The translations under genes were made by a program, and so were the position numbers. The notes under the pieces were generated by a model. The model searched no databases. It was not told where the DNA came from and was given only the letters and a program-made list of their open reading frames with translations. DNA of 28,750 nucleotides, from positions 1 to 28,750 of the forward strand of contig JBDKRC010000150.1 of assembly GCA_039683575.1 (NCBI GenBank), given 5' to 3'. This DNA comes from Armatimonadia bacterium (GTDB lineage: Bacteria > Armatimonadota > Zipacnadia > Zipacnadales > UBA11051). Positions 1 to 28,750 of the stretch are shown one piece after another; within the stretch, counting starts at the first letter, position 1, and every line of letters begins with the position of its first letter.

Positions 1-688
1 CGAAGAAGGTGACGACGGCGTCGGCTTCAGGGCCGGGGTTGGTTTGTTTGAGGTGGACTGAGAGGTAGGACTTGCCGGTGTTGTCGGGTGTGGGGTAGAA
101 ATCCACGTCGTCGAAGTTGCCGAAGGCTTTCTTCTCGGTGAGTAGGCCGGCGGCGCGGACGACATCGTCGGTGACTTGCTCGGGCTTGGTCAGCCCGGCC
201 GGCAGGGCGAAGGGTGTGATGATATCGATTTGCTGCAGGCCGATGGAGAGGTTCCACTGCGGCGGGGCCCAGGAGACGGCGAGATAGTCCTGCCCCTTGA
301 CCTTCGTGTGGTCGACTATTGGCTCAGAAGTCTGGTAGACGACGCGGACGAGGTAGGTTTGACCGTTCTCGGTGCGCTGGCCGAGGGTGACGCCGTAGTC
401 ACCGCCGCCCCTCGAGGTGAGGGTGACGGGGAAGGACGCGCCCTGCGGGGTGCCGACGAAGCCGGTTGAGCTGATGATCTTGTGGGAAGGGGTGAGCTTG
501 CCGAGGTTCTTGATCTGGGTACGACCGGACTCCAGTTCCTTGAACTGAATGGTGTAGGTGATGCGGGCCTTGCCGTCGGACTGGATCACGACGCGGGAGG
601 TTGCCTGCTCGAGGTCCACAGGCTGGGCGAGGGCGGAGGTCAGGGCAAGAAGCAGCAGGGCAAGGACTGGGAGAGTTGATCTGGGCAT
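1..688 (-). CDS. Exported/membrane protein, DUF2207-like N-terminal domain (3' end runs off the window)
   Basis: Not in the ORF track because it has no stop inside the window. Manually translated from ATG 688 (GAGG about 8 nt upstream): MPRSTLPVLALLLLALTSALAQPVDLEQATSRVVIQSDGKARITYTIQF...YLAVSWAPPQWNLSI..., open to the left edge. Signal peptide ends ALA-Q. The 'VVIQSDGKARITYTI' start resembles DUF2207 proteins (inference). Confidence 0.75.
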   Translation of the reverse strand, partial: MPRSTLPVLALLLLALTSALAQPVDLEQATSRVVIQSDGKARITYTIQFKELESGRTQIKNLGKLTPSHKIISSTGFVGTPQGASFPVTLTSRGGGDYGVTLGQRTENGQTYLVRVVYQTSEPIVDHTKVKGQDYLAVSWAPPQWNLSIGLQQIDIITPFALPAGLTKPEQVTDDVVRAAGLLTEKKAFGNFDDVDFYPTPDNTGKSYLSVHLKQTNPGPEADAVVTFF

Positions 689-713
689 GACGGGACCTCG
701 GACGTGAGGCTGG

Positions 714-797
714 CGCCCCTTCGGGGCTCAAAACGATGGCGGCGGGCGTTCCAGGCCCTTGCGGACCTGGCTAGAGGCCGAACGGCCCTTCGGGCCT
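714..797. repeat. REP/REPIN-like palindrome cluster
   Basis: CGCCCCTTCGGGGCT (714-728), hairpin CCAGG-cccttgcgga-CCTGG (751-770) and CGGCCCTTCGGGCCT (783-797): two related TTCG-loop palindromes flanking a central hairpin in an intergenic gap. Confidence 0.55.
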
Positions 798-842
798 GAC
801 GGAAACGGAAAAGGCAACAGCAACGGCATGCGGGCAGGGATG

Positions 843-971
843 CCCTGCGACGCGGACGTCGCTTCGCGCTCCCGGCGAACGGCGATGCGAACTGCTGTGC
901 GGTGGTCGGTCGGCGATAACGACCGGCGGGGTACGAGGCCCCTGCGACGCGGACGTCGCTCCGCCCTACAG
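843..971. repeat. Two copies of a 21-bp palindromic REP-like unit
   Basis: CCCTGCGACGCGGACGTCGCT at 843-863 and 940-960, each containing hairpin GCGACG-cgga-CGTCGC. On the minus strand the second copy is preceded by GTAG(GGCGG), as in GTAG-family REPs. Confidence 0.6.
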
Positions 972-993
972 TGGAAGTGGGCACAACCGACCA

Positions 994-2037
994 CTAGGCG
1001 ACGGGTTTGCCGCACTCGGGGCAGAATTTGGCGTCTGCCGGGACTGGTTTGCCGCAGCTTGGGCAGAATTTGGGGCCTACAGGCGCGCCGCACTGGGGGC
1101 AGAATCTGGCTCCGGCTGGGACCGGATGGCCCTTAGGACAGGTACCTCCGGAGGCTGCCGCGGCTGGTTGCTGTTCCTGAGATGGGGCGAACGCGTCTCG
1201 CATGGCTCCGGCCATTGCTGCACCCATCCCTACTCCGGCTCCGATGCCAACTCCGGCTGCGGCGGCATCGCCTGCACCGCCGGTGGCCTCGGGCATCTTG
1301 CCAATGGCCTCGGCCGTGCGGTATTGCAGGAACTTGCGCAGGTCACCAGCAGCTTCCATCCCCGCCCGTTGGTCGATCATGGCCATGACTTCCTCGGGCG
1401 GGGTGATATCCGCGATGAGGAAGTCTATCAGCTGCAAGCCGTAGTTCTCGAAGTCCTCGCCGACGCGGGACTTGGTGGCGGCGGCGATCTCATCGTACTG
1501 GCTGGGCAGGTCCAGGATGGTCTTGAGGTGCGTGCCGAGGGTGTCGTTGAAGCGCGAGACGATGAAGTCCCGCAGCCACGACGTGACGCTCTCGGTGTCA
1601 TAGCGGCTTTCGGTGCCGACGACCTCATTGACGAAAAGCTGAGGGTCGGCCACGCGGCAGGTGAACGCGCCTTTCGCGCGGAGCCTGACCATCGCGAGTT
1701 CCGAGTCGCGAAAGATGATCGGTGAGGCAGTGCCCCACTTGAGGCCGGTGAAGGTGCGCATGTTGACGAAGTAGACCTCGGCCTGGAAGGGGGTCTCGCC
1801 GCCGAAGGGGATATTGATAATACGCTGCAGGAGCGGGATGTTGGCGGTCTCGAGGGTGTGGCGCCCGGGGCCGAGAACGTCGAGGGCCTTGCCATCCCGG
1901 AAGAAGACGGCGGCCTGGCTTTCGCGCACGGTGAGTTGGGCGCCGAGGCGGACGGTGCCGGGGCCGTAGGAGGGCCAGCGATGGACGATTTCGGTGCCGG
2001 AGACATCCTGCCATTCAATGACGTCGAGAAGATCCAT
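994..2037 (-). CDS. SPFH/band-7 (YdjI-like) protein with C-terminal double zinc ribbon
   Basis: GAQLTVRESQAAVFFRDGK, GPGRHTLETANIP, PFQAEVYFVN, KWGT..PI.FRD are typical of YdjI/SPFH-like proteins. Gly/Ala-rich GVGIGAGVGMG linker and terminal CPxCG...FCPxCG repeats. GAGGG upstream. Confidence 0.9.
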   Translation of the reverse strand: MDLLDVIEWQDVSGTEIVHRWPSYGPGTVRLGAQLTVRESQAAVFFRDGKALDVLGPGRHTLETANIPLLQRIINIPFGGETPFQAEVYFVNMRTFTGLKWGTASPIIFRDSELAMVRLRAKGAFTCRVADPQLFVNEVVGTESRYDTESVTSWLRDFIVSRFNDTLGTHLKTILDLPSQYDEIAAATKSRVGEDFENYGLQLIDFLIADITPPEEVMAMIDQRAGMEAAGDLRKFLQYRTAEAIGKMPEATGGAGDAAAAGVGIGAGVGMGAAMAGAMRDAFAPSQEQQPAAAASGGTCPKGHPVPAGARFCPQCGAPVGPKFCPSCGKPVPADAKFCPECGKPVA

Positions 2038-2083
2038 GGGAAGCCCTCGTTTATCGTTGATAGTAAAGGCAGAGGCGAACGGC

Positions 2084-2503
2084 CTATTCGTAGACGCGGA
2101 CCAGGCCGGGTGAGATTGGTTCGGCTACCAGACGGTTGACGGCGTGTTTGTCCCGGGTGAATATCACGTGAACGGCGTCACTGGCGTAGTGGCGGTACTT
2201 GGCCAGCCAGAAGTCGTGTTTGTCCGGCAGGGCCAGGGTGGCCATGGCCTCGCCCTGATGGACAAGAGGGAGGCCTATGCCCTGGTGGTCTATCTGAGGC
2301 TCGGACGGCATGGACTGGCAAGGCTCGCGGGTTGTTGTAACGTATTGCTCAGCGATCAGTCCGAGCGTGGTCTGGTTGCCGCCAGAGTCGTCCAGTTGCC
2401 ATAGGTACCAGGTCAGAGCGGGCGAGGAGTACTTGAGCTCCGAGACGACGTTGTAGACGCCCGAAGGGAGTTCGATTGCGTTGTTGAGGGTGGGGATGAG
2501 CAT
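2084..2503 (-). CDS. DUF4178-like hypothetical protein
   Basis: Pattern Y.VV..L.Y.....TW..W.L.D ... LVHQGEA....YRHY resembles DUF4178; context next to an SPFH gene fits. Confidence 0.55.
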   Translation of the reverse strand: MLIPTLNNAIELPSGVYNVVSELKYSSPALTWYLWQLDDSGGNQTTLGLIAEQYVTTTREPCQSMPSEPQIDHQGIGLPLVHQGEAMATLALPDKHDFWLAKYRHYASDAVHVIFTRDKHAVNRLVAEPISPGLVRVYE

Positions 2504-2576
2504 GGGTTGGTCGATGGCAATCGCCCGGCGGAGGCAAGCGTCCGCGCTGTGAGCGCTCCTGCAGGCAGCGGGCGGT

Positions 2577-3095
2577 CTAGGGCGTCAGATCGGCGGCTAC
2601 CTCGCTGCGCAGGTCTATCATACGGCTCAGTTCCTCCACCTCTTCGTCGAGGAGACGGAGGGTTTCGTCGAACTGCGCTTGCGCTGCCGTGGTCACTGTC
2701 GCGGCGGCCTCGTCTATCTTCGCGATGGTATCGCGCAAGGCGAGGTCATAGTCGTAGATGCGGTCGAGACCCTCGACGCCGATTTTGGCCGCGTCGAGGA
2801 AGCCGGCGTACCCGTACGGCGCGTGTTCCAGGCGGTCCTTGGCGCGGACCAGGCGACGGGTGAGACGGTCGAGGTCGGTAACTGGCTTGAAGTCACCGCG
2901 CGAGGATAGTTCGCTCTGGAAGCGGAAGAGGCGCTGACGCACCTGCTCGAGCATGGTGGCCAGATGATCGCGCAGGAGCTTGTCCGCACTGCGACGGATC
3001 TCCTGCTCGTGGTAGCCCTTGAAGCCCGGGATCTTGTCCATGAGCTTCTGCAGCGCGTTCTCGTCGTGACGGATGCGGTCGCGCAAATCGCCCAT
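2577..3095 (-). CDS. Conserved alpha-helical hypothetical protein (IPGFKGY...RRxADKLLR family)
   Basis: Start moved to ATG 3095, which follows a strong SD (AAAGGAG). Helical/coiled-coil composition with motifs KIPGFKGY, APYGYAGFLD, RIYDYD. Confidence 0.75.
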   Translation of the reverse strand: MGDLRDRIRHDENALQKLMDKIPGFKGYHEQEIRRSADKLLRDHLATMLEQVRQRLFRFQSELSSRGDFKPVTDLDRLTRRLVRAKDRLEHAPYGYAGFLDAAKIGVEGLDRIYDYDLALRDTIAKIDEAAATVTTAAQAQFDETLRLLDEEVEELSRMIDLRSEVAADLTP

Positions 3096-3209
3096 TCGGC
3101 CGCTCCTTTTGGGAATGTGGTACGGAAACATTCGACGATGGAGCGGCAGGCACCTGCATTCGGCAGAGCGCCCGGGAAGGGAGAACGGGGAATGCTAACG
3201 GCACACTAC

Positions 3210-3277
3210 CGTTTGTCATCCTGAGCAAAGCGAAGGATCTCCGCGAAGATCCTTCGCTTTGCTCAGGATGACAAACG
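3210..3277. repeat. Perfect 31-bp inverted repeat (GTCATCCTGAGC..GCGAAGGATCT-type REPIN)
   Basis: CGTTTGTCATCCTGAGCAAAGCGAAGGATCT (3210-3240), 6-nt spacer, exact reverse complement (3247-3277), in a divergent intergenic region. Confidence 0.85.
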
Positions 3278-3293
3278 CACCGCCTACGAGCCG

Positions 3294-3302
3294 TGCTATA
3301 AT
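3294..3302 (+). promoter_or_regulatory. Extended -10 promoter (TGcTATAAT)
   Basis: Perfect TATAAT with TG extension ending 12 nt before ATG 3315; no SD, so a very short leader. Confidence 0.6.
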
Positions 3303-3314
3303 CGGCCTATCACC

Positions 3315-5378
3315 ATGATCGCTTCTGTGCTGAGTATCATCGGATTGGTTTTGCTGGCGTTGCTGGGGCTCTATGGGCTCTGGCGCGGGATTGTGCGTGG
3401 GGGGAGAGGGGTGCGAGCCTCGGTTCTTGGGGGCCTCAGGCTTGCCAGCCTGGTGGTTGTGTTCCTGATGATAGTGAACCCCGTGCTGACGCGGAAAGCC
3501 GTGGTGGGGCATAGGCCGGGCTTGCTGCTGCTGGTGGATGCGTCGGCGAGTATGAGGTTGCCGGGGGTGAACGGGCGGACACGGTCTGATGAAGTGCGCG
3601 ATACATTGGCGGGGGATGGTGTTCAGAAGGCGCTGGCGGGGTTTGAAGTGACGCAGGCCCAGTTTGTGGAGGGCTTGGTAGCGCAGCCGGGTGAGACGGC
3701 AGGCCATGAGACGGACTTGGGGCTGGCTTTGCGGCAGGCGGCGGAGACCTTCTCTCGGGCAGAGCAGGTCGTTGTGATCAGCGACGGGGCTGAGACGCGG
3801 GGGGATATGGTGCGGGCGGTTTCAGAAACAGCCTTGCGGCCTGTGAGCGCGGTGGGTGTGGGGAGCGTACAGCCGCCGGCGGACCTGGGGCCGGTGATGG
3901 TTCAGGCGCCCCGCGTGGTGCGTGAGAATGAACCCTTTGATCTGACGGTGAGAGTGGGGGCGACGGGGATGACTGGCAAGGCGACGACGGAAGTGGTGAG
4001 TGACGGAAAGGTTGTGAAGGCGGCTAATGTAGCGCTGGGGAGGGAGACGGGGAAAGCCACTGTACGGATGCCGGGACTTCCGGCGGGGTTCCATGTGCTG
4101 ACAGCAAAGACTGCTGTACGGGCAGGGGAAGCGACGGCGGCGAACAACCAGCGCTCAGTAATGGTGGAGGCGCGGCGGGACAAGACCAGGGTCCTGTTCG
4201 TGGCCGGGGCTCCGAGTCCGGACTATGCGGCGCTCAAGCGTGTTCTGGGGAGCCTGCCAAAGACCGAATGCGATTTCTGGGTCCGGGTCACGAAGGGGGA
4301 GTACCTGCATGAGGCGGGCGGTAGCGTGACGAAAGAAGGACTGGACCTGGCGCGGGCGCTGAAGGGGCGGCAGGTTGTGGTGCTCATGGATGTGGAGGCG
4401 GGGGCATGGGGCAGCGCGCTGGAGAGGTTTGTGCTTGATGGGGGGACGTTGGGGGTGCTGGCGGGGAAGCGGACGGGGGCAGGCTTAGGTGGGATTTTGC
4501 CGGCAGGCGTGGGGGCGTACCGGGAGGTGCCGGTGGGATTGGGGGCGCCGGCGGGCCAGACCGGGTTGGGACAGGAACTCTTGCGGGCGACCGGGGCGCG
4601 ATGGTGGGCGGGGGCACCCTATCTGGCAGGGCAGGTGGCGACGACTGGGATGAAACCAGGGGCGGAAGTGGTTTTGCAGGGGAATGGCGGGGCCCCACTG
4701 CTGTTGACGCGGACGGTCGGGCAGGGGCGGACGCTGCTCTTGGCCGGGGACGGAACGCACCGGTGGGTGTTGTCGGCGGAGGCGGATGAGCAGAGCAAGC
4801 GGCTGCATGAGGTATTCTGGCAGGCGGTGGTGCGATGGCTGGGGAGCCCGCGGGGGGAGCGGCAGGTACTCTTGATGATGGACCCGCCGGTGGCGCAGTA
4901 CGGGCAGCCGGTGCGGGCGCTGGTGCAGGTCTCTCGAGGGCTGGAGGCGGCGACGGGAGCGCGGGTGACCGTGCTGGTGAAAGCGAAGGGTTCTGAGCAG
5001 AAGCTGGTGGCGGGGCCGACGGCGGTCGCAGGGAGGTATCAGGCGGCGCTGGCGGATCTGGCAGCAGGCGAGTATACCGTGCGGGCTGAGGCAGCGGGCT
5101 TAGGGAGCGACGAGAAGAAGCTGGTGGTGGAGCCGGGCGGGGCCGAAGTGGCGAGGCTGACGCTGCAGGAGGGACGGCTGCGGGCGCTGGCACGGGCTGG
5201 GGGAGGGGAGTACGCACGGTTGGGAGAGTTGGGACAGCTTCTGGAGCGGCTGCCGCGGGATGAAGTGCGGGCGCGGGAGGTCGTGACGACGCGGCCGCTG
5301 CGGACCTGGGTGTGGTTCCTGGTGGTGCTTGCGCTTTGTACGGCGGAGTGGGTGCTGCGGCGGAGATGGGGTTGGTAA
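3315..5378 (+). CDS. Membrane protein with VWA, Ig-like and glutamine amidotransferase-like domains
   Basis: Two N-terminal TM segments, MIDAS motif LLVDASASM and VVISDG, Ig/CARDB-like segment ending 'ANNQRS', RVLFVAG/GQGRTLLLAGDGTHRW, and a C-terminal TM ending EWVLRRRWG. Confidence 0.85.
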   Translation: MIASVLSIIGLVLLALLGLYGLWRGIVRGGRGVRASVLGGLRLASLVVVFLMIVNPVLTRKAVVGHRPGLLLLVDASASMRLPGVNGRTRSDEVRDTLAGDGVQKALAGFEVTQAQFVEGLVAQPGETAGHETDLGLALRQAAETFSRAEQVVVISDGAETRGDMVRAVSETALRPVSAVGVGSVQPPADLGPVMVQAPRVVRENEPFDLTVRVGATGMTGKATTEVVSDGKVVKAANVALGRETGKATVRMPGLPAGFHVLTAKTAVRAGEATAANNQRSVMVEARRDKTRVLFVAGAPSPDYAALKRVLGSLPKTECDFWVRVTKGEYLHEAGGSVTKEGLDLARALKGRQVVVLMDVEAGAWGSALERFVLDGGTLGVLAGKRTGAGLGGILPAGVGAYREVPVGLGAPAGQTGLGQELLRATGARWWAGAPYLAGQVATTGMKPGAEVVLQGNGGAPLLLTRTVGQGRTLLLAGDGTHRWVLSAEADEQSKRLHEVFWQAVVRWLGSPRGERQVLLMMDPPVAQYGQPVRALVQVSRGLEAATGARVTVLVKAKGSEQKLVAGPTAVAGRYQAALADLAAGEYTVRAEAAGLGSDEKKLVVEPGGAEVARLTLQEGRLRALARAGGGEYARLGELGQLLERLPRDEVRAREVVTTRPLRTWVWFLVVLALCTAEWVLRRRWGW

Positions 5379-5525
5379 TGGACGGGGAGGGTTTGTCAGG
5401 ATGGACAGGATCACGGCGGATGGGCAGGATGGGGGAGACGATGACGATATATTGTCTGGATTGATGGTTGATTGAGGTCCGTAGTGCGGTATACTTGTCT
5501 TGAATGATGTTCGGAGACGGGTTAC

Positions 5526-5972
5526 TTGAGGGGAGTGAGTGCCTTGCGTCTCTTTGTGATAGTGCTGCTGATGGTGACCGTGGGCGGGTGGGGGTACGCG
5601 CAAGATGATGAGGATTGGAATGAGATTCAGGGGTTGATGAACGGGCTGACAGGGGCCAACCAGCAACTGCTGAACCTTGGCGTGCAGGGCATGGGTGGGG
5701 GCGCCGGTGGGCTGACGCCGGGGTTCGTGGAGGGGCTGGCAGGTTGGTCCCAGACCTACGCGCGAGTGCTGCAGTCGGTGGATGGGGCCTTCGATGTGGA
5801 TGGAGTGCAGCAAGGGGCGTATGACCCGTTTGGTGTGAATGCGCCGAACCCGCTTTGGGAAGAGTTCAACCGGTGGCAGGGCGCGATGCAGAATCAGGGC
5901 GCTGGAGGCTATCAGGGCTATCGGAACTACCGGGGTTATCAGGGCAACGGAACGTACCGGCGATACCGGTAG
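5526..5972 (+). CDS. Secreted hypothetical protein, Gly/Gln/Tyr-rich
   Basis: Signal peptide (...GGWGYA-QD), GGAG upstream, candidate promoter TTGATT-N16-TATACT at 5468-5495. Start could be TTG 5526 or GTG 5535. Confidence 0.7.
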   Translation: MRGVSALRLFVIVLLMVTVGGWGYAQDDEDWNEIQGLMNGLTGANQQLLNLGVQGMGGGAGGLTPGFVEGLAGWSQTYARVLQSVDGAFDVDGVQQGAYDPFGVNAPNPLWEEFNRWQGAMQNQGAGGYQGYRNYRGYQGNGTYRRYR

Positions 5973-6083
5973 AGATAACCGTTCGTGATGTTGCGGCGCC
6001 TTCGTCTACGGATGAGGGCGCCGTTTTGGGTTCTGGGGGAGGTCTGGCCTGATCGAAGGTGGGGCAGTCGAGGAGTTCCCATC

Positions 6084-7133
6084 TCACGGTTGGGCGAGTT
6101 CGGAAGGGTCGCCATGGCACTCGCAGGCCCCGTCGCTGGCTTGGCTACTGGGGGGCCGACAAGCGAGCGTCCACCATGCGGCGGGCAGCAGCATGACGAT
6201 CACCTGCCAGTTCCGATGCGGCTCGCGGGCACACGCGAACACGTACGTCACTACGAGGTAGGCCAGAGCCGCAAGGGCCAAGCTGCGTAGCAGCGGACTC
6301 TTGCCACGCCAGCCGACGAGCGCCGCCACCACCAGCGGCACGAACGTGGCGAAGAAGAGCGCGATTGGGTGGTGGATGTTGCCGGTGCGGAGCATGTAGT
6401 ACGGATCCTGCAGGTTTTCATGGAGCCGCATGACCTCGCAGTACCGCGGTCGTGGGCCAACCCACAGGTGGGCCCCAACCTCGTACGCAATCGCGATCGC
6501 CGCGAGGCCTCCGAGTACCGGCAGCAGTTGCCGGCGTCGCGTGGGATCGAGCAGCATCAGTATGGCGGTGAACGCGATGATGACCACCCCATCCTCGCGG
6601 TTGGCCATCAGCAGGAAGAATGCCGGATAGAGCAGGGCACTGCGGCGGACCAGGGCCAGGACGCAGGCCGCCACCAGGATGCCCTGCATGATGCCGGTGG
6701 GATCCACCGCCCACGTGTTGAGGTTGATCGCAATGCCTAACAGCACGAACCCCAGGGCAAGTGGTGGTGCGAACCAAATCCTTCCCAACTGGTACAGTAC
6801 CGCGTACAGCAGGAACGTTAGCAGGAGCAGCAGCAGCGAGTGCGCCAGTGTTGCATCCCGCGACATGGACAGCCCGGCGTAGATGGCAGGCATGAGAACA
6901 CGGTACACGTTGGGGGCCCATTCGGAGGCTGTCGCCGCAGTGATCTGCGAGGGGGGAGGCTGACGGGTCGCCCAGGAATGCCACGTATCCAGGTAACCAC
7001 GGATGATCGCGGGGCCTTGAGCCATCGGCGGCTGTGAGAACAGGTACCCCACGCGATGCTGCCAATGCTCAGTGATGACCGCGAGACACAGGAACAGCAG
7101 CAGGATGAGTAGCCGATCCGCTTTTGAGTGCAT
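6084..7133 (-). CDS. Polytopic membrane protein, possibly GT-C glycosyltransferase-like
   Basis: About 9 hydrophobic segments, loop motif 'PNVYRVLMP' after TM1, 'ANRE' and late 'RE..R' polar motifs. ATG 7133 preferred over TTG 7142. Function is inference. Confidence 0.65.
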   Translation of the reverse strand: MHSKADRLLILLLFLCLAVITEHWQHRVGYLFSQPPMAQGPAIIRGYLDTWHSWATRQPPPSQITAATASEWAPNVYRVLMPAIYAGLSMSRDATLAHSLLLLLLTFLLYAVLYQLGRIWFAPPLALGFVLLGIAINLNTWAVDPTGIMQGILVAACVLALVRRSALLYPAFFLLMANREDGVVIIAFTAILMLLDPTRRRQLLPVLGGLAAIAIAYEVGAHLWVGPRPRYCEVMRLHENLQDPYYMLRTGNIHHPIALFFATFVPLVVAALVGWRGKSPLLRSLALAALAYLVVTYVFACAREPHRNWQVIVMLLPAAWWTLACRPPSSQASDGACECHGDPSELAQP

Positions 7134-7435
7134 GACGTGCAATTCCCCAGCAGTTTTGACTTTGCCGTGAATCGTGCATCGCGGACCCAGTCGAGTGCAG
7201 TCTTGAAGCTCTCCGGCATGCAGTCACCGTCCCGGCCACTGGCAGCAACAGGGATCGTTGCGGGTGTCCCCTCGTCATGTACACCCGAGCGTCTCGAGAC
7301 CTCTCACTGGCTCATACCTTCATGATGAGAACGCTCCTTCGCCTCCGCCGCTTCAGCGACCTGCTTGATCTGTAACCGCAGGTCAAGCTCCCAACCGAGT
7401 GCCGCTGCTGCAGGGCCGCAGGATGGGCCTGGCAC

Positions 7436-7702
7436 TTACCCTCCGTTGGCCTGACGGCGGTGGGATTCCAATAGTGCGCGGATGGCTTCGGGGAGGTAGA
7501 AGGGCTCGTAGTCGAGGTCGGCGAGGGCGGAGGCCAGACCTTCGATGCGGTCGGCCTGGGGCAGGGACTTGTCGAGGAGGACGATCATCTCGCCGTGCAG
7601 GACACAACGGCCTACGCGACCGCCGGTGGGTTCATAGCGGATCGTGACGCCGAGGCGCTCGGCGAGACGCTCAAGTTCAGCGAGCAGTTCGTCGGGATCC
7701 AT
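7436..7702 (-). CDS. Small conserved protein resembling the IrrE/ImmA N-terminal fold but lacking HExxH
   Basis: L.RLAERLGVTIRYE...GG..G.C.L.G...VLLDK.L....RIE.LA.AL. The usual LAHEL is LASAL here. ATG 7702. Confidence 0.7.
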   Translation of the reverse strand: MDPDELLAELERLAERLGVTIRYEPTGGRVGRCVLHGEMIVLLDKSLPQADRIEGLASALADLDYEPFYLPEAIRALLESHRRQANGG

Positions 7703-7731
7703 TGTCGCGACCACCTGCGCATGCTATCGGA

Positions 7732-10647
7732 CTACTCGAACCACATCACCCCGAACCGGTCTACGTTGTGGAAAGAGCCGAAGGACGGGCGCCAACTCGA
7801 CGTCTCCCACTGCCACAGGACCGAGTCCGGTAAGCGGTAGTAGTAGTTGCGGCAGAAGTTGACCTTCCACGGCGCGTCTTTCGTCGGCGGCGTCAGTTCC
7901 AGCGACGCAAGCGGGATGGCCAACTCCGCCGTCCACCCCTTGTCCCCCACGGCGGTCTTGCACCGCACCCCCTCGCAGTTCCAGTTGAACAGGTCCATAG
8001 TGAATTCGCGGGTCAGGTCCGGCTGGTAGTTGTCGGCGAAAATGTCGCCGGGGCCGAGCAGGAACTGCACCTGTTTGTCCCCTTGCACCAGGAACACCTC
8101 GCAGCTCTCGTCATCCCAGACGTTGGCATCGCGGCTACCGGGGCTTACGGTCTGCTTGCGCTCCTTGCTCTCCAGCGGGGCCTCGATGGCAAGGTACAGG
8201 TTCGTGGCGTCTCGCAATACCTTCATGGTGGTCTGTGAGCGCAGCCTGGGGTTGTTGTACATGTCGAAAAAGCCCTCGATGGGGGCTGCTGACTGCCAGC
8301 AGGCGTCGGTGACTTGGCCGTCTATCGTGGGGGCAGCCTTTGACAGCGGCACGACGAGCTTCTCATTGGTGACGGCGGCACCGGCAGCGGCTGAGTAGCG
8401 CTGGCTGCTGGCTTCGAAGGGCAGGAAACCAGTGAGGGTCTTGGCGACCCGCGCGTGATAGGGCTCCTGGCCGCGAGTGGCCTTTTCAGCCTCGCGCAGG
8501 TAACTCATGGTGCGTTGCACCAGGTTGGGGGGATACGTTTTGAGCCAGCAGGTGCTCCAGTCCCACGTGGGCTTGGGGCCGCCCTTGGTGGCGGGGTCGG
8601 CCCAGGCTGCTTCAAGTTCGTTGTAGAACTTGCGAAGCAGCGGAGCGGCGGGGCCGTATAGCTGCTGGCAGTACTCATCGATGATCTTGTCAACGTCCTG
8701 GTCCACGTCCCACATCAGCCGCATGGCAACGTACATATTGAGCGAGTCCATCATCCAGTCGGCCCAATCGCTACTGGAGCGGCCGTCGGCCCAGAACTCG
8801 CACAGTTCGATGACGCGGCCCTTCACGCGGCCTCGCTCGAGCGCGAACCACTCCTGCATGGCGTGGGGGAAGATGCTCGGCGCGCCATAGGTGCCGGCGC
8901 CGCGGCGGGCGTACCAGTAGTCCCAGACGTAGATGTCAGAGGTCTTGGTGGCCCAGCCGTTGAGTTCCTTGAGGTAGTCCTGCTTGGTGTTCTCGCGCCA
9001 GACGTTGGGCAGGTAGTTGGTGCACAGGCTGATTGCGACGTTGGGCAGCAGGTAGACGTCCGCGGGCGGCTCGCGGTATTCGGAGTACGCACAGCAGGTC
9101 ACGATGCGGTCGGGATGGGTCTTGCGAACCTCGGCGGCGACATTGTTGACGAAGGTCCACACCAGCTTGCTCCAGCGTCCGCTCTTCGGCTCCTCCGGGC
9201 CAGCCTGCGCCTGGCACTGGCTGCACTGACACTCGAACATGCCGTCGCCGGGCATGACGGTGGCATAGCGCATCTCGGGGTGATCGTCGAACAGCTTGCG
9301 CATGTCGACGACGGTCTGCGCGAAGACCTCGGGGTTGCTGAAGCACACGTACCCGCCGGGGTCGCGGTTGGCGCGCTGGCCGTTGCGCTGCACGGCGAAC
9401 CATTCGGGGTGGGTGTCGCCGAAGCGCTTTGGCCACTGGTTGAAGGAGTGCATGCCGATAGGACTGCCATTCAGACCGCCCCAGCGCATGCGTCGCCACC
9501 ACACCTGCGTGTCGCGTGGCTTGAAGTCGGGGTCCTTGGGGATCGAGTAGAAAGCAAAGCGTGTGTTGTAGGTGGGCGCGCCGTACCAGGCGACGTTGCC
9601 GACGGTAAGCGTAGCCTGCTTCGGAACGATGCGGCCGAGCTCGCCGGGCCAGTACCAGCGAACCCCGACGACGCGCTCAAGGAACTCGTAGACGGCGTAG
9701 AGCGTGCCGAAGGGGTACAGCGAGTTGCTGACCGGCTCGATGTCAAAGGGCGAGTCACCGCCGGAGAGGATGAGGGCGTCGCCTACGCGCTGAACCGTCC
9801 AGTTGTCGGGGGCGAAGCATGAGGGCGACAGGCCAAGGCGTTCGGTGAGGGCGGTCTTGCCAAGGTGAATGGCCGGGCCTGACATGGGCTGGCCGTCTTT
9901 GATGACTGGCAACTCGGTGCCGGTGCTGAGCTTCAGGTGCTCCTGTAGCTCCTGGAGGGCGAATCGGAGACCCTTGGTCTGCGGCTCGCCGACCACGATG
10001 GTGGCGAGGGGCTTGCCGTCACGGGCAACGGGCAGCGGCTGGCCTCCCTTGGACTCGTACGCGGCAAAGCTGCCACTGGCAGCGCCGGTCTGGGTGGCCG
10101 TGTCGGCCTCGATCATCAGTTCATCCACCAGCATCGTCGCGGGCTGCTGGGAGTTCTCCAGCCAGACCATGAAGTTGACGATATTGGCCTCGGGCATGGG
10201 CGGGATCGTGGCGTGTAGCTCGAACGGGACCCACTTGCCGGGCTCCGGCTTGAAGATGGCCTGCTGGGCGATGACACCCGACAGCTTGTCGCCGCTGGCG
10301 CGCATCTGGAGGGTGACTTGCCCCTGCCCCTGCAGCCACTTGATCTGCCCGCGGAAGACTACTGCCTTGCCCTTGTATGGCGCGAGCTTGTCAGGGTGGA
10401 TGTAGCAGCCGACCGCGATCACGCGCTCTTTGGTCTTCGTGCAATCCAAACGGAGTGATGGTTCCTCCGCAACGAAGTCGGTCTCGTCAACTGAGACTGC
10501 CCCGGCGGCGACCTGGCCGGAGAGCAGCGGGTAGGCGCCCACCTTCGGGAACAGCGGCTTGTAGCGCAAGGTGAGGTCCTGAGCTGTGCAGATGCCGAGG
10601 GCTGTAACGAGCACTAGAGGGAGCAACAGGGTCTTGGTGAGCTTCAT
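7732..10647 (-). CDS. Secreted DUF4838 protein with N-terminal CBM-like and C-terminal CBM9-like domains (putative glycoside hydrolase)
   Basis: Signal peptide; 'ELQEHLKLSTGTELPV' and 'GTLYAVYEFLERVVGVRWYWPG'; 'HPEWFA', 'CFSNPEV', 'CQCSQC', 'AYSEYREPP'; C-terminal APTIDG....CW, NLYLAI, DDESCEVFL, GWTAELAIPLASL. GAGGAG SD. Confidence 0.85.
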   Translation of the reverse strand: MKLTKTLLLPLVLVTALGICTAQDLTLRYKPLFPKVGAYPLLSGQVAAGAVSVDETDFVAEEPSLRLDCTKTKERVIAVGCYIHPDKLAPYKGKAVVFRGQIKWLQGQGQVTLQMRASGDKLSGVIAQQAIFKPEPGKWVPFELHATIPPMPEANIVNFMVWLENSQQPATMLVDELMIEADTATQTGAASGSFAAYESKGGQPLPVARDGKPLATIVVGEPQTKGLRFALQELQEHLKLSTGTELPVIKDGQPMSGPAIHLGKTALTERLGLSPSCFAPDNWTVQRVGDALILSGGDSPFDIEPVSNSLYPFGTLYAVYEFLERVVGVRWYWPGELGRIVPKQATLTVGNVAWYGAPTYNTRFAFYSIPKDPDFKPRDTQVWWRRMRWGGLNGSPIGMHSFNQWPKRFGDTHPEWFAVQRNGQRANRDPGGYVCFSNPEVFAQTVVDMRKLFDDHPEMRYATVMPGDGMFECQCSQCQAQAGPEEPKSGRWSKLVWTFVNNVAAEVRKTHPDRIVTCCAYSEYREPPADVYLLPNVAISLCTNYLPNVWRENTKQDYLKELNGWATKTSDIYVWDYWYARRGAGTYGAPSIFPHAMQEWFALERGRVKGRVIELCEFWADGRSSSDWADWMMDSLNMYVAMRLMWDVDQDVDKIIDEYCQQLYGPAAPLLRKFYNELEAAWADPATKGGPKPTWDWSTCWLKTYPPNLVQRTMSYLREAEKATRGQEPYHARVAKTLTGFLPFEASSQRYSAAAGAAVTNEKLVVPLSKAAPTIDGQVTDACWQSAAPIEGFFDMYNNPRLRSQTTMKVLRDATNLYLAIEAPLESKERKQTVSPGSRDANVWDDESCEVFLVQGDKQVQFLLGPGDIFADNYQPDLTREFTMDLFNWNCEGVRCKTAVGDKGWTAELAIPLASLELTPPTKDAPWKVNFCRNYYYRLPDSVLWQWETSSWRPSFGSFHNVDRFGVMWFE

Positions 10648-10828
10648 GCTTGAAGGCTCCTCAGGCAGGACTTCGCCCCGCGAGTGATCAGTGTTGCATC
10701 AGGCTGTGAGTTCCCCGTCGGTGCTGTTCATCCTTCCCGGGCTCGCCTGGGCCGGAAGGTATAGTGGCGTGGGCAGGGAATGGGGACGGGTCGTTTGGAG
10801 TTCAGTTGCTTTTCTCTGGGGGGCTGCG

Positions 10829-13810
10829 ATGCCTCGGCGTCTGTCATTGTTTTGCCTCGTGTTTTCCCTTTTACCGTTCTGTCACCTTGCCCACGCCACC
10901 GGTGTCTCAGGGGTCATTGCTACCGGCACCACGTGGACTGCTGCTGGTAGTCCATACGTCCTGCAGGGCGATGTTACGATCAGCGCCGGGGTGACGCTGA
11001 CGCTCGAGCCCGGAGTGCGGGTGGTGGCAAACGGAGACTACCGGGTCTTTGTGAACGGTACGCTAAGTGGCGCTGCTACGGTCGCGGCGCCGATTGTGCT
11101 AGAAGCTGCCGACCCGGCTGCTCGTGGGGCGTGGCAGGGGCTCTATGTGCCGGCCGGGGGGCGGTGTGTGCTAACTAACGCGACGGTGCGGAATGCGGTG
11201 TATGACATCGTGGCGCCGGGGGGCGAGGTGACGCTGACGGACTGTGAGGTGGGGATGGCAGCGGAGCACGGACTGTACGCATGGAACGCGACGCGGGTGA
11301 ACGCGGTGGGGTGCAGGTTTGCCGACAGTGGTATGCGGGGGATATATATCGAGGGGTATCAGGCGAGTGGCGAGATCAGGAATTGTCAGTTCTACCGCAA
11401 TGGGGACTACCCGCTGTATGTGAAGGCGACGGTGGCTGAGATCATCGGCGGCGGCAACCTGTACAAAGGCAATGGCGTGCAGCGGGTTGGTGTCAGTTGC
11501 AGCATGCTGGAGGACATCACCGACACCGATGTGTGGACACGGCAGCAGGTGCCGTTTGAGCTGGGGGCCGGGACGGGGGATGGAATACTGAAGATCACGG
11601 CAGCGGGCGCGCTGAGCATTCCGGCGGGGACGCAGATTGTGGCCAAGGGGATTGACTGTCTGGGAGATTTGCGGGTCATCGGCGAGGAAGGGGCGCGGGT
11701 GCTGTTTGAGGGGCCGGGGACGACGCCTGCCGCCGGAGCGTGGGCAGGGATTGTGCTGCGGGCGGGGGCGAGCGGAGATTTCCGATTTGTGGACATGGCC
11801 CACGCCACTACCGCGCTGACGGTTGATGAGCCGCAGAGCCTCTTCGTCTCTGACTGCACGTTCACCGACTCGCAGTATGATGGGGTGAGCATCACCGGGA
11901 ACGGGCCGGTCACGGTTCGGCGGAGCGTTTTTGCCCGTAACGGGCGCAACGGCCTGCGACTGGCGGGGACCGGACTAACAGGCTATGTGGATGTGTGCAC
12001 ATTCACCAATAATACGAGCTACCCGGTATGGAGCTTCGCGCGCAACGTGCGGATGCTGAAGGTGCGTAACGCATACTCTGGCAATGGCGTGTCGAGCATC
12101 GGTGTAAGCTGTGACTTTGAGGAAGATGTGTCGGGCGGGGTTCACGATTGGTACCCACAGGGCCTCCCACTCGACTTGACGGCGGGCACCAGGGAATCGG
12201 TCCTGGCGGTGTCCGCTGCTGCGACGCTGAACATCCATGGGGAGCAGACGATCTACTCCGGTGGCGTGGTGGTGTATGGGAAACTGTACGTGGCGGCGGA
12301 TGGCTCGAAGCCATGCAGGTTCCTGGGAACCGGGGTCGGCGGGGCATGGAACGGGATCAGCTTTGACGGCGGGGCGGGGGAACTCCGAGGGGCCGTGGTG
12401 GAGGGGGCCTCGACCGGTGTGACACTGATGAACTCGTCGCCGCTCATCTATGAGTGCCTGCTGCAGCGGTGCCAGCAGGATGGGCTACGGTGCCGGGGAA
12501 CGTCCAGCCCCGTAGTTGCGGACACTGTGATTGCAGGCAATGGCCGGCATGGTGTGCTCATCGAGGGTACCGCGACGCCGAATCTGGGCTGCCTGGACAA
12601 CGCGGATGAGAGCGACGACGGGGGGAATTACCTGCACGGTAACGCCGGTTACGAGGTCTACAACGACACGGCGGGGGGGATTGAGGCCGAAGGCAACGCG
12701 TGGGCTAGCACGAGCACGGCGGGGATCAATGCGCGTATCTTCGACCGTCTGGACCTGTCGAGCCTGGGGATAGTGGACTTCTCGCCAGTATGGGCAGCAG
12801 GGCCGAACCGGCAGCCGGTGCTGAGTTGGCCGGGGGTGGCTGGTTATAGTGACAATGGACTCAATCCCGAGATGGCGGAGACGGGAAGTGCCGTGGAGTT
12901 CCGGGTCAGGTATGCGGATGTGGAAGGACAAGCCCCTGCCTTTGTCCGGGTGCACGTGGCGTGTGGAGGCGTGGAGATCGAGGGCAGCCCGCTCCTGATG
13001 ACAGAGAGCGAGGGCTCGGACTACGCGGCGGGAGTGGTCTATGCGGCGAGTTGGCTCCTGCCAGGCGGGCGGGGCTATACATACTGGTTCTCGGCCAGTG
13101 ACGGGCGCGACGCGGCGACAGGGACGCCCTGTATCGCCCAGCCAGGACCGCAGGTCACGACGCGGCCTACGCTGCAGTGGGCGGGATCGCCAGGGTATAC
13201 TACGGACGCAGTAAGCCCCGACGCGGCGGTTTCGGGTACGACCTTTCAGTTTCGGGTAAAGTACTCTGATCCGGACGGGGATGCCCCGGTGCGTGTAGCG
13301 TGCCATGTCAGGCGCGATGGAGTGCCGGTGGTGGGCAGCCCCTTCTGGATGGGCCCTATCAGTGGCACTGGCTTCGTGACGGGGAAGGTGTACCGGACGA
13401 CGCGGACGCTGACCGAGGCAGGGACCTATTCCTATCGCTTCGAGGCCACGGATGGGCTCTTGAGCGCAACTGGGACCCCGACGGCGTGGCGGACCGGGCC
13501 GGCGGTGGCGGCAGGCGCAGCAGGTCTTTTGGCGGTGCAGGCCGAACAACTCCACAGCGGTTTGGTACAATTGTCATGGCATCAAGGGCAAGCGGGCCTC
13601 GTGCGGGCGGAAGTCGCCAATCTTGCAGGGCGGCTTGTGGCCTGCCCGATTGAGCAGCGGCAGTATGGGGCGGGCCAGCAGATGCTTCTATGGGCGGCCC
13701 GAGGGCAGGGCGGACAGCGGGTGCCGCCGGGCAGGTATCTGATAAGGCTGCGGCTTGATGATGAGCAGGGAGGGCGGCATACGGCGCTGATTGCGTTGTC
13801 GCTGCGCTAG
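10829..13810 (+). CDS. Secreted right-handed beta-helix protein with two Ig-like repeats and a C-terminal FlgD-Ig-like domain
   Basis: Start moved to ATG 10829 (signal peptide ...HLAHA-T). TTWTAAGSPY..GDVTI..GVTLTLEPGV, three 'GAWxGI/L' modules, two PxLxWxG..GY...FRVxYxD repeats, terminal 'NLAGRLV...LW...GQRVPPGRYLIRL'. Confidence 0.85.
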   Translation: MPRRLSLFCLVFSLLPFCHLAHATGVSGVIATGTTWTAAGSPYVLQGDVTISAGVTLTLEPGVRVVANGDYRVFVNGTLSGAATVAAPIVLEAADPAARGAWQGLYVPAGGRCVLTNATVRNAVYDIVAPGGEVTLTDCEVGMAAEHGLYAWNATRVNAVGCRFADSGMRGIYIEGYQASGEIRNCQFYRNGDYPLYVKATVAEIIGGGNLYKGNGVQRVGVSCSMLEDITDTDVWTRQQVPFELGAGTGDGILKITAAGALSIPAGTQIVAKGIDCLGDLRVIGEEGARVLFEGPGTTPAAGAWAGIVLRAGASGDFRFVDMAHATTALTVDEPQSLFVSDCTFTDSQYDGVSITGNGPVTVRRSVFARNGRNGLRLAGTGLTGYVDVCTFTNNTSYPVWSFARNVRMLKVRNAYSGNGVSSIGVSCDFEEDVSGGVHDWYPQGLPLDLTAGTRESVLAVSAAATLNIHGEQTIYSGGVVVYGKLYVAADGSKPCRFLGTGVGGAWNGISFDGGAGELRGAVVEGASTGVTLMNSSPLIYECLLQRCQQDGLRCRGTSSPVVADTVIAGNGRHGVLIEGTATPNLGCLDNADESDDGGNYLHGNAGYEVYNDTAGGIEAEGNAWASTSTAGINARIFDRLDLSSLGIVDFSPVWAAGPNRQPVLSWPGVAGYSDNGLNPEMAETGSAVEFRVRYADVEGQAPAFVRVHVACGGVEIEGSPLLMTESEGSDYAAGVVYAASWLLPGGRGYTYWFSASDGRDAATGTPCIAQPGPQVTTRPTLQWAGSPGYTTDAVSPDAAVSGTTFQFRVKYSDPDGDAPVRVACHVRRDGVPVVGSPFWMGPISGTGFVTGKVYRTTRTLTEAGTYSYRFEATDGLLSATGTPTAWRTGPAVAAGAAGLLAVQAEQLHSGLVQLSWHQGQAGLVRAEVANLAGRLVACPIEQRQYGAGQQMLLWAARGQGGQRVPPGRYLIRLRLDDEQGGRHTALIALSLR

Positions 13811-13867
13811 ACGGCAGAGGTGTGGGGGCAGGTGGGAGAGCCTGCTGAGCATGGCCGGGGAATTGCC

Positions 13868-14941
13868 ATGGATAAGGAACTGCTGCAGACAATCGAGCGG
13901 ATCGTTAACAGCCAGAGCAAGCTGGAAGTGCTGTACTACTTCTACCGCAACCCCTTCACCTGGGAAGCGCTCGGAGGATTGGCACAGCGGCTGCATCGCT
14001 CCCCGCGAGACCTGGAGAGCGCGATTCGGGATCTTGTGCAGCAGAATCTGCTAATCGCGCGGGCGGGGCGGGGCGCAGGTCACGAGTTGGTATACAACTA
14101 CTCGCGGGAGGTGGCGGAGGCTCCGCGAATTCAGCGGGTGATGGAGGCCTATGAGGGGGAGGCGCGGCGTGACGTGCTGCAGGCGATACTAAAGCACGAC
14201 AGCGAGACGCGTCTGCAGGCGCTGGCCCGGCGGCGTGAGGTAGATGACCTGCGGACGCGGTTCGTGGCCATGGTCACACATGAACTGCGGACGCCGCTGA
14301 CGGTCCTCAAGAGCGTGCTGGCGACGCTGCACAGCACTGACCCGGATGATGCTGAACAGCGGGAATGGCTGCTGGGGCGGGCGGATAGCCAGTGTGACCG
14401 CCTGACGAGCCTCGTGGAGAACCTGCTGGTGCTGTCGGGAATGCAGACTGGCAGGAAGTTGGAGCTCTACCTGGGCGAGGTTGAGATTCCGCGGCTAATG
14501 GCGGAACTGCGGGACCGGTTCGCTCAGCACGGCCTCGCACACAGGCTGGAGTTCGAGCTTGAGGGGGCGCCGGAGACGGTGGTGGCGGACGAGTATCTAC
14601 TGGGACAACTCCTCGGCGAACTGATCCACAACGGCGTGAAGTTCAGCCCCGAGGGCAGTATCGTCACGGTCAGCGTCACCGGGCAATGCGAGGATGTAGT
14701 CTTCGCAGTGGAAGACCGCGGAATCGGGATGTCGCCCCTGCAGAGAGAACAGGCCTTCGAACCCTTCTATCAGGCCGAACTGGATGCCTCCAGACTCGCC
14801 GGCGGGATGGGCATCGGGCTGTTCATGTCGAGAAACATCGCCGAGGCGCACGGCGGACGTCTCTGGATTGAGGATAAAGGGACGCCGGGGCTCCTGGTGA
14901 AGTGTGCGCTACCTCTTGGGGGCCCGCAGCCTGCGGATTAG
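13868..14941 (+). CDS. Cytoplasmic histidine kinase (HisKA + HATPase_c) with N-terminal winged-helix-like domain
   Basis: H box THELRTPLT, N box NGVKFS, G1 EDRGIGM, F box FEPFYQ, G2 GGMGIGL; no TM helix. Start at ATG 13868. Confidence 0.9.
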   Translation: MDKELLQTIERIVNSQSKLEVLYYFYRNPFTWEALGGLAQRLHRSPRDLESAIRDLVQQNLLIARAGRGAGHELVYNYSREVAEAPRIQRVMEAYEGEARRDVLQAILKHDSETRLQALARRREVDDLRTRFVAMVTHELRTPLTVLKSVLATLHSTDPDDAEQREWLLGRADSQCDRLTSLVENLLVLSGMQTGRKLELYLGEVEIPRLMAELRDRFAQHGLAHRLEFELEGAPETVVADEYLLGQLLGELIHNGVKFSPEGSIVTVSVTGQCEDVVFAVEDRGIGMSPLQREQAFEPFYQAELDASRLAGGMGIGLFMSRNIAEAHGGRLWIEDKGTPGLLVKCALPLGGPQPAD

Positions 14942-15059
14942 TCGGATGTCCCCCCTCCAGTACCCCCGAATATAGTCCGGTTATATGTTCACATTTCTCT
15001 CAATACTTGCGGCTGAGGCTCTGTGAGAGTGCTTTTGTCGCCTGCAAATGTGAAATTTC

Positions 15060-15089
15060 TTGCATCATCGCCTGCAAGATGACTATAAT
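15060..15089 (+). promoter_or_regulatory. Sigma70-type promoter of the response regulator gene
   Basis: TTGCAT (15060-15065), N18, TATAAT (15084-15089) in an AT-enriched spacer. Confidence 0.6.
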
Positions 15090-15160
15090 CAGTGGCAACG
15101 GTGGCAGATTCCCGCCGCCGTGTAGTCGGCTGTTGGCTCTTTGGGAGGACCGCTGCTGAC

Positions 15161-15589
15161 ATGGCCATACATGCGGACATAACTCCGGGTACCGCGCGGC
15201 CGTTGGGGGCGTTGCTGCTGGTTGAGGACGCGCCAGATAATCTGCAGCTTGAGACTCTGGTTCTGCGCGCCTACGGCTTCCATGTGGACGCGTGCAGCAC
15301 CGCACGAGAGGCGCTGCTGTTGCTTGGCCGCCAGACGTACGATGGCCTCGTGCTGGACCTGAAGCTACCCGATATGGATGGTCTGGAGTTGGCGCGGCGC
15401 GTGCGAGGGCTCGACGGGCACCAGAATGTGCCCATCGTGGCAGTGACAGGCCGTGGGATGCCCGGTGATGAGGCGAAGGCGCTGGCGGCAGGGTGTTGCG
15501 CCTACATCGTCAAGCCGGTGAACACGCGGACGCTGGCGCGGCAGGTGGCGGATGCTCTGAATCCCTCTGCGGTCGTATCGAAAGCCTGA
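15161..15589 (+). CDS. Single-domain response regulator (CheY/DivK-like receiver)
   Basis: LLVED, phospho-acceptor VLDLKLPDMDG, VAVTG, YIVKP; no output domain. SD GGGAGG at 15143-15148. Confidence 0.9.
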   Translation: MAIHADITPGTARPLGALLLVEDAPDNLQLETLVLRAYGFHVDACSTAREALLLLGRQTYDGLVLDLKLPDMDGLELARRVRGLDGHQNVPIVAVTGRGMPGDEAKALAAGCCAYIVKPVNTRTLARQVADALNPSAVVSKA

Positions 15590-15602
15590 CCTGCGGTCAG
15601 CC

Positions 15603-16679
15603 TCACCCCCTCTTGCGGATCAGATTCCCCTCTATCAGATGATTCCCCAGTTGCTGTGCGGTGATTGCCGGGCCGGGGTTGAGGTCTTCGAAGACATTGC
15701 CGCTCACCAGGCATGATTCGGCGGCTTCGAGGTCGATGCCACGTTGCTCGGGACTGGCGGTCTTCACGTACTCCCCGTCATAGACGCTCTTGCGGATCAC
15801 GTTCCCCGTTATGCTGTGGCCGCCGCTGTTTTGCCCCTCTCGAACCACCACTGCCCCCTGCGGATTGTTGATGATGTTGTTGCCCTGAATGGCGAAGCCG
15901 CGGCATTCTCCCTGCAGGAGAACCGCTGTGTCGGCATGAAGGTAGTTATTGGCTATAACCACATCGCGGCAACGGTCGCGCGGAAGGGTCTCCCCGCGCC
16001 CACGGGCTTCAATGCCGATTGGAAAGCCTTCGATGGTGTTGTTGGCGATGACGTGCTGGGCAGTGCCGTCGAGAATTATGGCCTGGGCGTGGCCATAGGC
16101 GAAGTGATTGTTGACAACCCGCACCTCGCGGCACTCCCAGCCCAGGAATAGGTGCTCGGCCTGCTCCTGGCCGCCGGTGAGACTGCGGGTCTGAGTGCCG
16201 TGAAGAGTCAGGTGGTGGATGTTGTCGGCCCGGATGCCGCGCTTGCAGTCGCGCAGCCAGCAGTCGCGGACGGTCACATTGGTGCCGGAGGGGCCAAGGC
16301 GCAGCCCGTAGCCGCCGTGTCCCTGGAAGAAGCAGGCGTCCACGAGGGCGTCGTTGGGGTGCTCAAGGTAGAGCCCGTCGCCGCTGTCGGGGGTGCCGAA
16401 GAAGGACAGATCGCGGATGGTGACCTTGACCTTGAACCAGCCCATGCCGCTGCCACACTTGATATGCAGCAATGGCTGGCCCTCGCGGTTGCGATTGAGA
16501 AGGCTGCTTCCACGGCCATCGCCGTATAGAAACAGATGCTGCCCTTCCTGGAGTTCGACATAGGCTGGTTCGTCCAGCGCATACTCCCCGGTCGGGATAT
16601 GGATTGCCCCGCCGGTTGCGGGCAGATGGTCGATAGCGGCCTGCAGAGAGCCGAGGTCCTTGACATTAAGTGGTTCCAT
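15603..16679 (-). CDS. Right-handed beta-helix (pectate lyase-like) protein, no signal peptide
   Basis: LQAAID.LP..GG.IHIPTGEY start, followed by repeated V/I.I.NN.I/F beta-helix rungs. Confidence 0.8.
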   Translation of the reverse strand: MEPLNVKDLGSLQAAIDHLPATGGAIHIPTGEYALDEPAYVELQEGQHLFLYGDGRGSSLLNRNREGQPLLHIKCGSGMGWFKVKVTIRDLSFFGTPDSGDGLYLEHPNDALVDACFFQGHGGYGLRLGPSGTNVTVRDCWLRDCKRGIRADNIHHLTLHGTQTRSLTGGQEQAEHLFLGWECREVRVVNNHFAYGHAQAIILDGTAQHVIANNTIEGFPIGIEARGRGETLPRDRCRDVVIANNYLHADTAVLLQGECRGFAIQGNNIINNPQGAVVVREGQNSGGHSITGNVIRKSVYDGEYVKTASPEQRGIDLEAAESCLVSGNVFEDLNPGPAITAQQLGNHLIEGNLIRKRG

Positions 16680-16739
16680 GGCCGCGAACTTCGCGGGCAG
16701 CGAGACAAATCCCTTCTGATACGTCTATGAAGCAAAGGG

Positions 16740-16778
16740 TTGACATCACGGAAGGTTTAAGCATACTTACGTAGTAGG
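16740..16778 (+). promoter_or_regulatory. Promoter with overlapping Rrf2-type operator
   Basis: TTGACA (16740-16745), N16, CATACT (16762-16767). Imperfect palindrome CATACT-N5-AGTAGG (16762-16778) overlaps the -10 and SD. Confidence 0.6.
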
Positions 16779-16786
16779 AAAACCAC

Positions 16787-17215
16787 ATGAAGATCTCAAC
16801 GCGAACACGATACGGGATGCGGGCGATGGCCTGCCTGGCGCAGCACTATGGGCAGGGCCCGTGCAGCGTGCGGGAGATGGCCCAGGCGAACGGGTTGCCC
16901 GTGAAGTACCTTGAGCAGCTATGTGGGACGCTGAAGAACGCGGGCTTGCTGAAGTCGGTACGCGGGGCCGGAGGGGGATACATGCTGGCGCGCCCGCCTG
17001 AACAGATACGGCTGGTTGAGATCTTCGAAGCCCTGGAGGGCGCTCTCGCTCCGGTAAGGTGCCTGGAGAACGGCAAGCCCTGCCGCCGGCGGGGCAATTG
17101 CCTCACACGGGGTATCTGGGAGCATCTGGCGGACGTGATGCGCGGGGCCCTGGAGGAGCAGACGCTGGCGGATGTCCTGTCGGGAGCGAAGGCCGAGCTA
17201 ACGAGTGTGAAATAG
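16787..17215 (+). CDS. Rrf2 family transcriptional regulator (IscR/CymR-like, three Cys)
   Basis: MKISTRTRYG, YLEQL, SVRGAGGGYML, EALEG, and C-X6-C-X5-C. Confidence 0.92.
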   Translation: MKISTRTRYGMRAMACLAQHYGQGPCSVREMAQANGLPVKYLEQLCGTLKNAGLLKSVRGAGGGYMLARPPEQIRLVEIFEALEGALAPVRCLENGKPCRRRGNCLTRGIWEHLADVMRGALEEQTLADVLSGAKAELTSVK

Positions 17216-17249
17216 TAGCCGTGACTCGAACTGGGAATGAGGTAGAACC

Positions 17250-18176
17250 ATGGGACGAATCTTCAATGACATCACCGAGACAATCGGGAACACGCCACTG
17301 GTGAGGCTGGGGAAGGTAGCCGCGGGGCTTCCTGGCGAGGTTCTGGGGAAAGCGGAGTTCTTCAACCCCTTGTCGAGTGTGAAGGACCGGATCGGACTGA
17401 GCATGATTGAGGCGGCGGAGGCTGAGGGGAAGATCGGGCCGCAAACGACGATTATCGAGCCGACAAGCGGCAATACGGGCATTGCACTGGCGTTTGTATG
17501 CGCGGCGCGAGGCTACAGGCTGATCCTGACAATGCCGGACTCCATGAGCATTGAGCGACGACAGCTCGTGGCGGCGCTGGGGGCGGAGGTGGTCCTGACG
17601 CCTGCGGCTGAGGGCATGCAGGGCTCCATAAACCGCGCGAATGAGTTGGCCGAGGAACTTGGGGATGCCTTCATACCGTTGCAGTTCAGTAACCCCGCGA
17701 ACCCCGAAGCCCACCGGAAGACTACCGCCGAGGAGATCTGGCGCGACACAGACGGCGCGGTGGATGTGATCGTGGCCGCGGTGGGCACCGGCGGGACCAT
17801 TACCGGGATAGCAGAGGTACTCAAAGAGCGCAAGCCGGGCGTCAAGGCCATTGCAGTCGAACCCAGCGCCTCGCCGATGCTCTCGGGGGGCAAGCCGGGG
17901 CCGCACAAGATCCAGGGGATCGGCGCCAATTTCATCCCCGAAATCCTGCGGCGGGACCTGCTGGATGAGGTTATCAAGGTCGAGAACAACGATGCCTTTG
18001 AGATGGCGCGGCGGCTGGCGCGCGAGGAGGGTATCCTGTGCGGCATCTCAGCGGGGGCGAACGTGTGGGCGGCAATGCAGGTGGCGGCGCGGGCGGAGAG
18101 CGAGGGGAAGGTCATTGTGACGATACTGTGTGACACCGGGGAGAGGTACCTGAGTACCGAGTTGTTCAAAGCGTAG
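17250..18176 (+). CDS. cysK: Cysteine synthase A (O-acetylserine sulfhydrylase)
   Basis: IGNTPLV, SVKDRIG (PLP Lys), [30 protein letters not shown]. Confidence 0.97.
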
Positions 18177-18263
18177 GGCGGCCAACAGCCGCCATGGAGT
18201 ACCGGCCCCTCGTGGCCGTGCGCGATAGTCTCGGATTTTGTGCCTGAAGACAGGGAGTTGCCC

Positions 18264-18977
18264 ATGTTCGGACGACTACGTGAGGATATTCAGACGGTGT
18301 TCGCCAAGGATCCTGCGGCGCGAAGTACGCTGGAGGTCTTGCTCTGCTACCCCGGCCTGCATGCGATCTGGTACCACCGGGTATCGAATTGGTTCTGGCG
18401 GCATGGCTTCAAGCTCACCGGGCGACTCATCTCCCACTGGGGCCGGGGGCGCACCGGCATTGAGATACACCCCGGCGCTACCATCGGGCGGCGGTTCTTC
18501 ATTGACCACGGCATGGGTGTCGTGATCGGCGAGACGGCGGAGATCGGTGAGGATGTCCTGATGTACCACCAGGTAACACTGGGCGGGACGTCGCTGGAGA
18601 AGAAGAAGCGTCACCCGACCATCGGCAACAACGTGGTCATCGGCGCGGGGGCGAAGCTACTGGGCGCGTTCGAGGTCGGAGAGGGCGCCAAGATCGGGGC
18701 GGGCTCGGTAGTCATCAAGGCAGTGCCGCCGGGGGCGACGGTAGTCGGCATACCAGGGCGGGTAGTCGAGGAGGCCAAGCCGCGGCCGGTAGTGGACCTG
18801 GAACATGCTGCGTTACCCGATCCGGTGGCCGAGGCGATCAGCAACGTCCTCAAGTCGCAGGAGCATCTGAACGAGTGCTTCGGGCAGTTGCAGCGTAACA
18901 TGACGAACATGGCGGAGACGGTGGCGAAGCATCATCCGGAGACCAAAGCGGAATCGGGCAACGGCGCCGTTGAGTGA
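18264..18977 (+). CDS. cysE: Serine O-acetyltransferase
   Basis: [41 protein letters not shown], hexapeptide repeats. ATG 18264 follows GGGAG. Confidence 0.96.
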
Positions 18978-19088
18978 GGCGGCGAACTGGGACCGGGCGA
19001 GAGTCCCCGCGCCGTTGGTTGCCATTCTCAGGGAAGCGGAGAGTTCCCGGCGTCCGCCCGGTGCTTGGCAGCGCGAGAGACTTCGCCC

Positions 19089-19772
19089 CTAGAAGTCTTC
19101 TTCTAACGGGGGGTTGACGACGATGCCAGCGGGGCCGGGCTGGCCATTGCGCTGGTCAAGCAGGCGGACCTTGCGCCCCTCTACTTGCAGCCGGCCCTCG
19201 GCGAACCATTTGATCGCCTGCGGGTAGATGCGGTGCTCCTGCTCAAGGATGCGGGCTGCGAGGTCGTCACCGCTGTCGGTGTCGAGAACGGGGACGACAG
19301 CCTGGATGATGATGGGGCCCGTGTCAAACTCGGCCTCGGCGAAGTGAACGGTGGTGCCGGCGATCTTCACGCCGTAGTCAACTGCCATTTGCTGCACTCC
19401 GACGCCGGGGAAGGCCGGGAGCAGGGCCGGATGGATGTTCATGACGGCCCGGGGATACGCCTCGAGCAGCCCTGGGCCCGTGATGCGCATATAGCCGGCG
19501 AGGCAAACAAGCTGGACGTCGTATTCCCGGAGCGTTTCGACCTGCTTGCGGTCGGCTTCTTCCCAACCAGGGGTGCCAGTTTTGGCAACCGGGATGTGTA
19601 TGGCGGGAATACCATAGCGCCTGGCGCGCTCTAAGGAAAAAGCATCCGCACGGTCGCTGATTACTACTACGACGCGCGCCGGGACCTTCCCGCTTTCGCA
19701 GGCGTCGATAATGGATTGAAGATCGGTGCCGCCGCCAGAGGCGAAGACACCGACACGAAGCAAGTCCGTCAC
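19089..19772 (-). CDS. purN: Phosphoribosylglycinamide formyltransferase
   Basis: VFASGGGTDLQ, LAGYMRI, NIHPALLPAFPG, GTTVHF, DTGPIIIQ, EHRIYP. True start is GTG 19772 after GAGGGAG; the ORF-track extension is spurious. Confidence 0.95.
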   Translation of the reverse strand: MTDLLRVGVFASGGGTDLQSIIDACESGKVPARVVVVISDRADAFSLERARRYGIPAIHIPVAKTGTPGWEEADRKQVETLREYDVQLVCLAGYMRITGPGLLEAYPRAVMNIHPALLPAFPGVGVQQMAVDYGVKIAGTTVHFAEAEFDTGPIIIQAVVPVLDTDSGDDLAARILEQEHRIYPQAIKWFAEGRLQVEGRKVRLLDQRNGQPGPAGIVVNPPLEEDF

Positions 19773-19908
19773 GTGATGGTACGCTCCCTCGATGAAACTG
19801 TGAGCGGAGGTTCCACGCCAAGGGATTGAGCACCTGCAGAGGCGGGGATCGGAAATCAGGAACCTCTGGGCAGCCACTGGACTGACCAGGGGAGAAAGAA
19901 GGGACCTG

Positions 19909-20400
19909 ATGAAAGGGCAGCAGTTGGCAAACGGAATCGTACGGACCGCGCTGATGGTACTGGTTGTGGCAGCCGCACTCCCGGCTCTGGCGCAGGAACA
20001 GGGCCAGCTTGAGACGCTGATGAATGCCACCGGCTTGAAGATGGAGAAGCTCGAGGCGGACACGTGGAAAGTGCCGTTCGACGGGGACAACGGCAAGACG
20101 CTTGAGGTCTACGTCACCTATAGCAACGATAAGAAGCTATCGGCCTTGATCTTCTGCACGGTGGTGGATCGAGACGCAAACTTCCAGTTCAACCGTGAGG
20201 TACTGGCGAGAGCCATGGTGATCAGCAACGATCAACCGTTCATCAAGATCGTGCTCGACGCCGATCACGGAGATCTGGACTGCCAGACGGAAGCATACAT
20301 GCCGACCTTGACCGCCGAGGCGCTGAAGATGTACCTGGATACGGTGGCGTCCATATCGGACCAGTACGGGGCAGAGTTGAACCAGCTCGCGGGGCAGTAG
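19909..20400 (+). CDS. YbjN/T3SS-chaperone-fold protein with signal peptide (paralog 1)
   Basis: Signal peptide ...LPALA-QE. Pattern 'L...M..SN..PF.K.VLD..GDL.....Y...LT...L..YL..VASI.D' resembles YbjN. Confidence 0.7.
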   Translation: MKGQQLANGIVRTALMVLVVAAALPALAQEQGQLETLMNATGLKMEKLEADTWKVPFDGDNGKTLEVYVTYSNDKKLSALIFCTVVDRDANFQFNREVLARAMVISNDQPFIKIVLDADHGDLDCQTEAYMPTLTAEALKMYLDTVASISDQYGAELNQLAGQ

Positions 20401-20480
20401 AAGATGAGGAGGAAAGCCCTCCCGGCGCGTGGAATAGTGTGGCGAGCGGCGGAGGGGAAGGCGCAGTCGGCAGAGAGGAA

Positions 20481-20972
20481 ATGATGAGGCAGATGATTGG
20501 AAGCAAACGAACAATATTCGCGTGCCTGCTCGGGCTTGTCCTGGCGGTTGGCACGGCCACGGCCGAGGAGCAGGAGCCACTCGCAAAGCTCCTCGGCACT
20601 TGCGGGCTCGAAGTAACCAAGATCGGGGACGATGCGTGGAACATCCCGTTCGACGTGGGCAAGGACAAGCCGTTGGATGTAATCGTGTCATACCACGACG
20701 ACGAGAAGAAGTTTGCGTTGATCTACACGACGGTCGTGGACCGCAAGGACAACTTCCAGTTTAACCAGAAGGTGCTGCAGGAGTGCATGAAGCTCAACGG
20801 CGAGTACCCGGTGGCGAAGCTCGCCCTCGATCCTCCCGCCGGCAACATTGACTGCGAGATACAGACCTACATCCCGGGCCTGACTGCAGAGGAGCTCAAA
20901 CTGTACTGCAGCTTTGTGGCGAGTATCGCGGATGACAACAAGGCCAATCTGGAGCAGTTGGCGGGGCAGTAG
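20481..20972 (+). CDS. YbjN/T3SS-chaperone-fold protein with signal peptide (paralog 2)
   Basis: Signal peptide ...GTATA-EE. Gapless alignment to paralog 1 (about 64/136 identical by manual count), both ending QLAGQ. Confidence 0.7.
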   Translation: MMRQMIGSKRTIFACLLGLVLAVGTATAEEQEPLAKLLGTCGLEVTKIGDDAWNIPFDVGKDKPLDVIVSYHDDEKKFALIYTTVVDRKDNFQFNQKVLQECMKLNGEYPVAKLALDPPAGNIDCEIQTYIPGLTAEELKLYCSFVASIADDNKANLEQLAGQ

Positions 20973-20996
20973 GGCTGCAAGCGGCGACAACAAAGC

Positions 20997-21025
20997 AAAA
21001 GGCCTCCGCGTGGCGGAGGCCTTTT
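20997..21025. terminator. Bidirectional intrinsic terminator
   Basis: AAAA-GGCCTCCGC-gtg-GCGGAGGCC-TTTT between convergent genes. Confidence 0.9.
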
Positions 21026-21065
21026 TGTTTGTCGGGTTGGGAGCGGGCGAGAGGCCCGCACCATG

Positions 21066-21473
21066 TTAGAAGGTCAGTTCCATGGCCCGCGGTGGGCAGC
21101 GGGGGACGCAGAGCTCGCACGCAATGCACTTGTCGGAGTCAAAGCCGACCTTCCTGGTCTCCAGGTCAATGAACAGGGCGTTGGTCGGACAGGAGGTGAT
21201 GCAGGCGCCGCAGTCGGTGCAACGCTGTTCGTTACGGACTACGTCGCGCGCGAGAGGCTGCACGATAACTCCCCGCTTCTTCAGGTTTCTGACGGCCGTG
21301 TCGAGCTTGCGATCCTCGCCGGTGAGGCCCAGAACCATAAGGCCCTCGCGGTCCGGCGTGATGCTCGCACGCAGGATACTGAAGTCCAGATCGTACGCCT
21401 TGACCGTCTCGGAGATGATCGGTTCGTCAATTAGTGTCTGCGGAAAGCGCAGAACCAGTCGCACTGTCTTCAA
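21066..21473 (-). CDS. NIL domain + 2x[4Fe-4S] ferredoxin (MA1822-like partner of homocysteine synthase)
   Basis: N-terminal NIL-like domain (EPIIS...YDLDFSILRASI) and two CxxCxxCxxxCP motifs. TTG start directly follows the upstream TAG, with SD AAGGAGG inside the upstream gene. Confidence 0.9.
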   Translation of the reverse strand: MKTVRLVLRFPQTLIDEPIISETVKAYDLDFSILRASITPDREGLMVLGLTGEDRKLDTAVRNLKKRGVIVQPLARDVVRNEQRCTDCGACITSCPTNALFIDLETRKVGFDSDKCIACELCVPRCPPRAMELTF

Positions 21474-22694
21474 CTAACCCACCTCCTTGACAGACTTGAG
21501 CGGGCGCTCGTTGAGTAGTTTGAACTTGACGTCAGAGTCGGCGGAAGGCAACGTCTCAACGGGCTCGGTCAGCAGGAACTGGCCGGTGTCGATCTGCGAC
21601 TTGAGTTCGAGAGCGATTTCTCGCGCCCGGGGGTAGCTGGACAGCGGGTTGGTCGGGATCGTCTTGCCCTCGACTTCGATGCTGCCGCTCTTCAGCTCCG
21701 CGTAGGAGATGTGCCCCAGTGGCCCACGCTCCCCGTACGCATAGCCGCGGCTGTAGTCAACCACGGGCGCGAGGATCTCCGCGTCGGAGACCGCAGTATA
21801 GCGGGCCATGTCGGCGTCGAGGATCGGGATCGGTATGCCGATGCCAAGCGCCAGCGAAACGCCGTAACCATACATGCTCACACCGACCACGTAGCGGGGG
21901 TTCATCGCTTTGAGGTCGCCGACCGTCGCGATGGTGCCGGCGCCGCCCTTAGGCACGCCGTTTTCACTGCGCGCGCTGGCGGGATCGTGCTGGGTGCCCT
22001 GCCAGAAGATATAGCCCTGCGCACCGCCGATGAAGATGCGCGACCCGATGCCGATGGTGCGGAAATAGGGGTCATTGAGCAGCGGCGAAAGCTGGCCGGC
22101 CGAGCAGTAGCCCGCCGAGCCGAGGCTCTTCTTGAGCACGCCCATGTAGGTATACAGGTCGCGGTCCTTTGAGAGGTTCACCGCGACATTGTAGTTCTGG
22201 TAGGCGTTGCGGGGGTTGCAGATGAACGCCTGGTTGAGGTCCTTAAGGCGCAGTAGCGTCTCAAGCTCGCGGCGCGGGTAGCAGTCCGTGCCGTAGCTCT
22301 CGGCACGCAGCAGCACATCGCGGCCCGCCACCAGGTCGGCGATGACGTGCGCTCCGCCGTAGCGGAACTCGCCCGGATGATTGCGGTTCAGCGGATCGCC
22401 CTCAACGACCTCTGTGGCGCCGATGTAGCAGTCCACAGCGGCGATGCCGGCATACGCGGGGACGTCGTTGAGCCACACCTTGCTCATCCTCATCCTGGGC
22501 TTGGTGTGCCCAAAGTTGAGGAAGGCGCCGGATGAACACATCGGGCCGAAGGTGCCGGTGGTGACGACGTCAACCGTCTTCGCAGCTTTCTTCGCGCCCT
22601 GTTCGGCGACTATGCCGATCATGTCCTCGGCGGTCACGACGACCGCCTGGCCATTCTTAATCTTCTCGTTGATCTCTGCGACTGTCTTAGCCAT
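21474..22694 (-). CDS. Homocysteine biosynthesis enzyme / L-aspartate semialdehyde sulfurtransferase (COG1900/DUF39, MA1821/MJ0100-like), without CBS domains
   Basis: KTVAEINEKIK.G.AVVVTAE, VDVVTTGTFGPMCSSG, GTDCYPR, NPRNAYQNY, GQLSPLLNDP, GIGIPIPILD; 406 aa. Confidence 0.92.
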   Translation of the reverse strand: MAKTVAEINEKIKNGQAVVVTAEDMIGIVAEQGAKKAAKTVDVVTTGTFGPMCSSGAFLNFGHTKPRMRMSKVWLNDVPAYAGIAAVDCYIGATEVVEGDPLNRNHPGEFRYGGAHVIADLVAGRDVLLRAESYGTDCYPRRELETLLRLKDLNQAFICNPRNAYQNYNVAVNLSKDRDLYTYMGVLKKSLGSAGYCSAGQLSPLLNDPYFRTIGIGSRIFIGGAQGYIFWQGTQHDPASARSENGVPKGGAGTIATVGDLKAMNPRYVVGVSMYGYGVSLALGIGIPIPILDADMARYTAVSDAEILAPVVDYSRGYAYGERGPLGHISYAELKSGSIEVEGKTIPTNPLSSYPRAREIALELKSQIDTGQFLLTEPVETLPSADSDVKFKLLNERPLKSVKEVG

Positions 22695-22712
22695 TCCTGG
22701 AGTTACCTCTCG

Positions 22713-22829
22713 TTAGGATGGCCGGGCGAAGGGATGCCCGGCGTCAAGTCGGCTGGGTCGGCGTCCCGCGGGACGCTGGCGCATGCCCATGGACATCACT
22801 CCGCCAGGTGATAGGTGCTGCCATCTCAT
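22713..22829 (-). CDS. Putative Met-rich leader peptide (38 aa)
   Basis: AAGGAGG (22846-22840), ATG 22829, MRWQHLSPGGVMSMGMRQRPAGRRPSRLDAGHPFARPS, TAA 18 nt before the COG1900 ATG. An in-frame ATG also lies at 22838. Confidence 0.5.
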   Translation of the reverse strand: MRWQHLSPGGVMSMGMRQRPAGRRPSRLDAGHPFARPS

Positions 22830-22893
22830 TTGGGTCATCCCTCCTTGCCACAGAGTTGCTGCGCGACATCGCGCAGGTATACCTATGTACGGT

Positions 22894-22922
22894 AGTGTAG
22901 CACTTTCTCAGACTAATGTACA
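22894..22922 (-). promoter_or_regulatory. Promoter of the homocysteine synthesis operon
   Basis: Minus strand TGTACA-N17-TACACT with extended TG, overlapped by inverted repeat GTAGTGTA-N19-TACACTAC (22892-22926). Confidence 0.5.
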
Positions 22923-22950
22923 CTACGTCGGTAGAGAAACTTCTGACGCC

Positions 22951-23670
22951 TCACAGCGTGACTAGTTCAAATTCGCCCCAAACGCCCATCGTGCCGCCGA
23001 TTATGCCCAGAGCCTGTAGCACTCCCGGCACGGTCCGAGCCCAGTCCAGAGCCTCCTGGATCGTGGCCGGGCTCTTGATGCGGTTGGTGAAGGCAGTGGC
23101 CACCGCGTCGGCGAGAGCCGCGTCAGCGGCGATAATCAGCCCCGCATCGGCCTTGCCGAGGCTCAGCGAATGGCCAACAGTCGCGGAACTGGTGCAGATG
23201 CCCAGGCGGCTGCCAGGTGGTATCCGGAGACCGACGCGGCCGCTGAGGCTGGAACTGCCCGCATGCACCGACACGATGCGCTCGGTCTTCGTGGAAAGAA
23301 AGATGTCGCCACCATTTTCGACAATGACCTGCGCCGAGTGCTGCAGCAGGGCGTCTCCTACATATTCCGCCACAACCCCGGCCACGGCAGCCATAGGCCC
23401 CACACCCGCGGCGGCGGTAGTCTCGTACATACGCTTGACCAGCGGCGTGGCGTCAGCAGGCGCCGACAGCGGCTCCAGGCTGGTCAGGAAGGCCCTGTTG
23501 CGCACGATCTCGCCCTGCACCTCGGCGCGAGCGGCCTTGACGGCAGCGAGGGCCTCGGCCGACAGATCGCGTGCGGCCGAGATATGCAGATCCGTCTCGG
23601 CCAGGCACACTCGGAAGCAGACGAGGTCCTGATGCTGCACTGTTTCGCGGTACGTGCGTCGCTCAAACAT
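22951..23670 (-). CDS. UPF0280 / COG2122 ApbE-like protein (MA1715-like, sulfide assimilation)
   Basis: ETDLHI, FLTSLEP, GVGPMAAVAG, IVENGGDI, GICTSSATVGHSLSLGKADA, ADAVATA. Start is likely ATG 23670. Confidence 0.9.
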   Translation of the reverse strand: MFERRTYRETVQHQDLVCFRVCLAETDLHISAARDLSAEALAAVKAARAEVQGEIVRNRAFLTSLEPLSAPADATPLVKRMYETTAAAGVGPMAAVAGVVAEYVGDALLQHSAQVIVENGGDIFLSTKTERIVSVHAGSSSLSGRVGLRIPPGSRLGICTSSATVGHSLSLGKADAGLIIAADAALADAVATAFTNRIKSPATIQEALDWARTVPGVLQALGIIGGTMGVWGEFELVTL

Positions 23671-23726
23671 GGCTTTCACATGTGACAAAACGCCCGGCGT
23701 GCGCCGGACGCATGGATACGGGAGGG

Positions 23727-23780
23727 ATAATAGCATTTGTAAGGGGTTGGGACAAGGGGGACAGGGATTTGTGCTATAAT
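23727..23780. promoter_or_regulatory. Divergent extended -10 promoters
   Basis: Minus: TGcTATTAT (23735-23727). Plus: TGcTATAAT (23772-23780), 7 nt before ATG 23788. Confidence 0.6.
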
Positions 23781-23787
23781 CCGCCCC

Positions 23788-24477
23788 ATGCCTGAGGACA
23801 TTGTCTCATTGAACGCAGATGATCTGGTGCTGTCGGACTTCGACGGCACTATCAGCCTGATTGACACCGGCATTGCCGTGATTGATGGGCTCGAGCTCAA
23901 GGGCGCGTGGGATATTGAGTACATGTGGCGGCGGGGGGAGATTGGCTCGATGGAGTGTCTCGCGCGGCAATGGGAGATGGTCAAGCTGCCGCCTGCGGAG
24001 CTCTACGAGTTCATTGACGCCCTGAAGCTTGACCCCAGGTTCCATGACTTCCTGGCCCTGGTGCACGAGCGGCAAGCCGGCATTGCGGTCCTGAGCGATG
24101 GACTGGACTTCTACGTGGACCGCCTGCTGGGGCGCGAGGGGCTGCGGGTGTGTGAGGATGACACCCAGTTGCGCGCGCCGGATTGTCTCGTCCGGTTCGC
24201 CAACGCCGCGACGATCACCGAGGAAGGCGTGAAGATCACCTTCCCGCACTGCAACGAATGCGGGCAGTGCGGCAACTGCAAGGTCGAGCACCTGTTTCGG
24301 CTGCGGCAGGGGTTCCGGCGGGTCATCTACATCGGTGACGGGCACTCAGACCTGTGCGCGGCCAGATACGCGGACGTGATCTTCGCCAAAGACGCGCTGG
24401 CGGAGGATTGCGTGCGGGCCGGCAGAGCGTACTACCCGTTCAAGGACTTCGGGGACGTAATCTCGGTGCTGACCTAA
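23788..24477 (+). CDS. MtnX-like HAD-IB family phosphatase
   Basis: Motif I DFDGTI, motif II LSDG, Cys cluster HCNECGQCGNCK, motif IV YIGDGHSD, ADVIFAK. Confidence 0.88.
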   Translation: MPEDIVSLNADDLVLSDFDGTISLIDTGIAVIDGLELKGAWDIEYMWRRGEIGSMECLARQWEMVKLPPAELYEFIDALKLDPRFHDFLALVHERQAGIAVLSDGLDFYVDRLLGREGLRVCEDDTQLRAPDCLVRFANAATITEEGVKITFPHCNECGQCGNCKVEHLFRLRQGFRRVIYIGDGHSDLCAARYADVIFAKDALAEDCVRAGRAYYPFKDFGDVISVLT

Positions 24478-24500
24478 GGGTTGCTCCTAACCTCGATTGT

Positions 24501-25499
24501 CTAGATCCGGTTATACCCCACCGCCGGGGCCATGTGGTTTGGTTGGTTCATCCACGGCTTGTAGATGTAGTCTGCAGTAAGCTCGGTCAGACAGTCCACA
24601 TCAGCCTGCTCAAGGCTGATCTCGCAAACGTCCATCAGCGGGTCGAGATGCTCGGCCTTGCTGCCCCCGACGATAGGCACGAACAACGGGTCGCGCGCCA
24701 TGATCCAGGCCGTGGCCAGTTGCCCCAGCGTGATGTTGTACTTCCCACACAGTTCCTGCATGACGTCCAGTATGCCGAAGACTTCCTCATTGCACCGGGC
24801 GCGAATGCGCGGGTTGATGTGGGTGCACATCTCCTCCGGAAAGCCCGTTTCGCGCGTGAACTTGCCCGCGAGGATGCCGCGCGCCTGGGGGCCGTAGCTC
24901 TGCAGCATCAGGTTAAAGCGCCGGGCCATCGGCAGGGTCTCGATCTCGACGATGCGGTCGATCATGTTGTAGGCCACCTGGACGGATACCGGCGGCTCCC
25001 AGCCGTTCTTGGCGCACAGGCCCAGCGCGTACGCGACCTGCCACGCGTAGGAGTTGCACATCGCGATATAGCGGATTTTGCCCTGCTTGACGAGATTGTC
25101 GAGCGTCGAGTACGTCTCCTCAAAGGGCGTCAGCGGGTCCGGGTGGTGGCACATGTAGATGTCGATATAATCGGTCTGAAGCTCTTGCAGGCTCTCATTG
25201 ATGGCATCAATGATGTGGTGGCGGGAGGTGTTGGCGCCCCGCCGCCGCCCGTTGTAGTTGCTGGCATATACCTTGGTGCTGATGACCATGTCCTGCCGCA
25301 GGCCCTTCATGATGCGGCCAAGCACCGCTTCACTTTCCTTGTACGAGTCTGCGGTATCTATGAAGTTAAGCCCCCTGTCATAGCAGCGACGCAGCAGGTC
25401 GGCGGCGTCCTTTTCCTCCATGGTGTTCACAAAGGTCATGGCGCCGAGACAGACGCGCGAGACCTCAAGGCCGGAGTTGCCGTATTTGGAGTATTGCAT
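24501..25499 (-). CDS. Aldo/keto reductase
   Basis: GNSGLEVSRVCLGAMTF, NFIDTADSY, ISTK, LQTDYIDIY..H.PD, GKIRY. SD AAGGAGG. Confidence 0.93.
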   Translation of the reverse strand: MQYSKYGNSGLEVSRVCLGAMTFVNTMEEKDAADLLRRCYDRGLNFIDTADSYKESEAVLGRIMKGLRQDMVISTKVYASNYNGRRRGANTSRHHIIDAINESLQELQTDYIDIYMCHHPDPLTPFEETYSTLDNLVKQGKIRYIAMCNSYAWQVAYALGLCAKNGWEPPVSVQVAYNMIDRIVEIETLPMARRFNLMLQSYGPQARGILAGKFTRETGFPEEMCTHINPRIRARCNEEVFGILDVMQELCGKYNITLGQLATAWIMARDPLFVPIVGGSKAEHLDPLMDVCEISLEQADVDCLTELTADYIYKPWMNQPNHMAPAVGYNRI

Positions 25500-25678
25500 G
25501 ATGAAGTGCCTCCTTGGAAATGGAGGGGCCGCGCTTTAGCCGGCCCAGGTGCGCCAATAGCAGAACGTGTCGTAGATAACGGCGGGCCGGCTGAAGCGCG
25601 GCCCCTCCGAACGGCAACGGCAGGTCCCCCGTCGGCGATGGCGAAGGTGCGCGCTACTTCTTCACCCGGGAGCCCCCA

Positions 25679-27025
25679 ATGACCTCCGAAGACCATCGCC
25701 AACGTCTGCAGAACTTCGCCGACATGCATGCCATGCTGGGTGACATGCCCTGGCAGGCGGTGCGTGACTATATCCCCGGCCAGGTTGTGTACAACCTCAG
25801 CGAGTATCCCGTGGCCACGCCGCTGGGCCCTAACGAGTATGACGCAGAGCTCTTGGGCATGTTCGCCGGCGAGGGCGTGGGGCTCATCCAGATCCACGAG
25901 GACTGGAATGACTCGCAGCGAGTGCTCGGAGCAGACAAGTTCAGCAGCCCCGATCCCGAAGGACTACAGCGGTTCGTGGACCTCGTGCACTCGCTTGGGA
26001 TGAAGATCATCCCGTACATCTCGACGGGCTACTTCGATGTTAAGGACCCGGATTTCCGGGATAGCTGGCACGATCCGCAGCGCGGCAGGCTGATCGAACT
26101 CTACTTCGACTATGCGCACTGCTCGCCCTCGAGCCCGGAATGGCGAGCTTACCTGCTGCCTCGGCTGGAGCAGGTTCTGGATCAATATGGCTTTGACGGG
26201 CTCTACAACGACATGGGCTATGCGAGACACCTCGACGGCCAGCCCGTGCTGGAGGGCCAGGTGCGGCCGGCTCCGCATACTCACGCGGCGATGGAAGACC
26301 TGCTTAGCATTGTCTATGAGATGGTCAAGCACCGCGGCGGCATCGTGAAGTGCCACGGCTGCCCCCCCGAGTGCACCGAGCGGATGCGAGTCTATGACTA
26401 CCTGTGGGTGGGCGAGGCCGTCAAGTCGCTTGAGAAGCTTCGAGACGATAGCCGGAACTTGCAGCCCTACCTGTCGCCCTGTCCGGACATGAGCCGGGCG
26501 GAAGTGGTTGACGAGCATGAGCTGTACCTGTACACGATCCCGTACCTGCAGTTCCCCTTGCGGGTGGACGGGCGGCCGGTGACGGGCGAGCGGGCAGTGG
26601 CTCCTGGGGTTGTCTATCCGCCTGAGGAGAAATGCTTCTGGACGCGGCACATGCGGGCGATCCGCAAGCTCTACCTTGAGCACCCCGAGGGGCCGTACAA
26701 CTACGGGTGGTGGGACAGCAGCCCGGGCAGGCCACAGGCGCGGGACCTCTGGTTTGACTACCTGCGGCTGTACCGGCCTATGGTCGAGAATCAGAGCCGG
26801 GCCTGGGTGGAGGTGGGACCGACCCCGCTGTTCAAATGGCGTCTACCAGAGAAGGTCACGGCCACGTTCTACGTGAACACCGAGACCTATCTGGTCCTGG
26901 CCAACTTTGGCGACCAGGCGGCGGTAGTGGACTCTCTGTGGGAGTGGGAGAACAGGCGGACGGGGGAGAAGACCTCAAAGATTACGCTGCAATCGCATCA
27001 ACTGGCATTTCTTAAGAGAGTGTAG
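25679..27025 (+). CDS. Glycoside hydrolase-like TIM-barrel protein
   Basis: L.RFVDLVHSLGMKIIPYIS, C.PSSPEWRAY, YGFDGLYNDMG (catalytic-Asp-type motif); no signal peptide. Confidence 0.7.
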   Translation: MTSEDHRQRLQNFADMHAMLGDMPWQAVRDYIPGQVVYNLSEYPVATPLGPNEYDAELLGMFAGEGVGLIQIHEDWNDSQRVLGADKFSSPDPEGLQRFVDLVHSLGMKIIPYISTGYFDVKDPDFRDSWHDPQRGRLIELYFDYAHCSPSSPEWRAYLLPRLEQVLDQYGFDGLYNDMGYARHLDGQPVLEGQVRPAPHTHAAMEDLLSIVYEMVKHRGGIVKCHGCPPECTERMRVYDYLWVGEAVKSLEKLRDDSRNLQPYLSPCPDMSRAEVVDEHELYLYTIPYLQFPLRVDGRPVTGERAVAPGVVYPPEEKCFWTRHMRAIRKLYLEHPEGPYNYGWWDSSPGRPQARDLWFDYLRLYRPMVENQSRAWVEVGPTPLFKWRLPEKVTATFYVNTETYLVLANFGDQAAVVDSLWEWENRRTGEKTSKITLQSHQLAFLKRV

Positions 27026-27036
27026 GCACACGACCT

Positions 27037-27798
27037 ATGAACGAGCAATCACTGAAGCGTCTAGCCCCCACCGTGGCGGCCCTGCTGGGCCTTCCTGCGC
27101 CCCAGTTAGCCACCGAGGCACCGTTGGATGAACTCGTGGCCGATCTCGCCCCGGCAGAGCGAGTGGCAGTGCTGGCGCCGGATGCGCTGGGCTGGTACCC
27201 GTTTGGGCTGTGGCGGCATGAGATGCCCTATCTGGACGGGCTGCACAAGTCGCGGAGCATGGTCCTGCGCGCAGTGATGCCCACCATCACGCCGGTGAAC
27301 TTCTCCACGATGTTAACCGGCGCGGAGAAGGCAGGCCATGGCGTAGGGACCTTCAACGACAGCTTTGTCTGTGAGACCCTGTTTGACGTGCTGCGCCGCG
27401 AGGGACACCAGAGCGCCGGAGTGGGGCAGAAGGGCTATACGGGCGGAGAGCTGCTCGGACGCTTTGCGGATCTGTGGGGCAAGGCAGAGAGCAATACCGA
27501 CGCCGAGGTGGAAGAGATTGCCCTGCGCTTTGCCACCGAGCACCGCCCCAAATTCATGATCGTACAGCTTGGGACGACCGACGACGTCTTCCACAAGTAT
27601 GGGCCGACCTCGACGGAAGTGCTGCCGGTAGTGCGCGAGACCGACGAGCGGCTACGCCGGATGGTCGCGACCTTGAAGAATCTAGGGTACGCGATCATCG
27701 TGACGGCGGATCATGGGCAACATGACGCGGAGGGCGGCGGAGGCTCGCACGGGCAGGAGCGGGATGAAGATGCGCTGGTGCCGTTGACGTGGTTGTGA
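27037..27798 (+). CDS. Alkaline phosphatase superfamily protein (NPP/PglZ-like)
   Basis: APDALG, PTIT...STMLTG (Thr nucleophile), TDDVFHKYGP, VTADHGQH, final HG. Confidence 0.88.
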   Translation: MNEQSLKRLAPTVAALLGLPAPQLATEAPLDELVADLAPAERVAVLAPDALGWYPFGLWRHEMPYLDGLHKSRSMVLRAVMPTITPVNFSTMLTGAEKAGHGVGTFNDSFVCETLFDVLRREGHQSAGVGQKGYTGGELLGRFADLWGKAESNTDAEVEEIALRFATEHRPKFMIVQLGTTDDVFHKYGPTSTEVLPVVRETDERLRRMVATLKNLGYAIIVTADHGQHDAEGGGGSHGQERDEDALVPLTWL

Positions 27799-27804
27799 GA
27801 ACAG

Positions 27805-27905
27805 GCAGGGGGACGCAACAAGTCTTGTCATTCTGAGCGACGCGAAGAATCCCAAAGCAGGGGCATGCAACAAGCCTTGTCATTCTGAGCGAAGCGAAGA
27901 ATCCC
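27805..27905 (+). repeat. Tandem direct duplication (49-bp unit, 52-bp period) carrying REP-like GTCATTCTGAGCGA.GCGAAGAATC
   Basis: Units 27805-27853 and 27857-27905 differ at 4 positions; core is related to the arms at 3210-3277. Confidence 0.8.
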
Positions 27906-27975
27906 CCGGGTGCGGACAGAGCCTTTGTTTCACGTCCCACCATGGCATGGCACGTGGAGGGGAGCAGGAAACAAG

Positions 27976-28007
27976 AAAACGCCACAGCCCGAAGGCTGTG
28001 GCGTTTT
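27976..28007. terminator. Bidirectional intrinsic terminator
   Basis: AAAA-CGCCACAGCC-cgaa-GGCTGTGGCG-TTTT (UUCG loop on the minus strand) between convergent genes. Confidence 0.9.
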
Positions 28008-28026
28008 GGCTAACCAAAGCAGGCCG

Positions 28027-28635
28027 CTACTGGTAGCGGACCTGGCTGAGACTGTTCTGCTTGAACCACTTGGCGTGGCCGTCGAGGAAGTTGAGGTTCA
28101 TGCCCTCGTTGTGTCGGCAGCCGCCGATCATGCGAGGGTTGGTGTGGTCAATCATACCGGTGGCGGTGACAACGTAGATGTAGGGGCGCTGGATGCCCTC
28201 AGTGACCATCGCCGTCTCCGCGGGGTACTGGAAGAAGCTCTGGGCATTGTTGTACAGGTAGTAGTTGTACATATAGCTGAGTTGCTGAGTGGGGTAGGTG
28301 CCCGGCAGGTAGTTTGAGCCGAAGGTGTGAACGTCTATGGGAGGATTCGCGTTGGAGATGCAGTCACGCAGCGAATCGCTGGGGCAGAGGAAGACCTGGA
28401 CGTTCTTCACGTAGGGATAGATGGCGTCAACGTAACCGCCATGGGGGTAACCCGGCCAGGCGCTGTCGCCCCAGGCCAGGCTGTCGCCCTTGGGAAAGCG
28501 CTCGTCGTAGTCCTGGCAATACTGCAGGAACGCTACGCCGATCTGCTTCATGTTGTTAAGACAGGATGATTGCCGGGCCTTTTCGCGGGCCTTGGCGAAG
28601 ACTGGGAAGAGGATCGCTGCCAAAATGGCAATGAT
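28027..28635 (-). CDS. DUF1559 / H-X9-DG prepilin-like protein lacking its native N-terminal methylation motif (interrupted or 5'-replaced)
   Basis: IIAILAAILFPVFAKAREKARQSSCLNNMKQIG, QDYDERFP, FLCPSD, HNEGMNLNFLDGHAKW. Family similarity stops abruptly upstream of codon ATC at 28635; an in-frame TTG lies at 28677. Confidence 0.88.
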   Translation of the reverse strand: MIAILAAILFPVFAKAREKARQSSCLNNMKQIGVAFLQYCQDYDERFPKGDSLAWGDSAWPGYPHGGYVDAIYPYVKNVQVFLCPSDSLRDCISNANPPIDVHTFGSNYLPGTYPTQQLSYMYNYYLYNNAQSFFQYPAETAMVTEGIQRPYIYVVTATGMIDHTNPRMIGGCRHNEGMNLNFLDGHAKWFKQNSLSQVRYQ

Positions 28636-28673
28636 GTAGCCGCTGAAAAACAGCAAGCAGGTATCGTTTTGTC

Positions 28674-28750
28674 TCAAGGGAATCCTTGGTTGAGGTGATC
28701 TGCTTGCAGCACAAGTCTCAGCCCCATGCGCCCTCGCTCTACGACGACGT
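28674..28750 (-). CDS. 3' end of an upstream ORF, possibly a large serine recombinase C-terminus
   Basis: Open frame from the window edge: VVVERGRMGLRLVLQADHLNQGFP-TGA. Only 24 codons visible. Confidence 0.3.
   Translation of the reverse strand, partial: VVVERGRMGLRLVLQADHLNQGFP

Follow-up and report, generated by a model that had tools for sequence, protein, structure and literature searches.

A conserved methionine-codon leader, probably a methionine-sensing control element, upstream of the homocysteine biosynthesis operon in Armatimonadota and candidate division WS1

The attenuators trpL, hisL, leuL, thrL, pheL and ilvL share a common anatomy, in which a short ORF led by a Shine-Dalgarno (SD) sequence contains clustered codons for the cognate amino acid and is accompanied by a hairpin. 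In pyrBI, a closely trailing ribosome suppresses a terminator within the leader ORF, with polymerase pausing under low UTP as the signal. Methionine genes are the textbook case of control by SAM riboswitches, T-boxes or repressors and not by leader peptides. General descriptions of leader-peptide attenuators are given in the accessible text of PMC8079986 and PMC2965389. The former proposes a leader peptide, 'metL' (MSTTSDRTPATEATTTPGARCMCRRMCAF), upstream of metNIQ in Streptomyces lividans TK24, for which the evidence in the accessible part of the article is RNA-seq annotation of one genome. A preliminary description of the locus studied here had set methionine genes apart as usually relying on SAM riboswitches, T-boxes or repressors; given the 'metL' proposal (PMC8079986, accessible part), this has to be put more cautiously. 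In mycobacteria, according to the accessible part of bioRxiv 10.1101/834739, polycysteine leaderless short ORFs work through a stalled ribosome that blocks a duplex sequestering the next ribosome-binding site (RBS). Our search of the open-access literature (PMC, bioRxiv) found no Met leader described upstream of HcyBio/COG1900 or in Armatimonadota.

The window, that is, the whole 28,750-nt stretch of DNA that was analysed, carries an HcyBio (PF01837)/NIL-ferredoxin operon with a 256-nt gap upstream of it on the minus strand. The features of the gap and the operon are collected in Table 1. The HcyBio pathway leads to homocysteine and on to methionine (PMC5764234, accessible text). HcyBio homologues carry the source names 'homocysteine biosynthesis protein' or 'L-aspartate semialdehyde sulfurtransferase', and the pair of hcyBio and NIL/ferredoxin genes is also present in the related loci L001, L004 and L005.

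Table 1. Leader and operon features in the window, with positions counted from its first letter
Feature	Position	Strand	Remark
HcyBio/DUF39/COG1900 homocysteine biosynthesis enzyme, 406 aa	21474..22694	-	PF01837, E 3.4e-150
NIL + 2x[4Fe-4S] ferredoxin partner, 135 aa	21066..21473	-	start abuts HcyBio stop
Intrinsic terminator, canonical (bidirectional), 13-bp stem + T-run, closes the operon	20997..21025	-	
Inverted repeat, perfect, CTGCGCGA-TG-TCGCGCAG	22859..22876	-	just 5' of leader SD
Leader SD, AAGGAGG	22840..22846	-	
Leader ORF, 38 codons + stop, MRWQHLSPGGVMSMGMRQRPAGRRPSRLDAGHPFARPS	22713..22829	-	
Met cluster ATG-TCC-ATG-GGC-ATG (M-S-M-G-M)	22796-22782	-	
Core GTG ATG nnn ATG Gnn ATG (V-M-x-M-x-M)	22782..22799	-	putative Met-tRNA sensor
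Spacer CGCCA, 5 nt, last Met codon to P1	22777..22781	-	
Hairpin P1, GCGUCC-cgcg-GGACGC, -10.1 kcal/mol	22761..22776	-	
Hairpin P2, GCCGGGC-N8-GCCCGGC	22721..22742	-	window-specific
Leader stop TAA	22715-22713	-	18 nt upstream of HcyBio ATG (22694)

The preliminary description had read this gap as a Met-codon attenuator. The SD, ORF, Met cluster, both hairpins, stop and complementary strings on which it drew are all found on the minus strand where it had placed them. The start ATG of the 38-codon ORF, at 22829, lies 10 nt 3' of GGAGG; a second in-frame ATG at 22838, just 1 nt past the SD, would give 41 codons by adding MTQ. Non-initiator Met is restricted to codons 12, 14 and 16. Among the complementary strings, GATGTCC (22797-22791) and GGGCATC (22739-22733) are both present, GCGTC (22776-22772) has two GACGC copies (22765-22761 and 22745-22741), and the loop and 5' arm of P2 contain CATCCCTTC (22736-22728), complementary to GGAGGGATG at the leader SD and start (22844-22836). 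The inverted repeat in front of the SD is specific to the window, with no counterpart in the aligned relatives; it may fold into a hairpin at the 5' end of the leader transcript or serve as a protein site.

Taken alone, the window has an unremarkable leader ORF, hairpins and fold energy, and the evidence comes with the relatives. A frame of 38-41 codons is ordinary at a G+C content of 62%, and the 221-nt leader is barely more stable than its shuffles (z = -1.6), 12 of 200 shuffles being equally stable. A sigma-70 promoter scan of the region gave no match. The lack of a U-tract noted earlier was confirmed, and no terminator-like site was found in the leader. No family was matched by the plus-strand or alternative minus-strand ORFs across the leader, nor by the leader peptides in Pfam at E up to 1. 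The Rfam check proposed in the preliminary description revealed no riboswitch or T-box in the leader: a covariance search of the whole window at gathering score returned 0 hits, and a search of 22600-23050 at E up to 10 returned only a 12-bit chance match to a snoRNA. The leaders of L001, L002, L004 and L005 had no Rfam match either. The 41-aa window peptide is missing from the predicted proteins of a 5.8-billion-cluster set, in which no candidate shared three 5-residue words with it. Since even the window's own peptide was unmatched, it is not in the gene calls, and its absence is neutral for or against the leader.

We compared the window with the best 80 hcyBio loci among the matches listed. 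The module runs from a ribosome-binding site and start codon through V-M-x-M-x-M (with two Met in L005) to a GC hairpin set off by a 5-nt spacer. It was present in 4/4 loci that have upstream DNA and an HcyBio at least 68% identical to that of the window (L001, L002, L004 and L005, at 68-72% identity). L003 has no DNA upstream of hcyBio and hence lies outside this count; a further 28 HcyBio protein clusters, at 75-99% identity to the window's, are closer than the four loci. The module-bearing relatives are uncultured bacteria of Armatimonadota, Zipacnadia and candidate division WS1, and their in-frame ATG clusters lie 87-145 nt upstream of hcyBio. The preliminary description had staked its reading on conservation of the ORF and Met cluster in orthologous leaders; both are conserved in all four, three with at least three Met and one with two. 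The module was found in none of the 75 remaining loci among the best 80 (HcyBio at most 65% identical), and a relaxed search of these distant loci for at least two ATG plus a hairpin yielded no further module. A compact covariance model of the core and hairpin (51 nt), scanned over 533 kb, scored the five built-in leaders at 45-56 bits. The runner-up, at 18 bits, was the antisense of L002's own hairpin, and all others reached at most 13.4 bits. The pattern ATGnnnATGnnnATG occurred 17 times in 1,066,184 strand-bases (window and 80 loci), 4 times at the leader spot upstream of HcyBio, 9 times antisense of a conserved HcyBio peptide motif and 4 times elsewhere; the background of the ATG pattern outside leaders is ~1.2e-5 per strand-base (13 per 1.07 Mb). 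Genes upstream of the module vary (lyxose isomerase, CysK-like, MBL-fold, unknown), whereas the downstream hcyBio-NIL/Fer4 pair is constant. As judged from these sequence comparisons, the leader ORF is not a chance frame, and the module is conserved across Armatimonadota and WS1 and is specific to this operon.

The alignment of the five DNA examples (window, L001, L002, L004 and L005) has a mean column identity of 51%, with the V-M-x-M-x-M core as its best-conserved block and the rest of the leader diverged. Within the core the ATG triplets are invariant, while every position of the intervening codons varies (TCC/GCT/CCT/CGC and GGC/GCC/GCG/GCT). Val is always encoded by GUG (5/5), a G follows the second AUG in 4/5 and a C follows the last AUG in 5/5. 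Four of the five leaders have 3-4 Met codons inside 5-6 codons, and L005 has 2 inside 3. The peptides are 32, 34, 38, 61 and 68 aa long; beyond the initiator they hold no Met outside the cluster, and their C-terminal sequence is not kept. GGAGG or AGGAG stands 6-10 nt upstream of the start in 4/5 leaders, L002 having an identical copy of the 12-nt string AAGGAGGGATGA found at the window's SD, and the L005 leader ATG overlaps the stop of an upstream ORF (ATGA). The cluster is usually preceded by 11-12 codons (26 in L001), the last Met codon being codon 15-17 in 4/5. Past the cluster, the ORF crosses P1 in 4/5 leaders and continues for 19-51 codons towards the hcyBio start, ending at -18, -26, +8 and +38 relative to it, so that two tails overlap hcyBio in another frame. 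In L001 the peptide stops one codon beyond the cluster and the stop codon abuts the hairpin. The residues after the cluster are RQR, RQR, PQRR and RPRR, and the shared peptide pattern is limited to V-M-x-M-x-M-(R/P)-x-R.

Relatives known from their peptides, one each from searches with the L002 and L004 peptides, extend this picture. P0124 shares 68% identity with the L002 peptide and keeps MADASxSLxVQVMPMAMPQRR and two RR pairs encoded by the hairpin arms, with loop-encoding residues and the mid-peptide changed. Between P0123 and P0124, the conserved parts are the first 21 residues and the segment overlapping hcyBio, and nothing else. At 97% identity to the L004 peptide, P0125 retains the cluster and carries L21P at the codon of the G-U pair; three other matches in the L004/P0125 search (332-3890 aa) were dropped for low complexity. 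Many of these examples share descent; the counts are therefore not independent, and their base, five DNA examples and two peptides, is small.

P1 begins 5 nt past the last ATG in 5/5 leaders and has folding energies between -9.2 and -15.0 kcal/mol; this spacer counts P1 as a G-C/G-U stem and would shrink to 4 nt in L002 and L004 if their additional A-U pair were included. A perfect stem of at least 5 bp at a given position has a background of 0.77% (757 of 98,344), and such a stem stands at offset +5 in 4/5 leaders, with one G-U pair in L004. Three stem sequences occur (GCGUCC, GCGCCGG and GGGCC), and the pairing has therefore been preserved despite changes on both sides. This conservation was judged by per-sequence folds. 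A MAFFT covariation table (3/7 pairs double-changed, several 'broken') was set aside as unreliable because MAFFT had put the gaps at the ends and not in the loop, misaligning the window and L001. The two hairpins proposed at the outset thus fared differently: P1 is conserved with changed stems and the distal P2 is confined to the window. So did the competing pairings, since only that of the leader SD with CATCCCTTC recurs (above shuffles in the window and L002, marginal in L004) and most others are found in the window only. In thermodynamic models of the five sequences with simulated ribosomes, P1 folding responded to ribosome position. As regards the helicase position, with the last AUG in the A site and a 5-nt spacer P1 starts at about +12 from the P site. 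A stalled ribosome is therefore predicted to keep P1 intact, a geometry that speaks against the simplest model; if P1 were a pause or termination element, starvation would, on this model, turn the operon off.

A terminator scan of all five leaders called none, although canonical terminators do occur in the window's genome and in relatives. In L002, P1 (7 G-C pairs) is followed by TTTTT, but the scan did not list this hairpin, and no U-run was found behind P1 in the other four leaders. To assess the RBS, we calculated the probability that the hcyBio SD and start are unpaired, with the ribosome absent and with the ribosome on each Met codon or 2 or 4 codons further on. Accessibility stayed the same in the window, L002 and L004, with slight and inconsistent changes in L005 and L001. 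We rejected the RBS-sequestration model in view of this lack of a consistent trend, and the translational output proposed in the preliminary description is not borne out. Duplexes between the ribosome-masked segment and the RBS were not stronger than in shuffles in any of the five leaders (fraction at or below the observed energy 0.07-0.94), and a duplex of the mycobacterial poly-Cys type, between the codon tract or masked segment and the next RBS, was likewise not found in 5/5. Across the five leaders there was no recurrent downstream partner for the P1 arms ('region 4'); the best duplexes of the P1 3' arm (-7.8 to -14.5 kcal/mol) lie in unrelated places, none before a U-run or over an SD. 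On raw energies (-11.4 to -16.3 kcal/mol), a candidate helix joins the region before the cluster to the spacer and the 5' arm of P1 in 5/5 leaders; in the window it is compatible with P1, and we give it no weight. The C/G ratio after P1 is 1.53 in the window, 1.36 in L001 and 0.81-0.94 in the other three leaders, so that only 2/5 have a C-over-G excess there. Of a conserved attenuator-type switch, these thermodynamic models of five sequences thus retain P1, with a terminator, an RBS change and a P1-arm partner lacking; a kinetic or Rho-dependent switch may operate instead.

Other methionine sensors occupy the same place in related operons. Of the best 80 loci, 13 have a same-strand SAM-I riboswitch (RF00162) ahead of hcyBio; in 7 of them, L078 of Armatimonadota included, it lies directly upstream. 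T-boxes (RF00230) with an AUG specifier were found in 2 of these 80: in L025 at 134 bits (loop GAA-AUG-G) and in L014, from Armatimonadia, at 82.4 bits (E 1.8e-18; loop GAAC-AUG-G), which is under the gathering score of 93. Charging of tRNA-Met is therefore already a signal for this operon. SAM-I and the Met T-box share position and operon with the leader, and the T-box would likewise read tRNA-Met charging; in contrast to the leader they are RNA-only sensors with canonical terminators, and they have no homology to it.

Collectively, these results suggest, with a probability of roughly 0.6, that the element is a translated Met-codon leader acting as a ribosome-mediated attenuator of the hcyBio-NIL/ferredoxin operon, and the earlier reading is thus partly supported. 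We infer leader translation, stalling as the signal and the sign of the response. Ribosomes would initiate at the SD-led ATG and, 11-12 codons on, meet three Met codons spaced one apart, which they would clear at a speed set by charged elongator tRNA-Met. P1 would convert ribosome position into an RNA state, folded during the wait and melted after the ribosome advances. The output step may involve P1 itself, through pausing or non-canonical termination, or else Rho or the passage of ribosomes over the hcyBio start. The element most likely raises operon expression under methionine shortage, because related operons hold SAM-I or Met T-boxes in that place.

With trpL, hisL, leuL, thrL, pheL and ilvL the leaders share an SD-led short ORF, late codons for the pathway's own amino acid and a hairpin directly behind, and L001 resembles trpL further in that its stop codon directly adjoins the hairpin. 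They differ from these in that the amino acid is methionine, the codons form M-x-M-x-M and are not tandem, the hosts are Armatimonadota and WS1, a U-tract terminator and a conserved antiterminator/terminator pair are lacking, and in 4/5 a further 19-51 codons take the ORF up to the hcyBio start. The pyrBI leader resembles them in that the ORF reads through the hairpin, so that a ribosome pacing the polymerase would stop the hairpin from folding. However, the signal in pyrBI is not ribosome stalling, and such a model would have the wrong sign here unless stalling were ligand-induced. Arrest peptides of the TnaC and SpeFL type have a conserved nascent sequence that, together with a small molecule, arrests the ribosome and blocks or admits Rho; the present leaders have only V-M-x-M-x-M-(R/P)-x-R in common with one another, with a C-rich segment past P1 in 2/5. 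As far as 'metL' is described in the accessible text of PMC8079986, it is likewise a proposed methionine-dependent leader with downstream hairpins that are not typical Rho-independent terminators, but it is leaderless, precedes a transporter operon, has the pattern CMCRRMC and shows no sequence similarity to the present peptides. The mycobacterial poly-Cys ORFs, in the accessible account (bioRxiv 10.1101/834739), also concern a sulfur-amino-acid pathway, pausing on cognate codons and an unannotated short ORF with no terminator; by contrast, the present ORFs are preceded by a 5' UTR with an SD, and the RBS duplex was not found.

Foremost among the alternatives, though unlikely, is an element read purely as RNA, such as a novel riboswitch or a protein or sRNA site, in which GGUGAUGnnnAUGGnnAUGC and P1 are the signal and the frame is incidental. 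Nucleotide constancy in the core does exceed coding need (GUG 5/5, G 4/5, C 5/5), the core and hairpin serve as a compact 51-nt covariance model, and GGUGAU looks like the 3' portion of an extended SD. Conservation is nevertheless three-base periodic with free intervening triplets, 4/5 leaders have an SD-led start in frame 11-12 codons before the cluster and L005 has its ATGA overlap, a single hairpin of 5-7 bp is too little for a metabolite aptamer, and the fold is unexceptional (z = -1.6) with no Rfam match. Next in probability, and also improbable, is an inverted, ligand-gated logic in which P1 is an OFF element, a pause or termination hairpin: a running ribosome would keep up with RNA polymerase and melt P1 (ON), and a held ribosome would let it fold (OFF). 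This needs a hold induced by abundant methionine or SAM together with the nascent V-M-x-M-x-M-R-x-R, in the style of ligand-dependent arrest. It would account for the 5-nt spacer in 5/5, which keeps P1 intact during a stall and lets it melt later, and for an ORF that runs through P1 in 4/5 and ends near or inside the hcyBio start, as fits translation being the ON path. The TTTTT behind P1 in L002, with P0124 keeping the arm-encoding residues and the F-S behind them, and the alike post-cluster residues (RQR, RQR, PQRR, RPRR) point the same way. On the other hand, the L002 hairpin is absent from the terminator-scan calls and the other four leaders have no U-run, the L001 peptide ends one codon past the cluster, and the residues between and before the Met vary freely, as they are not known to do in arrest peptides. 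The R/Q/R likeness arises because the hairpin's own nucleotides encode those residues.

A waiting ribosome that lets P1 fold and aborts expression, with feedback from arrest of the nascent M-x-M-x-M by free methionine or SAM, appears doubtful. In this non-classical scheme P1 would lie at the mRNA entrance of the ribosome just as the last Met codon is decoded, and a ribosome in motion would carry expression on along the ORF to the hcyBio start. We know of no bacterial Met- or SAM-dependent arrest peptide, and none was found in the open-access literature; SAM-induced arrest is familiar from plant CGS1, and the present case would then be its equivalent in bacteria. A small Met-containing protein with its own function, for example an HcyBio accessory that is co-transcribed and not regulatory, is very unlikely. 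The frame is conserved, its translation signals are good and public gene calls predict two relatives as proteins, but length and C-terminus vary (32, 34, 38, 61 and 68 aa), two tails overlap hcyBio out of frame, P0123 and P0124 share just the first 21 residues and the hcyBio-overlapping part, and Pfam at E up to 1 gave no match. That the leader is a functionless chance frame in G+C-rich intergenic DNA is scarcely credible: the window alone would allow it, with its unremarkable frame, hairpins and fold energy, but the module recurs at the same place in 4/4 nearest loci with upstream DNA, in different classes or phyla, against an ATG-pattern background of ~1.2e-5 per strand-base outside leaders.

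The leader thus probably serves to sense methionine and control the operon, a type of element with hardly any documented precedent for this amino acid. On the preferred reading, as a ribosome-mediated attenuator, the Met-codon leader, SAM-I and the Met T-box would be three interchangeable sensors for one operon, and leader-peptide control would extend to little-studied phyla. With its fixed 5-nt spacer and a lone hairpin lacking a terminator, the leader departs from the standard four-segment model, and the output could reveal a different coupling of ribosome position to expression. If the M-x-M-x-M arrest were true instead, it would give bacteria a first arrest peptide that senses Met or SAM. 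The unannotated short ORF is mostly missed by gene callers, and its pattern may serve in the search for a possible methionine 'ribulon'.

Every element that the preliminary description had placed in the gap between the 261-aa ORF and the HcyBio gene was found on checking the sequence of the window, and its 38-codon reading frame matches the ATG at 22829. The ATG at 22838 is a poor start, 1 nt after the Shine-Dalgarno sequence (SD). No Rfam family matches the leader: the whole window gave 0 matches at gathering score, and 22600-23050 at E up to 10 gave only a 12-bit chance snoRNA match. Neither a sigma-70-like promoter nor a terminator-like site was found in 22400-23200, and the leader's fold was only marginally more stable than that of shuffled sequences (z = -1.6). 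By itself, then, the window proves nothing. A perfect 8-nt inverted repeat, CTGCGCGA-TG-TCGCGCAG, immediately precedes the leader SD, and the stretch before it is richer in A+T and contains the palindromes TGTACA and GTATAC. These may act as a promoter or an operator, or form a hairpin that stabilises the 5' end; none of the four related leaders conserves the region.

Coordinates of features in the window and in the compared HcyBio loci (L numbers); leader ORF ends are relative to the hcyBio start
Feature	Location	Strand	Remarks
261-aa ORF	23736-22951	minus	just upstream of leader, same strand
Gap, 261-aa ORF to HcyBio		minus	256 nt
A+T-richer stretch	22880-22950	minus
Inverted repeat	22859-22876	minus
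SD AAGGAGG	22846-22840	minus
SD/start pairing	22836-22844 with 22728-22736		equivalents in L002, L004
Leader ATGs	22838 and 22829	minus
Met cluster ATG-TCC-ATG-GGC-ATG	22796-22782	minus
Hairpin P1	22776-22761	minus
Hairpin P2 (distal)	22742-22721	minus
Leader stop	22715-22713	minus	18 nt before HcyBio ATG
HcyBio/DUF39	22694-21474	minus	PF01837, E 3.4e-150
NIL + 2x[4Fe-4S] protein	21473-21066	minus	abuts HcyBio
Canonical terminator	21025-20997	minus	after NIL-ferredoxin gene
PurN-type ORF	19089-20096	minus
CysK-like PALP / sulfur genes	17250-18977; L004:1853-2776; L005:4706-5635	plus (window)
Window leader peptide MRWQHLSPGGVMSMGMRQRP...			38 aa; AAGGAGG, start 10 nt after GGAGG; end -18
L004 leader peptide MFGHFRPSTRVMMRMAMRQRL...			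61 aa; AAAGGAGG, 7 nt; end +8
L002 leader peptide MADASISLAVQVMPMAMPQRR...			68 aa; AAAGGAGG, 9 nt; end +38
L005 leader peptide MSGCPGIRGVFSMFMRPRR...	ATGA at L005:2870-2873		34 aa; overlaps upstream MBL-fold ORF stop; end -26
L001 leader peptide ...RPQPAVMAMAMR*			32 aa; AGGAG, 6 nt; end -105, one codon past cluster
SAM-I directly upstream	L010, L036, L060, L061, L072, L075, L078		7 loci
SAM-I ~2.6 kb upstream	L011, L021, L027, L028, L063, L076		6 loci
Stem + T-run after SAM-I	L078:2919-2947
T-box	L025:153-383		134 bits
T-box-like leader	L014:2550-2846		82.4 bits (gathering score 93), E 1.8e-18
10-bp hairpin + T6	L014:2811-2842

The 261-aa ORF has no Pfam match and scores 266.3 bits against NCBIfam PRK04334.1-3 'hypothetical protein' (cut-off 271); it may be COG2122/UPF0280. 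That family is named as a partner of the DUF39 pathway, in which HcyBio and the NIL/ferredoxin protein form homocysteine from aspartate semialdehyde in methanogens and Desulfovibrio (available text of PMC5764234). The nearest HcyBio proteins are 99% identical and, by source naming, belong to Armatimonadia MAGs. The terminator, a symmetric 13-bp stem between A-runs and T-runs, was called on both strands and separates the NIL-ferredoxin gene from the following minus-strand ORFs. In three of the five loci (window, L004, L005), genes for CysK-like PALP enzymes are adjacent or close to the hcyBio operon; a serine-acetyltransferase-like gene is also present in the window, making a small sulfur-assimilation neighbourhood. 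The PurN-type formyltransferase of the window (TIGR00639, 213 bits) carries a ~110-aa N-terminal extension if the TTG start given by the ORF finder is real.

Genome contigs were scanned with a profile from 20 aligned HcyBio proteins, and the best 80 loci, the top one 72% identical, were examined. Five reach at least 68% HcyBio identity: L001 (Armatimonadota), L002 and L005 (candidate division WS1), L004 (Candidatus Zipacnadia, a class of Armatimonadota) and L003, which is without upstream DNA. An ATG cluster lies 87-145 nt before hcyBio in 4/4 loci at this identity with upstream DNA, so that conservation of a Met-rich short ORF in orthologous leaders, on which the initial proposal depended, was borne out. 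The conserved string is GTG ATG nnn ATG Gnn ATG C, from which L005 deviates with a two-Met form, GTG TTC AGT ATG TTC ATG C. Among the remaining 75 loci, all at most 65% identical, L024 is the sole one with three in-frame ATGs within 500 nt, at -487 and with no hairpin. A relaxed search (two or more ATGs spaced by one codon, with a hairpin 4-6 nt after them) matched only L001, L002, L004 and L005. The core covariance model scored 45-56 bits on the five leaders that built it; over 533 kb its next match, 18 bits, was the antisense of L002's hairpin and the others reached at most 13.4 bits. The ATGnnnATGnnnATG pattern occurs 17 times in 1.07 Mb strand-bases (four times in these leaders, nine times on the strand opposite a conserved HcyBio motif, four times elsewhere). 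The genes upstream of the leader vary by locus while the hcyBio-NIL/Fer4 pair is constant, so the module belongs to the operon. This sample comprises five DNA examples and two peptides, partly kin by descent; the 28 HcyBio clusters at 75-99% identity were seen as protein sequences.

In all five leaders the ATG cluster lies inside an open frame with a plausible start. The last Met is codon 15-17 in four of them, and no leader peptide has a Met outside the cluster except the initiator. The triplets separating the ATGs vary at all three positions, and mean column identity outside the core is 51% in the alignment of the five leaders. The L005-lineage leader, whose ATG overlaps the TGA of the upstream ORF, is internal to an operon and probably subject to translational coupling. 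In 5/5 leaders the cluster is followed directly by a spacer of 5 nt and a GC hairpin, P1, with energies of -9.2 to -15.0 kcal/mol and stems of GCGUCC/GGACGC, GCGUCUC/GGGACGC, GCGCCGG/CCGGCGC (twice) and GGGCC/GGCCC. A perfect stem of at least 5 bp is present at offset +5 in four leaders, and in L004 with one G-U pair, compared to a background frequency of 0.77% for such a stem starting at a given base. The stem sequences differ by changes on both strands, as judged from per-sequence folds because loop-length misalignment spoiled the MAFFT pair count. Two peptide-only relatives were also compared. In P0124, related to the L002 peptide, residues 1-21 and the arm-encoding RR...RR are retained, while the loop-encoding residues and the peptide middle are changed. 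P0125, related to the L004 peptide, retains the cluster, and the codon with the G-U pair bears the change L21P, which from the peptide sequence would turn G-U into a C-G pair.

Collectively, we give a probability of about 0.6 to regulation of the operon by the methionine-codon leader ORF through ribosome position. The observed features fit a leader that is translated and in which the Met codons would report charged tRNA-Met. The output step is the weak part of this explanation, and we rank first non-canonical termination or pausing, or Rho, governed by P1. With the last AUG in the A site, the 5-nt spacer puts the first P1 pair ~+12 from the P site, which is the geometry of frameshift-stimulating structures; given this fixed spacing, a ribosome waiting under starvation would preserve P1. 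When equilibrium folding was run with a simulated ribosome whose A site covered each Met codon in turn, or lay 2 or 4 codons beyond, P1 was folded during waiting and melted further along. Were P1 the 'ON' state, no 'OFF' alternative is visible in these five sequences; as an 'OFF' state (pause or termination) it would act with the wrong sign for a biosynthetic operon, unless a ligand causes the stall. The terminator scan called none in the five leaders. By eye, TTTTT follows L002 P1; in the scan the stem is probably lengthened by an A-T pair, which leaves just four T to be counted. This genome and L014 do use terminators of the canonical type. A stretch behind P1 that is rich in C and poor in G, and might be a Rho site, occurs in two of the five leaders, those of the window and L001.

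Ranked second is interference or coupling at the hcyBio start by leader-ORF ribosomes, since the leader ORF ends between -26 and +38 of this start in 4/5 leaders. Sequestration of the ribosome-binding site (RBS) is least supported. Accessibility of the hcyBio SD/start under the simulated ribosome stayed the same in the window, L002 and L004, with slight and inconsistent shifts in L005 and L001, which argues against the translational mechanism first envisaged. Pairing of the ribosome-masked segment with the hcyBio RBS was not above shuffles, so the mycobacterial poly-Cys mechanism, as set out in the available text of bioRxiv 10.1101/834739, is not supported. One long-range feature recurs: the leader SD/start pairs with a stretch of pyrimidines 45-60 nt ahead of hcyBio. 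Of the competing pairings proposed earlier, this one exceeded shuffles in the window (shuffle fraction 0.003) and L002 (0.007), was marginal in L004 (0.074) and was not stronger than shuffles in L001 or L005. The window and L002 have the same SD strand, with C/U changes opposite G as the only differences in its partner. This pairing may limit the leader to early, co-transcriptional translation rounds.

The leader shares the first two defining features of leader-peptide attenuators; the third, a terminator or sequestering switch selected by the ribosome, is not seen in it, and the leader is therefore set as a variant rather than a plain member. Text searches of the open-access literature turned up no Met leader before HcyBio/COG1900 or in Armatimonadota. 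The sole Met-type precedent found there is the 'metL' peptide before metNIQ of Streptomyces lividans, proposed from RNA-seq, which is likewise without a typical terminator and is unrelated in sequence to the hcyBio leader peptides (available text of PMC8079986).

Other sensors precede hcyBio elsewhere. A SAM-I riboswitch lies upstream on the same strand in 13 of the best 80 loci, including L078, an Armatimonadota MAG in which the aptamer is followed by a stem and T-run. L025 has a T-box directly before hcyBio, with specifier loop GAA-AUG-G, and L014, an Armatimonadia MAG with a 62% identical HcyBio, has a T-box-like leader with specifier loop GAAC-AUG-G. We take these AUG loops to be Met specifiers, and the L014 leader is a probable Met T-box below the Rfam gathering threshold. 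T-boxes and leader peptides are documented to replace each other (available text of PMC2965389). Together, the leader ORF, SAM-I and T-box suggest that one phylum, the Armatimonadota, places three different sensors ahead of this one operon, and that two of the three report on methionine or SAM status.

Follow-up and report, generated by a model that had tools for sequence, protein, structure and literature searches.

Pilin-like DUF1559 genes are interrupted at one codon boundary by DNA that is probably the end of a multicopy mobile element

The DNA analyzed here (the window) is a whole contig of 28,750 nt. Its last kilobase carries, on the minus strand, the 3' part of a gene for a DUF1559 (H-X9-DG) pilin-like protein, and the other genes in the window are ordinary metabolic and regulatory ones. 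When read from the ATC codon at 28635-28633, the frame of the DUF1559 gene (IIAILAAILFPVFAKAREKARQ... / IIAILAAILFPVFAKAREKARQSSCLNN...) is open to a stop codon at 28029-28027, and a terminator-like hairpin follows (Table 1). The gene product matches Pfam family PF07596 (DUF1559) with an E-value of 1.5e-12 and a score of 48.6 bits against a cut-off of 23.3, and it keeps the C-terminal H-X9-DG motif (H, nine residues, DG; RHNEGMNLNFLDGHAKW / RHNEGMNLNFLDGH). The prepilin N_methyl domain (PF07963), with its G/FTLIE cleavage and methylation motif, is absent from this product in the Pfam search; the sequence begins IIAIL, and the part missing from the gene at 28027-28635 is the prepilin leader together with GFTLIELLVVIA. 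The window's own protein (P0270, 216 aa) is annotated from a TTG start for which no ribosome-binding site is visible. Within the 28,750 nt, there is neither a second DUF1559 gene nor an orphan 5' half ending in ...GFTLIELLVVIA.

Two further features of the window were recorded. A group of genes for sulfur amino-acid metabolism occupies 16787-22694 (listed in Table 1). In the gap between a convergent phosphodiesterase-like gene (27037-27798) and the DUF1559 terminator, positions 27805-27905 hold two tandem copies of a 49-nt repeat that are 92% identical, lie 52 nt apart, and contain ...CTTGTCATTCTGAGCGA(A/C)GCGAAGAATCCC. This motif resembles a small repeat that is found in many environmental bacterial genomes and is often mis-called as short ORFs.

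Table 1. Coordinates of the features discussed in the text; a slash in a sequence marks the junction.
Feature	Position	Strand	Remarks
Rrf2 regulator	16787-17215		sulfur amino-acid group
PLP-dependent cysteine-synthase-like gene	17250-18176		sulfur amino-acid group
Serine acetyltransferase-like hexapeptide protein	18240-18977		sulfur amino-acid group
Formyl transferase	19089-20096		sulfur amino-acid group
Homocysteine biosynthesis HcyBio enzyme	21474-22694		sulfur amino-acid group; E 3.4e-150
Terminator-like hairpin of the DUF1559 gene	28007-27976	-	14 pairs, 4-nt loop, T-rich tail
DUF1559 / H-X9-DG pilin-like gene, 3' part	28027-28635	-	202 codons from IIAILAAILFPVF to the last residue, plus stop
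Junction of gene and foreign DNA	28635-28636	.	+ strand: ...GGCAATGAT/GTAGCCGCTG...
Foreign DNA to the contig end	28636-28750	.	115 nt; probable end of a multicopy mobile element
Terminal 15 nt of the foreign DNA	28636-28650	.	encode FFSGY on the strand of the gene; best conserved part across element variants
Frame proposed earlier as a recombinase tail (VVVERGRMGLRLVLQADHLNQGFP, then stop)	28674-28748	-	judged non-coding
Probable start of the element's own gene	28686-28750	+	reads out of the contig, antisense to the DUF1559 gene

Across the junction, the minus strand reads ...TTTTTCAGCGGCTAC/ATCATTGCC (onward ATCATTGCCATTTTGGCAGCG...), with TAC at 28638-28636 and ATC at 28635-28633. On the plus strand, the insertion point is located between ...GGCAATGAT and the complement of the ...VVIA codons. 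The head of the gene is truly missing, not diverged, since a near-identical protein from the same 90% identity cluster, P0269, is identical to the window gene product at 201/202 positions over the body and keeps an intact head that starts MAKRGFTLIELLVVIA/IIAIL. A further protein with an intact head, P0001, is 96% identical and starts MARRGFTLIELLVVIA/IIAIL. The break point falls precisely at the boundary of ...VVIA and IIAIL.... At a position that is conserved in P0269, P0001, and others, the window gene has an Ala-to-Pro change. An earlier note on this DNA had stated that the gene is intact from IIAILAAILFPVF to its stop and terminator, that the leader and GFTLIELLVVIA are gone, and that unrelated DNA takes their place at 28636/28635, and all three observations were reproduced.

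The contig ends 115 nt past the junction, within the foreign DNA and not at the motif. Since assembly continued past the motif and halted only within the foreign sequence, the repeat at which it broke is the latter and not the motif. The length of 115 nt is also close to k-1 of a large assembler k-mer, which fits a unique flank entering a repeat. Comparison of the 115 nt with the rest of the window found nothing beyond shared 11-mers, a blastn search of a plasmid collection returned one 22-nt chance match, and a scan of genome contigs with the last 20 nt of the foreign DNA returned 9 loci in unrelated taxa, with chance matches of only 20-21 nt. An Rfam search of positions 27800-28750 on both strands at E-values up to 10 gave four chance-level matches, none of them in the foreign DNA, and on this basis a group II intron or other known RNA was ruled out. 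The 115 nt folds no better than shuffled sequences (z-scores of 0.12 on the plus strand and -1.58 on the minus strand, with an 8-bp stem formed by 28653-28660 and 28701-28708), and no inverted repeat is visible near the junction. A structured element end was considered and dropped, as the hairpins guessed from the proteins of other copies are out of register with the window copy.

The earlier note had drawn attention to a frame in the foreign DNA that is co-oriented with the DUF1559 gene and ends in VVVERGRMGLRLVLQADHLNQGFP, and had suggested that it is the tail of a large serine recombinase. The frame is present, with its stop at 28676-28674, 38-39 nt before the junction, but its composition and conservation do not support the recombinase assignment. 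G or C occupies the third codon position (GC3) in 14/24 codons, as compared with 78-86% in five real genes of the window. The 24-residue tail has no Pfam or NCBIfam match at E-values up to 10, which is weak evidence for so short a piece. At the position aligned to the stop of this frame, P0248 (start MQRRRPGQVLVLQRDHLEPRFPEVAIIPSPFFSGY; P0122 and P0124 share its upstream peptide) has a Glu and no stop, and its frame continues into the gene. In a hand alignment, window frame 3 (...ERGRMGLRLVLQADHLNQGFP, a stop, then DKTIPAC...) equals P0248 at 14/27 aligned positions, and a 2-nt shift is needed in the window copy to reach FFSGY thereafter. Because P0248 lacks the stop and the window copy requires this shift, the tail frame is not conserved as coding sequence; the alignment indicates that the foreign DNA of the window and the DNA upstream of the P0248 gene body are homologous non-coding DNA. 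Among 46 longer matches there was no fusion of a recombinase to DUF1559, and two of the four that were inspected are longer beheaded paralogs.

The plus strand contains an open frame between 28647 and 28750, with candidate starts at TTG 28686, GTG 28695, and TTG 28704, the last of which is preceded by a Shine-Dalgarno-like GAGGTGAT at 28692-28699. From 28686 onward its GC3 is 18/21, coding-like when set against the 78-86% of the real genes. The 34-aa product matched no Pfam or NCBIfam family and none of 1.84 billion representative proteins, the latter result being of little weight in either direction. Judged by composition and start signals, this plus-strand frame is probably the start of a putative element gene that points out of the contig. 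A block matching GAGGTGATC...TTGCAGCAC would be compatible with the residues that are conserved in P0248.

Homologs were collected by a homolog search, a search with the first 64 residues, and cluster look-ups. Among the 334 DUF1559 proteins sampled in this way, 48 have foreign residues joined directly before IIAILAAILFPVF, that is, a break at the same codon (hereafter called beheaded); the sample is query-biased, as the queries contained foreign residues, and this count shows recurrence and not frequency. In the less biased top 120 of the homolog search, 3/120 are beheaded. The remainder of the 334 comprises 270 intact proteins, 2 plain truncations at contig edges, 13 that fell outside the pattern test, and one entry, the 34-aa translation of the plus-strand frame, that was passed over because of its length. 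Orphan 5' halves were not found among the 334, an observation of little weight in a sample chosen for the 3' motif. In the 48 beheaded proteins, the last five foreign residues are FFSSH (19), FFSGY (11), FFSSQ (6), FFSRL (4), FFDSH (3), LFSGH (2), or one of three others seen once each. The pattern FFS[GS][YHQ] is common to the element ends, and the residues upstream of it differ by subfamily.

Beheaded proteins come from different paralogs as well as from different lineages. In P0042, P0044, and P0104, all from Armatimonadia assemblies, the bodies are only 46, 43, and 39% identical to the window gene, respectively, yet the heads consist of the same, or nearly the same, foreign residues as in the window, joined at the same place (MRQNDTCLLFFSGY/IIAIL..., with MRQIDPCLLFFSGY in P0104). 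Related versions of the foreign sequence occur at the identical junction in P0122, P0124, and P0248, which are from other lineages. Given the identical junction in 48/334 proteins, the recurrence, as judged from sequences that at all loci other than the window are those of proteins, is far beyond chance. Separately, four different long DUF1559 paralogs (P0158, P0164, P0290, and P0291) share a common head, MVIIAIAHTKKGGGFFSRL/IIAIL..., in which VIIAIA, located 12 codons ahead of the junction, has the look of a scrambled leftover of ...VVIAIIAI. Instead of a full element end, this head may represent a footprint or a short remnant kept in frame.

Beheaded and intact forms of the same gene were compared within 30 clusters (90% identity), each of which holds a beheaded protein. 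Both forms are present in 18/30 clusters, and the intact mates have a normal M..(R/K)GFTLIELLVVIA head and read ...VVIA/IIAIL... across the site at the protein level. Beheaded and intact counterparts include P0122 and P0240, P0124/P0248 and P0249/P0250, P0121 and P0254, P0042 and P0265, and P0044 and P0266. Beheaded P0104 is identical to intact P0267 at 186/189 positions, and beheaded P0154 is identical to intact P0285 at 200/204. The 12/30 clusters without an intact form consist of 9 singletons and 3 that hold beheaded or partial members only, among the members examined in two of these three.

Some beheaded genes were recovered more than once. P0122/P0237/P0243 and P0145/P0281/P0284 each represent one gene from different sources, with point changes in both the body and the foreign part. 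Because the beheaded copies differ by point changes, the junction is inherited in lineages and is not the product of one assembly. The NCBI accessions of P0042, P0044, P0104, and P0154 span less than 2,000, which would fit an origin of all four copies from a single assembly. In P0154, the most conserved motif is altered at two positions (INAIL...PDF); these alterations and the Ala-to-Pro change in the window gene hint at decay. In another comparison, P0104 has the consensus IIAILAAILFPVF where the 98% identical intact P0267 has SIAILAAILFPVV, and 2/4 differences between the two lie within the 13 residues that adjoin the junction. The motif next to the element may travel with the element.

Based on the above results, we consider it likely that the 115 nt form an end of a mobile element that has the size of an insertion sequence, is multicopy, is specific as to both site and orientation, and is inserted between the ...VVIA and IIAIL... 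codons. This reading follows from the fixed junction in many paralogs, the conserved terminal sequence with a diverging interior, the presence or absence of the foreign DNA between close relatives, the several copies with closely spaced accessions (taken to be from one assembly), and a contig that passes the motif and stops within the foreign DNA, as a repeat would cause it to do. The 48 beheaded proteins, from different paralogs, bear out insertion into repeated targets at a single specific sequence and in a single orientation. The earlier note had proposed a serine-recombinase element that uses the conserved pilin motif as its site. The insertion at this motif holds up, with foreign DNA at a fixed point in many paralogs and lineages and with intact alleles in existence, as an element aimed at the motif would predict; the serine-recombinase part finds no support. 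Its other suggestion, that prepilin-like genes swap N-termini among themselves, finds none either: every beheaded gene has the same kind of foreign end and not the head of another gene.

The proposed element would recognize the DNA of the conserved prepilin motif, of which each genome in Armatimonadota contains very many copies that would serve as targets. Its insertion would remove the promoter, the leader, the peptidase site, and Glu5 from the interrupted gene, which would thereby be silenced or would at best yield an unprocessed protein. For the element's own gene, a start 51-69 nt in from the junction is probable, with the gene pointing away from DUF1559. The missing 5' half of the interrupted gene is expected to flank the element on its far side, in a different contig. 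The window itself shows none of the element's body, no transposase or recombinase, no second end, and no target duplication.

It is unlikely that the locus is instead a reversible DNA switch, in which a recombinase would use the motif as a crossover and connect or disconnect the head (promoter, leader, and GFTLIELLVVIA), giving on/off or repertoire switching. The occurrence of both forms of one gene in 18/30 clusters is what a switch would produce, and known pilin switches (Moraxella Piv and R64 Rci) recombine in the conserved N-terminal region that contains the break. The partner DNA, however, is the same kind of foreign end across contigs and not a segment of another gene, and beheaded copies have been retained while strains diverged by point changes, as a stable insertion would be. 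For the window gene, P0042, P0044, P0104, and P0154, the cluster counterparts examined from other accession series are intact, save one partial protein without its N-terminus, and the intact counterparts of these five beheaded genes look like a sign of lineage-specific spread. Neither an inverted repeat nor a recombinase is visible in the window sequence near the junction.

If beheaded genes are expressed, they could have a genuine variant N-terminus, in which the short non-prepilin head M-R-(G)-F-F-S-S-H and IIAIL... form a signal anchor that was spread by gene conversion seeded on the motif. Many beheaded genes keep an in-frame start 2-4 codons before FFS (MRFFSSH, VRGFFSSH, and MRGFFSSQ), FFSxx plus IIAILAAILFPVF is hydrophobic and is followed by AKA, by eye a plausible signal-peptidase site, and the consensus IIAIL...PVF in P0104, compared with SIAIL...PVV in intact P0267, hints that the motif was co-converted. 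We nevertheless regard this explanation as quite improbable: the window copy is without a good start, its upstream frame is non-coding in composition, and the upstream DNA is read in different frames in different copies. The changed motif of P0154 and the Ala-to-Pro change in the window gene are as expected of decay, and the contigs break in the foreign DNA.

An assembly artefact, in which the repeated motif would cause assemblers to join various bodies to one real foreign/IIAIL junction, once per genome, is very improbable, even though the motif is multicopy and all of the records are metagenome assemblies with many short contigs. The contig of the window passes the motif and stops in the foreign DNA, the same beheaded gene has been assembled repeatedly from different sources with point differences, and several subfamilies of the foreign end exist. 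As the paralog bodies are 39-46% identical, long stretches of identical motif DNA would not be expected, judging from the proteins. A one-off pseudogene, in which a single deletion or rearrangement removed the head and placed the gene beside an ordinary divergent gene, would suit the single locus visible in the window and the tendency of large paralog families to decay, but it is scarcely credible when the same junction and foreign sequence occur in other paralogs and related sequences occur in other lineages.

Our best reading is that the mobile element is most like an insertion sequence, with DEDD/bridge-RNA, Y1/TnpB, DDE, tyrosine, and serine recombinase systems as candidates for its enzyme. 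Known site-specific insertion sequences use repeated extragenic sequences as landing pads, and IS110/IS1111 elements also recognize attC sequences. IS110/IS1111 elements, which have a DEDD recombinase and a bridge RNA, insert in one orientation at a specific and typically repeated sequence such as REP, excise scarlessly, and have no long terminal inverted repeats; in the IS1111 group, the left end is short and the guide RNA is located in the right one (PMC11208160). The putative gene start 51-69 nt from the junction would fit such a short left end. The target of these elements is an extragenic repeat, whereas that of the window element would be a conserved protein-coding motif of a paralog family. 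A DEDD recombinase (PF01548/PF02371), a bridge RNA, and a core dinucleotide were not seen in the 115 nt of the element that lie on the contig.

IS200/IS605 elements insert by a short fixed motif on one strand, without duplication and with precise excision, and TnpB with its guide RNA cuts the empty site, after which repair copies the element back (10.1101/2023.03.14.532601; 10.1101/2023.11.20.567912). By analogy, homing of the TnpB type could carry an element between paralogs that share the flanking motif. The plus-strand flank at the junction ends ...AATGAT and is fixed since the target is fixed; we take it to resemble the TTGAT motif of ISDra2. A Y1 transposase, TnpB, and a guide RNA, as in IS200/IS605 elements, were not seen in the 115 nt, and, as regards a subterminal hairpin, the one near the end is not significant.

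Serine-recombinase elements are known to interrupt genes, as skin does in sigK and a phi-105-like element does in comK. These cases and the window element are alike in that the element divides a gene, which precise excision could make whole again. The skin and phi-105-like elements are single-copy, large, and confined to a unique site, whereas the window element appears to be present in several copies per genome and in many paralogs. In the Moraxella Piv inversion and the R64 shufflon, recombination in or next to the conserved N-terminal pilin region changes the pilin body that is expressed. Those systems combine a constant head with alternative bodies at one locus, whereas the beheaded bodies lie on separate contigs and share the foreign DNA to which they are joined.

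Going beyond the proposed mobile element as such, we put forward tentatively, as possible but speculative, that a family of such elements is specialized on a codon boundary in the prepilin motif of DUF1559 genes and spreads among the paralogs. It would possibly be RNA-guided, by a bridge RNA or by homing of the TnpB type with repair from a filled paralog, and may also turn genes off reversibly and so alter which pilin-like surface proteins a cell has at its disposal. Such reversibility is possible because the empty-site alleles look scarless at the protein level. A literature search at the level of titles found no description of insertions in DUF1559 genes or prepilin motifs.

If the proposed element is real, its landing pad would be of a new kind, namely a conserved coding motif of a paralog family that is among the largest in Armatimonadota and related phyla. 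The element would then explain why DUF1559 proteins annotated without a prepilin domain recur, and why contigs break beside DUF1559 genes in metagenome assemblies. Its target, about 20-40 nt long, conserved, and present in many natural variants, would supply naturally occurring data on how the element's enzyme, RNA-guided or not, recognizes it. If excision is precise, the element would be a candidate switch for the function of the DUF1559 family.
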